From assembly GCA_027487835.1 (NCBI GenBank), contig JAIYCU010000025.1, positions 21,890 to 85,889 of the forward strand: 64,000 nt of DNA, given 5' to 3'. The stretch comes from Bacteroidota bacterium (lineage in GTDB: Bacteria > Bacteroidota > Bacteroidia > UKL13-3). The notes under the pieces were generated by a model, which did no database searches, was not told the origin of the DNA, and saw nothing but the letters and a program-made list of their open reading frames with translations. Of the stretch, positions 1 through 64,000 are shown in pieces (the stretch's first letter is position 1; each line of letters starts with the position of its first letter). Made by a program: the position numbers and the translations under genes.

Positions 1-2362
1 TGTATTCGTTCTTAGTATTTCTGATGATGTCACCAAGTCGTGGAGGGTTTATTTGAGACAAAGAATCAAATCCAACATGTTTATAAAAAGCATTATTAAG
101 GGCTAAATTTTGTCCACTAAATACTAATCTCACCGTAGTAAATAATGCAATGGCCCCACCAATTGGATTTAGTAAAACAAGTTCCCCTGCCGAATATCTA
201 CTTGGGTCATCGAATCTGCTAAATTCGCAGGTGGCTGTTAAAAACATAGGAAGTTTAACCCCGTTTTCAGTTTTACCATTGGTCCAAGAAGTCACATCTT
301 CTATCCCCATCACCCTTTCAGCAGTTAGCCCAACTTCTCCTCCATGTCCAGTATAGTTAAAAATTAAGCAGCCATTTTCTATGCTATTATTAATGGCCTT
401 TTTTGCATCTGGATACCTAGCTCCACCTGCCGTACTTTCTAGTTTGTAAGCATCTAAAAATATTTTTTCAATATTGTATTCAGGGTACTTATTAATTAGG
501 TTACTGGCCAGGGCATCTGCCTGTCCAATATGGCTACTTCCATCCCCATCATCTGCCGAGAAAACAATCTTATTGCGCCAATTTCCATAGGCTTCAATAC
601 TGGTGTAAGAAATTATTTTATTCACCAAATTGCTCGCCTCTTCTTCATTGGTAACAATAAGCCTACCAATGCCAATGTCTAATGATTCTTTAACGCCTTG
701 GTTCGGCCATAAATCTATTGCTTGGTCCCACAAACCTTCAGTATCTTCTAAGAACCCAAAATAATCATCACTGCAATAGCTACTTGTTGGGGAAAATGAT
801 TCCCAGCTTTCAAACGTAGGTATATAATTGGTATTGGGCTTTTGTCTGTATTTGTAATCATAAGAGGCGCGTCCAAATAGTAGGGCATATTTTGGTGCTT
901 GTGCAGGCGAATTTGCCCTTAAATAAAACATCCGTAAAAAGTCTCTAATGGCCGAAATATCTTGGGCTCCTCCTGAAAACTCATTATAAATTTCTTGTAT
1001 ATTCACTACATGAATATTAAGACCTTGAAGTTTGTTATGATGCGCAGCAAGTCTAAATGCCTCTTTGGTAAATGCTGGATGGGTGATAATAAACCCATCT
1101 GGAATGTTTAAGGCATGCAGATTTTGATTCGCTAAAGATTGCCAACCAGCAATTTGTAAAAAATTACTTCCATCAAATACTGCAAAGGTTTTTAGCGAGT
1201 CGGTAAAAGAATTAAAAACAAATTCGCTTGCAACTAAGCTTCCTTCTAGCAAAAATGCTTGTAATGGGTTGGTAACATCCCAAACAGTTAGGTTTCGGTT
1301 TGAACCAACCGCGTATTTTGCAGTATTACCAATGCCTAAATGGCTTGCATCTTTGAAAACAAAATTTCCATTTGTATTTCTTAAGGTTGCCTTGGCTTGA
1401 ATTTCAAAAAAATCTAGCCACCCTACACTTCCAGAAGCCGGTTTATTATAAACGTAACTTAAAGTAAAATTAGCTGCTGGAGGAATAAAATTTGTTGTAT
1501 TGATAATGAGTCCGCAAGTATATGGGGCTTCGTAGCCTGGAGAAACCTCTCTACAATTTTGGGTCAACAAATTTGTCGGGCCTAATTTTATATCAAAAGT
1601 GCTTGGAAAAAATGACCTAGCGGTTACAGACGACTTCATGCTTACCGAAGAGCCCACGACCCAATTTGGAATGCTTACATTAAACGATTGTTGGGTAACA
1701 CGGTCAAATTCTTCACCAACCCAAACTTTACCTGATTTTCCTAAGTTGGAGAGGTCGTTGTTATATACCTGCAAATAGTTATATGTACTTATTGTGGTAT
1801 CAGTATTATTGGGGCTATTTCCTTTAACAACGCGTTTGCCTGGCGAATTAGATAAGGTTAAGAAATAGTACGTAGTATCACAATATAAGTTGGAATTAAA
1901 AGAATATTGATTGGTATTGGCGTCAAAATTCCATTGATTTATTTGGGATTCTCCATAAAAGGCGAGAAAGTCACCAGGATTAAGTCTGCCATCTGATTCA
2001 CCTTGCACAATGATAGCAATTTCTTGTAAATCGTCAATTCTTGATTTGTTATTAGGTGTTGGAAGCATGCCAGCGCCAATTCCATAAAGTTTTAAATTTC
2101 GAGGGTCGAGCTGGTCCACATTAAATCCCATAGATTTAAGCAAAGTTTGATCAATTCTGTAGATTCCATTTTGTGTAGTGGCAATTTTGAACCAATTTCC
2201 GGTTGCAAGCACCGAGTTTAATGTAAAAGTTGGTTTTTTCTTGGCTAGCGTATTTGGGTAGTTATTTGTGGGTATTTGGGCATCAATAGCAAAGCTAGTG
2301 AGCAGCAATAAAAAGCTGAAAGCTAAATACTTATTAAAAAATGTATCCAGGTTTTGTTTCAT
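1..2362 (-). CDS. porU: T9SS sortase PorU (peptidase C25 family), N-terminal part; runs off window start
   Basis: Missing from the ORF track because there is no stop in the window. Manual translation from ATG at 2362 gives MKQNLDTFFNKYLAFSFLLLLTSFAIDAQ...SVLATGNWFKIATTQNGIYRID, with the C25 catalytic motifs NYTGHGGE (~330-360) and TATCEFSRFDDP (~205-240). Divergent from porP/gldJ. Confidence 0.93.
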   Translation of the reverse strand, partial: MKQNLDTFFNKYLAFSFLLLLTSFAIDAQIPTNNYPNTLAKKKPTFTLNSVLATGNWFKIATTQNGIYRIDQTLLKSMGFNVDQLDPRNLKLYGIGAGMLPTPNNKSRIDDLQEIAIIVQGESDGRLNPGDFLAFYGESQINQWNFDANTNQYSFNSNLYCDTTYYFLTLSNSPGKRVVKGNSPNNTDTTISTYNYLQVYNNDLSNLGKSGKVWVGEEFDRVTQQSFNVSIPNWVVGSSVSMKSSVTARSFFPSTFDIKLGPTNLLTQNCREVSPGYEAPYTCGLIINTTNFIPPAANFTLSYVYNKPASGSVGWLDFFEIQAKATLRNTNGNFVFKDASHLGIGNTAKYAVGSNRNLTVWDVTNPLQAFLLEGSLVASEFVFNSFTDSLKTFAVFDGSNFLQIAGWQSLANQNLHALNIPDGFIITHPAFTKEAFRLAAHHNKLQGLNIHVVNIQEIYNEFSGGAQDISAIRDFLRMFYLRANSPAQAPKYALLFGRASYDYKYRQKPNTNYIPTFESWESFSPTSSYCSDDYFGFLEDTEGLWDQAIDLWPNQGVKESLDIGIGRLIVTNEEEASNLVNKIISYTSIEAYGNWRNKIVFSADDGDGSSHIGQADALASNLINKYPEYNIEKIFLDAYKLESTAGGARYPDAKKAINNSIENGCLIFNYTGHGGEVGLTAERVMGIEDVTSWTNGKTENGVKLPMFLTATCEFSRFDDPSRYSAGELVLLNPIGGAIALFTTVRLVFSGQNLALNNAFYKHVGFDSLSQINPPRLGDIIRNTKNEY
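1292..1308 (-). repeat. Dispersed motif TTGGTTCAAACCGAAAC, perfect copy
   Basis: Inside porU, read as GSNRN. Confidence 0.9.
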
Positions 2363-2515
2363 TTTCTAGTTGAAATATTTTTATTAAAATTGCGTTATTT
2401 CGAACTAATAACGACAACAAATTAAAGTAAATTGTTTGAACACGTAACAACATATTAAAACTATTCTTATAATTGCAATTCTGAGTATTTTCTATTTAGG
2501 CTATTTAATTAATTA

Positions 2516-3511
2516 ATGAATCGGGTGAAAAGCTTTCTAACAAGGCTAAAAATATTTCTGTCGTTTACATTGCTTTTTGCTGGGCAAGTGTGGGCGCAGG
2601 ATCCGCAGTTTTCGCAATTTTATGCGAATCCGGTTTACGTAAACCCTGCCTTTGCAGGTAGCTCTAAGGTTGGGCGTTTCGTTCTGAACTCAAGGAGTCA
2701 GTGGCCAAGCATATCAGGTGCTTTTACAACTGGATCTTTAAGTTATGATGAACATTTTAATAATATAAATGGAGGCATCGCACTTCAAGCCATTTATGAT
2801 GAGCAAGGTGTTGGTACTCTAAGAACGGTAAGTGTTAACTTTGCCTACGCATATGAAATTCCAGTTACCCGCAATTTTACCATAAGAGCGGCTATACAAG
2901 CTGGGTTTTTTCAAAAATCTATCGACTTTTCTAAATTATTGTGGTACGACCAAATTGTTAGAACACAAGGATTTATTAATCCAACTAGCGAGCCACCTGG
3001 CGCGCAATCTATATTGAGTCCAAATTTTGCAACAGGTGTAATAGGATATACAAGAAATTTCTATGCTGGCTTTGCCGTTCACAATTTATTTGAGCCTTCC
3101 CAGAAGTTTTATGCAGGCGCTGCCAATCCTGTGCCTAGACGCTTTACAGGAAATATGGGATTAGTAATTCCTGTTATAGAAGATCGTTCATTAAAAAGGT
3201 CTGTTAATTTATACCCTAACGTGGTGGTTATGTCTCAAAGACAATTTAACCAAGTTAATTTAGGGATGTATGGAAGCCGTGGGCCTTATATTTTAGGAGC
3301 TTATTTTAGACAAAACTCAGTAAATGCGGATGCCTTTATTTTAGTTGCAGGGGTAAGAACAGGCAAGGTTAAATTTGGTTATTCCTTCGATGGTACCATT
3401 AGTAGAGCAAGAACTGGCGCTATTAATTCTCATGAAGTTTCTTTAGCTTATGAAATTAAAAAGAGAAATCCGAGGGTTAAAATTAGAAAAGTTACTTGTC
3501 CAGATTTTTAA
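2516..3511 (+). CDS. PorP/SprF family T9SS outer-membrane beta-barrel protein
   Basis: Signal peptide followed by QDPQFSQFYANPVYVNPAFAG, the family N-terminal motif; C-terminal SHEVSLAY...CPDF. Confidence 0.92.
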   Translation: MNRVKSFLTRLKIFLSFTLLFAGQVWAQDPQFSQFYANPVYVNPAFAGSSKVGRFVLNSRSQWPSISGAFTTGSLSYDEHFNNINGGIALQAIYDEQGVGTLRTVSVNFAYAYEIPVTRNFTIRAAIQAGFFQKSIDFSKLLWYDQIVRTQGFINPTSEPPGAQSILSPNFATGVIGYTRNFYAGFAVHNLFEPSQKFYAGAANPVPRRFTGNMGLVIPVIEDRSLKRSVNLYPNVVVMSQRQFNQVNLGMYGSRGPYILGAYFRQNSVNADAFILVAGVRTGKVKFGYSFDGTISRARTGAINSHEVSLAYEIKKRNPRVKIRKVTCPDF

Positions 3512-3597
3512 TTTTCCAAAATTTTATTAAGTTGCAGTTCGATATACTTTATTGAGAAATAATGAGTTTCTTAATTTTAAACTATCGATTTAAAGAT

Positions 3598-4590
3598 ATG
3601 AAAAGAATTATTTTATTCTTTATGTTAGGTTTAATTGGGTTTGCCGATGGGTTTGCGCAAGATCCACAGCTTACGCAATTTTATGCCTCACCGTTGTATA
3701 CTAATCCAGCTATGGCAGGTGCTTCTAGGAAAATTAGGCTAACGCTCAATGCCAGAGACCAATACACTGCTCTAAATAATAATTACAAAACGGGCGTTAT
3801 GGGACTAGATGCCTATTTACCTAAGATAAAAAGTGGCTTTGGAATTGTGTCTATGTATGATGTGGCTGGAGATGGAAATTTAACAACCACCAGTGTTAGC
3901 GCAATTTATTCTTATAATTTAGAAATTAACAGAGAATGGGCATTTAATGCCGCATTGCAAGGAGGAATACTACAAAGAAGGTATGATTTTAGTCGCTTTG
4001 TTTTTAGAGACATGATTGATCCTACCCGTGGGCCAGTGCTACCAACAGCGGAATCAAAAGGTTTGGAGCAAATTGCAGTTCCTAACTTTGCATTCGGTGG
4101 ATTATTATATAGTAGCAGGGTTTTTATTGGAGGTGCAATGCACAATCTTCTTGAGCCCAATATGTCATTTTATTCGCCAGATGCCGATAATGAAGCCTTA
4201 AAATTACCAAGGAAGTATACATTGCATGGTGGCGTTAATATTTATTTGAATAAATCACGGTACGAAGAAAATAGAGTAATCCTTTCACCTAATTTGTTGT
4301 TTATGCAGCAAAGAAACTTTTACCAAATGAACATGGGTTGTTATATCAAGCAAAAATCTTTAACCATTGGTGCTTGGTACCGTCAAACATCCACAAACGG
4401 CGATGCTGCTATCTTTATGATTGGCTTTAAATTGCCTGCAGTTAGAATAGGTTATAGCTATGATGCCATTATATCCTCAGCAAAAACCGCAACTGTTGGC
4501 TCTCATGAAATTTCGCTAGGAATAGAAATTAAACCCAAGAACAAATCTGGGGTTCGATATAATAAAAAGTTAGTTTGTCCTGCGCTGTAA
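3598..4590 (+). CDS. PorP/SprF family T9SS outer-membrane beta-barrel protein, second paralog
   Basis: QDPQLTQFYASPLYTNPAMAG and SHEISLG...CPAL. Start moved from 3562 to the ATG at 3598, which gives a clean signal peptide (MKRIILFF). Confidence 0.92.
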   Translation: MKRIILFFMLGLIGFADGFAQDPQLTQFYASPLYTNPAMAGASRKIRLTLNARDQYTALNNNYKTGVMGLDAYLPKIKSGFGIVSMYDVAGDGNLTTTSVSAIYSYNLEINREWAFNAALQGGILQRRYDFSRFVFRDMIDPTRGPVLPTAESKGLEQIAVPNFAFGGLLYSSRVFIGGAMHNLLEPNMSFYSPDADNEALKLPRKYTLHGGVNIYLNKSRYEENRVILSPNLLFMQQRNFYQMNMGCYIKQKSLTIGAWYRQTSTNGDAAIFMIGFKLPAVRIGYSYDAIISSAKTATVGSHEISLGIEIKPKNKSGVRYNKKLVCPAL

Positions 4591-4641
4591 TAAAATTCTA
4601 AAAAAAAGTGGACACTCACATGAAAATGTTAAAAAATTCGT

Positions 4642-4649
4642 TAGTTTTG
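4642..4649 (+). promoter_or_regulatory. Bacteroidota sigma70 -7 element (TAGTTTTG) upstream of gldJ
   Basis: Matches TAnnTTTG, 23 nt before the ATG. Confidence 0.55.
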
Positions 4650-4672
4650 AAAATTCCAATAGTTATCTAATT

Positions 4673-6121
4673 ATGAAAGGTATTTCGAAATTCTTTCTTT
4701 TCGCTACAGCTGCAGCCGGTTTATTAACTGGCACTGCTTGTAACAAGGCCGGTAAATCCAGCACCACAGGGTGGAAGTACAATGACGCCAAGTGGGGTGG
4801 CTTCGAGAAACATAAGTTTAAGGAGCAAGAAACTGGTCCGGGGCTAATCTTTGTTGAAGGTGGTACGTTTACAATGGGTCAGGCTGAACAAGACCTTACC
4901 TACGACCATAACAACATGAAGCGTCGTATTTCTGTTAGTAGTTTTTACATGGACGAAACAGAAGTATCTAACTTTCACTATTTAGAATACTTGCATTGGT
5001 TAATGCGCCAGTATTCTGATAATCCAGTTATTTACACAAAAGCATTACCTGATACACTTGTTTGGAGAGATAAACTTTCCTACAACGAACCTTATGTTTT
5101 GTATTACTTGCGTCACCCTGCCTACAGAGATTATCCAGCGGTAGGTGTAAATTGGGTTCAAGCTGCTGAGTATTGCAAATGGCGTACAGACAGGGTTAAT
5201 GAAATGATCATGGTAAGAGAAGGATTTGTTTCTCTTGACATTCAAAAACAGTCAGGCGAAAATAACTTCAATACAGAAGCCTATTTGTTAGGATTATACA
5301 CGCCATCTATCAAGAAGGAATTACGTGATTATTCCCCAGGTGGTAAGCAACGCCAAGTGCGGATGGAAGATGGAATTTTATTACCTTCTTACCGTCTTCC
5401 AACAGAAGCGGAGTGGGAATATGCCGCTAGCGCTTACAAATCAGCAGGCTTTAATGAGAATGTTGATGTGAAAAGAATTTATCCTTGGAATGGTTTAACC
5501 TTACGCAGATCAGACACTGAAAAAACACGTGGTCGTATGTATGCCAACTATACCCGTGCACGTGGTGACGGAGCAGGTATTGCAGGTAATCTAAATGATG
5601 GTGCTATTTATACTACTTTAGTAAAAGACAAAACCTATTTGCCTAATGATTTTGGTTTATATCATATGGCAGGTAACGTGAGCGAATGGACAAATGACAT
5701 TTACCGTCCTTTGTCATTAGAAGATATGACTGGTTTTAATCCTTATCGTGGTAATGAGTATAAGAAATATAAAACTGATGCAGATGGGTACATCTCTGAA
5801 AAGGATAGCCTTGGCCGTATGATTTATATTGACGTTACTGAAGAGGACAATGCTAAACGCAGGAATTATAAGAAAGCTGATAATATTGGATTCAAGGATG
5901 AACTTCAATACCCAGACATTGAAATGAAGTATGAGTATGGTGTTAGTTCTTTGATTGATAATGCAGCTAGAGTTTATAAGGGTGGTTCATGGGCAGATAA
6001 AGCTTATTGGTTAGTACCTGGAACTCGCCGCTATTTAGATCAAGAGCAAGCAACTGCAACTATTGGTTTCCGTTGTGTAATGGATAGAGTAGGCTCTATG
6101 TCTAAAGGTGGTAAAAAATAA
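4673..6121 (+). CDS. gldJ: Gliding motility lipoprotein GldJ (FGE-sulfatase/SUMF1 fold)
   Basis: Lipobox LTGTAC; STTGWKYN; EQETGPGLIFVEGGTFTMG; YRLPTEAEWEYAA; NDFGLYHMAGNVSEW; TIGFRCV. The location divergent from porU favours GldJ over GldK. Confidence 0.85.
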   Translation: MKGISKFFLFATAAAGLLTGTACNKAGKSSTTGWKYNDAKWGGFEKHKFKEQETGPGLIFVEGGTFTMGQAEQDLTYDHNNMKRRISVSSFYMDETEVSNFHYLEYLHWLMRQYSDNPVIYTKALPDTLVWRDKLSYNEPYVLYYLRHPAYRDYPAVGVNWVQAAEYCKWRTDRVNEMIMVREGFVSLDIQKQSGENNFNTEAYLLGLYTPSIKKELRDYSPGGKQRQVRMEDGILLPSYRLPTEAEWEYAASAYKSAGFNENVDVKRIYPWNGLTLRRSDTEKTRGRMYANYTRARGDGAGIAGNLNDGAIYTTLVKDKTYLPNDFGLYHMAGNVSEWTNDIYRPLSLEDMTGFNPYRGNEYKKYKTDADGYISEKDSLGRMIYIDVTEEDNAKRRNYKKADNIGFKDELQYPDIEMKYEYGVSSLIDNAARVYKGGSWADKAYWLVPGTRRYLDQEQATATIGFRCVMDRVGSMSKGGKK

Positions 6122-6140
6122 TATTCACAATTAATTGAAT

Positions 6141-6176
6141 AAAAAAAGGCTCCCAATTGGGGGCCTTTTTTATTTT
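6141..6176. terminator. Bidirectional rho-independent terminator between gldJ and the convergent T9SS cargo gene
   Basis: AAAAAAAGGCTCCC-AATT-GGGGGCCTTTTTT, a GC stem flanked by A and T runs; overlaps the stop of 6170..8971. Confidence 0.85.
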
Positions 6177-8971
6177 AGTAAGGTGATAGTGCCATGAAAG
6201 TCTTTCCAGTCTTGGGCCATTTTCTTTTTGGTTTTAAGGATATAATAATACACCCCTTCACTCATTTCATTTCCATTTTGGTCTTTACCATTCCAAGCAA
6301 AATCAATGGTATTTGCTGTAAAAATTGTTTGACCCCAACGGTTATAAATGATTATTTCCCCATCCTCACATTGCCCAATTACGCCAGATAATTTAAATAC
6401 ATCATTGTATCCATCAGCATTTGGTGTAAACACATTTGCCTGCTTAAAATTACTCAAAGAATCTGGTAAGTATACTGTCCCTACGGCCGTGTCGGCGCAA
6501 TTTGTTCCGTACTCTGTAATCAAAATTATGGGCAAGTTATAATACTGTGAGACCAATTTCTTTACGGGATTTTCTTCATAACTGCTATCTCCGTCTGGGA
6601 AGCGCCAAAAGAAGTTGGCCGCACCAGGTGTTTCATTGAAAAAGGTAAAAATAGAATTACATGTATCAATGGTATGGCTAAACTTAGTTTTAGAAATTCT
6701 GAAGTCAAACTTTAGGGCCGCATTGCTACAACGCGGACTTACATTTAATGGACCGAAAACATTGGCAGGGGTGGTTTTTAAATCAGAAAATGGGTTGTTT
6801 CCTTGAGGACAACTGGCACACATACTTTGGTAAACCACGCCTCTTTTATCAAATCTGCTTGTACCGCCGTCTACATGGTCGCCTGTATTATCTGGATTAT
6901 CACCGCCTAAAAATGTAGCATATAAAAGGTCGCTTGCCTCTTTATTTAGTAGCATTAGGTAAAAATCGCTTCCATCTGTTTTGGGCTGAAAGGCGTCTGC
7001 GGTAACTTGTAAGCCAATGGTTGATGAATTGCTTCCGTCGATTTTGGTGGCTGTTTTACCACCCCAAGAACTCACGTAAATACGTTTGCAATCATCCACC
7101 AAGAAGGCATTAATGGTAAGGTCAATTTGGTTGCGGCCTGAACCAAATACGGTTGACCATCTTTTGGTTTTTAGGTCTTCTGTAAATGAGGCAATAAATT
7201 GATGTGCATTGGGATTGCTGAATTTGCCCGCACTTACTGGAATGGTTCCTTTACTTTGTCCAACAATGTAAATATTTTTATCAGCATCTTCTTCTAGGGA
7301 GATAATTTGATCGTATTGATCAGTCCCAAAATAGGTTGCTGCAAGTAAACTTTTTCCATCATTAGAAACTTTTGCAATGAGCCCATCACAAGTACCACCT
7401 GAAAAGCTTGGTTGAAAAGAGGTTGGGTCGGTTTTAAAATCAATGCTATTGGTGCCACCACATAATAGAATTTCGTTGGATTGAGTAAAATCAATGCTAT
7501 AGAAAGCATCAGCACCGCTGCCACCCAATAAAGTGCACCAATCTAAACTGCTTAGGTTTGGGTTAAACTTTGCTATTACTCCGTCTTGTTGGCCTTTTAG
7601 CACGTTTTGATAGGCTCCATTGGTGGTTGGAAAGGTATCAGATTGGGTAAAGGAAGTAAGGTATATATTATTGTTAAGGTCGGTTATGATATCCCCTCGA
7701 TAGCTATCTGCAAAGAAGTAATTTGTAATGCCGTTAAAGTTAATGCCATCATTTGCTTTTCCTCCTAAATAGGTAGAAGCAAGTAATTGTCCATTTGCAT
7801 TAAATTTAGCAACAATAATGTCATGTCTACCATTATGGGTGGTATCATATGCTTGTAATGTAGTGGGAAAATTAGAGGAGTATGTATTGCCCAAGACCAA
7901 AAGATTGTTGGCATTATCAATTACAAGGCTATGAGGAATTTCATTATTAGTACCTCCTAGATAAGTTGCATAAAGCAAGCTACTGCCGTCGCTGCTATAT
8001 TTAGAAAGGGTAATATCACACGGAAATTGAGAAAGGCCTATTTCGCCTTCAGAAAAGCCTCCACCTGCAAAGTTTAATTGAAATGCGCCTGAGGTTGTTG
8101 GATATTTTCCATTGGCAATTGTACTTGGGCCAGTGGTAATACCAGCGGCATATAAAGTTCCATTTTCACCATAGGTTGCAGAGCAACCAAAATTATCTGC
8201 AGTGGCGCCAGAGTATGTGAGAAACACAATTTCTGGGTCGATTATAAGCGGATAATTTGGGTTGTATTGATTATTCACTTCAAAACTAAGCTTGTTTTGT
8301 ATAAGTTTAAAATCAACCCTCACAAAGGTTTTAGTACCCTCTATAATTTGCCAAGCAATTGGTTGAGTTTCTTTGATGGTTTCATAATCGGTTTGAATAT
8401 AGAGTTCGCCATTTTGCAGGTAAATGGCTTTTGCGCCATTCACTTTAATTTGCAGTTGATGAATAGGTGCGTGGGGTTCGAGCAAGTATTCGTATTTTAG
8501 TTTGTTCTCGCTCGTATTTAGGCGAAGATGTATGCCGGGATAAAGGTTTTTAAGTTGAACCGATTGTGCAACTGGCACATTTGTTTGCCAATTTTCAGGA
8601 TTTTTTCCAATAAAGTAATTATGGTAATAATTGGCAGGTGTTTCAATTATTGGCAATCCAATTTGTGCATTTTCAAAGCTTAGGTTCAAACCGAAAACTT
8701 TAAGCGTTGAATCCTCTGCTAATTTTGTAGCATGGTGCTTCCTCAGTCTGTTGGTTTGGGCGGGTTCAAAAAAGTAATATTGAATGCCATTTCCTTTTAC
8801 ATGAATTTCATGATAGGCTGCAACTTGTCTAAATAAAATAGCCGAAGGCCATTGTCCTTTGTTTTGAACCCAATGCGATGAAAAATTGGAAGTTTGTGTT
8901 GCACTAGTTTGGGCTTTAAGTACAAGACTTATCAAAACTAGCGAGGCACTTATGAATATTTTTAGGTTCAA
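6170..8971 (-). CDS. Secreted SBBP-repeat (beta-propeller)/PKD protein with T9SS type B CTD (CHU_C)
   Basis: TTG start, signal peptide, WVQNKGQWP N-domain, repeated YATYLGG/STYLGG units, C-terminal NVFTPNADGYND...YNRWG...EGVYYY...GTITLLK. Confidence 0.88.
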   Translation of the reverse strand: MNLKIFISASLVLISLVLKAQTSATQTSNFSSHWVQNKGQWPSAILFRQVAAYHEIHVKGNGIQYYFFEPAQTNRLRKHHATKLAEDSTLKVFGLNLSFENAQIGLPIIETPANYYHNYFIGKNPENWQTNVPVAQSVQLKNLYPGIHLRLNTSENKLKYEYLLEPHAPIHQLQIKVNGAKAIYLQNGELYIQTDYETIKETQPIAWQIIEGTKTFVRVDFKLIQNKLSFEVNNQYNPNYPLIIDPEIVFLTYSGATADNFGCSATYGENGTLYAAGITTGPSTIANGKYPTTSGAFQLNFAGGGFSEGEIGLSQFPCDITLSKYSSDGSSLLYATYLGGTNNEIPHSLVIDNANNLLVLGNTYSSNFPTTLQAYDTTHNGRHDIIVAKFNANGQLLASTYLGGKANDGINFNGITNYFFADSYRGDIITDLNNNIYLTSFTQSDTFPTTNGAYQNVLKGQQDGVIAKFNPNLSSLDWCTLLGGSGADAFYSIDFTQSNEILLCGGTNSIDFKTDPTSFQPSFSGGTCDGLIAKVSNDGKSLLAATYFGTDQYDQIISLEEDADKNIYIVGQSKGTIPVSAGKFSNPNAHQFIASFTEDLKTKRWSTVFGSGRNQIDLTINAFLVDDCKRIYVSSWGGKTATKIDGSNSSTIGLQVTADAFQPKTDGSDFYLMLLNKEASDLLYATFLGGDNPDNTGDHVDGGTSRFDKRGVVYQSMCASCPQGNNPFSDLKTTPANVFGPLNVSPRCSNAALKFDFRISKTKFSHTIDTCNSIFTFFNETPGAANFFWRFPDGDSSYEENPVKKLVSQYYNLPIILITEYGTNCADTAVGTVYLPDSLSNFKQANVFTPNADGYNDVFKLSGVIGQCEDGEIIIYNRWGQTIFTANTIDFAWNGKDQNGNEMSEGVYYYILKTKKKMAQDWKDFHGTITLLK
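8681..8696 (+). repeat. Dispersed motif copy TAGGTTCAAACCGAAA
   Basis: Antisense inside the SBBP gene, read as FGLNL. Confidence 0.85.
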
Positions 8972-8975
8972 ACCG
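8963..8975 (+). repeat. Dispersed motif copy TAGGTTCAAACCG
   Basis: Overlaps the TTG start of the SBBP gene. Confidence 0.8.
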
Positions 8976-9114
8976 TATTTTTTTTCTCCACTAAATTAGG
9001 CAATTCGCAGGGGAAAAGGCAATAGGCTTTCTAATTATGTATTATTTAAGAAAAAAAATAGGAGCATTGCAACCATAAGGAAACCTTTTTAATCTAACCT
9101 ATAAGTACGTTAAA

Positions 9115-9660
9115 GTGAGCAAACAACTTGATGAAAAAATTCTACAGGGATGTTTAAAGCGAGAGGTAAAGAGCCAAAAGGCTTTTTACGATCACTTTAG
9201 CAGTGCCATGTATGCTGTTTGTTTAAGGTATAGCAATACCAAAGAGGATGCGAGGGACATTTTACAAGATGGATTTGTAAAGGTTTTTGCAAAATTGGAA
9301 CAATTTACTGGCAAGGGTTCTTTGGAAGGTTGGATGAAAAGGGTTTTTATTAATACGGCTTTAGAGCACTATCGTGTAAATAAAAACCACATGTACCAAA
9401 GTGATGTTGAAGAAGCTTATCAATTAAGCTACGAGGCAGACACTTTGGATAAAATTTCTCAAAAAGAAATTTTTGAAGCGATGCAAAAAATGGCACCAGG
9501 TTACAGATCTATTTTGAATTTGTATGCCATTGAGGGTTATTCACATGCTGAAATTGCAGAAATGTTAGGCATTAGTGAAGGCACTTCAAAGAGTCAGCTT
9601 TCTAGAGCACGTGTTATTTTCATTTTAACTTGGAAGAATTTAAATAAGGAGAAAAATTAA
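9115..9660 (+). CDS. ECF RNA polymerase sigma factor (sigma70, RpoE-like)
   Basis: GTG start; region 2 DARDILQDGFVKVF...GWMKRVFINTALE; region 4 LYAIEGYSHAEIAEMLGISEGTSKSQLSRAR. Confidence 0.95.
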   Translation: MSKQLDEKILQGCLKREVKSQKAFYDHFSSAMYAVCLRYSNTKEDARDILQDGFVKVFAKLEQFTGKGSLEGWMKRVFINTALEHYRVNKNHMYQSDVEEAYQLSYEADTLDKISQKEIFEAMQKMAPGYRSILNLYAIEGYSHAEIAEMLGISEGTSKSQLSRARVIFILTWKNLNKEKN

Positions 9661-9663
9661 ATT

Positions 9664-10569
9664 TTGGAAATAGATAATAACATAGATCAGTTGCTGGCAT
9701 CCAAGATGGATGGTTTTGAGGCCCAGGCACCTGCTGGTGCTTGGGATGCAATTCAAGCCAATTTGCCTGCAGCAGGGCCGGCTTCAATTGGTTCTAGCCT
9801 AGGTTCTGCACCTTTGGTAGCAGCAAAAACGACAAGTATTTTAGCTAAACTTGGATTGCTTGTTGGTTCTGCTGTGCTTGTTTCTACTTTTATTTATTTT
9901 GTAAATTCTAATCCAGAGGTTATTCAGTCAACGCCAAAATTTGAAATAAAAGCCTCAGAAAAAGAGCTTGGTTTGACCCAAACTGATAAATCAACAATTA
10001 ATGCTGTTGAAGCATCAGAACTTAAAACTCCAGCAAAGGCTAAAGGCTTTTCGGTCCCTAATGCTGCGCCTGTTGACGAAAATGCACGATCTAAAGAAAC
10101 TCCAATTCGAGAAGAGAAGCCGCAAGAATTAGTGCCAGCCTCGCCTTCGTTACCTGAGACAGTTTCACAAAAGGAGCCTGTAAAACCAAGTGAGGATAGA
10201 AAGGAAACCGCGATAGAAAACGACGAGGAAGACAAACAAACAGATTTGAATGAGCCTGCATTAAATAATCCAATTTCAATTGAGAAACGTCAGCCTAAAT
10301 TTCACAATGCCTTTTCGCCCGATGGAGATGGAAAGAATGATACTTGGTTTGTAGAATTAGAAGATGTATCTGATTATCATTTAGGAATTTATAATATTAA
10401 AGGGCAATTAGTTTTTGAATCAAGTAAATTGAGTGAGCATTGGAATGGTAATAATGATAGGAACGGTGAGACATGTGAATCTGGGAATTATGCATTTATT
10501 ATAAATTATAAATATAAAAATGAAACAAAAATGAATACAAGTCAGGGCATCATTGCACTATTTCGATAA
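9664..10569 (+). CDS. Putative anti-sigma factor: cytoplasmic N-domain, one TM helix, disordered linker, T9SS type B CTD
   Basis: TTG start 3 nt after the sigma gene. IDQLLASKMDGFEAQAPAGAWDAI resembles Bacteroidota anti-sigma N-termini; hydrophobic helix at aa ~59-81; P/E/K-rich aa 82-210; FHNAFSPDGDGKNDTW...GIIALFR is CHU_C-like. Confidence 0.75.
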   Translation: MEIDNNIDQLLASKMDGFEAQAPAGAWDAIQANLPAAGPASIGSSLGSAPLVAAKTTSILAKLGLLVGSAVLVSTFIYFVNSNPEVIQSTPKFEIKASEKELGLTQTDKSTINAVEASELKTPAKAKGFSVPNAAPVDENARSKETPIREEKPQELVPASPSLPETVSQKEPVKPSEDRKETAIENDEEDKQTDLNEPALNNPISIEKRQPKFHNAFSPDGDGKNDTWFVELEDVSDYHLGIYNIKGQLVFESSKLSEHWNGNNDRNGETCESGNYAFIINYKYKNETKMNTSQGIIALFR

Positions 10570-10641
10570 TTTGAAATCTCAAAAAAAATCAATAGATTGG
10601 CAGACAATTTTAGAAAATAACAACAATTTAAACTATATAAT

Positions 10642-13600
10642 ATGAATCGATTATTTACCAGATTAGCCTTTTGGGTGATTGCAGTACTGATGTCTGCAAG
10701 CTCATTTGCGCAGTCGCTTTCCTTGGATGTGGGGCCAAACATAATATGTTTTGGCAAGCCATTGCAAGTAAGGGCTGTGCTTGCGGGGGTAAGTCCTGCA
10801 GATGTTACCGCATACCGTTTTGATTGGGGTAATGGAGACTCTACGGTTAACTTTCTTGGAAATCCAGTTGTAAATTTTGCTACCAAGCAATATCCAGCAG
10901 CAGGTATTTATCAAGTAACAGTAACAGCTAGGTTTTCTAACCGTGGACCTTTAACTGCAAGTTATTGGGATACTGTTTACAATCTACCAACCGCAGCATT
11001 TTCACTAACAAGTCAAGATTCGCAGTGTTATACTGGGAACGTTTATTGTTTTAAAGAGGCTGCCTTGCAGGGTCCAGCGCCTAGCTTACCATTAACAACG
11101 CGTAATTTAACCTACGGTGATGGTAACAATGACCAGTTAGCAGTTGGAGAAAATAAATGTCATAATTTTGGAAAAGGTGGTGTGCCTTTTAACGTAGGTT
11201 ATTCTGTATCTGACATTGGAGGCTGCGCCTCACAAGCATTTCGGGCTGTTTATGTTGGAAACGATTTAAGACCAAGGTTTGCAGTAAGTGGAACTCCTCG
11301 TTGCGATACAACACCTTATATTTTCATCAATCAAACGCCAACCTCCCCTTCAAGTTTACAGTGGTTTAAATGGGATTTTGATGATGGTACATCTTATAAT
11401 TCTTCTGATCCAATAGTGCCAGCTGATTTAGTATGGTGGAATAACTTTACACATAGCTACACCCTTAATGGCGTTTTTAATCCTAGATTAACTATAAAAG
11501 GTAAGTTATTAAATTGTACTGAATCATTCCAGTACAGTTTGTCTGGCAATCAGTTACCAGAAAACATCATTATTCGTTACGACCTACGCTCGCGCAGAAG
11601 TCCAATGAATGATACCATTTCTGATAGTGTGTGTATTGCAAACCTTATGCAAGGTGGTGTATGTTTATATAACATGTATCCATTGCAAGGGGTAAATACA
11701 CCTATACAGATTTTATGGGATTTTGCTGATCCAAATGCTAATCCACCAGGATCTGATAAATTCTTGAACCAAGCTGCACCTTGTTATAAATATTTAGCAC
11801 AAGGCCATTTCTTCCCTAAATTATACGTGCAATGCCCTGGTAAGCCGGTTAAGCGACTCGATTTCTGGTCAAGAATAAGCCTTCCAGATGATTCCGATAC
11901 CTTATATGTTGCCCCACCTATACCAAATCCTCGATTATATACTATAAATGGTTACTTGTTCTTCCCGAATGACACCATTACTAAATTTAGATGGATACCT
12001 GGAAAGGATGGAACCTCTAGAGATAGTATCACCGCTTATTGGAAGTATTTTACAAATGATACCTTAGATAGATACACACTTAAAAAACGTGGTGATTTTG
12101 TTGGTTTTGGTGTAAATGTTCTTGGGCCAACGGTTGCAATTGAAAATCCTATTATACCCATTGTGGTTAAGCAAAATTTGAAGGTACAATGTGCTCCTTC
12201 TTTCCCGGTTGAATTTGTAAATGCAAGTAGCATTTATCAAAGTCATAATCTTTATATCCGTTGGGAATTTGGAGATGATTATGCGCCAAGATGTACCTCT
12301 TTCTCGGTGCCTGATCCAAGTAAGCCAAACGGTGGAATGCAGCCGTATACTACTGCCATTGATTTGGCCAATAGAACTTTGCCAAGATTTATTACAGGTA
12401 CAGTTATTTACCCAGGTGGCGTAAACTGTAATTTCTCACATGATACTCTACCTATCCATAAATATGAACGTTGGAGCAGAATTTACCAGTGGCATAGATA
12501 TGGACACGATTACCCACCATTTGATTCTTCAGGAACAGGTTGGACAAAAGATCCAGCGCAGGCTGCACCAAATGGTAAGAAGTTAGTAGCACCTATTGAT
12601 TTAGCCGATTGGGGTAAGCCAATGTTCTCTTCTGGCCCAACACCTTCTCGTATAGATACTTTGGATATGTATCCACAGGATATGCAACCCAACCGTCCTA
12701 TTACTGTTCGAAATGGGGTAATACCAGATCCAATTGCAAACTACTATGGATATTGGGAACTTACTTTGCCTGTAGGTACTACTGCAGATACTAGTAGCTT
12801 CTTAAAACAAAGTCCAGGTGGTCCAAACTTGACCCTGCCAAATATGCCAAATGGTGTTTCTAGAAGATACCGCGGAAATACAATAATTCCTGGTACCAAT
12901 GGTATGACACTATATGAGTACATCTTTAATAGGGTAGTACAAAGATGTCCTACTGTTACTTTGTTAATGAAAGATAGTTTTAATAATCAATCAGCAGATA
13001 AATACAGAAACTTTGAAGATATTATTGCTACAAATGCTTCATCAGGAAACCAATTTGATTTGACTTTAGTAGTTAAGCAATCGATGGATTTGTCTCCAAA
13101 ACCAACTTTGATTTTAGATTCGGATACCTTTAGGTTCAAAACTGGTGCTCCAAATAATAATATGGTTTTTAAATTGGATACTGCATCTGCAAAAAGAGAT
13201 ACCCTTAAAGGATACACTTATGGCGGTTATGTGGTTCGTGATACCATAATAATTAGCCCAGCTCGTAGAGATTCCTTCTTTACCTTTGTTTATAATTACT
13301 ATACCTACGAATTAAGACGTAATCCATTAACTGGCCAGTGGACGGCTAAATTGCCATCAGATCATTTTTATGTAGATGCCTTTGATTGCGGTGGAACCTC
13401 TACTTTACAATTGCCATTGGTTGGGGTAGACGCGTTTGGTTTGGGTAAAACAGGTAGGGTTTGTCCAGATTTATTAAGTGGCCAATCAGGCGGTAGAATT
13501 CGTTTTGAATTTGGAAGAGTAGATACGATTCCTGGTACTTACCCAGATTGTGGAGGAAGAACTTTCTTACTATTTAACTATGACTCCCTTGCAGATAGAA

Positions 13601-16600
13601 GAGATTTAACACCATGTGATTTGGATGGTTTTGTGCAGTTTGATGGAACGCACCCTTCTACTGGAGCGGTAACGCCAGGTGGAAATGTTTGGCCAGGCTT
13701 TAATAATGGCGTTAACTTTAACCCATTAACTGCTTGGACAGGCCCAGGTGGAACATCTAGCATCACCCATTATTTGCCAGCAGGTCCTTGGCCATATACC
13801 AATAGCCCTGTAGATCCTAGAGGTTTTGTGACCGTAGGTTTAATAATGGGGTCTGGTTGTAATAACCCAGGTTGTGGTGGCCCTGATCCAAACTGTATTT
13901 CGGATACAGTATGGTACCACAAATTTTTACACTTAATTACCTTAAACGCAACGTTTACCTTCCGCAAGGTGGGTGGTTATATTGATTATGGTGTGCCAAG
14001 CAGGTTGCCTAGTCAAGATTATACCTATGACTCAGCACAATTTTATCCTGCAAGTGTAGGTGGTGCTATCCCTAACGGCAACTGGCGTGAGCCTTGGAAC
14101 CGTTTGTATGGAAAAGGTGATATTGTTGAGTTCGAGACTTACGTAAAAACGCAAGATTTTGTGCTAGCAGACATTTGGGATTGGGGCGATGGTACAGTAA
14201 CTATCGACTCATTCTATACAAATAGACAAGATACCTTTGTAAAACTAGATCCTGTAAATTTCCCTAACGATAGCGTATTCTTTGAAAAGTATACGTATCC
14301 GCTAAATAGATTGAGGTTCTTTGTTTCAACTGAAAGTATTCCATTCACTGTATTAAATGTTTCAACACCTTTCCCATTAGGCGTTAGAGTTTACAGAGGA
14401 ATTCAAAGAGATACTATTTGGAGATGTGATGACCCAACTAAGGCGATGCCACCTCAAAGTATTAAGGTTACAAACGTGCTCATTGATACAGCTTTCCATT
14501 TGTTGCCACTTACGCACCAGTATTTTAAGTCGTCTTATGAAATGACTGCGGGCCCAGGTACAACCATTAAGAGGGGTGCTATTACCCCAGTAGAGCATAT
14601 TTTAGTTACTACTACACAATGTTTAAATTCAAAAGTTAGACAAATTGTAATTGGTACGGTTGACACCTTTACAGTATTTGAAGATGGCGTAATTTCAGAT
14701 GGTATTTTATGTGTGAACCAAGAGGTAACCTTTGAAGATTCTATTCGTTACTGGTTCCCTAAACCGTATGGTACTAATAATGTGTTTGGTCCTAGCCGCC
14801 CGTTAGACATCCCAGATTATACTTTCCCTGGTGGTGAGGTAGAAATTTATAATGATAACCATGGCAGAGCAATGAATGGCTATCCAAATGATTCAATTAA
14901 AACATTTGTAAATTATTCTAAGTATTATGTTACTACCGCTGCAACTTGTCCTTTTGGATGGGTTCAACAAGCAGGAGTTGTAAATAATACTTGTTATAAA
15001 ATTGATACATCATTTTTTGAAAGAATTTATTGGGATTATGAATCTGATGGTGTGATAGATTATGCAGGTGCATTTAATGCAAGACATAAATATAAAGCAC
15101 CTGGTAAATTCAAAGTTTCCATGATTACTAGAGATACAGTTGGTTATTATGATACCTGTTTTACCTTCTTAAATGTGGTTGAACCAATTGCAAAGTTCTC
15201 TAGTGCAGGTTTATTCAATTGCGATGTTCCAGTTCAATTCTTTGATTCATCAAAAATTGTAGATGGTTGTATCGCAGAAACTGGTTTCCCTTGCGATCAG
15301 GTTGACTATAGAAGATGGTGGTTTGGAGATGCAGGATTTGATTCATTGGCTTGGAGGTCTGAAGCGCCAAATCCTACGTATGCGTATAAGAAAAATGGAT
15401 GGTATACCATTATGCAAGTATTAAAAACAACGCAAGGTTGTTATGATACTGCTAGAAAAGATATCTACCTACGTGGACCGCGTCCAAGAATTAAGTTATT
15501 AGGAGATACATTGGGTTGTGTGCCGTATAAGTTGAAAATAGTTTCTTATCCAAATGACTCAGGCGTATTCAGTGTTACACCTGCAACCTTTATTAGGCCA
15601 GGTAGACCAGATGGAGCTTATGAAACTATTTTGTTAAAGAATCCTGATACGGTTGAAGTGGTTTATGATTATGAAGGTGTTTATGAATTAACTGCTGTTG
15701 GTTATGATACCTATCCGATTACAAATGCACTTTGTCCACCAGTGGTTGTGCCAGATACAGCTGGAGGTGAGCAGAAGATTAGAATCTATGTGAAGAATCC
15801 ATATAAGGTTGAAATTGCAAGTTCTAAGAATATTGTCTGTGTTGGTGAGCCTTTTAATATCACAAATAGGTCGTCAATAGATACCATTACCAAGTTTAGA
15901 ATGTATTCTTATAATTCTGATTATACTTCGATTTTAGACACTGTATTTAAGACTAATTTCTTCCAAGATTCGGTATTTAAATATGCTTTCTTCTCAGCTG
16001 GTGTTTATAATTTAGTTATGCAATCAACTAGCTTTATTGAAAATACACCTAAATGTACGAGTCGAGATACTGTAACTATAAGGGCTATGAAGGCAAAAGC
16101 TGCCCTAGAAACCGATAGCTTAGGTATGCCGAAGTATTTTGTAAGAAATCTATCAGACAGCGCAAATGCATCTTCTTACATCTGGCGTGTTTATAATCCT
16201 GATGGAACACTCAGATTACAAGTAGATGTGCCAAGTAATAGTGATCCTAAATTCAACTTAGGTGAGTTAGACTTTAAAAATGACATCGGTGTGTTTAGGG
16301 TTTGTGTTTGGGCAATAACTGCTGGATTGGATTACTGTATTGATAGTGCTTGTAAAGATGTAATCAATAATTTCCAAGTAAGTGTTAAGGTGCCAAATGT
16401 GTTTACGCCTAATAATGATGGTAAGAACGACGTGTTCAATATCCAAATTAGTGGTGAAGAAATGTATGACCTTAAGATTTGGAATCGTTGGGGTGGACTT
16501 GTATTTGAAAGCTTAGATTCGAAAGTAATGTGGAATGGACGTACCCAAAATGTGGGTGAAGAAAATCCAGAAGGTACTTATTACTTTGTGTTTAAATATC

Positions 16601-16659
16601 AACTACGTGGTCAGGCCGAAGAATTTGTTAGAGGTTCAATAACCTTACTCAGAGAATAA
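10642..16659 (+). CDS. 2005-aa secreted multi-PKD, Cys-rich surface protein with T9SS type B CTD
   Basis: Signal peptide; repeated WDFDDG/WDWGDG/WWFGD PKD motifs; C-terminal VPNVFTPNNDGKND...WNRWGG...EGTYYF...GSITLLRE. Confidence 0.88.
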   Translation: MNRLFTRLAFWVIAVLMSASSFAQSLSLDVGPNIICFGKPLQVRAVLAGVSPADVTAYRFDWGNGDSTVNFLGNPVVNFATKQYPAAGIYQVTVTARFSNRGPLTASYWDTVYNLPTAAFSLTSQDSQCYTGNVYCFKEAALQGPAPSLPLTTRNLTYGDGNNDQLAVGENKCHNFGKGGVPFNVGYSVSDIGGCASQAFRAVYVGNDLRPRFAVSGTPRCDTTPYIFINQTPTSPSSLQWFKWDFDDGTSYNSSDPIVPADLVWWNNFTHSYTLNGVFNPRLTIKGKLLNCTESFQYSLSGNQLPENIIIRYDLRSRRSPMNDTISDSVCIANLMQGGVCLYNMYPLQGVNTPIQILWDFADPNANPPGSDKFLNQAAPCYKYLAQGHFFPKLYVQCPGKPVKRLDFWSRISLPDDSDTLYVAPPIPNPRLYTINGYLFFPNDTITKFRWIPGKDGTSRDSITAYWKYFTNDTLDRYTLKKRGDFVGFGVNVLGPTVAIENPIIPIVVKQNLKVQCAPSFPVEFVNASSIYQSHNLYIRWEFGDDYAPRCTSFSVPDPSKPNGGMQPYTTAIDLANRTLPRFITGTVIYPGGVNCNFSHDTLPIHKYERWSRIYQWHRYGHDYPPFDSSGTGWTKDPAQAAPNGKKLVAPIDLADWGKPMFSSGPTPSRIDTLDMYPQDMQPNRPITVRNGVIPDPIANYYGYWELTLPVGTTADTSSFLKQSPGGPNLTLPNMPNGVSRRYRGNTIIPGTNGMTLYEYIFNRVVQRCPTVTLLMKDSFNNQSADKYRNFEDIIATNASSGNQFDLTLVVKQSMDLSPKPTLILDSDTFRFKTGAPNNNMVFKLDTASAKRDTLKGYTYGGYVVRDTIIISPARRDSFFTFVYNYYTYELRRNPLTGQWTAKLPSDHFYVDAFDCGGTSTLQLPLVGVDAFGLGKTGRVCPDLLSGQSGGRIRFEFGRVDTIPGTYPDCGGRTFLLFNYDSLADRRDLTPCDLDGFVQFDGTHPSTGAVTPGGNVWPGFNNGVNFNPLTAWTGPGGTSSITHYLPAGPWPYTNSPVDPRGFVTVGLIMGSGCNNPGCGGPDPNCISDTVWYHKFLHLITLNATFTFRKVGGYIDYGVPSRLPSQDYTYDSAQFYPASVGGAIPNGNWREPWNRLYGKGDIVEFETYVKTQDFVLADIWDWGDGTVTIDSFYTNRQDTFVKLDPVNFPNDSVFFEKYTYPLNRLRFFVSTESIPFTVLNVSTPFPLGVRVYRGIQRDTIWRCDDPTKAMPPQSIKVTNVLIDTAFHLLPLTHQYFKSSYEMTAGPGTTIKRGAITPVEHILVTTTQCLNSKVRQIVIGTVDTFTVFEDGVISDGILCVNQEVTFEDSIRYWFPKPYGTNNVFGPSRPLDIPDYTFPGGEVEIYNDNHGRAMNGYPNDSIKTFVNYSKYYVTTAATCPFGWVQQAGVVNNTCYKIDTSFFERIYWDYESDGVIDYAGAFNARHKYKAPGKFKVSMITRDTVGYYDTCFTFLNVVEPIAKFSSAGLFNCDVPVQFFDSSKIVDGCIAETGFPCDQVDYRRWWFGDAGFDSLAWRSEAPNPTYAYKKNGWYTIMQVLKTTQGCYDTARKDIYLRGPRPRIKLLGDTLGCVPYKLKIVSYPNDSGVFSVTPATFIRPGRPDGAYETILLKNPDTVEVVYDYEGVYELTAVGYDTYPITNALCPPVVVPDTAGGEQKIRIYVKNPYKVEIASSKNIVCVGEPFNITNRSSIDTITKFRMYSYNSDYTSILDTVFKTNFFQDSVFKYAFFSAGVYNLVMQSTSFIENTPKCTSRDTVTIRAMKAKAALETDSLGMPKYFVRNLSDSANASSYIWRVYNPDGTLRLQVDVPSNSDPKFNLGELDFKNDIGVFRVCVWAITAGLDYCIDSACKDVINNFQVSVKVPNVFTPNNDGKNDVFNIQISGEEMYDLKIWNRWGGLVFESLDSKVMWNGRTQNVGEENPEGTYYFVFKYQLRGQAEEFVRGSITLLRE

Positions 16660-16673
16660 TTATAATTAACTAT

Positions 16674-16707
16674 AAAAAGAGGCTGCCATTGGTAGCCTCT
16701 TTTTTTT
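16674..16707 (+). terminator. Rho-independent terminator after the 2005-aa gene
   Basis: AAAAAGAGGCTGCC-ATT-GGTAGCCTC followed by a T8 run. Confidence 0.88.
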
Positions 16708-16712
16708 GTCCT

Positions 16713-16720
16713 TAACTTTG
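16713..16720 (+). promoter_or_regulatory. Bacteroidota -7 element TAACTTTG
   Basis: TAnnTTTG 4 nt before the ATG at 16725, directly after a terminator. Confidence 0.55.
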
Positions 16721-16724
16721 TAAT

Positions 16725-17189
16725 ATGAAACATTCCTTTTTGGTTCAAACCGTAGTTTTATTATTCTTTACTTTGGCTTTAAGTTGCCAAAGCAATAAGA
16801 TATATACGGCTAATACTATTCCAGCAGAATGCTTGGAATTTGGCACAGATGACACAAATACGGGTCTTAAGGTCTCATGGATTTTTTTGGAAAATGGACA
16901 AGTATTTTACAGAACCAATTTATTTACGGTATCGCAAAAGTCATTGTCTAGATCTGCCGTTAAAAAGTTGTTTGTAGAGGCCAATCGCATCAAGCGATCC
17001 GGTTTTAAGTTTAGGGCTGAAGGTGCTTATCGGGCTTTTATTACTTTTAAAGAGGCAAGTCACCAGAATGAATCTACTTGGATTTGGCCTTATGGCGGTA
17101 CCAAGGATTATCCTGATGAGCTTAAGAAGTTATATAAGCTTTGTGAAGAGGCTGCCCAATTGAGCAAGGAAGAAATTAAGACAGATTAA
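16725..17189 (+). CDS. Hypothetical lipoprotein
   Basis: Hydrophobic N-terminus with lipobox LALSC; no recognised domain. Confidence 0.7.
   Translation: MKHSFLVQTVVLLFFTLALSCQSNKIYTANTIPAECLEFGTDDTNTGLKVSWIFLENGQVFYRTNLFTVSQKSLSRSAVKKLFVEANRIKRSGFKFRAEGAYRAFITFKEASHQNESTWIWPYGGTKDYPDELKKLYKLCEEAAQLSKEEIKTD
16740..16752 (+). repeat. Dispersed motif copy TTGGTTCAAACCG
   Basis: In a lipoprotein signal peptide, read as LVQTV. Confidence 0.85.
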
Positions 17190-18049
17190 GAAGCGTATCT
17201 TCTTTTGATGATTCGCTCCAAGTCTATCACTAATTCATTTTGATTTGTCCAGCCGTTTTGGTGCTTTAGATCACTAAATATTCTGAGGGCATCGTTTAAG
17301 TCAATTGCTTGGTTCAGCCTATCTATTGATTTTGCATACTCAAACACATTTTTATTGAAGAGTTCGTTAACAAAAGCAATTTTCTTGTTTAAGTTAATGG
17401 CGTTTTTGATGTTATCAATAGGCGCTTCAAGCGTTTTTTCTACAATTGGATTATGTGATTCTTTGCTGTTTTTATCGTTGTAGGTAGCTTCTCTTTCTTT
17501 AAAGCTTTCATTCAATGGAACAATGGGTTTTTCTAAAATCTCTGGCAATACTGTTTTTTGAATCCTTTTATTCTCTACCGCCTTTTCAATATTTACCTCT
17601 ATTGGTTGCTCATGCTTAGTGGTTGTAGAAGGGTATTCTATGGGGACAATAGCCTGCGCACTTTCTAATATTCTTGAAGGAATTTCTACAATACTTGGAA
17701 TGGGTTCTTCCTCAATTTTTGTTACAATTTCATCTAATGTAATATCTAGTGAAGTTTCTTTTAGAATTGTTTTAAAATCTTGGGCGATGTGCGATATTGG
17801 TTCCTCAACAACAGGCACTTCTGCTATAGGTTCTTCATTTTTAGGAACTTGACCCGCAATAAAATTTAAGTTTTCCTGCTCTTCGGTTCTTAATTTTAGG
17901 ATCAACTCAAATAAATCGGTGCATTGCTTTTTAAGTAATTCTTTCTCTAGCAAAGTAAAAGATGTACCATTTAATAAAATTTGTTTGATATTGCTATTGA
18001 GGTCCTCTGATTTTACCTTTAATTTGCTAACGAGTTGCAGTGAATTCAT
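17186..18049 (-). CDS. Conserved hypothetical cytoplasmic protein (helical N- and C-domains, acidic linker)
   Basis: 287-aa ORF. C-terminal INLNKKIAFVNELFNKN resembles an uncharacterised Bacteroidota family from memory; the E/P-rich middle looks disordered. Confidence 0.7.
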   Translation of the reverse strand: MNSLQLVSKLKVKSEDLNSNIKQILLNGTSFTLLEKELLKKQCTDLFELILKLRTEEQENLNFIAGQVPKNEEPIAEVPVVEEPISHIAQDFKTILKETSLDITLDEIVTKIEEEPIPSIVEIPSRILESAQAIVPIEYPSTTTKHEQPIEVNIEKAVENKRIQKTVLPEILEKPIVPLNESFKEREATYNDKNSKESHNPIVEKTLEAPIDNIKNAINLNKKIAFVNELFNKNVFEYAKSIDRLNQAIDLNDALRIFSDLKHQNGWTNQNELVIDLERIIKRRYAS

Positions 18050-18149
18050 CTGAATTGTAATTATGTTACAAATTTTAGTTTTAGAATTAAAGATTAATTA
18101 ACATTTTTAAATATTAGGGAGCCAATCGCACACTATTTGAAACACTTGT

Positions 18150-18746
18150 ATGTCTGAAGAAATGTTTATAGAACCCCGTTACTTTCCCCATCACCGCAAA
18201 GGATGGATAGAAGTTGTTTGCGGGTCTATGTTTTCTGGCAAGACCGAGGAATTAATTAGGCGCGTAAATAGGGCAAAAATCGCAGGGCAAAAAGTAGAAA
18301 TTTTTAAACCTAGTGTTGATACACGTTACCATTCTGAAGAGGTAACTTCTCATAATGAGAACAAAGTACTTTCTACGCCCGTTGAAAGTCCTTTAAATAT
18401 TCTACTAATGGTAAATAAGGCAACGGTAGTTGCCATTGACGAAGCGCAGTTTTTTGATGATGGTTTAGTTTACGTATCGGAAAATTTGGCTTCAAAAGGT
18501 ATAAGAGTAATTATTGCTGGTTTGGATATGGATTATATGGGTAAACCATTTGGACCAATGCCTAAGCTAATGGCTGTTGCTGAATATGTAAGCAAGGTGC
18601 ATGCCATTTGCGTTAGTTGTGGTGATTTAGCTACACATTCGTTTAGAAAAATTAGCAATGACTCCTTAATTATGTTGGGTGAGCAAGAAGCTTATGAAGC
18701 AAGATGCAGGTATTGTTTTAACAAAGGAATGGGTGAGCAAGCATGA
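18150..18746 (+). CDS. tdk: Thymidine kinase
   Basis: CGSMFSGKTEEL P-loop, VAIDEAQFF, AGLDMDY, Zn ligands CVSCG and CRYC. Confidence 0.97.
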   Translation: MSEEMFIEPRYFPHHRKGWIEVVCGSMFSGKTEELIRRVNRAKIAGQKVEIFKPSVDTRYHSEEVTSHNENKVLSTPVESPLNILLMVNKATVVAIDEAQFFDDGLVYVSENLASKGIRVIIAGLDMDYMGKPFGPMPKLMAVAEYVSKVHAICVSCGDLATHSFRKISNDSLIMLGEQEAYEARCRYCFNKGMGEQA

Positions 18747-19963
18747 GTAAAAAACAGGATCTTATATTCTTTTCTGTTACTCGTTGGAATCAATCCAATC
18801 CTGGTTCTTCCATTTCTTTGCTTAAGGAATTTAGCAAGCAATACCGTGTTTTTTTTGTTGAACGACCTTATTCTATAAGAGACTTGTTTATCGAATGGGG
18901 TAACTTCCAACTTAAGCAACGCATCTGGGCTATTTTGTTTAGACGAAAGCCATATATTGAAGTAGATACGGGTTTCTCTAACTTTGTTGTGGTTACACCA
19001 GGCCTATGTATCCCAGTTAATTTTCTTCCAAAAGGGATTCTATATAAATTGTTTAATGCTTATAACAACCTCGTTGTAGCCCGGTCAATTAAGTCCACTA
19101 TTCGCAAATATGAACTTAAAGACTTCATCTATTTCAATTATTTTAATCCCGTTATTTTACCAGTTTTTGAAAGTGTATTTTATAAGCCTATCTTGAATGT
19201 TTATTATATTACAAATGATATAAATACTTCGAAATACCTTTCTAAGCATGGAGCTGAGGCGGAACAAAATGCTATTAAGAAAACAGATTTAATTTTGGTG
19301 AATTCTAAACATCATTTCGATCGAACTTATCAAAAGAAACTTAATATGCATTATTTTCCTAATGCGGTAGATTTTACATTCTTTGAGCAAATTAGAATCA
19401 AAGAACTTTCAAGGCCTTATGATTTATTAAACATTGGGGAAACTAAAGTGCTTATGTTTTGCGGTTATATCAGCAGTATTAGGTTAGATTATCAATTATT
19501 AAAAGCTGTTTGTGAAAATTTTCCTCAATATTTAGTTGTGCTTATAGGTACCTATGATGAAGCCGATTTAATTAAATATAAATTAGACCAAATCCCTAAT
19601 CTTATCATATTAGGAAATAGGCGGTATGAGTCAATTCCCTCTTATATCAAAGTGGCCTCTGTTACACTGATCCCATACCTTTGCAACGAGTTAAACCAAG
19701 GTGCCTATCCTTTAAAGTTAAATGAATATTTGGCAATGGGAAAACCCGTAGTCTCCACTAATTTTAGTCCGGATATGCAGGCCTTTAAAAATGTGGTTTA
19801 CGTGGCAGATGATTATGAAGATTTTCTAAATTCCATTGAATTAGCAATTCTTGAAAACAGCGAGGAGCTTCAAAGTAAGAGAATTGAAATAGCAACGCAT
19901 AATACCTGGACCATGCGTGTGAATCAATTTAAGTTTTTAGTTGATACTACTTTGGCTAAATAA
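18743..19963 (+). CDS. Glycosyltransferase, GT-B fold, family 4 (TuaH-like)
   Basis: HYFPNAVD, IPYLCNELNQGAYPLKLNEYLAMGKPVVST; ATGA overlap with tdk. Confidence 0.88.
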   Translation: MSKKQDLIFFSVTRWNQSNPGSSISLLKEFSKQYRVFFVERPYSIRDLFIEWGNFQLKQRIWAILFRRKPYIEVDTGFSNFVVVTPGLCIPVNFLPKGILYKLFNAYNNLVVARSIKSTIRKYELKDFIYFNYFNPVILPVFESVFYKPILNVYYITNDINTSKYLSKHGAEAEQNAIKKTDLILVNSKHHFDRTYQKKLNMHYFPNAVDFTFFEQIRIKELSRPYDLLNIGETKVLMFCGYISSIRLDYQLLKAVCENFPQYLVVLIGTYDEADLIKYKLDQIPNLIILGNRRYESIPSYIKVASVTLIPYLCNELNQGAYPLKLNEYLAMGKPVVSTNFSPDMQAFKNVVYVADDYEDFLNSIELAILENSEELQSKRIEIATHNTWTMRVNQFKFLVDTTLAK

Positions 19964-19966
19964 TAA

Positions 19967-22051
19967 TTAAATAAAGCCATTCCATTTTCTAATAAGCCAT
20001 TCTAAACTCATTCCCAATAGCAGCAATGCCAGCAATAATTTAAAGTTGATGAGTAATTCAATATCTTGCTCTTCATAAATGATGGGCTTAATTTGGGCGT
20101 TTTCTTTTAGCTCCTTTACCAAATCCTCTACCTTATTTGGATAGTACATTTTGCCGCCAGTTTCTGCAGCAATCGCTTCTAAAAGTCCATGTTCTGCTTT
20201 TGTTTGAAGCAATTCTAATTGAAGCGCTTGAACTGAAAAATTTCCCTTTTTCACTGGAAATGATTTGTCGTCTTTTACAGTTGCCACATAACTATAAATA
20301 CCTGGTGAAAGTTTACCAGCATTTAATTCATAACCTTTCCCGTTTTTGGCCAAAGTGTATTGATAATTTTGCCCGTTGGAATTACTTATTTTTACTTCAA
20401 CGTCTTTTTGCTGGGTGAGTTCAAATGTTTCGTTATAAACTTCTGCTTCAAAAAGAGCAGCTTCTGTTTCATCAAATTTCTTTTTTACCGGGTTGAACCT
20501 AAACCGACTTTGGTCGTTATTACCCGCTGTCCATTGAATTATTTTTCCAAGTAATTGTTGAGTAATTACCTGATTTTGGTTCAATAAGAAATCATGTAAA
20601 CGCCATTTCCAAAATCCTTCTCCTGCAAGAACAGCGTATTTGCTACCCTTAGACTGACTAAAAAACAAAAGAGCTTGATTGGTTTTAACATAGCCAATTT
20701 GCTGGTTTAATAGAATAGTTGCATCTAAAGGTGTTTTGTAGCTTCCATAAAGCGTTATAAGCGGTGGCGCTTTTTGTACAAATTCAGAAAGTTCTTCATC
20801 AACTAAGAAAAGGGGGAAATCATTGTTTATCCAAGCTTGCGATTCATTGAAATTTTGTGGAGGGCCATTTATAGAAAGTATGCCAAGTTTGCCCAAGGCA
20901 TAAGAACTATTTTGCTTGCCCAATATGTAAAATATGGGTTTATTTTTAGCTTGTAAATTTTTAATCAACGCCTCTCCAGTGCCATTGTTTCCAGGCAACT
21001 GATGTAAAATAAACAAAGAAGCTTCGTTGATATATTCTTCCTTGTAATTTTGCATGAGGTAGCTGAATACCTCATAATTTGGATTGGTTTTTAAGGTTTG
21101 AACCAAGGCACTTACATCTGGGTGTGGGTTTTGTGCCACAATAACAAGTTTCTGCTTTGATTTTAATACTTCCACCTCAAAGCTAAAAGTGTTATTTATT
21201 AGATTACTTTCACCTGCAATAGGCTGAAGTTTTACTTTGTAAGAATGTAAACCTTCTTTATTAGCAGGCAGAGTAAGCGTAATGCGCTCCGTACCTGGGT
21301 CGGTTTGTATAAGAAGACTTCCAGCATTAATAAGGTTTGCGTTTTCGCTTAGGTTATAGAATACTTTATTTCCTTTTACAAAATTTGCTGCAATAGCCAC
21401 CTCAACAGTAAAGTTATTGCCTTCAAAAACAATATCGTTGTGTTTTACCTGTTTAATCCAAACGTCTTTTTTTCTTGTGCTATCCCCAAGTGCGACAGGA
21501 TAAACCTTCGTCTTTTGTTGTATGGCTTCGTACATTGGATTTTCCCCTGCATTATAAATGCCATCGCTTACTAAGATTATACTTGCTAGGTTTAGGTTGT
21601 AATGGGCTTCGCCAACTCCTTTAATTCCTGCTGCAATATTGCTTTGCTTTTCATTGAAATCAAAGTTTGTATTCTCTTTTAGTGATTCTCCAAATGAGTA
21701 GATCTTAACTTGGTAATCTTCTCCAAGTTTTTCAGGAATGGTTAATAGATTGGCCAGTTGGTTTTTTAGTTCTTCTTTGTTTTTACCCCCACTCAGCAAA
21801 GAGGCTGTATTGTCTACCAATAGTGCAATGATGGGCTTTTCAATTCTTTGGGTTTTTAGCTCAAAAAGCGGCCCTAACAACAAAAGCAAAATAGAAAAAA
21901 CTACGGAGAATCGTAGCAAATACAAGGCTTTTCTTAACCATATATTAGCAATATTGAGTGGATTATTCCGATACAGAAAATAGCTAATTCCTGCGGCTAA
22001 TAATAGCCATGAAATTATAAATGCATATGGGTAGGGAGTGCTAAAACTCAT
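19967..22051 (-). CDS. Membrane-anchored VWA-domain protein (two N-terminal TM helices, one C-terminal TM helix)
   Basis: LLVDNTASL (MIDAS-like), ILVSDG, terminal LEWLIRKWNGFI. Start moved to the ATG at 22051, 2 nt downstream of the fabG stop. Confidence 0.75.
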   Translation of the reverse strand: MSFSTPYPYAFIISWLLLAAGISYFLYRNNPLNIANIWLRKALYLLRFSVVFSILLLLLGPLFELKTQRIEKPIIALLVDNTASLLSGGKNKEELKNQLANLLTIPEKLGEDYQVKIYSFGESLKENTNFDFNEKQSNIAAGIKGVGEAHYNLNLASIILVSDGIYNAGENPMYEAIQQKTKVYPVALGDSTRKKDVWIKQVKHNDIVFEGNNFTVEVAIAANFVKGNKVFYNLSENANLINAGSLLIQTDPGTERITLTLPANKEGLHSYKVKLQPIAGESNLINNTFSFEVEVLKSKQKLVIVAQNPHPDVSALVQTLKTNPNYEVFSYLMQNYKEEYINEASLFILHQLPGNNGTGEALIKNLQAKNKPIFYILGKQNSSYALGKLGILSINGPPQNFNESQAWINNDFPLFLVDEELSEFVQKAPPLITLYGSYKTPLDATILLNQQIGYVKTNQALLFFSQSKGSKYAVLAGEGFWKWRLHDFLLNQNQVITQQLLGKIIQWTAGNNDQSRFRFNPVKKKFDETEAALFEAEVYNETFELTQQKDVEVKISNSNGQNYQYTLAKNGKGYELNAGKLSPGIYSYVATVKDDKSFPVKKGNFSVQALQLELLQTKAEHGLLEAIAAETGGKMYYPNKVEDLVKELKENAQIKPIIYEEQDIELLINFKLLLALLLLGMSLEWLIRKWNGFI

Positions 22052-22053
22052 TC

Positions 22054-22797
22054 TTACATTACCATGCCGCCACAAACATTGATGGTTTGTCCGCTAATGT
22101 ATGAAGAGGCATCACTTGCTAAAAATAATACACAATTGGCAACATCTTCAGGTTTTCCACCTCTTTTAAGTGGAATGCCTTTTATCCATTCTGCTTTTAC
22201 TTCTTCAGCTAGGGTATCAGTCATTTCAGTTTCTATGAAACCTGGCGCAATGGCATTGCAACGGATATTTCTTGAACCCAATTCTTTGGCAACACTTTTA
22301 GTTAGACCAATCATACCGGCTTTGGAGGCGGCATAATTAGCTTGGCCAGCATTACCTGTTATTCCAACCACAGAGGTTATATTAATGATTGAGCCACTTT
22401 TGGCCTTCATCATGGGTTTCATAGCGGCCTTAGTCATGGCAAATGCTGATTTTAAATTGGTATCAAGCACGTCATCCCATTGCTGTTCGCTCATTCGCAT
22501 CAATAAGGTATCCTTTGTAATACCGGCATTATTTACCAACACATCTAAAGCCCCAAAATCTTTTAGAATTTCATCTACAACTTTATCCGCTTCTGCAAAT
22601 TCTGCTGCATTACTTTGATATCCTTTTGCTTTAACGCCCATGGCTTGCAGCTCTGCTTCAAATGTCATTGCTTTTTCAACAGAGCTCACATACGTAAACG
22701 CAATATTTGCGCCTGCTTTTGCTAGGGTATGGGCTATTCCTTTGCCAATTCCGCGAGAAGCGCCCGTAACAAGCGCTGTTTTTCCTTGTAAATTCAT
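22054..22797 (-). CDS. fabG: 3-oxoacyl-ACP reductase
   Basis: TGASRGIG, VNNAGITKD, GNAGQANYAASKAG, NAIAPGFIET. Start moved to MNLQGK at 22797. Confidence 0.95.
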   Translation of the reverse strand: MNLQGKTALVTGASRGIGKGIAHTLAKAGANIAFTYVSSVEKAMTFEAELQAMGVKAKGYQSNAAEFAEADKVVDEILKDFGALDVLVNNAGITKDTLLMRMSEQQWDDVLDTNLKSAFAMTKAAMKPMMKAKSGSIINITSVVGITGNAGQANYAASKAGMIGLTKSVAKELGSRNIRCNAIAPGFIETEMTDTLAEEVKAEWIKGIPLKRGGKPEDVANCVLFLASDASSYISGQTINVCGGMVM

Positions 22798-22929
22798 GGT
22801 ATAAATCTTGGTTTGGCGAATATAGGAAAATTTGCAGTTTGGATGCTCCAAAATAGAATTTTCACAATAATTGTAATGTTGAAGTTGCTTAATTTTCTTT
22901 TAGCAATTGAAAGTTTAGTAGTCTGAACG

Positions 22930-24681
22930 CTACTTTGCAAATTGGTGTGAATACAATTCCTTATAGTATTTGCTGTTTAGAAGTAATTGCTGATGGGTTC
23001 CACGCTCCACAATTTCCCCTTTTTCCAATACTAATATTTCATCAGCATGTGCAATGGTACTAAGTCTATGGGCAATCATAATGCTGCTTCTACCCACACG
23101 CATCTTCTCAATGGCTTGCTGAATTATTTCTTCCGTTTCATGGTCAATTGACGAGGTGGCTTCATCTAAAACTAAAATGGCTGGCTTATGCACCATGGCC
23201 CTCACAAAAGAAATCAATTGCCTTTGGCCTACACTTAGACTCGCGCCTCTTTCCATCACAGCTTGTTGGTATCCATTGGGCAATAAACTTATGAATTCAT
23301 GTGCGCCCAATTGCTTAGCAACTGCTATAACTTCCTCATCACTTATTTCTGTATCATACAACTTGATATTGTCCATAATACTGCCACTAAATAAGAACAC
23401 ATCTTGCAATACCACCGCAATTTTACTTCGTAAACCTTCTAAATTATAGTCTTGAACCAATACGCCGTCAATTTTTATCGTGCCTGATTGAATTTCATAA
23501 AAACGACTCAGCAAATTAATGATGCTTGATTTTCCAGCACCCGTTGCACCCACCAAAGCCAAGGTTTTGCCTTTGCTTAGAATAAAAGAAATTTCCTTTA
23601 AAACCAGTTGTCCGGGTATATAAGAAAAGTTTACCTTTTCAAAAGCAATATTACCTTCCAATTGGTCGGCATTTTCAGTACCTTCAATTTCTTTGGGTTC
23701 AGTTTCATCAATAAGCTTAAAAATTCTATCTGATGCCACCATTCCCATTTGTAAATTATTGAACCTGTCGGCTAACTGTCTAATTGGCCTAAAAAAGAGG
23801 TTCAAATACATAATAAAAGCAATAAGCACACCTGCAGAAAAGGTTCCTTCAATAACTCCTCCCGCTCCATACCACACCAATAATCCAATGGCTACAGCAC
23901 TTAGAACTTCTACTACTGGGAAAAATACTGAATAGTAAAACACGCTCTGAATATTGGCATTGCGATGTTCCGCATTTATTTGTTTAAACTTTTCAAACTC
24001 TTGTGGCTCTCTGTTAAATATTTGAACAATTTGCATTCCAGTTAAATGTTCCTGAACAAAGGTGTTCATCTGGGCCACCTTATTTCTTACTTCCTCAAAG
24101 CTCGATTTCACGGCTTCTTTAAACAAATAGCCACTATAAAAAAGCAAAGGCAATACAGATAAGCAAACCAAAGAAAGTTTCACATCGGTGGCAAACATCA
24201 ATATCAAGAGAACCACTATTTGTAGCACGTCACCTACAATATTTATCATCCCTTCACTAAATACTTCACTTATAACTTCAATGTCGCTTATGCTTCTAGT
24301 AACTAAGTTCCCAACAGGGGTTTTATCAAAATAACTTTGTTTAAAAGTAAGTAAATGTTTGTAAACTTTGTTTCGTAGATCATATATAATTTGTTGCCCC
24401 AAGAAATTCGATAGAAGGGTTCCCCACCATTGCATAGCAGCCCCAATTATTAATAGCACTAATAACAAAATTGACATGTTGAGTAACCCTTTACCATTGC
24501 CAACTGAAATATACTTGTCAATGGTTACCTGAATTAAGTAGGGCCTTAACGGGCCTAAAATGGCTATACTAATGGTTAAAAAAACAGCAGTAAAGAACTT
24601 ATTTCTGTATGGTAATGCTAGGGAAAATATCCTTAGTAAAAGTTTCCAATCAAAGGATTCTTTTTTTTGTTTTTTACTCAT
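22930..24681 (-). CDS. ABC exporter, fused permease/ATPase (MsbA/MdlB-like)
   Basis: Six-TM N-domain; Walker A GATGAGKS; signature LSVGQRQ; Walker B LVLDEATS; IAHRLST. Confidence 0.95.
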   Translation of the reverse strand: MSKKQKKESFDWKLLLRIFSLALPYRNKFFTAVFLTISIAILGPLRPYLIQVTIDKYISVGNGKGLLNMSILLLVLLIIGAAMQWWGTLLSNFLGQQIIYDLRNKVYKHLLTFKQSYFDKTPVGNLVTRSISDIEVISEVFSEGMINIVGDVLQIVVLLILMFATDVKLSLVCLSVLPLLFYSGYLFKEAVKSSFEEVRNKVAQMNTFVQEHLTGMQIVQIFNREPQEFEKFKQINAEHRNANIQSVFYYSVFFPVVEVLSAVAIGLLVWYGAGGVIEGTFSAGVLIAFIMYLNLFFRPIRQLADRFNNLQMGMVASDRIFKLIDETEPKEIEGTENADQLEGNIAFEKVNFSYIPGQLVLKEISFILSKGKTLALVGATGAGKSSIINLLSRFYEIQSGTIKIDGVLVQDYNLEGLRSKIAVVLQDVFLFSGSIMDNIKLYDTEISDEEVIAVAKQLGAHEFISLLPNGYQQAVMERGASLSVGQRQLISFVRAMVHKPAILVLDEATSSIDHETEEIIQQAIEKMRVGRSSIMIAHRLSTIAHADEILVLEKGEIVERGTHQQLLLNSKYYKELYSHQFAK

Positions 24682-24683
24682 CC

Positions 24684-27185
24684 TTAAAAGCGCAATTGCA
24701 TTTTAATATTAACCCTTCTATTGGTGAGGTAGTTTGGCACCGCATATCTTGCTGCTGTTACGTCCTCTATCCAAATATAACTTATCGTATTGTTTACACC
24801 TAGCAAATTGAAAACTTCAATTCCTATCCATGCACTTTGAATATTCTTGCGCCAAAAGTTATCTCTTTTTCGGGTATCTTCCTCAATCAAAACGCGGTTG
24901 ATACCTAAATCTACCCGACGGTAGCTTGGAATTCTGTTTAAGTCATTATAGCGGTTTCTATCTGGCACCCCAAAAGGAAGACCACTGCCATAAACTAAAT
25001 TAAGGTTCATTCTTAATTTAGGATTTTTGCGCAAATAATCTTGGAAAAATATTGCAAAATTAACCCTTTGGTCAGTAGGGCGTGGGATAAACGATGGGGT
25101 AATTGCATTACCTTGTGCATCTATGGCATCGGTTATTTTTTCTTGGGTTTTCATTACACTTAAGCTTGCCCAACTTTCTGCGCCTTTCACAAACTCTCCA
25201 TTTACCCTAAGGTCGATACCACTTGCATACCCACTTGAATTATTATTGGCAAAATACCTAATCCTAACATTGTCAATTTCATAAGGAATAAGGAAATCAA
25301 GTTGTTTATAATATACTTCCCCAATGAACTTAAAAGGGCGATTCCAAGCTGTAAAATTCATATCACCGCCTACTACATAATGAATGGCTCTTTGTGCTTT
25401 AATTTTTGGATTCAATTCCCCATTAAAATCTCGTAGTTCTCTATAAAAAGGAGGCTGATAATACCATCCATAAGCCGCTTTAATGAGCCAATCTTTCTTC
25501 GGTTTTGCATCTGATTTACTTTCTTTTAATAGCTTATTAAATTTTCTATTGGGTTCAAATGCAAACTGAATCCTAGGACTTAGAACGGTTTGTTGGTTAT
25601 AGCTCCAATTATTAATACGAATTCCGTAGGTGATAGTAGCATTATAGGTTTTGTTTAAAATCTGGGAGTTTTGGGCATAGGCGCTTAATCGATAAGTAGT
25701 AAGGCTCAATTTAGTGCTTAAATAACTGTTTAATTCAAAGTTTCCATTGCTATCTAATTTAGGTCTTGAGAAGCCTGCAGAATCATCATAATACCATTCG
25801 TGCAAGCGATCATTGATGGTTTCTGTTTGTAGGAAAGCGCCCCATTGAAGGGTGTTTTTACCTTCTGAATGAAAACCTCTGTGTCCAATATTATTAACCC
25901 TTGCCACCACTGCATTTCTGGCATTATTTATAAAGTAACCAACGCCCCTTAAACTTCTGGCACGGGCAAAATTATCAGATCCTAAATCGGTTTCAATATC
26001 ACTTAAACGATAGGCTCCCTCAACGGTAAAAATTTCATTTTCGTTGGAGTAAAAGCTTGAGCCAATTAGTTTTAGTTGAGTTTTATGGTTGAGTTTATAA
26101 TTTAGGGTGGCAGCGGCCATCCCTGTTTGATATTCCATGAGGTCGGCGCCGTCAAAGAAGATATTTAATTGGTATGCCCGGTTGACAGTGCCAAAAGTAG
26201 TTTGTCGGTTTTGAGGTACAAAGTAATATTTGTTGCTAGCAAAGCTACCCAAAATGCTTAGCGTTAAGTTGTCGGTAAGGTGCCAGTTTAATAGCGTTTG
26301 AACATCATAAAATTTTGGCTGATAATCGCCTTGTACATCAAAAGTGCCTAGCACGTAAGCATTGCTCCAGTACCTTGCACCTAATAGCCAAGTAAAGCGT
26401 AAATCTTTGGAAGCACCTTCTACATGCGTTTGAAGTCCGAGCAAACTTACAGTGGCCGAGGCTCCAAACTTTTTAGGGTCTTTATACTTAATGTCTAAAA
26501 CACTGCTCATTTTATCTCCATACCTTGCTTCAAATCCGCCAGCAGAAAATTTAACGTTTTGAACCAACTCAGTATGAATAAAACTTAATCCTTCTTGTTG
26601 TCCGCTTCTTGGGAGGAAGGGACGATAGATTTCGATATCATTTACATAAATGAGGTTTTCATCATAATTTCCACCTCTTACATTGTACTGTGAGCTAAGT
26701 TCATTATTAGAAGAAACGCCAGGTAAAGTTTTAAGGATTTGTTCAAACGACCCACTAACATTCGCCAATATACTTGCCTTTTTTGGGTCAATGGTATACA
26801 TGGATACTTTGTCTCTGTCTTTTTCTTCGCTTACCACAAAAACCCTAAGCGAAACGCCAAAATCCATTTGTACGGCTAACTCCTTTTTTTCTCCTTTTTC
26901 AAGGGCTTGAATTTCAACTTTTTTGGGTGGTCTGCCTACATAAGTAAAAACAAGGGTGAGGGGAATATTGGAAGGGACTTGCAAATTATACTTTCCATTT
27001 TTATCACTGTTTCCAGTGATTTTGGTAGAAATAATTTGAATATTAACATCTTCGATTGGCCGATTGAGCGAATCACTTATGGTACCAAAAAGGTAGGCTT
27101 TATCTTGCCCAAAAACATTGGCAATAAAAAGTTGGGTCAAACCAAACAAAAAGAAGGCAGCAATTTTTCTCAATGCTTTACTCAA
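24684..27185 (-). CDS. TonB-dependent receptor-like outer membrane protein with carboxypeptidase-regulatory-like N-domain
   Basis: Signal peptide; plug motif TLPGV...YNVRGGNYDENLIYVNDIEI; barrel ending in EVFNLLG...KMQLRF. No susD follows. Confidence 0.88.
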   Translation of the reverse strand: MSKALRKIAAFFLFGLTQLFIANVFGQDKAYLFGTISDSLNRPIEDVNIQIISTKITGNSDKNGKYNLQVPSNIPLTLVFTYVGRPPKKVEIQALEKGEKKELAVQMDFGVSLRVFVVSEEKDRDKVSMYTIDPKKASILANVSGSFEQILKTLPGVSSNNELSSQYNVRGGNYDENLIYVNDIEIYRPFLPRSGQQEGLSFIHTELVQNVKFSAGGFEARYGDKMSSVLDIKYKDPKKFGASATVSLLGLQTHVEGASKDLRFTWLLGARYWSNAYVLGTFDVQGDYQPKFYDVQTLLNWHLTDNLTLSILGSFASNKYYFVPQNRQTTFGTVNRAYQLNIFFDGADLMEYQTGMAAATLNYKLNHKTQLKLIGSSFYSNENEIFTVEGAYRLSDIETDLGSDNFARARSLRGVGYFINNARNAVVARVNNIGHRGFHSEGKNTLQWGAFLQTETINDRLHEWYYDDSAGFSRPKLDSNGNFELNSYLSTKLSLTTYRLSAYAQNSQILNKTYNATITYGIRINNWSYNQQTVLSPRIQFAFEPNRKFNKLLKESKSDAKPKKDWLIKAAYGWYYQPPFYRELRDFNGELNPKIKAQRAIHYVVGGDMNFTAWNRPFKFIGEVYYKQLDFLIPYEIDNVRIRYFANNNSSGYASGIDLRVNGEFVKGAESWASLSVMKTQEKITDAIDAQGNAITPSFIPRPTDQRVNFAIFFQDYLRKNPKLRMNLNLVYGSGLPFGVPDRNRYNDLNRIPSYRRVDLGINRVLIEEDTRKRDNFWRKNIQSAWIGIEVFNLLGVNNTISYIWIEDVTAARYAVPNYLTNRRVNIKMQLRF

Positions 27186-27188
27186 CGA

Positions 27189-27866
27189 TTAGGCCTTAGT
27201 TGTGGTATGAGGGTGTGTATTTTTTAGCGCTTGTATGATTGCTTGGGGCTGGGTTGAACCAAAAACATAGTTTCCAGCCACCAAAACTTTAGCGCCTGCT
27301 TCCAGTAATTTTGGAGCGGTAATTTGATTTACGCCGCCGTCAATTTCTATAAGGCAATTTGATCCTGATTTATCTATTAAATCTCTCAATTCTCTGCATT
27401 TTTCATAGGTTTGCTCAATAAATTTTTGGCCTCCAAAACCAGGGTTTACGCTCATCATGCAAATAAGGTCTGCATCCTTAATCACGTCCTTAAGAAGGCT
27501 AATTGGGGTATGTGGATTAATAGCAATACCTGCCTTCATTCCTTCTTCCTTGATGGCGTGTATCGTTCTATGTAAATGGGTGCAGGCTTCGTAATGAACC
27601 GATAAAATGGCCGCACCCACTTCTTTAAAATCTTTAATATAACGCTCAGGCTGCACAATCATTAGGTGAACATCCAAAGGCTTTTTGGCTAAGTTTTGGA
27701 TAGATTTAATAATAGGAAACCCAAAGGAGATATTGGGTACAAATACGCCATCCATTACATCCACATGGAACCAGTCGGCTTGGCTAGCATTAATCATTTC
27801 TACATCTCTACCAAGGTTGGCAAAATCTGCCGAAAGCACTGAGGGCGCGATTATTGGAAAACTCAT
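27189..27866 (-). CDS. rpe: Ribulose-phosphate 3-epimerase
   Basis: IAPSVLSADF, HVDVMDGVFVPN, DVHLMI, MSVNPGFGGQ, EIDGGV. Confidence 0.97.
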   Translation of the reverse strand: MSFPIIAPSVLSADFANLGRDVEMINASQADWFHVDVMDGVFVPNISFGFPIIKSIQNLAKKPLDVHLMIVQPERYIKDFKEVGAAILSVHYEACTHLHRTIHAIKEEGMKAGIAINPHTPISLLKDVIKDADLICMMSVNPGFGGQKFIEQTYEKCRELRDLIDKSGSNCLIEIDGGVNQITAPKLLEAGAKVLVAGNYVFGSTQPQAIIQALKNTHPHTTTKA

Positions 27867-27895
27867 GCGGCGAAGATAATGAAAATGTGGAAAGG

Positions 27896-28624
27896 CTAAG
27901 GATTCAAAAAAAATTCTCTCTGAAGGCTTAATGCATTGGTGAGAATGAGTTTGTTGGCATTTTTCAAATCAATTAATTCACAGGGACTTTCAATAACTTT
28001 GTGTTGTTGCATAAATGTATTTCGACCGATGCCTTCAATGCAAGCTTCGGAAAGTGGTGGAGTATACCATTGTTCATTTTTGAACCAAAAGATATTGCTA
28101 CTAGTGCTTTCAATAATTCTTCCGTGTGTGTTTAAAATGAGGCATTCATCCCAATTCATTTCTTTGGCATAGATGGCTGACATCACGTAAATAAGGGCAT
28201 TCCCAGATTTTAAGTTGGCCAAAATGCCTGGGGCTTTGGTTTGGTCTGGATAAACGCCCAAGGTTAAAGTTTTATTAAGTTTTGGAGAAAATGGAGTGGC
28301 AGTTACCTGGTAATTGAGCAGAGCCTCACTTGGGAAATAAAATCCTTCTCCTTCTCTTTTGGCGCTAAATCTAATTCTAAAGTATTTTGAATCGGGGTTT
28401 TGGTTCAAACCGAAACTTACTGCATCCATTGATAATTCTAGAAAGGTTTGAAAAGAAAGATAGGGTTTAGGCATTTTCAAGACAGACAATCCGCGGGTTA
28501 AGCGCTCAAAATGCTGAGTAGCAAAACGAATTGCATTTCCATCATAAAACATGGTTTCAAATAAAAGGTCGCCATATTGGCCTGCTCTTTCCATAAAATG
28601 ATTTGTTCGTAAAGGTAAAATCAT
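27896..28624 (-). CDS. Aminotransferase class IV (4-amino-4-deoxychorismate lyase/PabC-like)
   Basis: YGDLLFETM, HFERL, PLP Lys in NLKSGN, IIESTSSNIF, CIEGIGR. Confidence 0.85.
   Translation of the reverse strand: MILPLRTNHFMERAGQYGDLLFETMFYDGNAIRFATQHFERLTRGLSVLKMPKPYLSFQTFLELSMDAVSFGLNQNPDSKYFRIRFSAKREGEGFYFPSEALLNYQVTATPFSPKLNKTLTLGVYPDQTKAPGILANLKSGNALIYVMSAIYAKEMNWDECLILNTHGRIIESTSSNIFWFKNEQWYTPPLSEACIEGIGRNTFMQQHKVIESPCELIDLKNANKLILTNALSLQREFFLNP
28400..28416 (+). repeat. Dispersed motif TTGGTTCAAACCGAAAC, perfect copy
   Basis: Antisense in the pabC-like gene, read as SFGLNQ. Confidence 0.9.
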
Positions 28625-28645
28625 AGATTTGCCTCACCAAATCTA
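28624..28645. promoter_or_regulatory. Palindrome made of two opposed -7 promoter elements (TAGATTTG-N6-CAAATCTA)
   Basis: Perfect 8-bp inverted repeat; each arm is a TAnnTTTG consensus, one pointing to thiolase (+) and one to the pabC-like gene (-). Confidence 0.6.
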
Positions 28646-28658
28646 AAATTCAATTTTT

Positions 28659-29840
28659 ATGAAAACAGTTTATATTGTTTCAGTAGCTCGCACGCCAATA
28701 GGCGCATTTAATGGTTCATTAGCCACATTGAGTGCTACACAATTAGGAGCCATAGCCATTAAAGGCGCCTTGGAAAAGGCAGGAGTAGCACCAGAAATGG
28801 TAGAAGAAGTATTTATGGGTAATGTAATTTCCTCAAATTTGGGTCAGGCACCTGCTACCCAAGCGATGATTTATGCAGGAATACCAAATACAGTACCTGC
28901 AACAATTATCAATAAAGTTTGTGCATCTGGTTCAAAAGCAATTATGATGGGCGCACAATCTATTATGATGGGTATTAATGATGTAGTAATTGCAGGCGGA
29001 ATGGAGAGCATGAGTAACATTCCATATTATTTAGATAAAGCTAGAAATGGCTATCGTTTAGGACATGGAACTATAATTGATGGTATGATTAGAGATGGAT
29101 TATGGGATGTTTACAAAGATTTTCACATGGGCAATGCAGCGGAGATGTGCGCTAGAGAATATAACTTTACCCGTGAAGACCAAGATGCATTTGCGATAGA
29201 AAGCTATACTCGTGCTCAAAATGCCTATAAGAAAAATGCATTTGATGCTGAATTAGTACCAGTAGAAATTCCAGTAAGAGGAAAAGATCCAATCATGGTA
29301 ACTGCTGATGAGGAGTACTTAAAGGTTAATTTTGATAAGTTAAAAACATTGAAACCAGCCTTCGAAAAGGATGGTACAATTACGGCAGCCAATGCTTCGA
29401 AGTTGAATGATGGGGCAAGTGCCTTGGTATTAATGAGCGAGGAAAAAGTGAAAGAGCTTGGACTTAAGCCTTTGGCAAAAATAATTGCTTTTGCGGATGC
29501 AGCGCAAGCGCCTGAGTGGTTTACAACTGCCCCAGCATTAGCGATTCCAAAAGCATTGAAATGGGCTGGAATAGAAATAAAAGATGTGGATTATTTTGAA
29601 TTAAATGAAGCCTTCTCTGTGGTGGGTATGGTTAATAATAAGATTTTAGGATTAGATGATAAGAAGGTGAATGTTTACGGTGGTGCAGTTTCATTAGGAC
29701 ATCCATTGGGTAGTTCTGGTTCTAGAATTGTGGCTACCTTAACAAGTGTATTAAATCAAGAAGGTGGTAGATACGGAGTAACTGGTATTTGTAATGGGGG
29801 TGGTGGCGCTTCTGCTATTGTAATTGAAGCGGTTTCATAA
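28659..29840 (+). CDS. Acetyl-CoA C-acetyltransferase (thiolase)
   Basis: INKVCASG, AGGMESMS, NASKLNDGA, ELNEAF, GHPLGSSG, GICNGGGGA. Confidence 0.96.
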   Translation: MKTVYIVSVARTPIGAFNGSLATLSATQLGAIAIKGALEKAGVAPEMVEEVFMGNVISSNLGQAPATQAMIYAGIPNTVPATIINKVCASGSKAIMMGAQSIMMGINDVVIAGGMESMSNIPYYLDKARNGYRLGHGTIIDGMIRDGLWDVYKDFHMGNAAEMCAREYNFTREDQDAFAIESYTRAQNAYKKNAFDAELVPVEIPVRGKDPIMVTADEEYLKVNFDKLKTLKPAFEKDGTITAANASKLNDGASALVLMSEEKVKELGLKPLAKIIAFADAAQAPEWFTTAPALAIPKALKWAGIEIKDVDYFELNEAFSVVGMVNNKILGLDDKKVNVYGGAVSLGHPLGSSGSRIVATLTSVLNQEGGRYGVTGICNGGGGASAIVIEAVS

Positions 29841-29869
29841 GAAAAGGTGCAAAGGGGCGTTATTGAATC

Positions 29870-30739
29870 GTGAAAAAGATTAGTTTATTTTTACTGCTGC
29901 TCTCAGCATTATCCTTGCGAGCGCAGCAATTGGACTCTGCCGCCTTAGAAGAGTTGAAAGATTATGAAATTCGCTTGAGTGGTTTAGGCGAAAACATGGT
30001 GCGAAATTTTGATGAGATAACCCGCATTACATCTGGTAAAAATTTTATTATGCAATTATCAAGAGCCCTTCGTGTGGAGGGCTCTTTTTATTATCCATTC
30101 GACTCGCTAAAGAACGTTATGAAATTAAGTTCACCAGATGGATTATTTAGGATATTGACCTGGAATGTTGCTACTAATGATGAGCATTTTAGGTATTTCG
30201 GAGTCATACAGATGAATCCAAAAAAAATAGAAGAATTAAATAAGGTTGAACCCTTATATGAATCCTTTTATCCTTTGATTGATAGAAGTGATAGCATAAA
30301 AAGTCATCTGTTTGTGGAAACAGGCGCCAATCAGTGGTATGGCGCCAATTATTATAAAATTGTAAAAACCACTTTCAATAAAAGAGATTATTACACGCTA
30401 TTAGGTTGGGATGGCGCCGATAGCCTAGTCAATCGAAAAATTGCAGATGTTTTACAATTCAAAGAGGGCAAACCAAGGTTTGGAGCACCTATCTTTGATT
30501 TGAAACGAAAGACAGTTTTTTACAGAATGGTTTTTGAATTTAACAATGAAGCTACTATGGCGCTTAAGTATGATGAGAAGCGAAAATTTCTCATTCATGA
30601 AAACATAGTGCCAGACAAGCCAGAAAATTCGGCCTTCGCAGAGCGATATTTTCCTGATGGTTCTTTTGATTATTTGATTTGGAATAAAAAAGGGCAGTGG
30701 GAAAAGCAACCCAAAATGCTCGAAGTATTTGAAAAATAA
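29870..30739 (+). CDS. Conserved hypothetical exported protein
   Basis: GTG start, signal peptide ending SLRA-QQ, 289 aa; function not recognised. Confidence 0.75.
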   Translation: MKKISLFLLLLSALSLRAQQLDSAALEELKDYEIRLSGLGENMVRNFDEITRITSGKNFIMQLSRALRVEGSFYYPFDSLKNVMKLSSPDGLFRILTWNVATNDEHFRYFGVIQMNPKKIEELNKVEPLYESFYPLIDRSDSIKSHLFVETGANQWYGANYYKIVKTTFNKRDYYTLLGWDGADSLVNRKIADVLQFKEGKPRFGAPIFDLKRKTVFYRMVFEFNNEATMALKYDEKRKFLIHENIVPDKPENSAFAERYFPDGSFDYLIWNKKGQWEKQPKMLEVFEK

Positions 30740-30754
30740 AGATTAATAAAGCAT

Positions 30755-33700
30755 ATGAAAAATTTTACAAACCTAAGTTTTAAGGTAATACTGTTATTGC
30801 TAATCACAGCAATAGTTACCAATGAGTCTAGGGCCCAAGCCCTATCTGGAACCTACTCTATTCCTGGAAATTATAGTACCATTAAAGATGCAGTGGATGC
30901 ATTAAACGCAAATGGTGTGAATGGAGCTGTTACCTTTAATATTGGGGCAGGCTCTGCTTACTCAGAGACCTTGTCGAGTGGCATTGCACTTGGAAGTGCT
31001 ACCCTTAATGCTACAGTTTCTGCAACCAATACCATTACCTTTCAAAAAGCTGCCACTGCCACAGCCAACCCGATGGTAACAGCTTATGCAGGTAGTAAAA
31101 TAGCAAGTTCTGCCGACTCTATTGACGTGATGTGGGCAATTTCTGGAACAGATTGGGTTACTATTGACGGGATTGACTTAGTTGAATCCAGCGGTAATAC
31201 TACAAATTTAACATGGATGGAAGTTGGATATGGCTTATACAAGACCAGCGTAACAGATGGTGTAAATAATGTAACCATTAAAAACTGCGTAATCACTCTA
31301 AATAGAAATAACATTACCAATGGTGTGGGCCCACGTAATAATATTGCAGGCTCAACAGGTATTGAAGTTATAAATTGCACAAGAACAGCAGTATCAACTG
31401 CTTTGGTTCAAACTTCTGTGGCAGGTGCAAGTTCTTTTAATAAATTTTATAGCAATACCATTCAAAATGTAAATATTGGAATTGCGTTGGCAGGTGGCAC
31501 TGTAGCTGCGCCGTATACTTTAGCTGATTTGAACAATGATATTGGCGGGAATTCACTTCTAACTGGAAATAACATTATTAACTTTGGTGGTGGAACTGGC
31601 GCTGGAAATGCTTGTGCGGCGGCATATATCAGCAATCAATATGGGTCGAACATTTCAAATAATATAATTCATAACAATACAGGTACTGGGGTAAATCACC
31701 CAACATCGAATAGAGGAATTTGGTTGTTTGCCAATTCACCTGGTGCAAGTTGTAATGTAAATAATAATACGATTACAATTCTTGGTGGCGCCAATGCGGG
31801 TGCCATTAACTGGTGTATAGATATGGAAATGGCGCAAACAGGTGCTAATGGTAATATCCTAAATATTAATGGCAACAAGTTTTTAAACTGTACAAGTTCA
31901 CCTAATACAAGTGTTCAGTTTACTGCCATTTGGGTAAACTCTGCGGCTACTACTGTTAATGTTAATAATAATTATATCTACGGATATTCTAAAAGTTCTA
32001 CAACTGGTATTCAAAGTGTAATCCTTAGTCAATTAGCTGGTATTGGCACTTTAAATATTAACAACAATATTATTGACTCAACCTCATTAACGGGCGTTTT
32101 TACTACGCAATATGGCATTGGTGTAACAGCCACTGCTACTACGCTTAATATCAATAATAATAGCATTACTAAGTTGATTTATAATTCGTCGACAACAGGT
32201 GCAGGTACATTATACCCAATTTATAATGGAGGTGCTGCCACAACAGTTAATGGAAATGCCAACCTAATTGATAGTTTAACAAGAAATGGATCTACTGGTG
32301 GTACTACAATTGGTATGTATTTTTTAAGTGGAACTAACCAAAATGCTAAGAATAACATCTTTAGAAACTTCTATATTACAGGAGCAGGGGCTGCTTCCAC
32401 CATGTATGGTATTCAATTATCTGGGACAACTATTATTTGTGATAGTAATAATATTTATAATTTAAATGTTGCCAAAGCTACAGGCACAGGTGCACTTTAT
32501 GGTATATATGATATCTCTTCCCCAAACAACGAGAACTATCGATATAATAATATATACAATTTAACCCATATTGGTACTGGAATTGTTTATGGCTTATATG
32601 CTTTTACTACTACAGGTACGCGCACAGTAGCCTATAATAATATTTATAACCTAAGTGGATTCTCTACGGTAATTGGAATCTTAATGTCATCTAGTGTGCC
32701 AAGGATTTTTAACAATAGAATTTATGATATTACTACAAATGGAGCAGCTTCTATTGTATCTGGAATCACCATCTCCTCAACTACCGCGGGTACTGCTCAA
32801 GTGTTTAATAATTTAATCTCTAGAGTATTTGCACCACTTTCTAATTCAGCCACTCCAACTTTGTTTGGTATCAATTTAACTACTGTAACAGCCACATCAA
32901 CAATTGGCGTTTATCATAATACCATCAATTTAAATGCGGTTTCAAGTGGCACTAATTTTTCATCTGCAGCTATTCAGCATTCGGCCAATGCAACTGGCAC
33001 AACTGCCGTTTTAGATTTACGCAATAATATTTTAATTAATAATTCAACACCAAGTGGCACGGGTAACTCAGCTGCCATTAGAAGAACTGCAGCTACCACT
33101 GCCAACTATGCAACAACTTCTAATAGAAATATGCTTTATGCTGGAGTTCCGTCTGCAAATAGATTAATTTATTTTGACGGTATTGTTGGTGATTCGACAT
33201 TAGCAGACTTTAAGGCTCGCTTTCTAACCTTAGAGCAAGCTTCTGTCACAGAGCAACCGAGTTTTTTAAGCAATGTTGGTTCTGATCCTAATTTCCTTCA
33301 TTTAGATGCTACTATTCCTACGCGCAGCGAAAGCGGTGGGTCAGTTATTGCGGGTATCACCTTTGATGCGGATAACGTGATTAGACAAGGAAGTTTGGGA
33401 TATTTAGGCACTGGTTCTTCTCCTGATATAGGAGCAGATGAAGGTGAGTTTACAGGTATTGCAATGGTATTAGATTCTAGTAATGTAGATCAAAATACAG
33501 CAGCAGTTCCTATTAATTCGGTAAATCAACAAGTAATTAGGATTCGTGTTTATACTTCTAATAACTTTAATCCATTGGTGTTAAGTTCAATGAAATTGAA
33601 CACAGCTGGAACTACTAACGTTGCTGATATTCAAAATGCAAAAGTATTTTATACAGGTGCTAATCCGGTTTTTGCTACAAGCACTCAATTCGGTTCAACT

Positions 33701-36700
33701 GTTGCAGCTCCAAATGGTGTTTTTTATGCCAATGGAAATTTAACCTTGCCTGCAGGTGTTAGTTATTTATGGGTAAGTTATGATACAAAAACTACTTCAA
33801 CCGTCAATAACTTTATTGATGCAAGAGTAGATAGTTTGCTTATAGGCGGGATAAATACAGCGCCCATCAATGGAGATCCTGTGGGTTCTCGCAGAATCTT
33901 AGCTCCATTAAATGGTAACTATCTTGTGGGTAATACTCAAGTATATCCAACCTTAACTGCAGCAAGTGCAGATTTAGTAACATTGGGTGTTTCTGGTCCA
34001 GTTTCCTTTATATTAACTGATACTATATATAATTCAACGAGCGGTGAAGTTTTTCCAATTTCTTTTTCTGCTTATACAGGAGCATCAAGCACAAACACAG
34101 TAACTGTTAGACCAGCAACAGGTATTTCAGCTAGAATTGAAAGTAACAATTCAAATACTACAGTTGACCTAAATAATATTAATTTTTTTAGATTAGATGG
34201 AAGGCCAGGTGCTATTGGAGGATTCACAATAGGTTCAAACCTAATTATTAGCAATGCTGGGAATACCGCACCTGCATTAAGGTTTAGCAATGAAGCATCT
34301 AACAATCAAATTCTCTTTACTGACTTAAGAGCCAATAACCAAACTGCTGCTGGTGCAATAAATGCGGGTGTATTAAGTTTTGGTGCTACATCAGGCTTAA
34401 ATGGAATAGATAATAATATTATAAGAAATTGCCATATTCATGAAAATGGAGGCGGGAATCCAGTGGTAGCTGTTTCTTCAATTGGTTCAGCCAATTCAAT
34501 TTCAGCAAATAATGATGCCAATATTATTGATAGTTGCGAGATTTATAATTTCTATAATGCTTCTTTGGCCTCAACTGCAATTTATGTGGGTGCAAACAAT
34601 AATGCTTGGTTTATAAATTCAAATAAATTTTACCAAACAGGTTTATTGACCTATTCAAGTGCGGTTACTCATCGTATATTTTGGATAACGCCAAACACAG
34701 CCAACTTAACGACTGGAAGTGGATTTGTAATTCATAATAACTATTTAGGTGGAAGTGCTGGAAATGGAACGGGTGTTTATGCCATGACTGGGACAACTAC
34801 CTATTTGTTTAATGCAATGGATATTTCTGTTGGTTTAGGTGTCCCTACTTCCATTCAAGGTAATATTATTACTAATTTCAATGAAACAAATGGCGGCGGT
34901 AGTGCAATAAATTTCTTAGGTATTAACTTGGTAAATGGAAATGTAAATTGTGGCACAACCACTGGTAACTTAATAGGTTCAAGAACTGTGAATGGCGCAA
35001 TTACTTATACCGTTACGGGAGCAAGTGGCGGCGCCTCAGGTATTAGAACAGGGGGTGGAACTGGAAATACTTTTAATATTTCAAATAATATCATCAGTGG
35101 TTTTGATCTAATCGGTAATGCAACAACGGCCACTCCTGAATTTTTTGGTATCAATCCGTTTTTAGGAACAAATGTGAATGTAACCAATAATATGATTGGT
35201 GATACTTCTTTGCTTGCTAGTATTCAAGTAATATCTACAAGTGCCACTTCTACGTTAGCGCAAAGAGTGACCGGAATATTTGTTAATCCAAGTTCTGGTA
35301 CACCTGTTTTTAATATCAGTAATAATATCATTTGTAATATTTCTAATGCTTATTCAGCTACAGGTACACAAGCTGCTTGCACCCGTGGTATAGCATTATT
35401 GCCAACCATTGCAGGTACTTACACTGTTTCTAATAACCGAATTACAAATATCTATACGGCATCTGCTACTACAGCAAATGCGGCAAATACAACTTTAGCA
35501 GGTATCGTAGCAAGTCATACTGTTGGAGCTTCTTTAATTTCTAACAATATCATTGCTAATCTAAATCTTACAAGTACCAATATAACAGCTCCTATTCAGG
35601 CAACAGGTATTTTTTATTCTACGCCTGCCTCTGGTAATAATCAAGTATTGCGTAACCAAATTCATACCTTAGTTATAACAGCATTAAATCCAGTAGCAAG
35701 TATCAATGGATTGGACTTTGCAGCGGGTAATGGGGTTGTGGCAAATAATATGATTCGTTTAGGATTGGACTCTTTGGGCAATTCAATTGCAACTCCTTGT
35801 GTGTTTAGAGGAATTACTAAAAACACAGGTAATATTACTTTAGTGCATAATTCTGTTTACATTGGTGGAACAGGTATTGCAAGCAATGCTGCAAATACCA
35901 TTGCATTTCAACGTTCTGGAGCAGGTACAGATATTGTGCGCAATAACATTTTTGTAAATAACCGTTCGAATGGTTCTGGGACTGGAAAGCATTATGTAAA
36001 TTATCTTATCAATGCCACAACCTTAACCCAAAATAATAATAGTTATTTTGGCAATGGCACAGGGTTGGTTTTTGGAACTTTTAATAATGGTACTACAGAT
36101 GTGGCAAACTTTGTAAACAATTGGATTGCTTCAGAAAATAGTAGTGCATTTGCAAATCCTCAATTTATAAATGCGAATGGAGGTATGATAGATGGAGATT
36201 TACATATCAGTACAACATTAGCTACGCCTATAGAGGCAAATGGCTTTACCTTAGCAACTATTACCGAAGATTTTGATGGACAGACAAGAAGCACTTTATC
36301 TCCAACTGATATTGGTGCTGATGCTGGAAACTTTATTCAATTAGATGTATTTGCTCCTATTATTGGAAACTTCACTGCAGGTAATACAGCTTCTACAGGC
36401 GACAGAACTTTCCTTGTAAATATTACAGATCAAACTGGGGTGCCAGTTTCTGGTGGGCTTGAACCAAGAGTATATTTTAAAAAGTTTGCAGCTGGTTCAT
36501 TTGCTTCAACCGGTGCTGTTCGAACCTCAGGTACAGCTCAAAATGGTATTTATACTTTTACCATTTCGCAAAGTACCCTTGGTGGTTTAACGATTAGTGA
36601 TTCAGTTTACTTTTATTTAATCGCCCAGGATTCATCATTGGGAGCTAATTTATCAAGTTTGCCTGGTGGTGCCAATGCTAGCAATGTAAATACAATTGTG

Positions 36701-39700
36701 GCTGAACCTAGTACCTTATTTTCTTACCGAATCGTTCCAGGTTTGTCTGGAACCATTTTGGTAGGTGCTGGCCAAACCTATACCTCATTAACTGGCTCAG
36801 GTGGTTTATTTGAGGCCGTAAACAATGGTTCTTTAAACAGCAGTATAACGGCTGTTATCACCAGCGACTTATTAGAAACTGGCGTAAACGGTCTTAATCA
36901 AATTAATGAAACTGGCGCAGGTAATTACACCTTTTCGATTGTACCTGATGGAACTACAGAAAGGTTGATTGTAGGCAATGTTCAAGGTGCTGGTGATATC
37001 GGAGGATTAATAAGACTAAATGGTGCTGACAGGGTAAAAATAGATGGAAGTTTTGGAGGAAGCGGTAGATTTTTAAGATTTAGAAATAGGGCATTTAATA
37101 CCACATTTATCCCTAACGCAACAATTAGATTTCAAAACGATTCTAAATTGGATACGGTTAGAAACTGTTTTATTGAAGGAACAGATCAAGCTGTAGGTAC
37201 TATCCTTTTTGGTACTACAAATGTAGTCGGAGGCTTTGGAAACGATTCAAATGCGGTTATCAATTGTGTTATTAGAGATACATTAGGCAATCCTTCTACA
37301 GGTCAGATTCCTAATACTGCGCTTCAAAGCCAAGGCACGGCGGGCATAGGAAACGATTATAACACCTTTGCCAACAATGAGGTATTTAATCACGGCTTTG
37401 CTCTTGCTAATTTGGCCACTACTGCTGGTGATTTTTGGAATTTTTCTAACAATAGTTTCTATCAAATCATTGTAAAAGCAAACCCTATAATAGCGTATCA
37501 AATTGATGGTGGAACAGGTCATATTTTTAATGGAAATAGCATGGGCGGTTCAGCTCCTAATAGAAGTGGCGCAGCATTAACAACAACTAATGCTAGCAAT
37601 CCAAATATTACGGCAATAAGAATTAACAATGCAGCTACAACGGCTCAAATTACCAATAATACTTTTTCTAATATTGCTAGTACGAGTGCCGTTCATTTAA
37701 TTAATATTTCGGCAGGCAATGTTACCATTGCCAATAACACAATCGGAGGCGGTGCTATGCCATACGATACTGTTCAAAATGGTTTTGACAATGGAATTAT
37801 TAATGTTACGGGAGGAACAATTTCTATTGTTAACAATACAATAGGAAATATTTCATACTACGATGGATTTGGAGATAGAACGAGTGGAATAACCGTTTCC
37901 GGAGGAACTGCCACCATTACTGGCAATACCATTAGAGACATTAAAGGTAATTCTAGTGGTACTGCATTTACTTTCTTAATAACTGGTATGCATATTAGTG
38001 GTGGTACCAACCATGTAATTGAACAAAATATAGTATCCAATATTTTTAACATTAATGCAGGTACTGCGGCATATACCGCAGTAGGTATAAATGTGATTGG
38101 GGGAACAAACACATCTGTTTTGCGCAATAGAATTCATACTATTTATGGCTCTGGTTCTGGAACTGGATCAAGTTCTAACCAAGTTTTTGGTATGTATGTT
38201 TCAAGTACTGGTGGTGTAAATGTGAGAAACAACCAAATAAGCATTGGTAACAATACTACCGGCGAAACACGTGTTTACGGCATACAAGATGTTGCTGGTT
38301 CTGGAAATAACCTTTATTACAACAACTCAATTTTTGTGAATGGTCTTATAACAAGTGGTTCTAATAACTCTTATTGCATTCAACGCACAGGCTTATCTAA
38401 TGTGGTGAGTCTAAATAATATTTTATATAATAAGCGTGCAACCTTAGGAACTGGAGCTGGCTTTGCATTTGGCTCAAACTCACTAACAGGAGTTGCCGCC
38501 AATACCGTAAATTATAACCTAATAGTAGTTAATGATACCAATAGAATTGCAGAAGCTCCTTTGAACTTTGCAAATAGTGTTAGTTTATTTAATACGTTTT
38601 ATTCAAACGCAAATACTTACCCATCTAATTGGTATGAGTTGACTGCAAATTTACCAGCGCAAACGTTCTTTGTAGATACATTGGTAGCTAATTTGAATAT
38701 TTTAAGCTCAAACGCCAATGCATGGTATGCCAATGGAAAAGGTCTTGCATTAACAGCGGTATCAAATGATTTTAACAACAATGCCCGTTCAATATCAATT
38801 GCAAATGGAGCAACAGATATTGGTTCAAATGAATTCAATACTTCAACTTTACCTCCTTTGGCTACTGCAAGTGCTGCGCCTACATTAGGAAACACTACTA
38901 TATATACTTTTGGCGGAAAGCAAATTGCTAGCCTAACTTGGGGTAACGCTGGAACTGTTCCAAGTGCAGTTGCCATTAGGTATTACAGTGGTGAAAACGC
39001 GCCAAATTTAATTGCAGGAAGAACACGTTTCAACGCCTTTTATGATATAGCTGCAACTGGCGGAACTGGATTTACTTATAACCTTAGCTTGTTGGCAGAT
39101 TCTGCTACGCTAGGCAATGTTGCAGGTATTAGCCCCTCCAAGTTAGCGCGTTTTGAAACAGCCACTTGGAATTTTATTACTAATTCTGCCAGTAATGGCA
39201 TTAACGGTACGCTTGCAACCACAACGCCTCAAAGTAGTTTCGGGATTTTTACTGGTACAGATGCTAACAATAATCCGTTACCCGTAACACTTTTAGCCTT
39301 TAATGCTCAGAAAATTGAGGAGGATGTGAAATTAACCTGGAAAACAGCTAGCGAATTAAATAACAAAGGCTTTTATATAGAACGCTCTGTTGATGGATTG
39401 AACTTTGAAACCATTGGATTTGTTAAAGGAAAAGGAAATTCTGAAATGGTTATTTCTTATGGTTTTGTTGACCAAAATGCGTTTGAAAATACAGGAATCA
39501 ACAAACTCTACTACCGTTTGAACCAAGTTGATTTTGATGGAACAAACTCTTATTCAGAACTTAAACAAGTAGAGAAAGAAGTGAGTTTAGGTTTGAAGGT
39601 TGGTTTATATCCAAATCCTTTCGCGCAAAGCTTTACAATTGCATTGAATTTGGTTCAAACCGAAACCATTGCTATTGAAGTTTTGGATGTAAATGGACGC

Positions 39701-39835
39701 AGTTTAAATCGTTTTGTGAAATCAGCGCAAGCGGCTGTTACAATTACAGAATTGAATGAGTTAGCCAGTGGTGTTTACTTTATAAGAATAAGCATTGGCG
39801 ATGAATTAAAGGTATTGAGACTGGTAAAAGAATAG
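30755..39835 (+). CDS. 3026-aa secreted beta-helix protein with BNR-associated-N-like domain and T9SS type A CTD
   Basis: Signal peptide; N/I/T/G-rich xxNNxI repeats; three modules each ending in DIGADE/DIGSNE; LPVTLLAF...WKTASELNN domain; C-terminal LYPNPF...SGVYFIRI...RLVKE. Confidence 0.88.
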   Translation: MKNFTNLSFKVILLLLITAIVTNESRAQALSGTYSIPGNYSTIKDAVDALNANGVNGAVTFNIGAGSAYSETLSSGIALGSATLNATVSATNTITFQKAATATANPMVTAYAGSKIASSADSIDVMWAISGTDWVTIDGIDLVESSGNTTNLTWMEVGYGLYKTSVTDGVNNVTIKNCVITLNRNNITNGVGPRNNIAGSTGIEVINCTRTAVSTALVQTSVAGASSFNKFYSNTIQNVNIGIALAGGTVAAPYTLADLNNDIGGNSLLTGNNIINFGGGTGAGNACAAAYISNQYGSNISNNIIHNNTGTGVNHPTSNRGIWLFANSPGASCNVNNNTITILGGANAGAINWCIDMEMAQTGANGNILNINGNKFLNCTSSPNTSVQFTAIWVNSAATTVNVNNNYIYGYSKSSTTGIQSVILSQLAGIGTLNINNNIIDSTSLTGVFTTQYGIGVTATATTLNINNNSITKLIYNSSTTGAGTLYPIYNGGAATTVNGNANLIDSLTRNGSTGGTTIGMYFLSGTNQNAKNNIFRNFYITGAGAASTMYGIQLSGTTIICDSNNIYNLNVAKATGTGALYGIYDISSPNNENYRYNNIYNLTHIGTGIVYGLYAFTTTGTRTVAYNNIYNLSGFSTVIGILMSSSVPRIFNNRIYDITTNGAASIVSGITISSTTAGTAQVFNNLISRVFAPLSNSATPTLFGINLTTVTATSTIGVYHNTINLNAVSSGTNFSSAAIQHSANATGTTAVLDLRNNILINNSTPSGTGNSAAIRRTAATTANYATTSNRNMLYAGVPSANRLIYFDGIVGDSTLADFKARFLTLEQASVTEQPSFLSNVGSDPNFLHLDATIPTRSESGGSVIAGITFDADNVIRQGSLGYLGTGSSPDIGADEGEFTGIAMVLDSSNVDQNTAAVPINSVNQQVIRIRVYTSNNFNPLVLSSMKLNTAGTTNVADIQNAKVFYTGANPVFATSTQFGSTVAAPNGVFYANGNLTLPAGVSYLWVSYDTKTTSTVNNFIDARVDSLLIGGINTAPINGDPVGSRRILAPLNGNYLVGNTQVYPTLTAASADLVTLGVSGPVSFILTDTIYNSTSGEVFPISFSAYTGASSTNTVTVRPATGISARIESNNSNTTVDLNNINFFRLDGRPGAIGGFTIGSNLIISNAGNTAPALRFSNEASNNQILFTDLRANNQTAAGAINAGVLSFGATSGLNGIDNNIIRNCHIHENGGGNPVVAVSSIGSANSISANNDANIIDSCEIYNFYNASLASTAIYVGANNNAWFINSNKFYQTGLLTYSSAVTHRIFWITPNTANLTTGSGFVIHNNYLGGSAGNGTGVYAMTGTTTYLFNAMDISVGLGVPTSIQGNIITNFNETNGGGSAINFLGINLVNGNVNCGTTTGNLIGSRTVNGAITYTVTGASGGASGIRTGGGTGNTFNISNNIISGFDLIGNATTATPEFFGINPFLGTNVNVTNNMIGDTSLLASIQVISTSATSTLAQRVTGIFVNPSSGTPVFNISNNIICNISNAYSATGTQAACTRGIALLPTIAGTYTVSNNRITNIYTASATTANAANTTLAGIVASHTVGASLISNNIIANLNLTSTNITAPIQATGIFYSTPASGNNQVLRNQIHTLVITALNPVASINGLDFAAGNGVVANNMIRLGLDSLGNSIATPCVFRGITKNTGNITLVHNSVYIGGTGIASNAANTIAFQRSGAGTDIVRNNIFVNNRSNGSGTGKHYVNYLINATTLTQNNNSYFGNGTGLVFGTFNNGTTDVANFVNNWIASENSSAFANPQFINANGGMIDGDLHISTTLATPIEANGFTLATITEDFDGQTRSTLSPTDIGADAGNFIQLDVFAPIIGNFTAGNTASTGDRTFLVNITDQTGVPVSGGLEPRVYFKKFAAGSFASTGAVRTSGTAQNGIYTFTISQSTLGGLTISDSVYFYLIAQDSSLGANLSSLPGGANASNVNTIVAEPSTLFSYRIVPGLSGTILVGAGQTYTSLTGSGGLFEAVNNGSLNSSITAVITSDLLETGVNGLNQINETGAGNYTFSIVPDGTTERLIVGNVQGAGDIGGLIRLNGADRVKIDGSFGGSGRFLRFRNRAFNTTFIPNATIRFQNDSKLDTVRNCFIEGTDQAVGTILFGTTNVVGGFGNDSNAVINCVIRDTLGNPSTGQIPNTALQSQGTAGIGNDYNTFANNEVFNHGFALANLATTAGDFWNFSNNSFYQIIVKANPIIAYQIDGGTGHIFNGNSMGGSAPNRSGAALTTTNASNPNITAIRINNAATTAQITNNTFSNIASTSAVHLINISAGNVTIANNTIGGGAMPYDTVQNGFDNGIINVTGGTISIVNNTIGNISYYDGFGDRTSGITVSGGTATITGNTIRDIKGNSSGTAFTFLITGMHISGGTNHVIEQNIVSNIFNINAGTAAYTAVGINVIGGTNTSVLRNRIHTIYGSGSGTGSSSNQVFGMYVSSTGGVNVRNNQISIGNNTTGETRVYGIQDVAGSGNNLYYNNSIFVNGLITSGSNNSYCIQRTGLSNVVSLNNILYNKRATLGTGAGFAFGSNSLTGVAANTVNYNLIVVNDTNRIAEAPLNFANSVSLFNTFYSNANTYPSNWYELTANLPAQTFFVDTLVANLNILSSNANAWYANGKGLALTAVSNDFNNNARSISIANGATDIGSNEFNTSTLPPLATASAAPTLGNTTIYTFGGKQIASLTWGNAGTVPSAVAIRYYSGENAPNLIAGRTRFNAFYDIAATGGTGFTYNLSLLADSATLGNVAGISPSKLARFETATWNFITNSASNGINGTLATTTPQSSFGIFTGTDANNNPLPVTLLAFNAQKIEEDVKLTWKTASELNNKGFYIERSVDGLNFETIGFVKGKGNSEMVISYGFVDQNAFENTGINKLYYRLNQVDFDGTNSYSELKQVEKEVSLGLKVGLYPNPFAQSFTIALNLVQTETIAIEVLDVNGRSLNRFVKSAQAAVTITELNELASGVYFIRISIGDELKVLRLVKE
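39650..39666 (+). repeat. Dispersed motif TTGGTTCAAACCGAAAC, perfect copy
   Basis: In the CTD of the 3026-aa protein, read as LVQTET. Confidence 0.9.
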
Positions 39836-39860
39836 GGGAATTTATTTTTTGATAGCGCAA

Positions 39861-39887
39861 TAGTGGGCGGCCGAAGGCCGCCCACTA
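39861..39887. terminator. Perfect 12-bp GC-rich hairpin with GAA loop between convergent genes (terminator or REP-like)
   Basis: TAGTGGGCGGCC-GAA-GGCCGCCCACTA; overlaps the sua5 stop codon; followed by GTTTTGTTTT on the + strand. Confidence 0.65.
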
Positions 39888-40847
39888 GTTTTGTTTTATA
39901 GCCGCCCGTCTCAATCTATCATTTATTGCCCTGCCAAGATTTTCCTCAGGCAATAATTGTGCAATGATTACTTTTAATTGCATGTTGTCTGCCTTACGTA
40001 AAGCTGTAAATAGGTTTTGGGCGGCTTCTGCATAACTACCACCATCGGATAATAATATCTGATTAATAGTAGGAATTTGCCCATGTGGCTCCTTAAATCC
40101 AATAAAAGCCATTTCAGAAAACTCAGCTTCAGGTAAATGTGCAATGGCATCGTCTATATACAAGGGAGTTTGTGGCGCATAATGCCTACTTAACATACCT
40201 GGTGCTTCAGGGTTTTCATTATTTATAAGTTTGGTTTGATCCAATTTCATCCCTAAACTATCTTCTATTTCCTCTAGACTAAGTCCGCCTAGCCGAAGTA
40301 ATTTTGGGGTGTTTCCTGTAAAAGAAATTATGGTAGATTCTAATCCAATATGGCATGGGCCGCCATCCAAAATTGCGCCAATTTCTTCCCCAAACTGCGC
40401 TTGAACATCTTGTGCTTTGGTGGGACTTATTGTGCCAGATTTATTTGCGCTGGGTGCTGCCAATGGAAAAGCTAGTTTGCTTAATAATTCTAATGTTAAC
40501 GGATGATTTGGAACTCGAATAGCAACACTATTTTGACCTGCCGTAACAATATCGGGTATTAAATTACTTTTAGGTACAACAAGAGTGAGTGGTCCAGGAG
40601 AAAATTTTGCTGCTAGGTCTAATGCTTGTTTAGGGATGGATATTTCCCATTCTTGAAACCGTTCCATGGAATTCGAATGCAATATTAATGGGTTAAATTG
40701 GGGTCGGTTTTTTGCCTGAAAGATTCCTGCAACTGCTTGCCCATTAAAACCGTTTGCCGCTAAGCCATAAACTGTTTCGGTTGGAATTGCTACCAATTTT
40801 CCTTCGCTTAGCAGGTCGATAGCTGTTTGCAGTTTATGAATTATCAT
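39885..40847 (-). CDS. sua5: L-threonylcarbamoyladenylate synthase (Sua5/TsaC with C-terminal Sua5 domain)
   Basis: PTETVYGLAA, KNRPQFNPLILH, AAPSANKSG, GLESTI, PGMLSRHYAP. Confidence 0.95.
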   Translation of the reverse strand: MIIHKLQTAIDLLSEGKLVAIPTETVYGLAANGFNGQAVAGIFQAKNRPQFNPLILHSNSMERFQEWEISIPKQALDLAAKFSPGPLTLVVPKSNLIPDIVTAGQNSVAIRVPNHPLTLELLSKLAFPLAAPSANKSGTISPTKAQDVQAQFGEEIGAILDGGPCHIGLESTIISFTGNTPKLLRLGGLSLEEIEDSLGMKLDQTKLINNENPEAPGMLSRHYAPQTPLYIDDAIAHLPEAEFSEMAFIGFKEPHGQIPTINQILLSDGGSYAEAAQNLFTALRKADNMQLKVIIAQLLPEENLGRAINDRLRRAAIKQN

Positions 40848-40885
40848 TTTGTCTCTTTATTAATTCTATTCATTCAAAATTAGGC

Positions 40886-40929
40886 AAAAAAAGGCCGCAA
40901 GAAATCGTTTTACCAATTCTTGCGGCCTT
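40886..40929 (-). terminator. Rho-independent terminator downstream of hbd
   Basis: 13-bp stem AAGGCCGCAAGAA/TTCTTGCGGCCTT with a 13-nt loop, followed by a T run on the minus strand. Confidence 0.75.
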
Positions 40930-40947
40930 AATAATATGATTTAGTTG

Positions 40948-41835
40948 TTAGTTAAACCTAGGAGATACTACTAGTTCTTTAGAGCCTGGCGTATACACAT
41001 AAAATCCTTCGCCAGATTTAACACCCATAATACCTGCAGTTACCATGTTTACTAATAATGGACTTGGCGCATACTTGGTATCACCCAATCCATCATACAA
41101 TACATTCATAATCGCTAAGCAAACATCTAATCCAATAAAATCTGCTAATTGTAAGGGTCCCATTGGATGCGCCATACCTAGTTTCATTACTGTATCAATA
41201 GATTCTACTGTTCCAACGCCACTTTGTAAACATATGATGGCTTCATTAATCATTGGCATTAAGATACGGTTGGCAATAAAACCCGCATAATCATTTGCCT
41301 CTGCAGGTACTTTACCGATGGCTTTTGATAAATTAACCACGGCTTCACTTACTTCTTTAGAAGTTTTATACCCATTGATAACTTCAACAAGTTTCATCAC
41401 AGGTACAGGGTTCATAAAATGCATTCCAATTACTTGCTCTGGACGTTTGGTAACGCTTGCAATTTTGGTAATAGAAATTGAAGATGTATTTGAGGCAAGT
41501 ATGCAATGTGCAGGTGCATACTCATCAATTTGTTTAAAAATATCAAGTTTAATATTGATGTTTTCACTGGCCGCTTCCACAATTAAATCTGCCTCGCTAC
41601 TTGCTTCTTTTAAGCTAGTAAAAGTGGTAATATTGGCAAGTGTTGCAAGTTTAACTTCTTCTGTTATACTTCCTTTTGTTACCATGCGGTCAAGGTTCTT
41701 TCCGATGGTTTCAATCGCTTTTTTCAATTGCGTTTCATTAACATCAATTAAATTTACCTTGTAATTGTTTTGGGCAAAAACGTGGGCTATTCCATTTCCC
41801 ATAGTGCCTGATCCTATAACTGTAATGTTCTTCAT
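40948..41835 (-). CDS. hbd: 3-hydroxybutyryl-CoA dehydrogenase
   Basis: VIGSGTMGNG, LASNTSSISI, GMHFMNPVP, GFIANRIL, HPMGPLQLADFIGLD. Confidence 0.95.
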   Translation of the reverse strand: MKNITVIGSGTMGNGIAHVFAQNNYKVNLIDVNETQLKKAIETIGKNLDRMVTKGSITEEVKLATLANITTFTSLKEASSEADLIVEAASENINIKLDIFKQIDEYAPAHCILASNTSSISITKIASVTKRPEQVIGMHFMNPVPVMKLVEVINGYKTSKEVSEAVVNLSKAIGKVPAEANDYAGFIANRILMPMINEAIICLQSGVGTVESIDTVMKLGMAHPMGPLQLADFIGLDVCLAIMNVLYDGLGDTKYAPSPLLVNMVTAGIMGVKSGEGFYVYTPGSKELVVSPRFN

Positions 41836-41866
41836 ATCGATTTTATTGCATTTTTAAATTGCTGCG

Positions 41867-41874
41867 CAAATGTA
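41867..41874 (-). promoter_or_regulatory. Bacteroidota -7 element TACATTTG(CGC) upstream of hbd
   Basis: TAnnTTTG on the minus strand, about 30 nt before the start. Confidence 0.6.
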
Positions 41875-41931
41875 AAAAAGGATGTTAGATAAAAAAGCAG
41901 TGAATGAACTAAAAACCACAAATCTTTGTCT

Positions 41932-41939
41932 TATGTTTG
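41932..41939 (+). promoter_or_regulatory. Bacteroidota -7 element TATGTTTG upstream of the M43 peptidase
   Basis: TAnnTTTG 11 nt before the ATG. Confidence 0.5.
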
Positions 41940-41950
41940 ATTAAATATTT

Positions 41951-43336
41951 ATGAAGTCAACTATTACACTGTTTTTTAGTTTGTTAGCTTTATTGGTAAA
42001 AGCCCAAACAACCTTTTGTCCAACCGAATTATCTGCCGATCAATTGCGGTGGTTAAGGCAGTTTCAATTGCAAATTGACCAAAACGGATTGCCGGGAAAG
42101 TCTGCTGTCATTACCTATGTGCCCGTAAAATTCCATATTATTGGAAATAATGACGGGGTGGGATATTATTCTATTACTTCAATCATGCGGGCTTTTTGCG
42201 ACCTAAACGAAGATTTTCTTCCCTCTGGCTTGCAGTTTTACCTGGCAGATAGCATTTCGTACATAAACGACAATGACCTTTATGCAGGAAATAGCGACGC
42301 CATTTGGTTTAGGTCGGAAGATTATAAAAAAGAAGGTGCGGTGAATGTCTTTTTTCATGGGGCAGGAATGCAATGGTGTGGTGTTTATTTTCCGGGTGTG
42401 GATGTGGTATTTGTTAAAAATTCTTGTCAAGGTTCAAATGCAACTACCTTAACACACGAATTAGGACACTTTTTTAGTTTGCCCCATACTTTTTCAGGAT
42501 GGGAAAATGGCAACGACCCTGGCAATTGGGAGCGCTTAGATGGTAGCAATTGCAGAAATGCAGGAGATGGTTTTTGCGATACCAAAGCAGATTATGTAAG
42601 TCAACGTTGGGGTTGCCCTTTGGCATGGACCCTCAAAGATCCAACCAATACACCTTTTAAGCCAGATAGTTCTATTTACATGAGTTACTCTTCAGACCAA
42701 TGCCAATCTAGGTTTAGCGAAGAACAAATGGCTGCCATGCGGTTGAATGTTTTTTCACGGAATATTTCTACCCTAACTGCGGATGTGAGGGCTTTGCCTT
42801 CGCCAACTTTATTGCAGCCTTCAAGTTTAGCTAAAGACATTTCTCCCAACGCCATTAACTTGGTTTGGCAAAAGGTGCCTGGCGCATTTGCTTATCATGT
42901 TCAAATTGCTCGCTTTGGAGACTGGAATTATTTAAATTATGATGCCCTTGTGTATGATACAAGTGCTTTGATTGATTTATTTGGAAGTTGGAAATATGCC
43001 TGGCGAGTAAAGGCCATCACCAACGCCTACACCTGTGGTGGCTTTGGTTTGGCTGATACATTTACCACCAAAGAAACGCTCACGGGTTTGGTTCAAACCG
43101 AAACCCAAAAGAATTTAAGTATATACCCTAACCCTTCTGATCGAAACCAGCAATTGAATTTTATAGCGAGCGAAATGAGTGAGATAGAAATTAGGGACAT
43201 TGAAGGTCGTTTGGTTCATAGTTTTCGGCTTGAACCAAAGCGTTTGCTCCAGCTAAGCTTGAATAAAGCGGGTTTATATTTAGTGTATTGTAAACAACTA
43301 GATAAAGTAAGTGTGAGTCGTGTTTTGGTAAATTAG
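41951..43336 (+). CDS. Secreted zinc metallopeptidase (M43/pappalysin-like) with FN3-like domain and T9SS type A CTD
   Basis: Signal peptide; VPVKFHII; HELGHFFSLPH Zn motif; Met-turn IYMSYS; C-terminal SIYPNP...AGLYLV. Confidence 0.88.
   Translation: MKSTITLFFSLLALLVKAQTTFCPTELSADQLRWLRQFQLQIDQNGLPGKSAVITYVPVKFHIIGNNDGVGYYSITSIMRAFCDLNEDFLPSGLQFYLADSISYINDNDLYAGNSDAIWFRSEDYKKEGAVNVFFHGAGMQWCGVYFPGVDVVFVKNSCQGSNATTLTHELGHFFSLPHTFSGWENGNDPGNWERLDGSNCRNAGDGFCDTKADYVSQRWGCPLAWTLKDPTNTPFKPDSSIYMSYSSDQCQSRFSEEQMAAMRLNVFSRNISTLTADVRALPSPTLLQPSSLAKDISPNAINLVWQKVPGAFAYHVQIARFGDWNYLNYDALVYDTSALIDLFGSWKYAWRVKAITNAYTCGGFGLADTFTTKETLTGLVQTETQKNLSIYPNPSDRNQQLNFIASEMSEIEIRDIEGRLVHSFRLEPKRLLQLSLNKAGLYLVYCKQLDKVSVSRVLVN
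43088..43104 (+). repeat. Dispersed motif TTGGTTCAAACCGAAAC, perfect copy
   Basis: In the pre-CTD linker of the M43 peptidase, read as LVQTET. Confidence 0.9.
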
Positions 43337-44427
43337 TGATGCTGATTAAAGGAGGCAAAATCTTCAGGCGTATCAAAGCTCTTGAGTGCATTTGGCTTTT
43401 CAACCACAATTTTAAGAGCCTTTATGCTCGAAAGTATCTTGCTTAGAGAATTTTGGTTTTCCTCTTTATTTAATTTTTTGATGGCTTCAAAATCCTTTGG
43501 ATGGAGGCAACAAAGCATTGGCTCAAAAGCTTCGTTTATGCCTTTTGAAAGGGCAACCGAAACTTCAAACAATTGACAAGCTTCCGTAAGTTGTTGTAAA
43601 TATTCCCTTGGCAGTAAAGGATAATCGCAACCCACAAGCAGTGCGGCACTATGAATATTTGTTTCAAGTAAGGCAATGAGTCCGGCCAGCGGGCCAGCCT
43701 CCTCATCACTTGGCTTATCATGAAGTTGGGTTAGGGTAGGGTCGAACCAATTAGCCTGTTCTTTTTTACAAGCAATAAAAGTAGAATCAACAAGGGGTTG
43801 CACCAAGTGGTTTAGCCAGAGATACTGTGGTACCTCATGATAATGCAGCAGGGCTTTGGGCTGCTTCATGCGGCGGCTGGCGCCGCCGCATAACAACAAG
43901 GCAACAAACCTTAACTTAAGTTCCGTCTTCTCTCCCTGCAATTGCTCACTACTCATTTGTAGGGAATCTTGTAAATTATAGTGCAGTTTAGCCTCCAACA
44001 AAAGATAATCTCTGATAACTAAATAACACGTTCGACCTATTATTTCGTGCTTTAATAGCTGTAAGCCTTTGCTGAGAGCAGGCTCAAATCCAGCCTGGTT
44101 TTTAAACTCCAATTTACCAATTTCATCCAATACCAAATGATTTGCAGTAGTTTCAATTGCATTTAGCAAAAGGTTTTGTGCCAATTCAAAATTTTCTTTA
44201 AGGAAAGTAAACCTTCCAATTTGCACCAATGACGTATTAGTAAAATCATGCTCGTAAACCTCTAAAGGCAAGATTAAATTTAAAGTATGGAAGTATAATT
44301 TTCGTTTAAGGGCTAGGTCGGGCATTAAAATAGCAAAAGTATTGGGTTGCCCTTTAAGCCAATGTATGAGTCGGCTTGTTTTGCCACTTCTAATGGGGTC
44401 ACTTATCAGGATAAACTCAGTTTTCAT
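43333..44427 (-). CDS. Fusion of an NTPase_1 (THEP1-like) domain and a MobA-like nucleotidyltransferase domain
   Basis: N-half PIRSGKTSRL and LVLDEIGKLE; C-half LLCGGASRRMKQPKA, GPLAGL, LVGCDYPLL, FEPM, SFDTPED. Confidence 0.75.
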   Translation of the reverse strand: MKTEFILISDPIRSGKTSRLIHWLKGQPNTFAILMPDLALKRKLYFHTLNLILPLEVYEHDFTNTSLVQIGRFTFLKENFELAQNLLLNAIETTANHLVLDEIGKLEFKNQAGFEPALSKGLQLLKHEIIGRTCYLVIRDYLLLEAKLHYNLQDSLQMSSEQLQGEKTELKLRFVALLLCGGASRRMKQPKALLHYHEVPQYLWLNHLVQPLVDSTFIACKKEQANWFDPTLTQLHDKPSDEEAGPLAGLIALLETNIHSAALLVGCDYPLLPREYLQQLTEACQLFEVSVALSKGINEAFEPMLCCLHPKDFEAIKKLNKEENQNSLSKILSSIKALKIVVEKPNALKSFDTPEDFASFNQHH

Positions 44428-45403
44428 TTAGCGGGTAAAGGCTAATGGCAAGCATAATTTCCATAAAAAACCAGATTCTAAACAAGGCATTGCGTTTTTT
44501 GTTACTAAACTCCCAAACCGATTGAACCATTTGTGAATAGTTGTGCATTTGTTGGCTAACCATGCCAAAGGCATTTTCTTCTGCAACCTTAGAGGATATT
44601 TTTTGCAACAAAAACCTTAGCAAGGGAGTTACAACAAACAATATAACTACTAAAACCAAAAGGGTTCTAAGTAATACATACAATCCCTTATTTAGGGTTC
44701 CTTCGCTAAGCCAAAAGGTGAATCCAATAAATGCCAAGGTTAATAATAGGCCTAGCCATTTTAAGCTAAATTTCGATTTTGTTTTATTTTGAGCAATTGG
44801 GTTTGGTTCAAACCGAGGTAAACTGCTAGCAATTAAAAATAACTTTTGAGGGAGCTTAAAGGATTTATAACCTAGAAAAATACCCCAAAAGAAATAGAGT
44901 GAAGCATATAATAGCATTAGCCAAAAGCTAAACGAAAAATCTGGAGAAAGATGGAAATCTTTGAGCAAGCCCATTACAAAAATATCCAATGCCTCCCAAA
45001 TACTTTTTCCGTAAAGGAGCGTGGTTAGTAAGAACTTTTGCAAGGCAGATTCTAGCAAGGCAATGGCGCCAAATAGCATACAAGTAAAAATGTTCCTGCC
45101 AAGTAGCCCAAAAATTATCCAAGCCATGAGCCCTTGAAATCCCACAGCAATATAAGCTGGGAGAGGGGCTTGCGGGCTCACCAAAAACTTAATTGACATT
45201 ACTAGTAAGGTTGCCTTAATTATTTGGTATGGTTTGTGTTTGTATTGCTGCGCCAACAACATAAGGATAATGCAAGCAAAACCTCCAACAAAAAAACCAG
45301 TGAATGGGAGTTTAATGGCATGTAAAAGACCTCCTAGTCCACTTTCGCAAAAAGCCCAAAGTGCTATAAGGTTTATTTGTTCTTTTGTATGTTGTTTATC
45401 CAA
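44417..45403 (-). CDS. Multi-pass membrane protein of unknown function
   Basis: About 8 hydrophobic segments; ALWAFCESGLGGLLHAIKLPFTG; overlaps the next gene by 11 nt. Confidence 0.75.
   Translation of the reverse strand: MDKQHTKEQINLIALWAFCESGLGGLLHAIKLPFTGFFVGGFACIILMLLAQQYKHKPYQIIKATLLVMSIKFLVSPQAPLPAYIAVGFQGLMAWIIFGLLGRNIFTCMLFGAIALLESALQKFLLTTLLYGKSIWEALDIFVMGLLKDFHLSPDFSFSFWLMLLYASLYFFWGIFLGYKSFKLPQKLFLIASSLPRFEPNPIAQNKTKSKFSLKWLGLLLTLAFIGFTFWLSEGTLNKGLYVLLRTLLVLVVILFVVTPLLRFLLQKISSKVAEENAFGMVSQQMHNYSQMVQSVWEFSNKKRNALFRIWFFMEIMLAISLYPLNEN
44803..44816 (+). repeat. Dispersed motif copy TTGGTTCAAACCGA
   Basis: Antisense in a membrane-protein loop, read as RFEPN. Confidence 0.85.
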
Positions 45404-45436
45404 TTTTAACTATTTTAGCAAACCAATTCAATTCAA

Positions 45437-45940
45437 ATGAGAAACTTACTTTTTACCCTTTTTATCGCCGCCATTAGCGTAAATGCCATCGCACAAAAAG
45501 AGGCTCAAACCATGCCATCGATTTTGTTAAAAGACATGAATGGCAAGCCCAAAAATATGGCAGATTATTCAAAGAATGGTAAAATAACCATCATTAGTTT
45601 TTGGGCTACTTGGTGTTCACCTTGTAAAAAGGAATTGAACAATATTAATGATTTATATGATGATTGGAAGAACAAATACGATTTAGTAGTAGTGGCCGTA
45701 AATACAGATAATGCAAGAAATACACAAAAGGTAAAACCCTACGTAGATGGCCAAGGTTGGGAATACGAAATCATCATGGATGTGAACCAAGATTTACAAA
45801 GAGCCTTAAATATTGTGCAAATACCTCATACCTTTTTGCTAGACCAAAATGGTCAGATAGTTTACCAACACAGCGGGTACGTAGAGGGTGATGAGTTGGC
45901 GCTTGAAGAAAAAATAAAGGCCTTATTGGCCAAAAAATAG
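45437..45940 (+). CDS. TlpA-family periplasmic thiol-disulfide reductase
   Basis: Signal peptide; SFWATWCSPCKKEL; IPHTFLLD. Confidence 0.92.
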   Translation: MRNLLFTLFIAAISVNAIAQKEAQTMPSILLKDMNGKPKNMADYSKNGKITIISFWATWCSPCKKELNNINDLYDDWKNKYDLVVVAVNTDNARNTQKVKPYVDGQGWEYEIIMDVNQDLQRALNIVQIPHTFLLDQNGQIVYQHSGYVEGDELALEEKIKALLAKK

Positions 45941-48118
45941 ATGATCAGACCTTTAATAGTCATTTTAATAAATACCCTTTGCTTTGGATTCGTTTCAGGG
46001 CAAAGGGTTTTTAATGAAAGCATTCCAAGGTTTTTTTCAGATTCAATGGGTAAATATTGTGAGTGGGAAGCTTGGGGCTATAGAAACATCCCCGAATACC
46101 TATGTACTTGCAATAACTTAGATGCGGCTAAAACAACACAAACCAATGCCCTGTGGCCAGGAGCAAGTTTAGGTTTGAACCTAAATGGCGCTGGCTTAAA
46201 TAAATTAGGTGTTTGGGATGGTGGCCGCGCCCGAACTTCACATATTGAGTTTGGTGGCCGTGTAATTATCATGGATTCTGGCGGAACCTTAAGTTCTCAT
46301 ACCACTGCAGTGGTTGGAAACATGATTGCTGCTGGTATCAATGCAAATGCAAAGGGGATGAGCTTTGCTGCCCAGCTAAAGAATTGGAATTTCACTAATG
46401 ACAATGCAGAAATAATTGCAGCAGCAGCAGATTTGTTTTTATCAAACCACTCTTATGCTTCTACATCAGCCTGGACAAATATCAGCGGACAATGGTACTG
46501 GTATGGAGACAGTAGTTTGCATCCTACGCGTGATTGGAAGTTTGGCTATTATGATAACCGCAGCAGAATTTGGGACAGTGTAATGTATGCCAATCCTTAT
46601 TATTTAATGGTTAAGGCCAGTGGCAACGACCGTGGTGCGGGTATTGCACCTGGAACGCCCCACTATTATTGGAATGGAACGGCTTGGGCTTTGAGCACCA
46701 CTACGCGTGATTCTGTTGGACCTTATGATTGCATCTCTACCTTTGGAAATGCAAAGAATATTCTTTGTGTGGGCGCTGTTCCTGTTCAACCCAATGGGCC
46801 ATTGGGTGCCATCAATACCTTAAGCTTTAGCACTTGGGGTCCTACTGATGATGGTAGAATAAAGCCAGATTTGGTGGCCGCAAGCGGAAATATAATCTCA
46901 GTGGGTTCTGCTACTGATTCTGCCTATGCGGGCCTTGGTGGTACTTCCATTGCTGCGCCAAACGTAACTGGTTCCTTGCTTTTATTGCAGCAATATAACC
47001 ATCAGCTTAAAGGAAACTACTTATTTAACGCTACCCTTAAAGCCCTTGCCATACACAGTGCAAGAAGATGCAAGCCTACCTTACTTGGTCCAGATTATGA
47101 ATGTGGCTGGGGAATTCCAGACTTTGCAAAGGCCGCTTTGTGTTTAAAAGATTCCTTTAAAAATAGGGTAGTAGAAGCAACCTTGCAAGCGCAAGATTCA
47201 TTTCAACTATTTGTTTACCTTAACCCAACAGATACCTTTAAAAGTACCTTGGTTTGGACAGACCCTAAAGGGATTACTGCCGCACCTGTTTATAATGATA
47301 CTACCCTCAAATTGGTAAATGATTTAGACATGCGCTTGTTTACTCAAACTGATTCGTTGGTTGGGATGCCCTTTGTCTTAAACCCTGCTAATCCTGCCTT
47401 GGCCGCAACATCTGGAGACAACTTTAGAGACAATGTAGAACAAATAATAAAGACAAATCTTGTGGCAGGTTGGTATAAAATTAAGATAAAACACAAAGGA
47501 AGTCTTCAAAATAATATTGCACAAAAGTTCTCCTTGGTGGCAAGCGGTAGTCATGCCCTATTGGCTTTGCCTGTAAGTTACCTTTCAATGCATGCCCAAC
47601 AACTTTCTATCAAAGAAATTCAATTGAAATGGCAAACGGTTCAAGAAGTAAATAATAAAGAATTTGAAGTATGGCACGGAACCGATGTCAATGCATTGTC
47701 ATTTGTAGGAAAGGTGCCTGGCAAAGGAAATTCAAATATACTGCAATCCTATCAGTTTGTGTTGAACCAAGCGAAGGGTTTTGCAGGTACCCAGTATTTT
47801 CAATTGAGGCAAAAGGATTTAGATGCTAAGTTGTCTTATTCAAAAATTATTAGTCTTGACCCAAGCGTTGAATTAAACATTTCGTCTATTTTTCCAAATC
47901 CATTTAAGGAGGAAGTAAACATTCGTTACCAGGCTAATGAGCAAAGTAAACTTAGTATAATGAGCATGGCCGGTGAGCAATTGTTTTCAATTGAATTACT
48001 GCCCAATAGCAATGGAATCTACACTTTGAACCTAAAACAATTGCCAGCAGGTTTATACATTTTATTACTTCAAAACAGCAATGGCCAGGTTGCGTATAAG
48101 TTATTAAAGGAGCAGTAG
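45941..48118 (+). CDS. Secreted subtilisin-like serine peptidase (S8) with T9SS type A CTD
   Basis: Catalytic D (GVWDGG), H (SSHTTAVVG) and S (GGTSIAAPNV); GPTDDGRIKPDL; LPVSY domain; IFPNPF...AGLYIL tail. Confidence 0.92.
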   Translation: MIRPLIVILINTLCFGFVSGQRVFNESIPRFFSDSMGKYCEWEAWGYRNIPEYLCTCNNLDAAKTTQTNALWPGASLGLNLNGAGLNKLGVWDGGRARTSHIEFGGRVIIMDSGGTLSSHTTAVVGNMIAAGINANAKGMSFAAQLKNWNFTNDNAEIIAAAADLFLSNHSYASTSAWTNISGQWYWYGDSSLHPTRDWKFGYYDNRSRIWDSVMYANPYYLMVKASGNDRGAGIAPGTPHYYWNGTAWALSTTTRDSVGPYDCISTFGNAKNILCVGAVPVQPNGPLGAINTLSFSTWGPTDDGRIKPDLVAASGNIISVGSATDSAYAGLGGTSIAAPNVTGSLLLLQQYNHQLKGNYLFNATLKALAIHSARRCKPTLLGPDYECGWGIPDFAKAALCLKDSFKNRVVEATLQAQDSFQLFVYLNPTDTFKSTLVWTDPKGITAAPVYNDTTLKLVNDLDMRLFTQTDSLVGMPFVLNPANPALAATSGDNFRDNVEQIIKTNLVAGWYKIKIKHKGSLQNNIAQKFSLVASGSHALLALPVSYLSMHAQQLSIKEIQLKWQTVQEVNNKEFEVWHGTDVNALSFVGKVPGKGNSNILQSYQFVLNQAKGFAGTQYFQLRQKDLDAKLSYSKIISLDPSVELNISSIFPNPFKEEVNIRYQANEQSKLSIMSMAGEQLFSIELLPNSNGIYTLNLKQLPAGLYILLLQNSNGQVAYKLLKEQ

Positions 48119-48126
48119 CACTAACA

Positions 48127-48993
48127 TTACATCTCTGCCATCAACTGGTCTAGCTTTGCTTCTAAATCAGCGTTAATTGGAGCAAGGGGAAGTCTTACCA
48201 CATTTTCGCATAAGCCCATTTTGCTCATTATATATTTTACCCCACCAGGGTTTCCATCCATGAAAATGCCTTTCATAAGGTTATATAATTTATAGTGCAA
48301 TTGACGAGCTTCTACAAATTTGTTATCCATGCCTAATCTCACCATGCTGGTAAATTCTTTTGGGTAGGCTTGTCCAATTACAGAAATTACGCCACTCATG
48401 CCCATGGCTAAAAATGGGAGCGTTAGATTATCATCACCAGAAATAATTTCAAAATCGGCAGGTTTTTCATTGAGCAAGTCCATGAATTGTTCTGGATTGC
48501 CACTTGCTTCTTTTATGGCCACAAACTTCTCCGAGGAATTGGCTAATCGTAAGGTGGTAGCGGCACTCATGTTAGATCCTGTTCTGCCTGGTACATTATA
48601 TAAAATTATAGGCAATGGACAGGCTTCTTCAATGGCCATAAAATGGCGGTAGATGCCTTCCTGACTTGGTTTATTATAAAACGGACTTACCGATAGGATG
48701 GCATCATATCCATCAAAATCAAAATGGGCAATGGTGTCTAAAATGTCTTGGGTATTGTTACCTCCAAGGCCAGCCACACATGGCACTCTGCCTGCTGCTT
48801 GTTTGATAACATGGGCGTAGATCTGTTTTTTTTCATCTTTGCTAAGGGTAACACTTTCGCCAGTGGTACCTAAAACAACCAAATATTCTACTCCTCCAGT
48901 AATGGAATGCTCAATAATTTTTGAGAGCGAATTAAAATCAACTTCACCAGAGGCGGTGAATGGAGTAATAAGCGCTACGCCAGTGCCTTTCAT
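48127..48993 (-). CDS. dapA: 4-hydroxy-tetrahydrodipicolinate synthase
   Basis: GVALITPF, GTTGES, PFYNKPSQEG, LYNVPGRT, AIKEASG, ISGDD. Confidence 0.96.
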   Translation of the reverse strand: MKGTGVALITPFTASGEVDFNSLSKIIEHSITGGVEYLVVLGTTGESVTLSKDEKKQIYAHVIKQAAGRVPCVAGLGGNNTQDILDTIAHFDFDGYDAILSVSPFYNKPSQEGIYRHFMAIEEACPLPIILYNVPGRTGSNMSAATTLRLANSSEKFVAIKEASGNPEQFMDLLNEKPADFEIISGDDNLTLPFLAMGMSGVISVIGQAYPKEFTSMVRLGMDNKFVEARQLHYKLYNLMKGIFMDGNPGGVKYIMSKMGLCENVVRLPLAPINADLEAKLDQLMAEM

Positions 48994-49028
48994 AATTGCA
49001 AAATTTAACGCTCAAATATATTGCTTTC

Positions 49029-49676
49029 TTAGAATTTACCCCTTATGCCTGCCGAAAGAATGCCATTGTAGCCAAATCCAAACTCTGCGAAGCCGCTAAC
49101 TTGCTTGCCAATCTCAATGCCAAAAGGGGTTAATTGCCCACTAAAATAATTATACTTTACACTAACGTCGCGCGCTGCTGGGTTTGTGTAGGTAACAGTT
49201 TGACTAAATTCATGCATACTCAAACCAATTTTGCCGTATAATTTTGTGCGTTCATTTTTATTGTAAACAAAAAGACATTCTAGACCTATGGTTTTTGTTT
49301 TATTATAATAAGCACCATATTTAGTATAAAGGGTGGTGCTACTTTCTCTTTCAATATCGCCTTGTTGATTGTCTAAACCAACGCTAAGTCCAAATCTGAT
49401 TTGTCTGTTTGGGGAGTAATGATACTGTGCATAAAGCCCTCCGGTTCTTGTTTTGTTTGTGTACCTATTAGAACCAGCTGAAAAAGCATAATAAAGAACT
49501 TCTCCTAAACCATTTAGTATTTGTGGTAAGGTTGCTACACCTGCTTGAAAAGCTAGGTGGTGCGTTGGGTTGCTTTTGGCAGTGGAATCTTTTACATTGT
49601 ATCTGTAAGTTTGAGCATTTGCCAATTGGTTCAAACCGAAACAAAAAAAGAAGAGGCTAAGTAATTTAGTTTTCAT
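49029..49676 (-). CDS. Small outer-membrane beta-barrel protein
   Basis: Signal peptide, alternating beta-strand pattern, terminal FAEFGFGYNGILSAGIRGKF. Confidence 0.8.
   Translation of the reverse strand: MKTKLLSLFFFCFGLNQLANAQTYRYNVKDSTAKSNPTHHLAFQAGVATLPQILNGLGEVLYYAFSAGSNRYTNKTRTGGLYAQYHYSPNRQIRFGLSVGLDNQQGDIERESSTTLYTKYGAYYNKTKTIGLECLFVYNKNERTKLYGKIGLSMHEFSQTVTYTNPAARDVSVKYNYFSGQLTPFGIEIGKQVSGFAEFGFGYNGILSAGIRGKF
49626..49642 (+). repeat. Dispersed motif TTGGTTCAAACCGAAAC, perfect copy
   Basis: Antisense in the OMP signal peptide, read as CFGLNQ. Confidence 0.9.
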
Positions 49677-49730
49677 GTGCTAGGTTTTAGTAAAGATAAA
49701 ACAAATAATTTATTTTATTGTTTTATCGAA

Positions 49731-52703
49731 ATGAAACCGCTAAGCCTATCCCTATTTTTGCTTTTACTTCAAATTGGCCTTAGTGCTCAAAATCCTATTA
49801 GCTATCCCAACCAAGGAACCTTATTGGCAGCATCAACAAACCAGCAGCATCATTATTTTTTATTTAGGTCTTCGCAGTCTTCTATTGTAGTAATTGATGA
49901 AAACACCAAGAAGGATTCGGTTATTCTTTTAGATAAATCATGGATAAGCGAGGCAGTTGCCTTGCCAACAGGATTTTTGTTTTATGCTGACGATGATGTG
50001 CTTCAAAAAAATGAATTATGGTATTTTGATTTTAAAGATGGACTTATTAATACAGGGCTGGTTCATGGAGGCTCTAGCCTTATTAGGCCATTTTTTAGAA
50101 ACAACCAGTTGATTATTCTTGCCTTTGATAAAACTTGGAATGTGTATCAATTTGATGCAAAGCAAAAGCAAGCTATATGGCAATTCAGCACCTCGCAAAT
50201 CATTCAAGATGTTTTTGTGATTAGCAATATCCCAGTGGTTCAGATTAGCATTGCAAACCAAAGTAAGTTTGAATATTGGTTGTGTCAACAAGATTCCTCT
50301 AAAAAAATATTTGAAGGTAAGTTTCCTGCATCCTTTCAACAGCCTTCCTTATTTGCAGTTGATTCCGATGCAGCTTATATTTCGCTACCTCGTAAAACCA
50401 ATGCAGAGGTATTTACTACTGTTTATAAATTACATATTAACGGAGCCGATTCTTTTGGACGAACCAGCATAAGGACACAGCGTTCTTTATGGGATGTAAA
50501 TAAGTTTAGGGAACCTTATCCTATCGCCAACAATGGTATTGTAAGATTTGTGCCTGAAGCCTATTCTAATGATAGTTTACCCTTGGTTCAACTACAAATT
50601 AGCAACTTAACTTGGCGCAGTATTTTGCCTAAAAGTGCCACAGCGTTTAAAGGAAATAGGCCTTGGGATTTAGACGAATTAGGCAATAACAGGTGGATGA
50701 TTAAAAGCAAAGTATGCGGTATTGAGTTAGCCGTACTTAAAGAAGACACTATGTTTGAGGTGGCAGATTATTGGAAAGGTCCTTCGGATGGGATTCAGCT
50801 TTATTTTGGTGCCTTCATGGGTTCGGCTTTTTACGGCGATTCTTTGTTTTTTTTAAGCAGCAATGGCAAAGATGGCAAATGGTATTTAAGCTATCAAAAA
50901 GGGGATGAGCAAAAAATTCATCAGCTGATGCCTATCCCTTCTGATTATAGTCTTGATAGAAGAAGGATTAATTTTTTATATCCTACCCCAAATGGATGTT
51001 TTGTAAGTTATGAGCTAACCGGCAACACTCCAGCAGCCTTGGTTTACTATGCTTTTTTAGCCTCGCCTTTGGTTCAAACCGAGCAAAACAATGCCAAGGA
51101 GGGCGAATGGATGAGGCAATTTTCGGAGGTTTCTGTTAGCAACAATTCATCAAATAGGGTATTGGTAAGTTGTTTATTGGTGAACCAAAATAGTGAGTCT
51201 TACATTAGCTTGGAGAAAGGAGTTTACGACCCAATGATGGATGCAGATACCAAAGAACCTTTGCAAGGCTTAGGCTCTCAGCACATCATCAAGTTAGATA
51301 AAAATGGCAATAGACTTTGGGATTTTACCTATGGTTTCCCAGCAAGGTCTGGCAATACAAGAATGGGGCTTCAACCCAATGGAGATGTGGTGATAGCTGG
51401 TTGCGCATGGCATTATGCTGTCATTGGCAATGACTCTAATGACAATAATAATGTTAACTACCTCTTAGCCTTAGATGCTAATACAGGGCAACCTAAATGG
51501 TCTGAATGGTTTATGCCCAAGCCTAAAAACTCCGCCCCCGAAGAAATAGAAGCCTTAACCTGCGACAATAAAGGGAATATTTATATGGTTGTAAAGGTTA
51601 CAGGGACACAGTTTTCTTATGATAATATCAACCTAGTTTTGAGCAAACCAGATGCCCATGTGCTGATTAAGTTAAATGAATTTGGATCCTCTATTTGGGC
51701 CCACGAAATTAAACAAGATTGGGTAGGCGTTTGGACAGGCACTGTGGTGAAGATTTTAGTGGATGAAACCCAAGAGCAGGTTATTACCTTAAATACCCAG
51801 TCGGCTTACTACAATACAGGTAGTACATGCGATTATACAGATTGGTATGTTACTTATTCGGCAGTGGATGCTAAGAGCGGAAAGCTTAGATGGAAAAGAG
51901 AACTCACCTTTTCTGATTTAGGTGGCATGCTCACCCTCGAAAAATCAGCTAATAATTTTATTCTTAGCACAGGGTATTTTAGAGGTTTTTCAGAAATAGA
52001 CCAAGATAAAGTAGAAACTCCAAGAGACGAAGATTGTCATCAAACGCGTGCATTTAGGCTGGTGTTAAATCCTTTAAATGGAGAGGTGCTTTATAAAACC
52101 TTGTTTTCTTTCCCCAATTATTTGCCAGTTAGAACTGCCACAGACAAAGAGGTGGTTTGGGAAGTAGGCTTAAATAAAGTAACTAGTTCCGACAGAAATT
52201 ATCACGTTTCTCTGCTTGCCAATGATTTGCATGGTAGGCCTTTTGAACCCTTAAAGATTGAAAAAGCTACGGGTCCTGGCGACTTTGGATATAACGGTCG
52301 TATAGCCATTCAAGATGGGTATGTTTGGATAAGCGACCTTACCTCTAAACAGTTTGGTCCATTTTATAGCAACATCACGCAAGCCAATTCGGTAAGCATT
52401 GTAAGGCTTAAATTGCCAGAGGTGGCCTCCCTCTCCAATAATTACAATGCAGAAGCACTGGAAGAAAAACTATTCTTAGGGCCTAATCCTTTTACCCATC
52501 AATTGCAGTTAAGTTATCCAGAAAAAGGGTACTACAGAAACTTTGAAGTATATGATTTATCAGGGAAATTAATCTTAGAACAGCCTTTGTTGGCGGATGT
52601 AGACATTGAAAAAATAGACATGAGCGCCTTACCAAAGGGATTGTTTATCTTTAAGTTTATTGGGAAAGATAGGGTGCTGGTTAAAAAATTGATCAAGGAG
52701 TAA
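49731..52703 (+). CDS. Secreted protein of unknown function (probable beta-propellers) with T9SS type A CTD
   Basis: Start moved to ATG 49731 (MKPLSLSLFLLLLQIGLSAQ); IIKLDKNGNRLW/LIKLNEFGSSIW repeats; LGPNPFT...YDLSGKL...KGLFIFK...KKLIKE tail. Confidence 0.8.
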   Translation: MKPLSLSLFLLLLQIGLSAQNPISYPNQGTLLAASTNQQHHYFLFRSSQSSIVVIDENTKKDSVILLDKSWISEAVALPTGFLFYADDDVLQKNELWYFDFKDGLINTGLVHGGSSLIRPFFRNNQLIILAFDKTWNVYQFDAKQKQAIWQFSTSQIIQDVFVISNIPVVQISIANQSKFEYWLCQQDSSKKIFEGKFPASFQQPSLFAVDSDAAYISLPRKTNAEVFTTVYKLHINGADSFGRTSIRTQRSLWDVNKFREPYPIANNGIVRFVPEAYSNDSLPLVQLQISNLTWRSILPKSATAFKGNRPWDLDELGNNRWMIKSKVCGIELAVLKEDTMFEVADYWKGPSDGIQLYFGAFMGSAFYGDSLFFLSSNGKDGKWYLSYQKGDEQKIHQLMPIPSDYSLDRRRINFLYPTPNGCFVSYELTGNTPAALVYYAFLASPLVQTEQNNAKEGEWMRQFSEVSVSNNSSNRVLVSCLLVNQNSESYISLEKGVYDPMMDADTKEPLQGLGSQHIIKLDKNGNRLWDFTYGFPARSGNTRMGLQPNGDVVIAGCAWHYAVIGNDSNDNNNVNYLLALDANTGQPKWSEWFMPKPKNSAPEEIEALTCDNKGNIYMVVKVTGTQFSYDNINLVLSKPDAHVLIKLNEFGSSIWAHEIKQDWVGVWTGTVVKILVDETQEQVITLNTQSAYYNTGSTCDYTDWYVTYSAVDAKSGKLRWKRELTFSDLGGMLTLEKSANNFILSTGYFRGFSEIDQDKVETPRDEDCHQTRAFRLVLNPLNGEVLYKTLFSFPNYLPVRTATDKEVVWEVGLNKVTSSDRNYHVSLLANDLHGRPFEPLKIEKATGPGDFGYNGRIAIQDGYVWISDLTSKQFGPFYSNITQANSVSIVRLKLPEVASLSNNYNAEALEEKLFLGPNPFTHQLQLSYPEKGYYRNFEVYDLSGKLILEQPLLADVDIEKIDMSALPKGLFIFKFIGKDRVLVKKLIKE
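51069..51082 (+). repeat. Dispersed motif copy TTGGTTCAAACCGA
   Basis: In an interdomain linker, read as LVQTE. Confidence 0.85.
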
Positions 52704-52752
52704 TTGAGTCACTTCCATTAAGATTCAAAGCCCTTAATGCCTCCGAACATGT

Positions 52753-52768
52753 GTTATGCGAGGATTAA
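52753..52768 (-). repeat. Inverse core (R''-like) end of the toxin-antitoxin cassette; the rest of this attC appears truncated
   Basis: The + strand GTTATGCGAGGATTAA matches the cassette start GTTAGGCGAGAATTAA (minus strand, 53394->53379) at 14/16 positions. Confidence 0.6.
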
Positions 52769-52780
52769 GATATTCAGAAA

Positions 52781-53077
52781 TTAATAAGGTTTTATTTGGT
52801 CATTTCGATTTGCATCCCAAATGGATAATACTATTATTTCATAAGGGTTGAAGTCATAAAATATTAAATAGTCTCGAACAATTTTCACTCTAGTACTTCC
52901 TTCATCAGTTTTCCTTCCAGACTCAGGATATTGGGAGGCTATTTTTATGGCTTCTTTTATCATTTTGTTTAATCGAAGACTATAAGTCTTTGATGAATTT
53001 CTTTCTATCCAATATGATAGAATTTCTAAACGGTCATGATTTGCAGACTTTGTCCAAACTATTTTTCGCCGAGCCAT
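52781..53077 (-). CDS. Type II toxin, RelE/ParE family
   Basis: IVWTKSANHDRLEILSYW...YPESGRKT...RDYLIFY...IVLSIWD, a typical ParE-like pattern, 98 aa. Confidence 0.88.
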   Translation of the reverse strand: MARRKIVWTKSANHDRLEILSYWIERNSSKTYSLRLNKMIKEAIKIASQYPESGRKTDEGSTRVKIVRDYLIFYDFNPYEIIVLSIWDANRNDQIKPY

Positions 53078-53295
53078 TTATCTATTTCTCCATCCGCTGC
53101 TTTCTCATCTAAAATTTCTGAATTCAAATACTCTAATTTAGCCTTTCTGATATGAGACTTCTGTTTGTCGTTCAATTCAAATACTTTTTCTTCCAACTCA
53201 AAATCTAATAGCATTTTTATTTCCTCAATAATACCTGCATCATTGATATCATTGATTTTACTTATTAATTCTGCTTTTAATTCTAGTGCTTTCAT
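53059..53295 (-). CDS. Putative antitoxin (acidic, 78 aa)
   Basis: Small acidic ORF directly upstream of, and overlapping by 19 nt, the RelE/ParE toxin. Confidence 0.75.
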   Translation of the reverse strand: MKALELKAELISKINDINDAGIIEEIKMLLDFELEEKVFELNDKQKSHIRKAKLEYLNSEILDEKAADGEIDKWLGEK

Positions 53296-53311
53296 TGCTT
53301 TCTTATTAATC

Positions 53312-53319
53312 CAAATTTA
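53312..53319 (-). promoter_or_regulatory. -7 element TAAATTTG, the TA module's own promoter
   Basis: TAnnTTTG 16 nt upstream of the antitoxin ATG, inside the cassette. Confidence 0.55.
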
Positions 53320-53387
53320 AAGTATTTTCAGAACTATATAAAAATTATTTATGGAGTTTCAACCTTAAGTAAATTCATTTAATTCTC

Positions 53388-53528
53388 GCCTAACGTTTTT
53401 GGGCTTGGCGAAGGTGGGGTTTAGAAAGTACCAAAGTTCAAATTTAGCACAAAAGCTAATAGAAAGTAGAAATGTCCAGCCTAGTACTAAAGCCCCACTT
53501 TTGCCAAGCCCGTGTTAGCAGCAGCAAT
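53388..53528 (-). mobile_element. attC-like recombination site (integron cassette junction)
   Basis: In gene direction: TGCTAAC (inverse core, 53520->53514) ... GTTAGGC (core GTTRRRY, 53394->53388). Arms GGGCTTGGCGAAGGTGGGGTTTAG (53401-53424) and CTAAAGCCCCACTTTTGCCAAGCCC (53487-53511) pair with two G-T wobbles on the bottom strand and one bulged G (53492). Confidence 0.75.
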
Positions 53529-54401
53529 TCTTTCAGCATCCAACACTTGTATGTCCTCCTATTGGTTTTACTACTTCTCCATTGTTCGCAGGTCTTGACA
53601 AATAAATTGTCGGACTTGTTGCGTTGTAATGTCGTGAAGTATCAATTATTAAATCTAAAATTCCGTCCCCGTCAATGTCGCCTGCAAATATTAGGTTTAT
53701 CATTTGGTCGTCAAAATTTGGTTGGGCAACAAGAAGGCTTGTGTGCTGTTGTCCTTTGATTGTCGCTGTTAAATAAAGTTTGTAATTCCAAACGTCAAAC
53801 CACTCTGGGTCGTCTTCCACTTTCTTTTTACCTCCTGTCGCATATATTTTGTAGTCAATACCTAAATAGTTAATTCGCAAAGTGTCGCCAGGAAAGATTT
53901 GTTCTTTTGATAGAATGGCTTGTTGAACATTATGAGGTGTCAAAAATTTTGAAGCCTCAATTAAAATAATTGAAGTGTCTTTGTTTATGGTTTGAACTTC
54001 CCAACCAGTATTTTCATTTTCATTCTCGTCCACAATTTGGTCATTAACTCTTTTTGTTTTCAGTTTAGTTTCTGCAAGGTAAAAACCTGTCTTGCCTTGA
54101 AAAAGTCCGAACCATTTTTCTTTATCTGCATTTTCCCAAACTTCATCACCGTGAAATGTTCCTACTGTCAATACTTTGATTGAGAAAGTGCTGTCAATAG
54201 GAAAAGAAGAATAGTCGTAGGTGATGGTGTCGTTGTCTGAAGTGTTAGTAACTGCAACGGCATTTGTCAAAGTGTCAACAGTTGAAGTTTTATTTGCAGG
54301 ATTATTCTGTTGGCTTGAATTGTTACAAGCTGTCAGTCCCAAAACTGCAAAGGTCAATGCTAATATTTTCTGTTTAACTGTCGTCATATTGTTGCTGCTA
54401 A
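53394..54401 (-). mobile_element. Integron-like gene cassette (~1.0 kb) carrying one lipoprotein gene
   Basis: Begins G|TTAGCAGCAACAAT-ATG (54402->54385) and ends in the attC whose inverse core reads GTTAGCAGCAGCAAT on + (53514-53528), a 14/15 match. Confidence 0.72.
53533..54387 (-). CDS. Hypothetical lipoprotein (cassette-borne)
   Basis: Lipobox LGLTAC; S/T/N-rich linker; DxDxDG-type motif GDIDGDGILD; ends SVGC. Confidence 0.85.
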   Translation of the reverse strand: MTTVKQKILALTFAVLGLTACNNSSQQNNPANKTSTVDTLTNAVAVTNTSDNDTITYDYSSFPIDSTFSIKVLTVGTFHGDEVWENADKEKWFGLFQGKTGFYLAETKLKTKRVNDQIVDENENENTGWEVQTINKDTSIILIEASKFLTPHNVQQAILSKEQIFPGDTLRINYLGIDYKIYATGGKKKVEDDPEWFDVWNYKLYLTATIKGQQHTSLLVAQPNFDDQMINLIFAGDIDGDGILDLIIDTSRHYNATSPTIYLSRPANNGEVVKPIGGHTSVGC

Positions 54402-54525
54402 CTCATTTATACCCGCATAAAACACTCCCATAGCAAGCCAAATTGGTTCGCTTTGCGCTTAAATTATGCGGATTATTTTTTTTGAGATTAGAAAGGTTTC
54501 TAATTTTCATAAGTTATTGGTTGAG

Positions 54526-54556
54526 CAAAATTATTCGTTTTTGGGTAAAATTACAA
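54526..54556 (-). promoter_or_regulatory. Candidate cassette-driving promoter (TTG-N20-TAATTTTG)
   Basis: Minus-strand TTG at 54556-54554 and TAATTTTG at 54533-54526, pointing into the promoterless cassette. Confidence 0.45.
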
Positions 54557-54585
54557 GCATTTGCAGTACCTCTCCCGGCTAAACT

Positions 54586-54613
54586 ATGGACCATCGTCTA
54601 TCGACCATGGACA
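54586..54613 (+). repeat. Degenerate heptamer tandem repeat, 4 units
   Basis: ATGGACC ATCGTCT ATCGACC ATGGACA. Confidence 0.55.
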
Positions 54614-54701
54614 TATCTTCAAGGACTAAGTTCAAACTATTTACAACAATACCCACACAAAACGTTAATAAAATGCCGCGCAATTGTAACAAACAAGTGC
54701 C

Positions 54702-54709
54702 TATTTTTG
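54702..54709 (+). promoter_or_regulatory. -7 element TATTTTTG upstream of the exonuclease gene
   Basis: TAnnTTTG 7 nt before the TTG start. Confidence 0.5.
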
Positions 54710-54716
54710 AAGCAAT

Positions 54717-56108
54717 TTGTACGCCATAGTCGACATAGAAACCACCGGAGGGCAACCCAATCAGAATAGAATTACTGAACTTTCTATCTATGTGCATGAT
54801 GGCACCCAAGTGATTGAACACTTTGAAACTTTGGTTAATCCAGAGATTCCAATTCCACCCTATATTCAGGCCTTTACAGGTATTACCAATGATATGGTGG
54901 CAAGCGCTCCCACTTTTGCAGCCATTGCCGAAAAAATTTATGAGATTCTTCAAGGTAATATTTTCATTGCCCACAATGTAAATTTCGACCATAGTTTTAT
55001 CAAAAATCAATTGTCGGAAGCTGGGTTCGACCTAAACGTAAAAAAACTTTGCACGGTTAGACTAAGCAGAAAAATTGTTCCGGGCCATCGCTCTTATAGT
55101 CTTGGAAATATATGCGCTGCCCTAGGGATTCGTTTGCACAACAGGCACCGCGCAGGTGGAGATGCCTTAGCTACGGTTAAGTTATTTGAGCATTTGTTGG
55201 CCAATGATACGGAACATCATATTGAAGATTCTTTAAAACGAGGGTCGAAAGAGCAACAACTGCCTGCAAATGTGAGCAAGGCTGATTTTGAAAAATTACC
55301 CAAAATGCCAGGTGTTTATTACTTTGTGAATGAAAATGGATTGGCCATTTATGTAGGTAAAGCCAAAAACATTAAAAGCAGGGTGTCAAGCCATTTTAGC
55401 GGGAATTTAAAGTCGAAGCAAAAGCAAAACTTCATGCGCGATATTCATGGCTTTAGTTTTACTGCTACAGGCAATGAACTATTAGCCATCTTGCTTGAGA
55501 GCCATGAAATTAGAAGACTTTGGCCCAATGAAAATCGCGCTCAAAAAAGAATTAGTCAGGTATATGGGCTCTATGATTATATCGATCAAAACAATAAGAT
55601 AAGATTTGGCGTAGATAAAGTAAGAAAGGAGTTAAAACCCTTGCTCACGTTTGGTTCACATGCTGCGGCTTTACAATACCTCAATCAAATGATTGATGCC
55701 TATGGATTATGTCCAAAACTTTGTAATAGCCAAACCAATCCAGGCACTTGTATCTCTGTTAAAAATGAAATTTGTGATGGTTATTGTTTAGTCCAAGAAA
55801 ATGTTGCTGCCTATAATGCAAAGGCACAGGCCTTTTTTAATCAGTTAACTTTAGAAAAGAAAACTTACTATATTGTAAGCAAAGGTCGCAATTATAAAGA
55901 GCAATCAGTTGTGATATATGAGCCCGGTAATTTTGTAGGGTATACCTTTGTCTCTATTCGTGAGCAAATAGATTTTGACCATGTAAAAGATAGCTGTGAA
56001 GCCTTAAAAATAAACAGCCTAATGGAATCTGTCTTGAGTCAGATAGTAAGTGGCGAGAAAAGTAAAGGATACAAGGTCTACACGCAAATGCGCATGGCTA
56101 TGGATTAA
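54717..56108 (+). CDS. DEDDh 3'-5' exonuclease (DNA pol III epsilon-like) fused to a GIY-YIG (UvrC-like) nuclease
   Basis: TTG start; IVDIETTG, AHNVNFD, HRAGGDA; PGVYYF...IYVGKAKNIKSRVSSHF. Confidence 0.92.
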   Translation: MYAIVDIETTGGQPNQNRITELSIYVHDGTQVIEHFETLVNPEIPIPPYIQAFTGITNDMVASAPTFAAIAEKIYEILQGNIFIAHNVNFDHSFIKNQLSEAGFDLNVKKLCTVRLSRKIVPGHRSYSLGNICAALGIRLHNRHRAGGDALATVKLFEHLLANDTEHHIEDSLKRGSKEQQLPANVSKADFEKLPKMPGVYYFVNENGLAIYVGKAKNIKSRVSSHFSGNLKSKQKQNFMRDIHGFSFTATGNELLAILLESHEIRRLWPNENRAQKRISQVYGLYDYIDQNNKIRFGVDKVRKELKPLLTFGSHAAALQYLNQMIDAYGLCPKLCNSQTNPGTCISVKNEICDGYCLVQENVAAYNAKAQAFFNQLTLEKKTYYIVSKGRNYKEQSVVIYEPGNFVGYTFVSIREQIDFDHVKDSCEALKINSLMESVLSQIVSGEKSKGYKVYTQMRMAMD

Positions 56109-57418
56109 ACTTTGTTTGGTTCAAACAGAAAATTCTTACATTCCATTATCATTTCTTCATCAATTTTTCCAAGCTCTGCGGTGGAAATTTCGTTTACCAA
56201 ACCTGGATCATACGCTGTTTTTACCTTTATGTAATTACTTGTAAAACCATACATGGTATTGCCATCGCTTTCAGCTTCCCATAAAACTGGGTAAGATTTG
56301 CCAATATGTTCTTCATAAAAGGCCCTGCGTTTTTTATCAGATAAAATATGAAGCATTTTACTTCTATCAGCACGCACCTGCATAGGCACTTTACCTGGCA
56401 ATTTGAAGGCGGTTGTATTTTCTCTTTCGCTGTAGGTAAACACATGCAAATAAGAAATTGGGAGTTCGTTTAGGTATTGGTAAGTCTCTAAAAACAACTC
56501 CTCTGTTTCTCCTGGAAATCCCACAATTACATCAACTCCAATGCAACAATGTGGCATGAGTTTCTTAATTTTTTCTACCCTTGAAGTATATAAAGCAGTA
56601 AGGTATTTCCTGCGCATACTTTTTAACAAGGTATCTGAGCCCGATTGCAATGGAATATGAAAATGAGGCACAATTTTTTTGGATTGCGCCACCCAATCAA
56701 TTATTTCATCACTTAATAAATTAGGTTCAATGCTGCTAATGCGTATGCGTTCTAAACCTTCAATTTGGTCTAAGGCTTGTAAAAGTTGGTAAAAGTTTTG
56801 GTTCGACCCAATGCCAAATTCACCGGTATTTACGCCTGTTAATACAATTTCTTTGGTGCCTTGGGCTACAATTTCATGGGCTTGCTTTACCACATTTTCA
56901 ATGGTATCACTTCTGCTTTTACCTCTTGCCAAAGGAATGGTACAAAAAGAACAGAAATAATCGCAACCATCTTGCACTTTAAGAAAGGTTCGGGTTCTAT
57001 CGCCAATAGAGTAGGAGGCATGATACTCCAATACTTCTTTGATTTTTCCGTCTTTTACTTCTGCTATTTCTTTTTTCTGGCCTGACCCAATATGCTGATG
57101 TAAATTAAATTTTTCTGCAGCACCTAACACCAAATCTACCCCTTCAATCTGGGCAATTTCTTGCGGTTTAAGTTGCGCATAGCAGCCAATTATCGTGATA
57201 AAAGCATTTGGGTTATGCCTGAGTGCTTCTTTTACGATGCGTTTGCATTTCTTATCGGCATTGTCTGTAACAGAGCAAGTATTAATAACATATACATCTG
57301 CACCTTCATGAAATTGCACTTTGGCGTAACCTTCGGCCAGTAACGACCTGCCAATGGTGGAAGTTTCGGAGAAGTTAAGTTTACAACCTAAGGTATAGAA
57401 AGCAACTGATTTAGACAT
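56105..57418 (-). CDS. mtaB: tRNA t6A37 methylthiotransferase MtaB
   Basis: TLGCKLNFSE, INTCSVT, radical SAM CDYFCSFC, TRAM tail. Start moved to MSKSVAF at 57418. Confidence 0.92.
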   Translation of the reverse strand: MSKSVAFYTLGCKLNFSETSTIGRSLLAEGYAKVQFHEGADVYVINTCSVTDNADKKCKRIVKEALRHNPNAFITIIGCYAQLKPQEIAQIEGVDLVLGAAEKFNLHQHIGSGQKKEIAEVKDGKIKEVLEYHASYSIGDRTRTFLKVQDGCDYFCSFCTIPLARGKSRSDTIENVVKQAHEIVAQGTKEIVLTGVNTGEFGIGSNQNFYQLLQALDQIEGLERIRISSIEPNLLSDEIIDWVAQSKKIVPHFHIPLQSGSDTLLKSMRRKYLTALYTSRVEKIKKLMPHCCIGVDVIVGFPGETEELFLETYQYLNELPISYLHVFTYSERENTTAFKLPGKVPMQVRADRSKMLHILSDKKRRAFYEEHIGKSYPVLWEAESDGNTMYGFTSNYIKVKTAYDPGLVNEISTAELGKIDEEMIMECKNFLFEPNKV

Positions 57419-57428
57419 AATTGGGGCG

Positions 57429-57436
57429 CAAAAGTA
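57429..57436 (-). promoter_or_regulatory. -7 element TACTTTTG(CGC) upstream of mtaB
   Basis: TAnnTTTG 10 nt before the corrected ATG. Confidence 0.65.
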
Positions 57437-57540
57437 ACCATATATACGGAAAGCAACAAGTATAGAAATTTGTAACATTAAGGATTATTTAAGCTACTAA
57501 TACATTGGAATTTATGTCTAAGTTGTATATTTCCACTTGA

Positions 57541-60500
57541 ATGAAAAGAAAAGTACTTAGTTTTTTTATTTGGCTTTTACCCGTTTTGGCTATGGCTCAA
57601 AACTGTAAAATTATAACGGGTACCAATAAGGTTTGTTTGGGCAATACCGTGTTGTTTACAGTAAGCATCGACCCTGGTTTCACCGCATCTTCTTATGCTT
57701 GGAATTTTGGAAATGCGGCAATAAGTTCACAAGCAAGCCCTGTATATCAGTATCCTGCTAGGGGCTTATTTACCCCCACTGTAACAATTAATTTTTTAGG
57801 CGGAGGCAGTTGCACAGTTAGTGGTGACCCCATTCGTGTAGTGGGAAATCCTAATGCAGATTTTCAAGTTAGTTCAAGTTTATCGCAATGTTTTAAGAAT
57901 AATCAGTTTTGTATTACAGATTTATCAGCACCTGGACAGGACAATGCACCCATTCAAACCCGCTTATTTTTATGGGGCGATGGGGCTTTCTCAAATCAAA
58001 GTCCGCCCATTGGAAACACGCTTTGCCAAACTTATGCCAATCCCCTAGGAGGTGTTTATACCCTAACTTTAGAAGTGTATGATACCAATAATTGCTCAGC
58101 TAGAAAAGAACGCAAAGATGTTGTCACTGTATTTTCTAAAATGCAAGAGGTGAGCTTCAGAACCAACTATACTGTTCAGTGTTTCTCTACACCAGCTTTG
58201 TTTACCAATACTTCTAAAATTCCATTAGCCCAAGTAAAGAGCTATCGTTGGGAGTTTGGTGATAGCACATCGGCTACCAGTCCTTGGACAAATTTCACAA
58301 AGAATTATACCAAATCTGGAATCTTTACGGCCAAGCTAATCGTGGAAGATTTAAATGGATGCCGAGATACTGCCATTGTAACCCCTGCTGCAGAAAACTA
58401 CAAATTGGATTCAACTATTTATTTAGATAAAGTCAGAACCTGCTATAATTATAATAGTTTCACCTTTGTATCTAAAAACTTCTTTCCAGGTGTTATTGTA
58501 AATTGGGCGGTTTACAAAGTAGGTAACCCCAATAGAATTGACTCCATTACCCTTACCAATATGGACAGTATTTCTTTAACCGACTGTGGCCAGTTTCAGT
58601 TAAGAATGTATGTTCGATTAGGGAGTTGTTCTTTTAGAAGAGATACTTTAATAGAAGTTCTAGGACCAAAATCGGTGATAGAAACTCCTTTAGACAGGGT
58701 AAATAACAGCATTCAGTGCGAGATTCATGATACGGTGATTTTTAGAGGACCTCCTCCTGCCGATCGCAGTTGCTTTTATCAAAATAGCAACATACTTAGG
58801 GTTTGGGATTTTGATGATCCATTTGCACCAGCTTGTACTACTGATGTGAAACTGAATATTAATGTAGGTGTAAATTGCAGATACAGTAAGGATAGCTTAA
58901 ATGTGAAACATAGTTATACCCCAGGCAAAGAGCGTTGCTATTACCCAAAGTTAACCTTAACCGACTTAGCCAGTGGTTGCACACATTATGATACTACCAG
59001 TCTTAAACTCACGCCCCCAGATGCAGGTTGGGATAGCACAGTTTCGCCTGTTAGAAGAGGTTTGTATTATACTGGAATTCCTTGTATAAAATCTGGAATT
59101 ACCTTTCATTTAGATGAAACCTTGCCCCTTTGCGGAAGAGAGCAAGTTTGGATAATGACGGATACTGCCTGTGATAATGCCACTTGGATTAAAATTGATT
59201 CGAATGAAAATAAATTTGAATACAGTTACCAATCTACCTGTAGCAAAGATGGAAAAGTAACGGTTGGCCTAATCATAAAAAATGGACTTGATAAAAACGG
59301 GAATCCTTGTTATGATACCGCTTACTATCCTGTTATGTTTACTTTTTTTCCGCTTGACCCAAGTTTTACAGTCACTACTGTTAGCACGGGATGCGGTCCT
59401 TTTACCATCAAGCTTGTTATGAATGATAGTATTCAGGATAGTTTGGTAAGAGCAGTGTTTTCGCAAAGTGTAAACCGAACTTTGTTTTTTAATTCAGGCG
59501 ATTCCATTATCCCCACGCAATATTTTACTTTTGCCACACCCGGAATTAAACGCATAAAACTGGAACTTTACAATACACGTAAATGTGTTTTAGACTTCCA
59601 AAGAGATGTGTTCTTTGGATTCTTTAAAACCTTTCAACCTGATAAAGAAATCATTTGTTTGGGAGATTCCATTGAGTTAAAAGACAATGTTAGTTATTAT
59701 AACAGTCCAATACTCCATTGGAAAGATCCAGCAAGGGCAGCAGCAGGAAAAGAGCAATTGTATTGGGATTTTGGGGATGGTAGAGGCTTTGCAACCGCAG
59801 GTCCCAATCCTAAATTTAAATATACAAAGGTGGGCAATTACCGCTTGCGCATGGTAGCCGTTGACAGCATCGGTTGCCGAGATACTTTTACCTATAGCAT
59901 TTTAGTAAAGGTGGTAGACCTTCAAGCTGCCGTTAAGAGTATGCAAGCCCGTTATTTATGTGCCCCCCAAATTTTAGCCTTTGAAGACCGCTCAATTTAT
60001 ACTGATTCAAGTGCTTTATATGGTCAAACTCCTTATGATGCGATTGCATCATGGAACTGGGATTTTGGGGATAGTAAAACACCAAGTTTATTGCAAAATC
60101 CAGTGCATGCTTTTACAACCAACGGCACCTTTAATGTTAAATTGAGGGTAAGTACCTTAAGGGGTTGTATAGATTCTGCCTTTGTGCCCATTTGGATAGA
60201 TGGGCCAAGACCTAGATTTGATATTGTGAGTGATACCATAGGTTGCGCCCCTTTTGCAGTAAATTTAAAAAATACTACAGGATACCCACTTATCAATTGG
60301 ATTTGGTATTTTAGAGATCAGCTCAACTCAGTATCAAGTACAAAATTGGATACCAATGTTAAATTTACGTATGTTAATCCGGGTACCTACAAAATTTATG
60401 TGGTAGGAGAGGATACTATTTTTGATCCATTAACGGGTAACTTTAAAACCTGCTTGGCGGTATTTCCTGATTCATTAAATGTAAATGCAGAAAGACGCAC

Positions 60501-61323
60501 AGTGAGGGTTTTGCCTTCCATTAGTGCAGCTATCATTGGCCCAGATTCGGTTTGCAAGGATGAACCTTTTAATTTGATTGCAAGACCAAAAGGCTTATAC
60601 CAAGGCTTTAATTGGTTTGTAACTGATACCAGTAATGGCATTCAAGAATTGTTTCCAGATACGGTATTAAGCCATACCTATACCCGCTCAGGCACGTATC
60701 GGGTGCGGATGTTTCCATTGCTAAGTGGCAATAAGTGCACAGACACCAGTTTTAAATCCATTCATGTGAGTGAGGTCTTTGCCGACTTTGAAATGGATCA
60801 AACCGAACTACCATTGGTTAAATTTACCAATAAATCCTTGGGTGCAGTTAGATATGAATGGGACTTTGGACACCTTGTTTCTGGGCCAAAAAACTATTCT
60901 ACCCTCGCCAATCCTACGCATAGTTTTATTGGTGATTCGGGTGCCTTCTTGGTGTGTTTAAAGGCATTTAATGATCAAGATTGTGTAGATTCTATTTGTA
61001 AGTTAACCTTGCCTGCTGAAATTAGGATTAAAATTCCAAATGTATTTACGCCCAATGCCGATGGCACAAATGATGCGTATGATATAGACGCAGTAGGCAT
61101 CATTAAATATAAATTAGACATTTTTAACCGTTGGGGCGAAAAAGTCTATTCTTCAGAGCGAGATGGTTTTGGAAATGATGGAATTAATTGGAACGGTAGG
61201 GTTAGAAACGAAGGAAAAGAATGCCCAGAAGGTACCTATTACTTTGCGTTTATTTACCAATTGGCAAACATGGCAGAAGCAAAAGATGTGCATGGAACCA
61301 TTACCCTATTAAGAGGTGAATAG
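57541..61323 (+). CDS. 1260-aa secreted multi-PKD, Cys-rich protein with T9SS type B CTD
   Basis: Signal peptide; WNFGN/WEFGD/WDFGD repeats; IPNVFTPNADGTND...FNRWGE...EGTYYF...GTITLLRGE. Confidence 0.9.
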   Translation: MKRKVLSFFIWLLPVLAMAQNCKIITGTNKVCLGNTVLFTVSIDPGFTASSYAWNFGNAAISSQASPVYQYPARGLFTPTVTINFLGGGSCTVSGDPIRVVGNPNADFQVSSSLSQCFKNNQFCITDLSAPGQDNAPIQTRLFLWGDGAFSNQSPPIGNTLCQTYANPLGGVYTLTLEVYDTNNCSARKERKDVVTVFSKMQEVSFRTNYTVQCFSTPALFTNTSKIPLAQVKSYRWEFGDSTSATSPWTNFTKNYTKSGIFTAKLIVEDLNGCRDTAIVTPAAENYKLDSTIYLDKVRTCYNYNSFTFVSKNFFPGVIVNWAVYKVGNPNRIDSITLTNMDSISLTDCGQFQLRMYVRLGSCSFRRDTLIEVLGPKSVIETPLDRVNNSIQCEIHDTVIFRGPPPADRSCFYQNSNILRVWDFDDPFAPACTTDVKLNINVGVNCRYSKDSLNVKHSYTPGKERCYYPKLTLTDLASGCTHYDTTSLKLTPPDAGWDSTVSPVRRGLYYTGIPCIKSGITFHLDETLPLCGREQVWIMTDTACDNATWIKIDSNENKFEYSYQSTCSKDGKVTVGLIIKNGLDKNGNPCYDTAYYPVMFTFFPLDPSFTVTTVSTGCGPFTIKLVMNDSIQDSLVRAVFSQSVNRTLFFNSGDSIIPTQYFTFATPGIKRIKLELYNTRKCVLDFQRDVFFGFFKTFQPDKEIICLGDSIELKDNVSYYNSPILHWKDPARAAAGKEQLYWDFGDGRGFATAGPNPKFKYTKVGNYRLRMVAVDSIGCRDTFTYSILVKVVDLQAAVKSMQARYLCAPQILAFEDRSIYTDSSALYGQTPYDAIASWNWDFGDSKTPSLLQNPVHAFTTNGTFNVKLRVSTLRGCIDSAFVPIWIDGPRPRFDIVSDTIGCAPFAVNLKNTTGYPLINWIWYFRDQLNSVSSTKLDTNVKFTYVNPGTYKIYVVGEDTIFDPLTGNFKTCLAVFPDSLNVNAERRTVRVLPSISAAIIGPDSVCKDEPFNLIARPKGLYQGFNWFVTDTSNGIQELFPDTVLSHTYTRSGTYRVRMFPLLSGNKCTDTSFKSIHVSEVFADFEMDQTELPLVKFTNKSLGAVRYEWDFGHLVSGPKNYSTLANPTHSFIGDSGAFLVCLKAFNDQDCVDSICKLTLPAEIRIKIPNVFTPNADGTNDAYDIDAVGIIKYKLDIFNRWGEKVYSSERDGFGNDGINWNGRVRNEGKECPEGTYYFAFIYQLANMAEAKDVHGTITLLRGE

Positions 61324-61325
61324 GC

Positions 61326-61628
61326 TTAGGTAAATTTTTCTTTTCTTAGTACTTCAACGGTACTAACAAATGCTACAATGCTAAATTTGTCGAAGTATTT
61401 GCTTGAAAGGGTTTCCATAATTTTAATGGCAACCTCTTCTTTCACCAAGGTTTCAATTTTAATATTACGGCCTTCCCAATCCGTGAAATGTTTGGAGTGA
61501 ATTCCTTCCCCTTCAACCTCAGCAATGGTATAGCCTTTGCATCCACATTCTTTTATATCCTTGATAATTTTATGTTGAAGCGCATCTAAGGCGATAATGG
61601 TAACAAGTTTTAAAGTAACTAGATTCAT
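61326..61628 (-). CDS. SbtB-like P-II family regulator
   Basis: LKLVTII...GYTIAEVEGEG...NIKIETLV...VEVLRKEKF; 3 nt downstream of the sbtA-like gene. Confidence 0.85.
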   Translation of the reverse strand: MNLVTLKLVTIIALDALQHKIIKDIKECGCKGYTIAEVEGEGIHSKHFTDWEGRNIKIETLVKEEVAIKIMETLSSKYFDKFSIVAFVSTVEVLRKEKFT

Positions 61629-61631
61629 ATA

Positions 61632-62603
61632 TCAATTACATAATAGGGTGGCAAAATAATGATAAAGAGGAATTCCTAAGGTTACATTAAAAGGAAAGGC
61701 AACAGCTAAGGCTGCGGTTAAATAATAACCTGGGTTGGCCTCAGGAATTGCGATTCTTACAGCTGCAGGAGCTGCGATATACGAGGCACTAGCGCATAAG
61801 ACGCCAAAAATAGTGGCAGTACCCACATTTAATCCAATTAAAGAGGCAAGCCAAATTCCAATAAATGCATTAATAATTGGGATACAAATGGCTGCGGTAA
61901 CAAGCCGTAATCCTACCTTTTTTAAATCACTTAATCGTCTGCCGGTAACAAGCCCAACTTCCAATAAAAACAAACATAAAATACCTTTGAAAGGCGAATC
62001 AAAGAATGGACTCACTTGGCTATAGCCTTTGTCGCCTGTTGCCAAGCCAATTAATAAACCGCCAATGAGCAAAACAAATCCTTTGCCTGTTAAGAGTTCC
62101 TTTAAAATTTCTTGTTGGGTATTTATCGTTTCAACTTCGCCAGGCTGATTTCTTTTAGCAAGGTATAAGGCTACCATAATTCCTGGAACTTCCATAATGG
62201 CAAGCAAGGCACTTACAAATCCCTCATAGGGAATATTGTTGGTTTCCATGTGCACAATGGTTTGACTAAATGTTACCACACTTACCGAACCAAAATGCGC
62301 TGCCATGGCTGCTGCATTAATTGAATCAAATCCCGCCAATCGTTTGAGTATTTGATAGGCATAGATAGGAATGATTAAGCACATTAAAATGGCTATGAGA
62401 CCTGATTTGTAAAATTCTAGAAATGGGGTATGGGTTAGTTTTACGCCTCCTTTTATGCCTATGGCAAACAATAGGTAAACGGTTAACCCAAGGTACATGC
62501 CTTCTGGTAGCTTTAAATCACTTCTGATAAGGGTGGCCAATACACCCAATACAAAAGCAAGCACCATCGGAGAACTTAAGCTATTTAATAAAGTATCAAT
62601 CAT
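61632..62603 (-). CDS. SbtA-family sodium-dependent bicarbonate transporter
   Basis: SDLKLPE...YLLFAIGIKGG, AAHFGSVSVVTF, ASASYIAAPAA, FPFNVTLGIPLY; about 10 TM helices. Confidence 0.9.
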   Translation of the reverse strand: MIDTLLNSLSSPMVLAFVLGVLATLIRSDLKLPEGMYLGLTVYLLFAIGIKGGVKLTHTPFLEFYKSGLIAILMCLIIPIYAYQILKRLAGFDSINAAAMAAHFGSVSVVTFSQTIVHMETNNIPYEGFVSALLAIMEVPGIMVALYLAKRNQPGEVETINTQQEILKELLTGKGFVLLIGGLLIGLATGDKGYSQVSPFFDSPFKGILCLFLLEVGLVTGRRLSDLKKVGLRLVTAAICIPIINAFIGIWLASLIGLNVGTATIFGVLCASASYIAAPAAVRIAIPEANPGYYLTAALAVAFPFNVTLGIPLYHYFATLLCN

Positions 62604-62608
62604 GTTAG

Positions 62609-64000
62609 TTAAAAAGGATAGCCTACGCCAAGGTTAAAAATAGTTTTATTCCAAAGCTCTGAAATATTTCCATATTCATCAAAAACATAGCGTTCATTTT
62701 CTGGCCTCCGTGGGTCAAATATAGGTACAGCCGCGTCAATTCTTAAAATCAAAAAATCAAGGTTAAGTCGAATCCCGGTTCCCGCGCCCAATGCCAGTTG
62801 TTTTTGAAAGGTATTTATATTGAATACTGCACCTTCTCGCCCATCTTCTTTAATACGCCAAATATTTCCTGCATCTGCAAAAACAGCCCCTTCAATAAAG
62901 TGATTATAGATGTTAAATCTGTACTCTAAAGAAAGTTCCAACTTTACATCCCCACTTCGATCTAAACCACCACTGGCATTGTAGGAGCCGGGTCCGATAG
63001 ACCTTGGCAAAAATGCGCGAATACTATTGGCTCCTCCTGTAAAAAATCGTTTATCAAAAGGGATAAAATCAGGAGAATTACCAAAGGGCACTGCTAACCC
63101 AAGCGCAAGTCTTCCTGCCACTCTATTGTTTACATCTAAAAACTTATTGTATCTAAGGTCGGCAAATGTTTTGGCATATTGAAAGTAGCGCACGCCTAAA
63201 AACGACCTAAACCCACTATCGTTGGGTGTAATGCTTAAAGCCCTATTAGCAAGTTCAATAAAACTACCTGCAAGTTCCAATACATCCCATTTAATAAAGC
63301 TATAATTTTTTCGTTTCGGATCATTTTGGTTATTGTAAATAAATCCGCCTTTGAAACTCGTTACAAAGTTATTGCTAAAGACACTTTGCAAATAAGGATC
63401 GTTTTTACTTTGAAGCTCCAATTCTTCGCTATTGAATCCCGTTCTAATAAAGCTAATTTCTGTAGGCACAAAATAGTAACTAAACTGCTTTTTAGTGATT
63501 TGATACGTTAAAGATAGACCAAATACATTTCTTATCCAGTCGATGTTTTTCTCCCATATTGCCGAGGCAGATAAAATACTTCGGTTGGTGCTTGTGGTGC
63601 GTTTTTTATCTAAACTTTTCAAGAAAATTAGTTTGGGATAAATTAGGCTGGCATTTAGGTTAGATTCAAAACTGTTAAAGAGTGGTCGTTTGGGGATATC
63701 TTCCCCTCTTTGGGCTTCTATGGAAAGGCGATAGGTAAGTTGGAGAATCTCTGCATTGCCAAAAATATTATTATTGGCTAGGGTAATTTGAGAAGCAATT
63801 CCATAATTTCTACCTGTAGAATTTGAAATTAAGTTGGACTGATCTGAGGTAATGGCTTGTGGTTCTATAATAAAGTCAAATTTACTGGCAGGTTGTAATC
63901 GGATAAAATAACTGATGCTAGCGCTATCTGTTCCACTATTTTCTGGGATGGCATTTAAGTTTACCGATTTAAAGATTCGGAGGTCGTTTAGCCTACTAAA
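62609..64000 (-). CDS. Omp85 family (TamA/TamL/BamA-like) outer membrane protein, C-terminal part; runs off window end
   Basis: The frame stays open from 64000 (FSRLNDLRIFKSVN...NNNIFGNAE). Barrel motifs RFFTGGANSIRAF, LEYRF, FADAGNIW, GIRLNLDFLILRID, FNLGVGYPF. Confidence 0.9.
   Translation of the reverse strand, partial: FSRLNDLRIFKSVNLNAIPENSGTDSASISYFIRLQPASKFDFIIEPQAITSDQSNLISNSTGRNYGIASQITLANNNIFGNAEILQLTYRLSIEAQRGEDIPKRPLFNSFESNLNASLIYPKLIFLKSLDKKRTTSTNRSILSASAIWEKNIDWIRNVFGLSLTYQITKKQFSYYFVPTEISFIRTGFNSEELELQSKNDPYLQSVFSNNFVTSFKGGFIYNNQNDPKRKNYSFIKWDVLELAGSFIELANRALSITPNDSGFRSFLGVRYFQYAKTFADLRYNKFLDVNNRVAGRLALGLAVPFGNSPDFIPFDKRFFTGGANSIRAFLPRSIGPGSYNASGGLDRSGDVKLELSLEYRFNIYNHFIEGAVFADAGNIWRIKEDGREGAVFNINTFQKQLALGAGTGIRLNLDFLILRIDAAVPIFDPRRPENERYVFDEYGNISELWNKTIFNLGVGYPF

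Follow-up and report, generated by a model that had tools for sequence, protein, structure and literature searches.

A putative attC-type hairpin with its cassette in a Bacteroidota genome and a related family of cassette arrays linked to Xer-like recombinase genes

The window, i.e., the whole 64-kb stretch of DNA that was analyzed, has a G+C content of 37% and codes for T9SS sorting domains and CHU_C domains, which assigns it to the Bacteroidota; its strain is present in freshwater metagenomes, among them SRR16126833, -834, -855 and -877. Between a gene for a T9SS-secreted protein on one side and an exonuclease gene on the other, a hairpin of the + strand lies between a lipoprotein gene and a toxin-antitoxin module. 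The genes either side of the hairpin are all located on the − strand, and the stop codon of the 284-aa lipoprotein gene is 13 nt away from it. The hairpin is the longest inverted repeat of the window, and no second copy was found within the 64 kb by HMM and covariance-model searches. The following features were assigned, each with the evidence for it in brackets:

52751–52760, + strand: GTGTTATGCG, the 3' core box left over from the attC that belonged to the toxin-antitoxin cassette (comparison with contigs of metagenome runs)
52781–53393, − strand: module of ParE toxin (52781–53077) and antitoxin (53059–53295) (Pfam ParE_toxin, E = 8e-9)
53388–53520, + strand: putative attC-like recombination hairpin (folding of both strands, covariance model, family alignment A1)
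53388–53395, + strand: 5' core box GCCTAACG, corresponding to R' of the bottom strand (AACG 96–99% conserved, n = 84 copies)
53396–53399, + strand: one-sided unpaired TTTT bulge on the 5' arm (unpaired nucleotides counted per arm in 84 copies)
53401–53419, + strand: 5' arm of the main stem, pairing with 53493–53511, with G·T at 53410 and 53413 (covariation, RNAalifold)
53420–53492, + strand: apical segment with weak distal pairs (53420–53424 with 53487–53491), unpaired G53492 and a 62-nt loop (family alignment, motif spacing)
53493–53511, + strand: 3' arm of the main stem (inverted-repeat search, covariation, RNAalifold)
53513–53528, + strand: 3' core box TGTTAGCA with extension GCAGCAAT, the R'' box on the bottom strand (TGTT in 84/84 copies; complements the leader 54388–54402)
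53533–54387, − strand: cassette gene for a 284-aa predicted lipoprotein (ORF, signal ...LGLTAC, weak FG-GAP and DUF4971 matches)
54388–54402, + strand: cassette leader and upstream boundary, ATTGTTGCTGCTAA↓C, the arrow here and below marking an inferred crossover point (homology to other contigs ends at 54402)

On the + strand, positions 53388–53528 read GCCTAAC-GTTTTT-GGGCTTGGCGAAGGTGGGG-TTTAG ... CTAAA-G-CCCCACTTTTGCCAAGCCC-GT-GTTAGC. A preliminary description of this DNA had proposed an attC-like hairpin, in which an arm at 53401–53424 pairs with an arm at 53487–53511 through two G·T wobbles, with one unpaired G on the 3' arm (53492), an apical segment of about 62 nt, and spacers of 6 nt versus 2 nt between the AAC/GTT pair and the stem. 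Each of these elements was found in the sequence, the wobbles being 53410·53502 and 53413·53499, the apical segment 53425–53486 (62 nt) and the spacers 53395–53400 and 53512–53513. A third G·T wobble, 53395·53513, adjoins the AAC/GTT pair. Since G53395·T53513 and T53400·G53512 can pair, the effective spacer asymmetry is 4 nt versus 0, and the TTTT bulge occupies the place of the canonical two-sided central spacer. When both strands were folded as ssDNA, as the preliminary description had suggested, the + strand was the more stable one with −24.5 kcal/mol (z = −3.7; none of 200 shuffles was as good), compared with −19.9 kcal/mol (z = −2.05) for the − strand. With a covariance model derived from relatives, the window hairpin scored 145 bits when the + strand was searched and 35 bits for the − strand. 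With respect to the cassette genes, the better-folding + strand is the bottom strand.

Relatives were searched for by scanning one genome per species with the arm pattern, an approach biased towards one arm sequence. The scan yielded at least 120 genome stretches. Among the matches listed, the full element of about 130 nt occurred in at least 90 stretches (nhmmer, E down to 1e-44). At least 180 non-overlapping copies, of which at least 104 are full length, fall into length classes of 90–96, 124–137 and 193–195 nt. Thirty of the 120 listed pattern matches, mostly from other phyla, lacked the element and were discarded as chance matches. The loci examined were stretches of 8–20 kb, mostly from MAGs, and the hosts among the matches listed belong to more than 20 genera of Bacteroidota and comprise Chitinophagaceae, Ferruginibacter, Flavobacterium, Saprospiraceae, Cytophagales, Spirosomataceae, Pedobacter, Arcicella, Kaistella and others. 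Cultured carriers are Ferruginibacter yonginensis CECT 8289, Arcicella lustrica DC25W, Pedobacter segetis SD-b and Flavobacterium xinjiangense CGMCC 1.2749. Among the genomes that bear arrays are CP058707.1, CP051546.1, OZ252000.1 and a 5.26-Mb contig of ERZ25068833, from which locus L210 comes. The element was also seen on a few contigs binned to other phyla, where mis-binning is possible.

A stricter cut retained 156 copies in 85 stretches among the matches listed. On this basis, 40 of the 85 stretches carried two or more copies, and all 71 adjacent pairs were co-oriented, with none in opposite orientation. Copies were spaced by a median of 1286 bp (range 419–4900 bp, among the matches listed), with one to few ORFs between them. 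These ORFs are nearly always on the strand opposite to the orientation of the window's + strand and end a few to about 40 nt before each copy. Several arrays contained toxin-antitoxin pairs. The layout is that of integron cassette arrays, so that the + strand of the window counts as the 'bottom' strand; co-oriented arrays in which each site follows the 3' end of a cassette ORF, one of several features by which membership of the attC class was judged, were confirmed.

The conservation of sequence and structure was determined in alignment A1, which comprises 84 non-redundant copies. TGTT is invariant, AAC is present in 81–82 and GTT in 84 of 84 copies, and the base following GTT is R in 83 of 84; the outer box positions are looser (NNNYAAC / GTTRNNN). 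Thus, the terminal core boxes expected of an attC site, RYYYAAC / GTTRRRY, are present. The stem is formed by alignment columns 17–36 with 115–134 and is uninterrupted over 19–20 bp. The arms vary in a compensatory manner (GGGCTTGGCGAAGGTGGGG/CCCCACTTTTGCCAAACCC, GCAGCTACCCGAAGGTGGCG/CGCCACTTTTGGGTAGGTGC and GGGTATTGCCGAAGGCGGGG/CCCCGCTTTTGGCAATACC), and 83.4% of the cells are paired on the named structure. Changes on both sides were observed at 24 of 30 pairs overall and at 22 of 24 stem pairs. The covariation among homologues asked for in the preliminary description proved to be strong in the stem: 0.285 compared with 0.103 ± 0.006 in shuffled alignments, none of 500 of which reached the observed value. 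Sliding the partners by 1–3 columns lowered it to 0.04–0.08, i.e., 4–7-fold. Independently, RNAalifold recovered the same stem, with compensatory changes at 18 of 18 of its pairs. The distal pairs form in only 30–60% of the copies. A structurally conserved, ssDNA-foldable inverted repeat, which is likewise required of an attC site, is therefore given.

The stems are biased between strands. G·T occurs at columns 11/137 in 83, at 26/125 in 67 and at 30/122 in 80 of the 84 copies, in the last case never replaced by G-C, and C·A occurs at columns 20/131, i.e., at stem position 4, in 60 of 84. In total, the stems contain 254 G·T as compared with 63 A·C. In 69 of 84 copies the + strand folded more stably than the − strand; the mean difference was −2.6 kcal/mol (Wilcoxon p = 8e-12). 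The strand asymmetry, from which folding of a single strand had been proposed for the window hairpin, thus extends to the family, albeit on comparative evidence only. Since the cassette genes are on the other strand, their sense RNA carries the mismatches, which speaks against a function as a terminator or in mRNA and favours folding of the bottom strand as DNA. From this it is inferred that the folded bottom strand may be the recombination substrate.

In a canonical attC site, the R and L boxes are separated by a central spacer that is unpaired on both arms, and there are 2–3 extrahelical bases on the bottom strand and a variable terminal structure (PMC11641012). The family departs from this geometry. 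On the 5' arm, 4 nt are unpaired in 60 and 5 nt in 22 of the 84 copies; on the 3' arm, the numbers are 0 nt in 58 and 1 nt in 23. R and L boxes with a two-sided spacer, as tested for membership of the attC class, were hence not found, and a canonical L box is not definable. Insertion columns inside the stem are empty in 81–83 of 84 copies, and the 2–3 conserved extrahelical bases, which were also tested for, are absent. In particular, G53492 (column 114) is situated in the variable top of the stem and is not conserved, so that the extrahelical G cannot stand as a feature of the family. Of the bulge and spacer lengths whose conservation had been questioned, the one-sided bulge of 4–5 nt is kept and the bulged G is not. 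The loop is built differently as well. A motif of the type AGYACnAAnGTTCA recurs at a spacing of 18–19 nt in 103 of about 165 intervals; the window loop holds about 3.5 such units (AGYACnAAnGyyCA...), and the three length classes correspond to about 1–2, 3–4 and 6 units. Tandem Repeats Finder detected no tandem repeat in the loop, and the periodicity is visible as motif spacing only.

Taken with the AAC...GTT boxes, the membership in a family of cassette arrays and the cassette boundaries at the AAC box, the original assignment as an attC-like site was borne out. With the integron attC sites of class 1 integrons and the Vibrio VCRs, which IntI recombines as folded bottom strands, the family has in common an imperfect palindrome of 60–150 nt located 3' of promoterless cassette genes, terminal ...YAAC / GTTR... 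boxes paired in the hairpin, a crossover at AA↓C (G↓TT), first cassette bases that complement the cassette's own far box, co-oriented arrays that include toxin-antitoxin cassettes, and a bottom strand that folds better than the top strand. It differs from them by the bulge of 4–5 nt on one arm with 0–1 nt on the other, by an uninterrupted stem of 19–20 bp without conserved extrahelical bases, by fixed G·T at two stem positions and C·A at stem position 4, by a loop of 18–19-nt repeat units that is strongly conserved across families, and by an associated recombinase without the IntI-specific domain.

Cassette mobility is shown by cassettes that occur in more than one context. Two arrays of one genome (L076 and L072, CP058707.1) have a 1.4-kb block in common with 99.5% identity, which extends from the AACG of one attC to the ...TAACG of the next. 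Between two different MAGs (L115 and L053), a cassette is common at 88% identity with the same AACG boundaries; the neighbouring attCs differ, each being internally compensated. The window's cassette gene was present with 96–99% identity in metagenome runs X5, X7, X8 and X9 and in loci L216 and L217. In X5, X7, X8, X9 and L216, homology to the window cassette ends at 54402; in L217 it continues for 9 nt, to 54411, into a similar AT-rich stretch. Past this boundary, X9 and L216 continue into another attC, X5 and X7 into a different arm, and L217 and the window into non-attC DNA. Judged by these comparisons, the cassettes move as units. The same comparisons place the crossover within AACG of the + strand, i.e., at G↓TT of the coding strand, which is the crossover point of integrons; the resolution is 4 nt, and the bottom-strand AAC crossover, as a further test of attC membership, holds at that resolution.

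In the window, the crossover is inferred to lie between A53393 and C53394 of the hairpin and, upstream, at 54401↓54402. The whole predicted cassette is 53394–54401, comprising the hairpin, the 284-aa lipoprotein gene and a 14-nt leader. On the + strand, GTTAGCAGCAGCAAT (53514–53528) and ATTGTTGCTGCTAAC (54388–54402) are complementary at 14 of 15 positions. Such complementarity between leader and far box is classically expected of a cassette that took its first bases from its own R' box. A circularised cassette would restore a perfect 9-bp R box, GCTGCTAAC/GTTAGCAGC; the present hybrid box pairs CTAAC/GTTAG only. The expected junction of the circular cassette would be GCTGCTAA↓CGTTTTTGGG, and the expected empty site in the DNA of the window would be GGGTATAAATGAG↓TTAGGCGAGAAT. 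No contig bridges both flanks across the cassette, and the empty site was not observed. Relatives of the lipoprotein cassette were found via its 90%-identity cluster; no homologues of the window's three cassette proteins were present in 200 fetched loci.

Public assemblies of the window's strain break at 53420 and 53478. In metagenomes, contigs covering 53388–53531 are 5–10 times deeper than the flanks, and contigs whose own flanks are unrelated are joined there at 53391/2 and 53517–19. The toxin-antitoxin module lies between two attC arms in contigs of runs X5 and X6, and its depth in these runs differs from that of the lipoprotein cassette. In the window, only the 3' core box remains of its own attC; at the place of the rest, neither the HMM nor the covariance model gave a match. 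With one intact attC and one remnant, the window holds a two-cassette mini-array. The toxin-antitoxin cassette is broken at the other core box, which does not fit a crossover at one box only. The mini-array is stranded: it is joined to a non-attC site, no integrase is present within 64 kb, as no tyrosine recombinase was found anywhere in the window, and an HMM of the putative attI described below had no match at the window's upstream junction. In this respect it resembles CALIN/SALIN elements, as classed by IntegronFinder, and secondary-site insertions, with one intact attC plus a remnant, no integrase nearby and the cassette joined to non-attC DNA at G↓TT (bioRxiv 10.1101/2022.09.11.507474), from which it differs in belonging to the Bacteroidota repeat family.

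Candidate recombinases were found next to related arrays. Among the matches listed, IntI1-like ORFs were present in six loci that had been found through the attC alone. Two of these six and one metagenome locus (L106, L022 and L201) were dropped as array integrases, as they adjoin IS91-family Y2 transposases. At L057, L077, L067 and L043, likewise found through the attC alone, a relative lies upstream of the array and co-directional with it. The best family matches of these four proteins were to XerA_Arch (197–201 bits, below the 220-bit cutoff) and to the integron integrase model TIGR02249 (177–184 bits, below the 265-bit cutoff). The TIGR02249 match falls into two stretches and skips profile positions 181–238, the region of the IntI-specific insertion, and in comparison with VchIntIA (2A3V), 24 residues stand where IntI4 has 59. 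The C-terminal SPLD tail is common to the array recombinases and IntI. Nearly all of 79 metagenome relatives have a catalytic-motif spacing of 91–92 aa. The IntI-specific additional domain around patch III, by which an integron integrase would be recognized, is thus missing, and the divergent recombinase that had been suspected was found insofar as tyrosine recombinases without this insertion stand beside the arrays, their activity being inferred only.

At the metagenome loci, arrays were detected with an HMM and covariance model R1. They lie downstream of seven relatives (L130, L131, L135, L137, L148, L152 and L178) and upstream of, and divergent from, three others (L150, L156 and L176). More than 100 proteins of 385 aa, at 55–92% identity, make up a close clade, whose members the sources name 'site-specific integrase' or 'XerD', never 'integron integrase'. 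In all three close relatives with enough flanking DNA (L210, L211/L212 and L215), the gene is followed by 4–11 co-directional small-ORF cassettes, each ending in an attC of a 170–210-nt variant; one of these arrays includes a beta-lactamase-family gene. In another platform, a nucleotidyltransferase/HepT toxin-antitoxin pair comes first. Among the more distant relatives with long flanks, about half have no array. Many relatives at 35–43% identity are instead part of IS91-type elements, and most of the array-negative loci are accounted for in this way. In six platforms, TGCGTAYTTTTAAGTG↓TTAGC is conserved 150–200 nt after the integrase stop codon and immediately ahead of the first cassette. Since an attI is expected at this place, the sequence is regarded as a putative attI, its function being inferred.

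The AlphaFold model of the 385-aa protein (pLDDT 84) shows no extra helix in the catalytic domain and a well-predicted N-terminal beta/alpha domain of about 85 aa. In a Foldseek search, XerA and IntI4 ranked first, and the full length of the protein aligned to full-length lambda integrase. The catalytic and core-binding domains are most similar to those of XerA (archaeal XerA, 137 bits; Foldseek E = 6e-15) and of IntI4, and the simple spacing between the catalytic motifs is as in XerA and XerC/XerD. Unlike Xer proteins, the 385-aa protein is encoded at the head of cassette arrays, has the additional N-terminal domain of about 85 aa and an IntI-like C-terminal SPLD tail, and is associated with long hairpins instead of 28-bp dif sites. 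Integrons with an 'inverted integrase', e.g., in Treponema, were reportedly described by Boucher et al. in 2007; their integrase gene is said to be co-directional with the array, as here, and their integrases reportedly carry the IntI additional domain, which the 385-aa clade lacks.

Considering these results together, the hairpin is probably the attC-type site of a mobile cassette (53394–54401) of an integron-like Bacteroidota family, which the 385-aa Xer-like enzyme would most likely serve. In the proposed mechanism, the + (bottom) strand would fold into the hairpin, and the paired AACG/TGTT base together with the first turns of the 20-bp stem would provide two recombinase-binding boxes. A tyrosine recombinase, most likely the Xer-like integrase of 385 aa encoded directly upstream of, and co-directional with, the arrays, would cleave AA↓C, and cassettes would be excised as circles. 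These may be re-inserted at the platform site TGCGTAYTTTTAAGTG↓TTAGC just downstream of the recombinase gene, or at secondary sites that contain GTT. Strand and orientation may be chosen through the TTTT bulge on one arm and through the G·T and C·A positions that are conserved. An enzyme without the IntI insertion that reads extrahelical bases is in keeping with sites that have no conserved extrahelical bases. Speculatively, the loop repeats may be arm-type sites that are recognized by the N-terminal domain. That the recombinase is active, which strand it uses and where it cleaves are inferences, and no experiment supports them as yet.

The only serious rival explanation is that the arrays are ordinary CALINs on which a canonical IntI, encoded at another place in the genome, acts in trans, the Xer-like neighbour being a bystander or part of another mobile element. 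Core boxes, crossover point and array organisation are indeed those of integrons, and CALINs far from any intI are common (PMC4889954). A canonical IntI elsewhere cannot be excluded, because only 8–20 kb were read per genome. Nevertheless, every tyrosine recombinase found adjoining an array lacks the IntI insertion, none being canonical; the partner gene is fixed in position and orientation and is followed by the GTT-containing site and then by the first cassette; the sites have no extrahelical bases for the extra domain of IntI to read; and IntegronFinder surveys found Bacteroidetes to be essentially without integrons (PMC9024848). This explanation is thus considered unlikely. Much less is to be said for recombination of duplex DNA at dif-like core sites, as in the Xer-dependent pdif modules of Acinetobacter plasmids, with the hairpin being incidental. 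The Xer-like nature of the linked enzyme and the 6-bp palindrome AACGTT at the crossover would suit this very improbable reading, but selection acts on the complementarity of arms 90 nt apart and not on their sequence (22 of 24 stem pairs), it is strand-biased, and there is no second inverted binding element flanking AACG in the duplex, because the upstream flank varies between cassettes.

The remaining two explanations dispense with cassette recombination. A palindromic repeat of the REP/ERIC or MITE type, spread by transposition or retained for a role in mRNA stability, would account for a multi-copy, intergenic, imperfect palindrome of about 130 nt after gene ends and for the metagenome read depth of 5–10 times that of the flanks; ERIC and REP palindromes are of similar size and position. 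Dispersal in either orientation, by which such repeats would be recognized, was however not found: the family is clustered in arrays, strictly co-oriented (71:0, among the matches listed), bounded by core boxes and exchanged with the adjacent gene. Units of gene plus repeat recur in different contexts and break inside AACG, the far box is complementary to the cassette leader, the window has a single copy in 64 kb, and the G·T bias is towards the antisense strand of the genes, such that sense mRNA would fold worse. There is accordingly very little chance that the element is only such a repeat. Even less credible is a transcription terminator or other RNA element of the lipoprotein gene upstream of the hairpin, despite the strong stem that starts 13 nt after its stop codon. 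No T-run follows the stem on either strand, a terminator scan was empty there, the loop measures 62–70 nt, and an Rfam scan of 50000–57000 (E ≤ 1) returned nothing at the hairpin; Rfam contains no attC family. In the sense transcript, A·C mismatches replace the conserved wobbles, and both the AAC/GTT boxes and the cassette exchange would be left unexplained. The preliminary description would have been refuted by an element behaving only as a terminator or REP without association to variable genes; this did not apply, since copies travel with the adjacent genes.

By definition, an integron has an IntI with its extra domain and attC hairpins with extrahelical bases that this domain reads. The system described here works like an integron, yet fails on the IntI domain, the extrahelical bases and the two-sided spacer. 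Full-text literature searches returned no description of these arrays or of the recombinase, and the integron-like system of freshwater and soil Bacteroidota is apparently undescribed. In Bacteroidetes, IntegronFinder surveys had reported lone integrases only and later one complete integron (PMC9024848), and a preprint of 2024 names Bacteroidota among the clades earlier found without integrons (bioRxiv 10.1101/2024.07.02.601686). If the system works as inferred, a major phylum of bacteria from freshwater, soil and wastewater would have its own machinery for cassette capture, current tools may file its arrays as nothing or as orphan arrays, and single-strand recombination of hairpins would be possible without the need for the IntI domain. 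The latter, if true, bears on the origin of integrons from Xer-like recombinases.

A wider reading is offered tentatively, with slightly more doubt than conviction. The arrays may represent a second widespread integron lineage in Bacteroidota, with a Xer-like integrase that lacks the IntI domain and has an N-terminal arm-binding-like domain, with attCs that lack extrahelical bases and mark strand and polarity by a bulge on one arm and by G·T/C·A at fixed positions, and with loops of 1–6 units of 18–19 nt that are perhaps arm-type sites. Swapped apical modules and near-identical attCs could then expose how attCs are attached or homogenised. Both were observed: attCs are near-identical across bacterial families, and the same cassette was seen with two different apical attC modules. 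The uniformity of the attCs, together with one gene carrying swapped apical modules, would offer a handle on how cassettes acquire their attC sites, provided that the system works as inferred.

The lipoprotein cassette that carries the attC-like hairpin, 96-98% identical between copies, was found with two differing apical attC modules:
window 53420-53492, apical module of the hairpin in the stretch studied
L216:1690-1830, attC of a cassette copy on another fetched stretch
L217:942-1081, attC of a further cassette copy

In one module the apex is GGGG/CCCC and the loop is the 'consensus' one; in the other the apex is GGCG/CGCC and the loop differs. Both arms agree exactly over their basal 17 bp. 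This pattern suggests that attC sites swap loops or undergo gene conversion with one another. The hairpin's loop (window 53425-53489; columns 43-110 of A1, the alignment of 84 family copies) consists of tandem 18-19-nt units of the form AGYACnAAnGTTCA. The number of loop units follows the length class of the element: about 1-2 units in the class of about 93 nt, about 3-4 in that of about 131 nt and about 6 in that of about 194 nt. These units were not reported by Tandem Repeats Finder.

Among the matches listed, 130-nt attC copies about 95% or more identical were present in genomes assigned to different Bacteroidota families (L070, L037, L105, L010, L020, L048, L125 and others). Judged from sequence alone, this near-identity across families suggests either that cassettes were exchanged recently or that attC sites are added or homogenised by a templated process. 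A few of the listed contigs with the same element came from bins with other assignments (L021, L047, L052, L056/L120/L126, L064 and L116; bins Proteobacteria, Limnohabitans, Bosea, Phycisphaerales, Acidobacteriota or Chlorobium), which may reflect mis-binning or real spread beyond Bacteroidota. In L021 the ORFs and the element share one orientation, which sets this contig apart from all the other matches listed.

Of the neighboring toxin-antitoxin cassette's own attC, only GTGTTATGCG (window 52751-52760), 21 nt past the ParE stop codon, remains. When it is compared with intact copies of this cassette from other metagenomes, homology is lost within TGTT, the core box at which crossover is not expected. 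Upstream of the lipoprotein cassette, another short multi-copy repeat with the motif GGTCCATAG lies intergenically at window 54581-54615. There, several contigs with differing flanks meet, and contig depth is up to 115 versus 0-20 alongside.

Between the stop codon of the linked integrase gene and the putative attI (TGCGTAYTTTTAAGTG|TTAGC), a conserved hairpin (GCGTTTTTTGGGTAGATG ... CATCTACCCCAAAAAACGC) was observed:
L130:10862-10960, pre-attI hairpin
L210:11159-11250, pre-attI hairpin
L215:11159-11250, pre-attI hairpin
L077:7138-7000, - strand, pre-attI hairpin

In one 5.2-Mb genome (L211:7069-11158), primase-like, MobC/NikA-like and relaxase genes come directly before the integrase and cassette platform, which therefore seems to be carried by a mobilisable element.

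IS91-family elements, comprising a tyrosine recombinase and a Zn_Tnp_IS91/Y2_Tnp transposase, start with GAAC(T/C)AAACC directly after the attC TGTT at four places among the matches listed:
L022:6463, IS91-family start
L102:1059, IS91-family start
L106:1627, IS91-family start
L106:7347, IS91-family start

This looks like an insertion sequence targeting these recombination sites.
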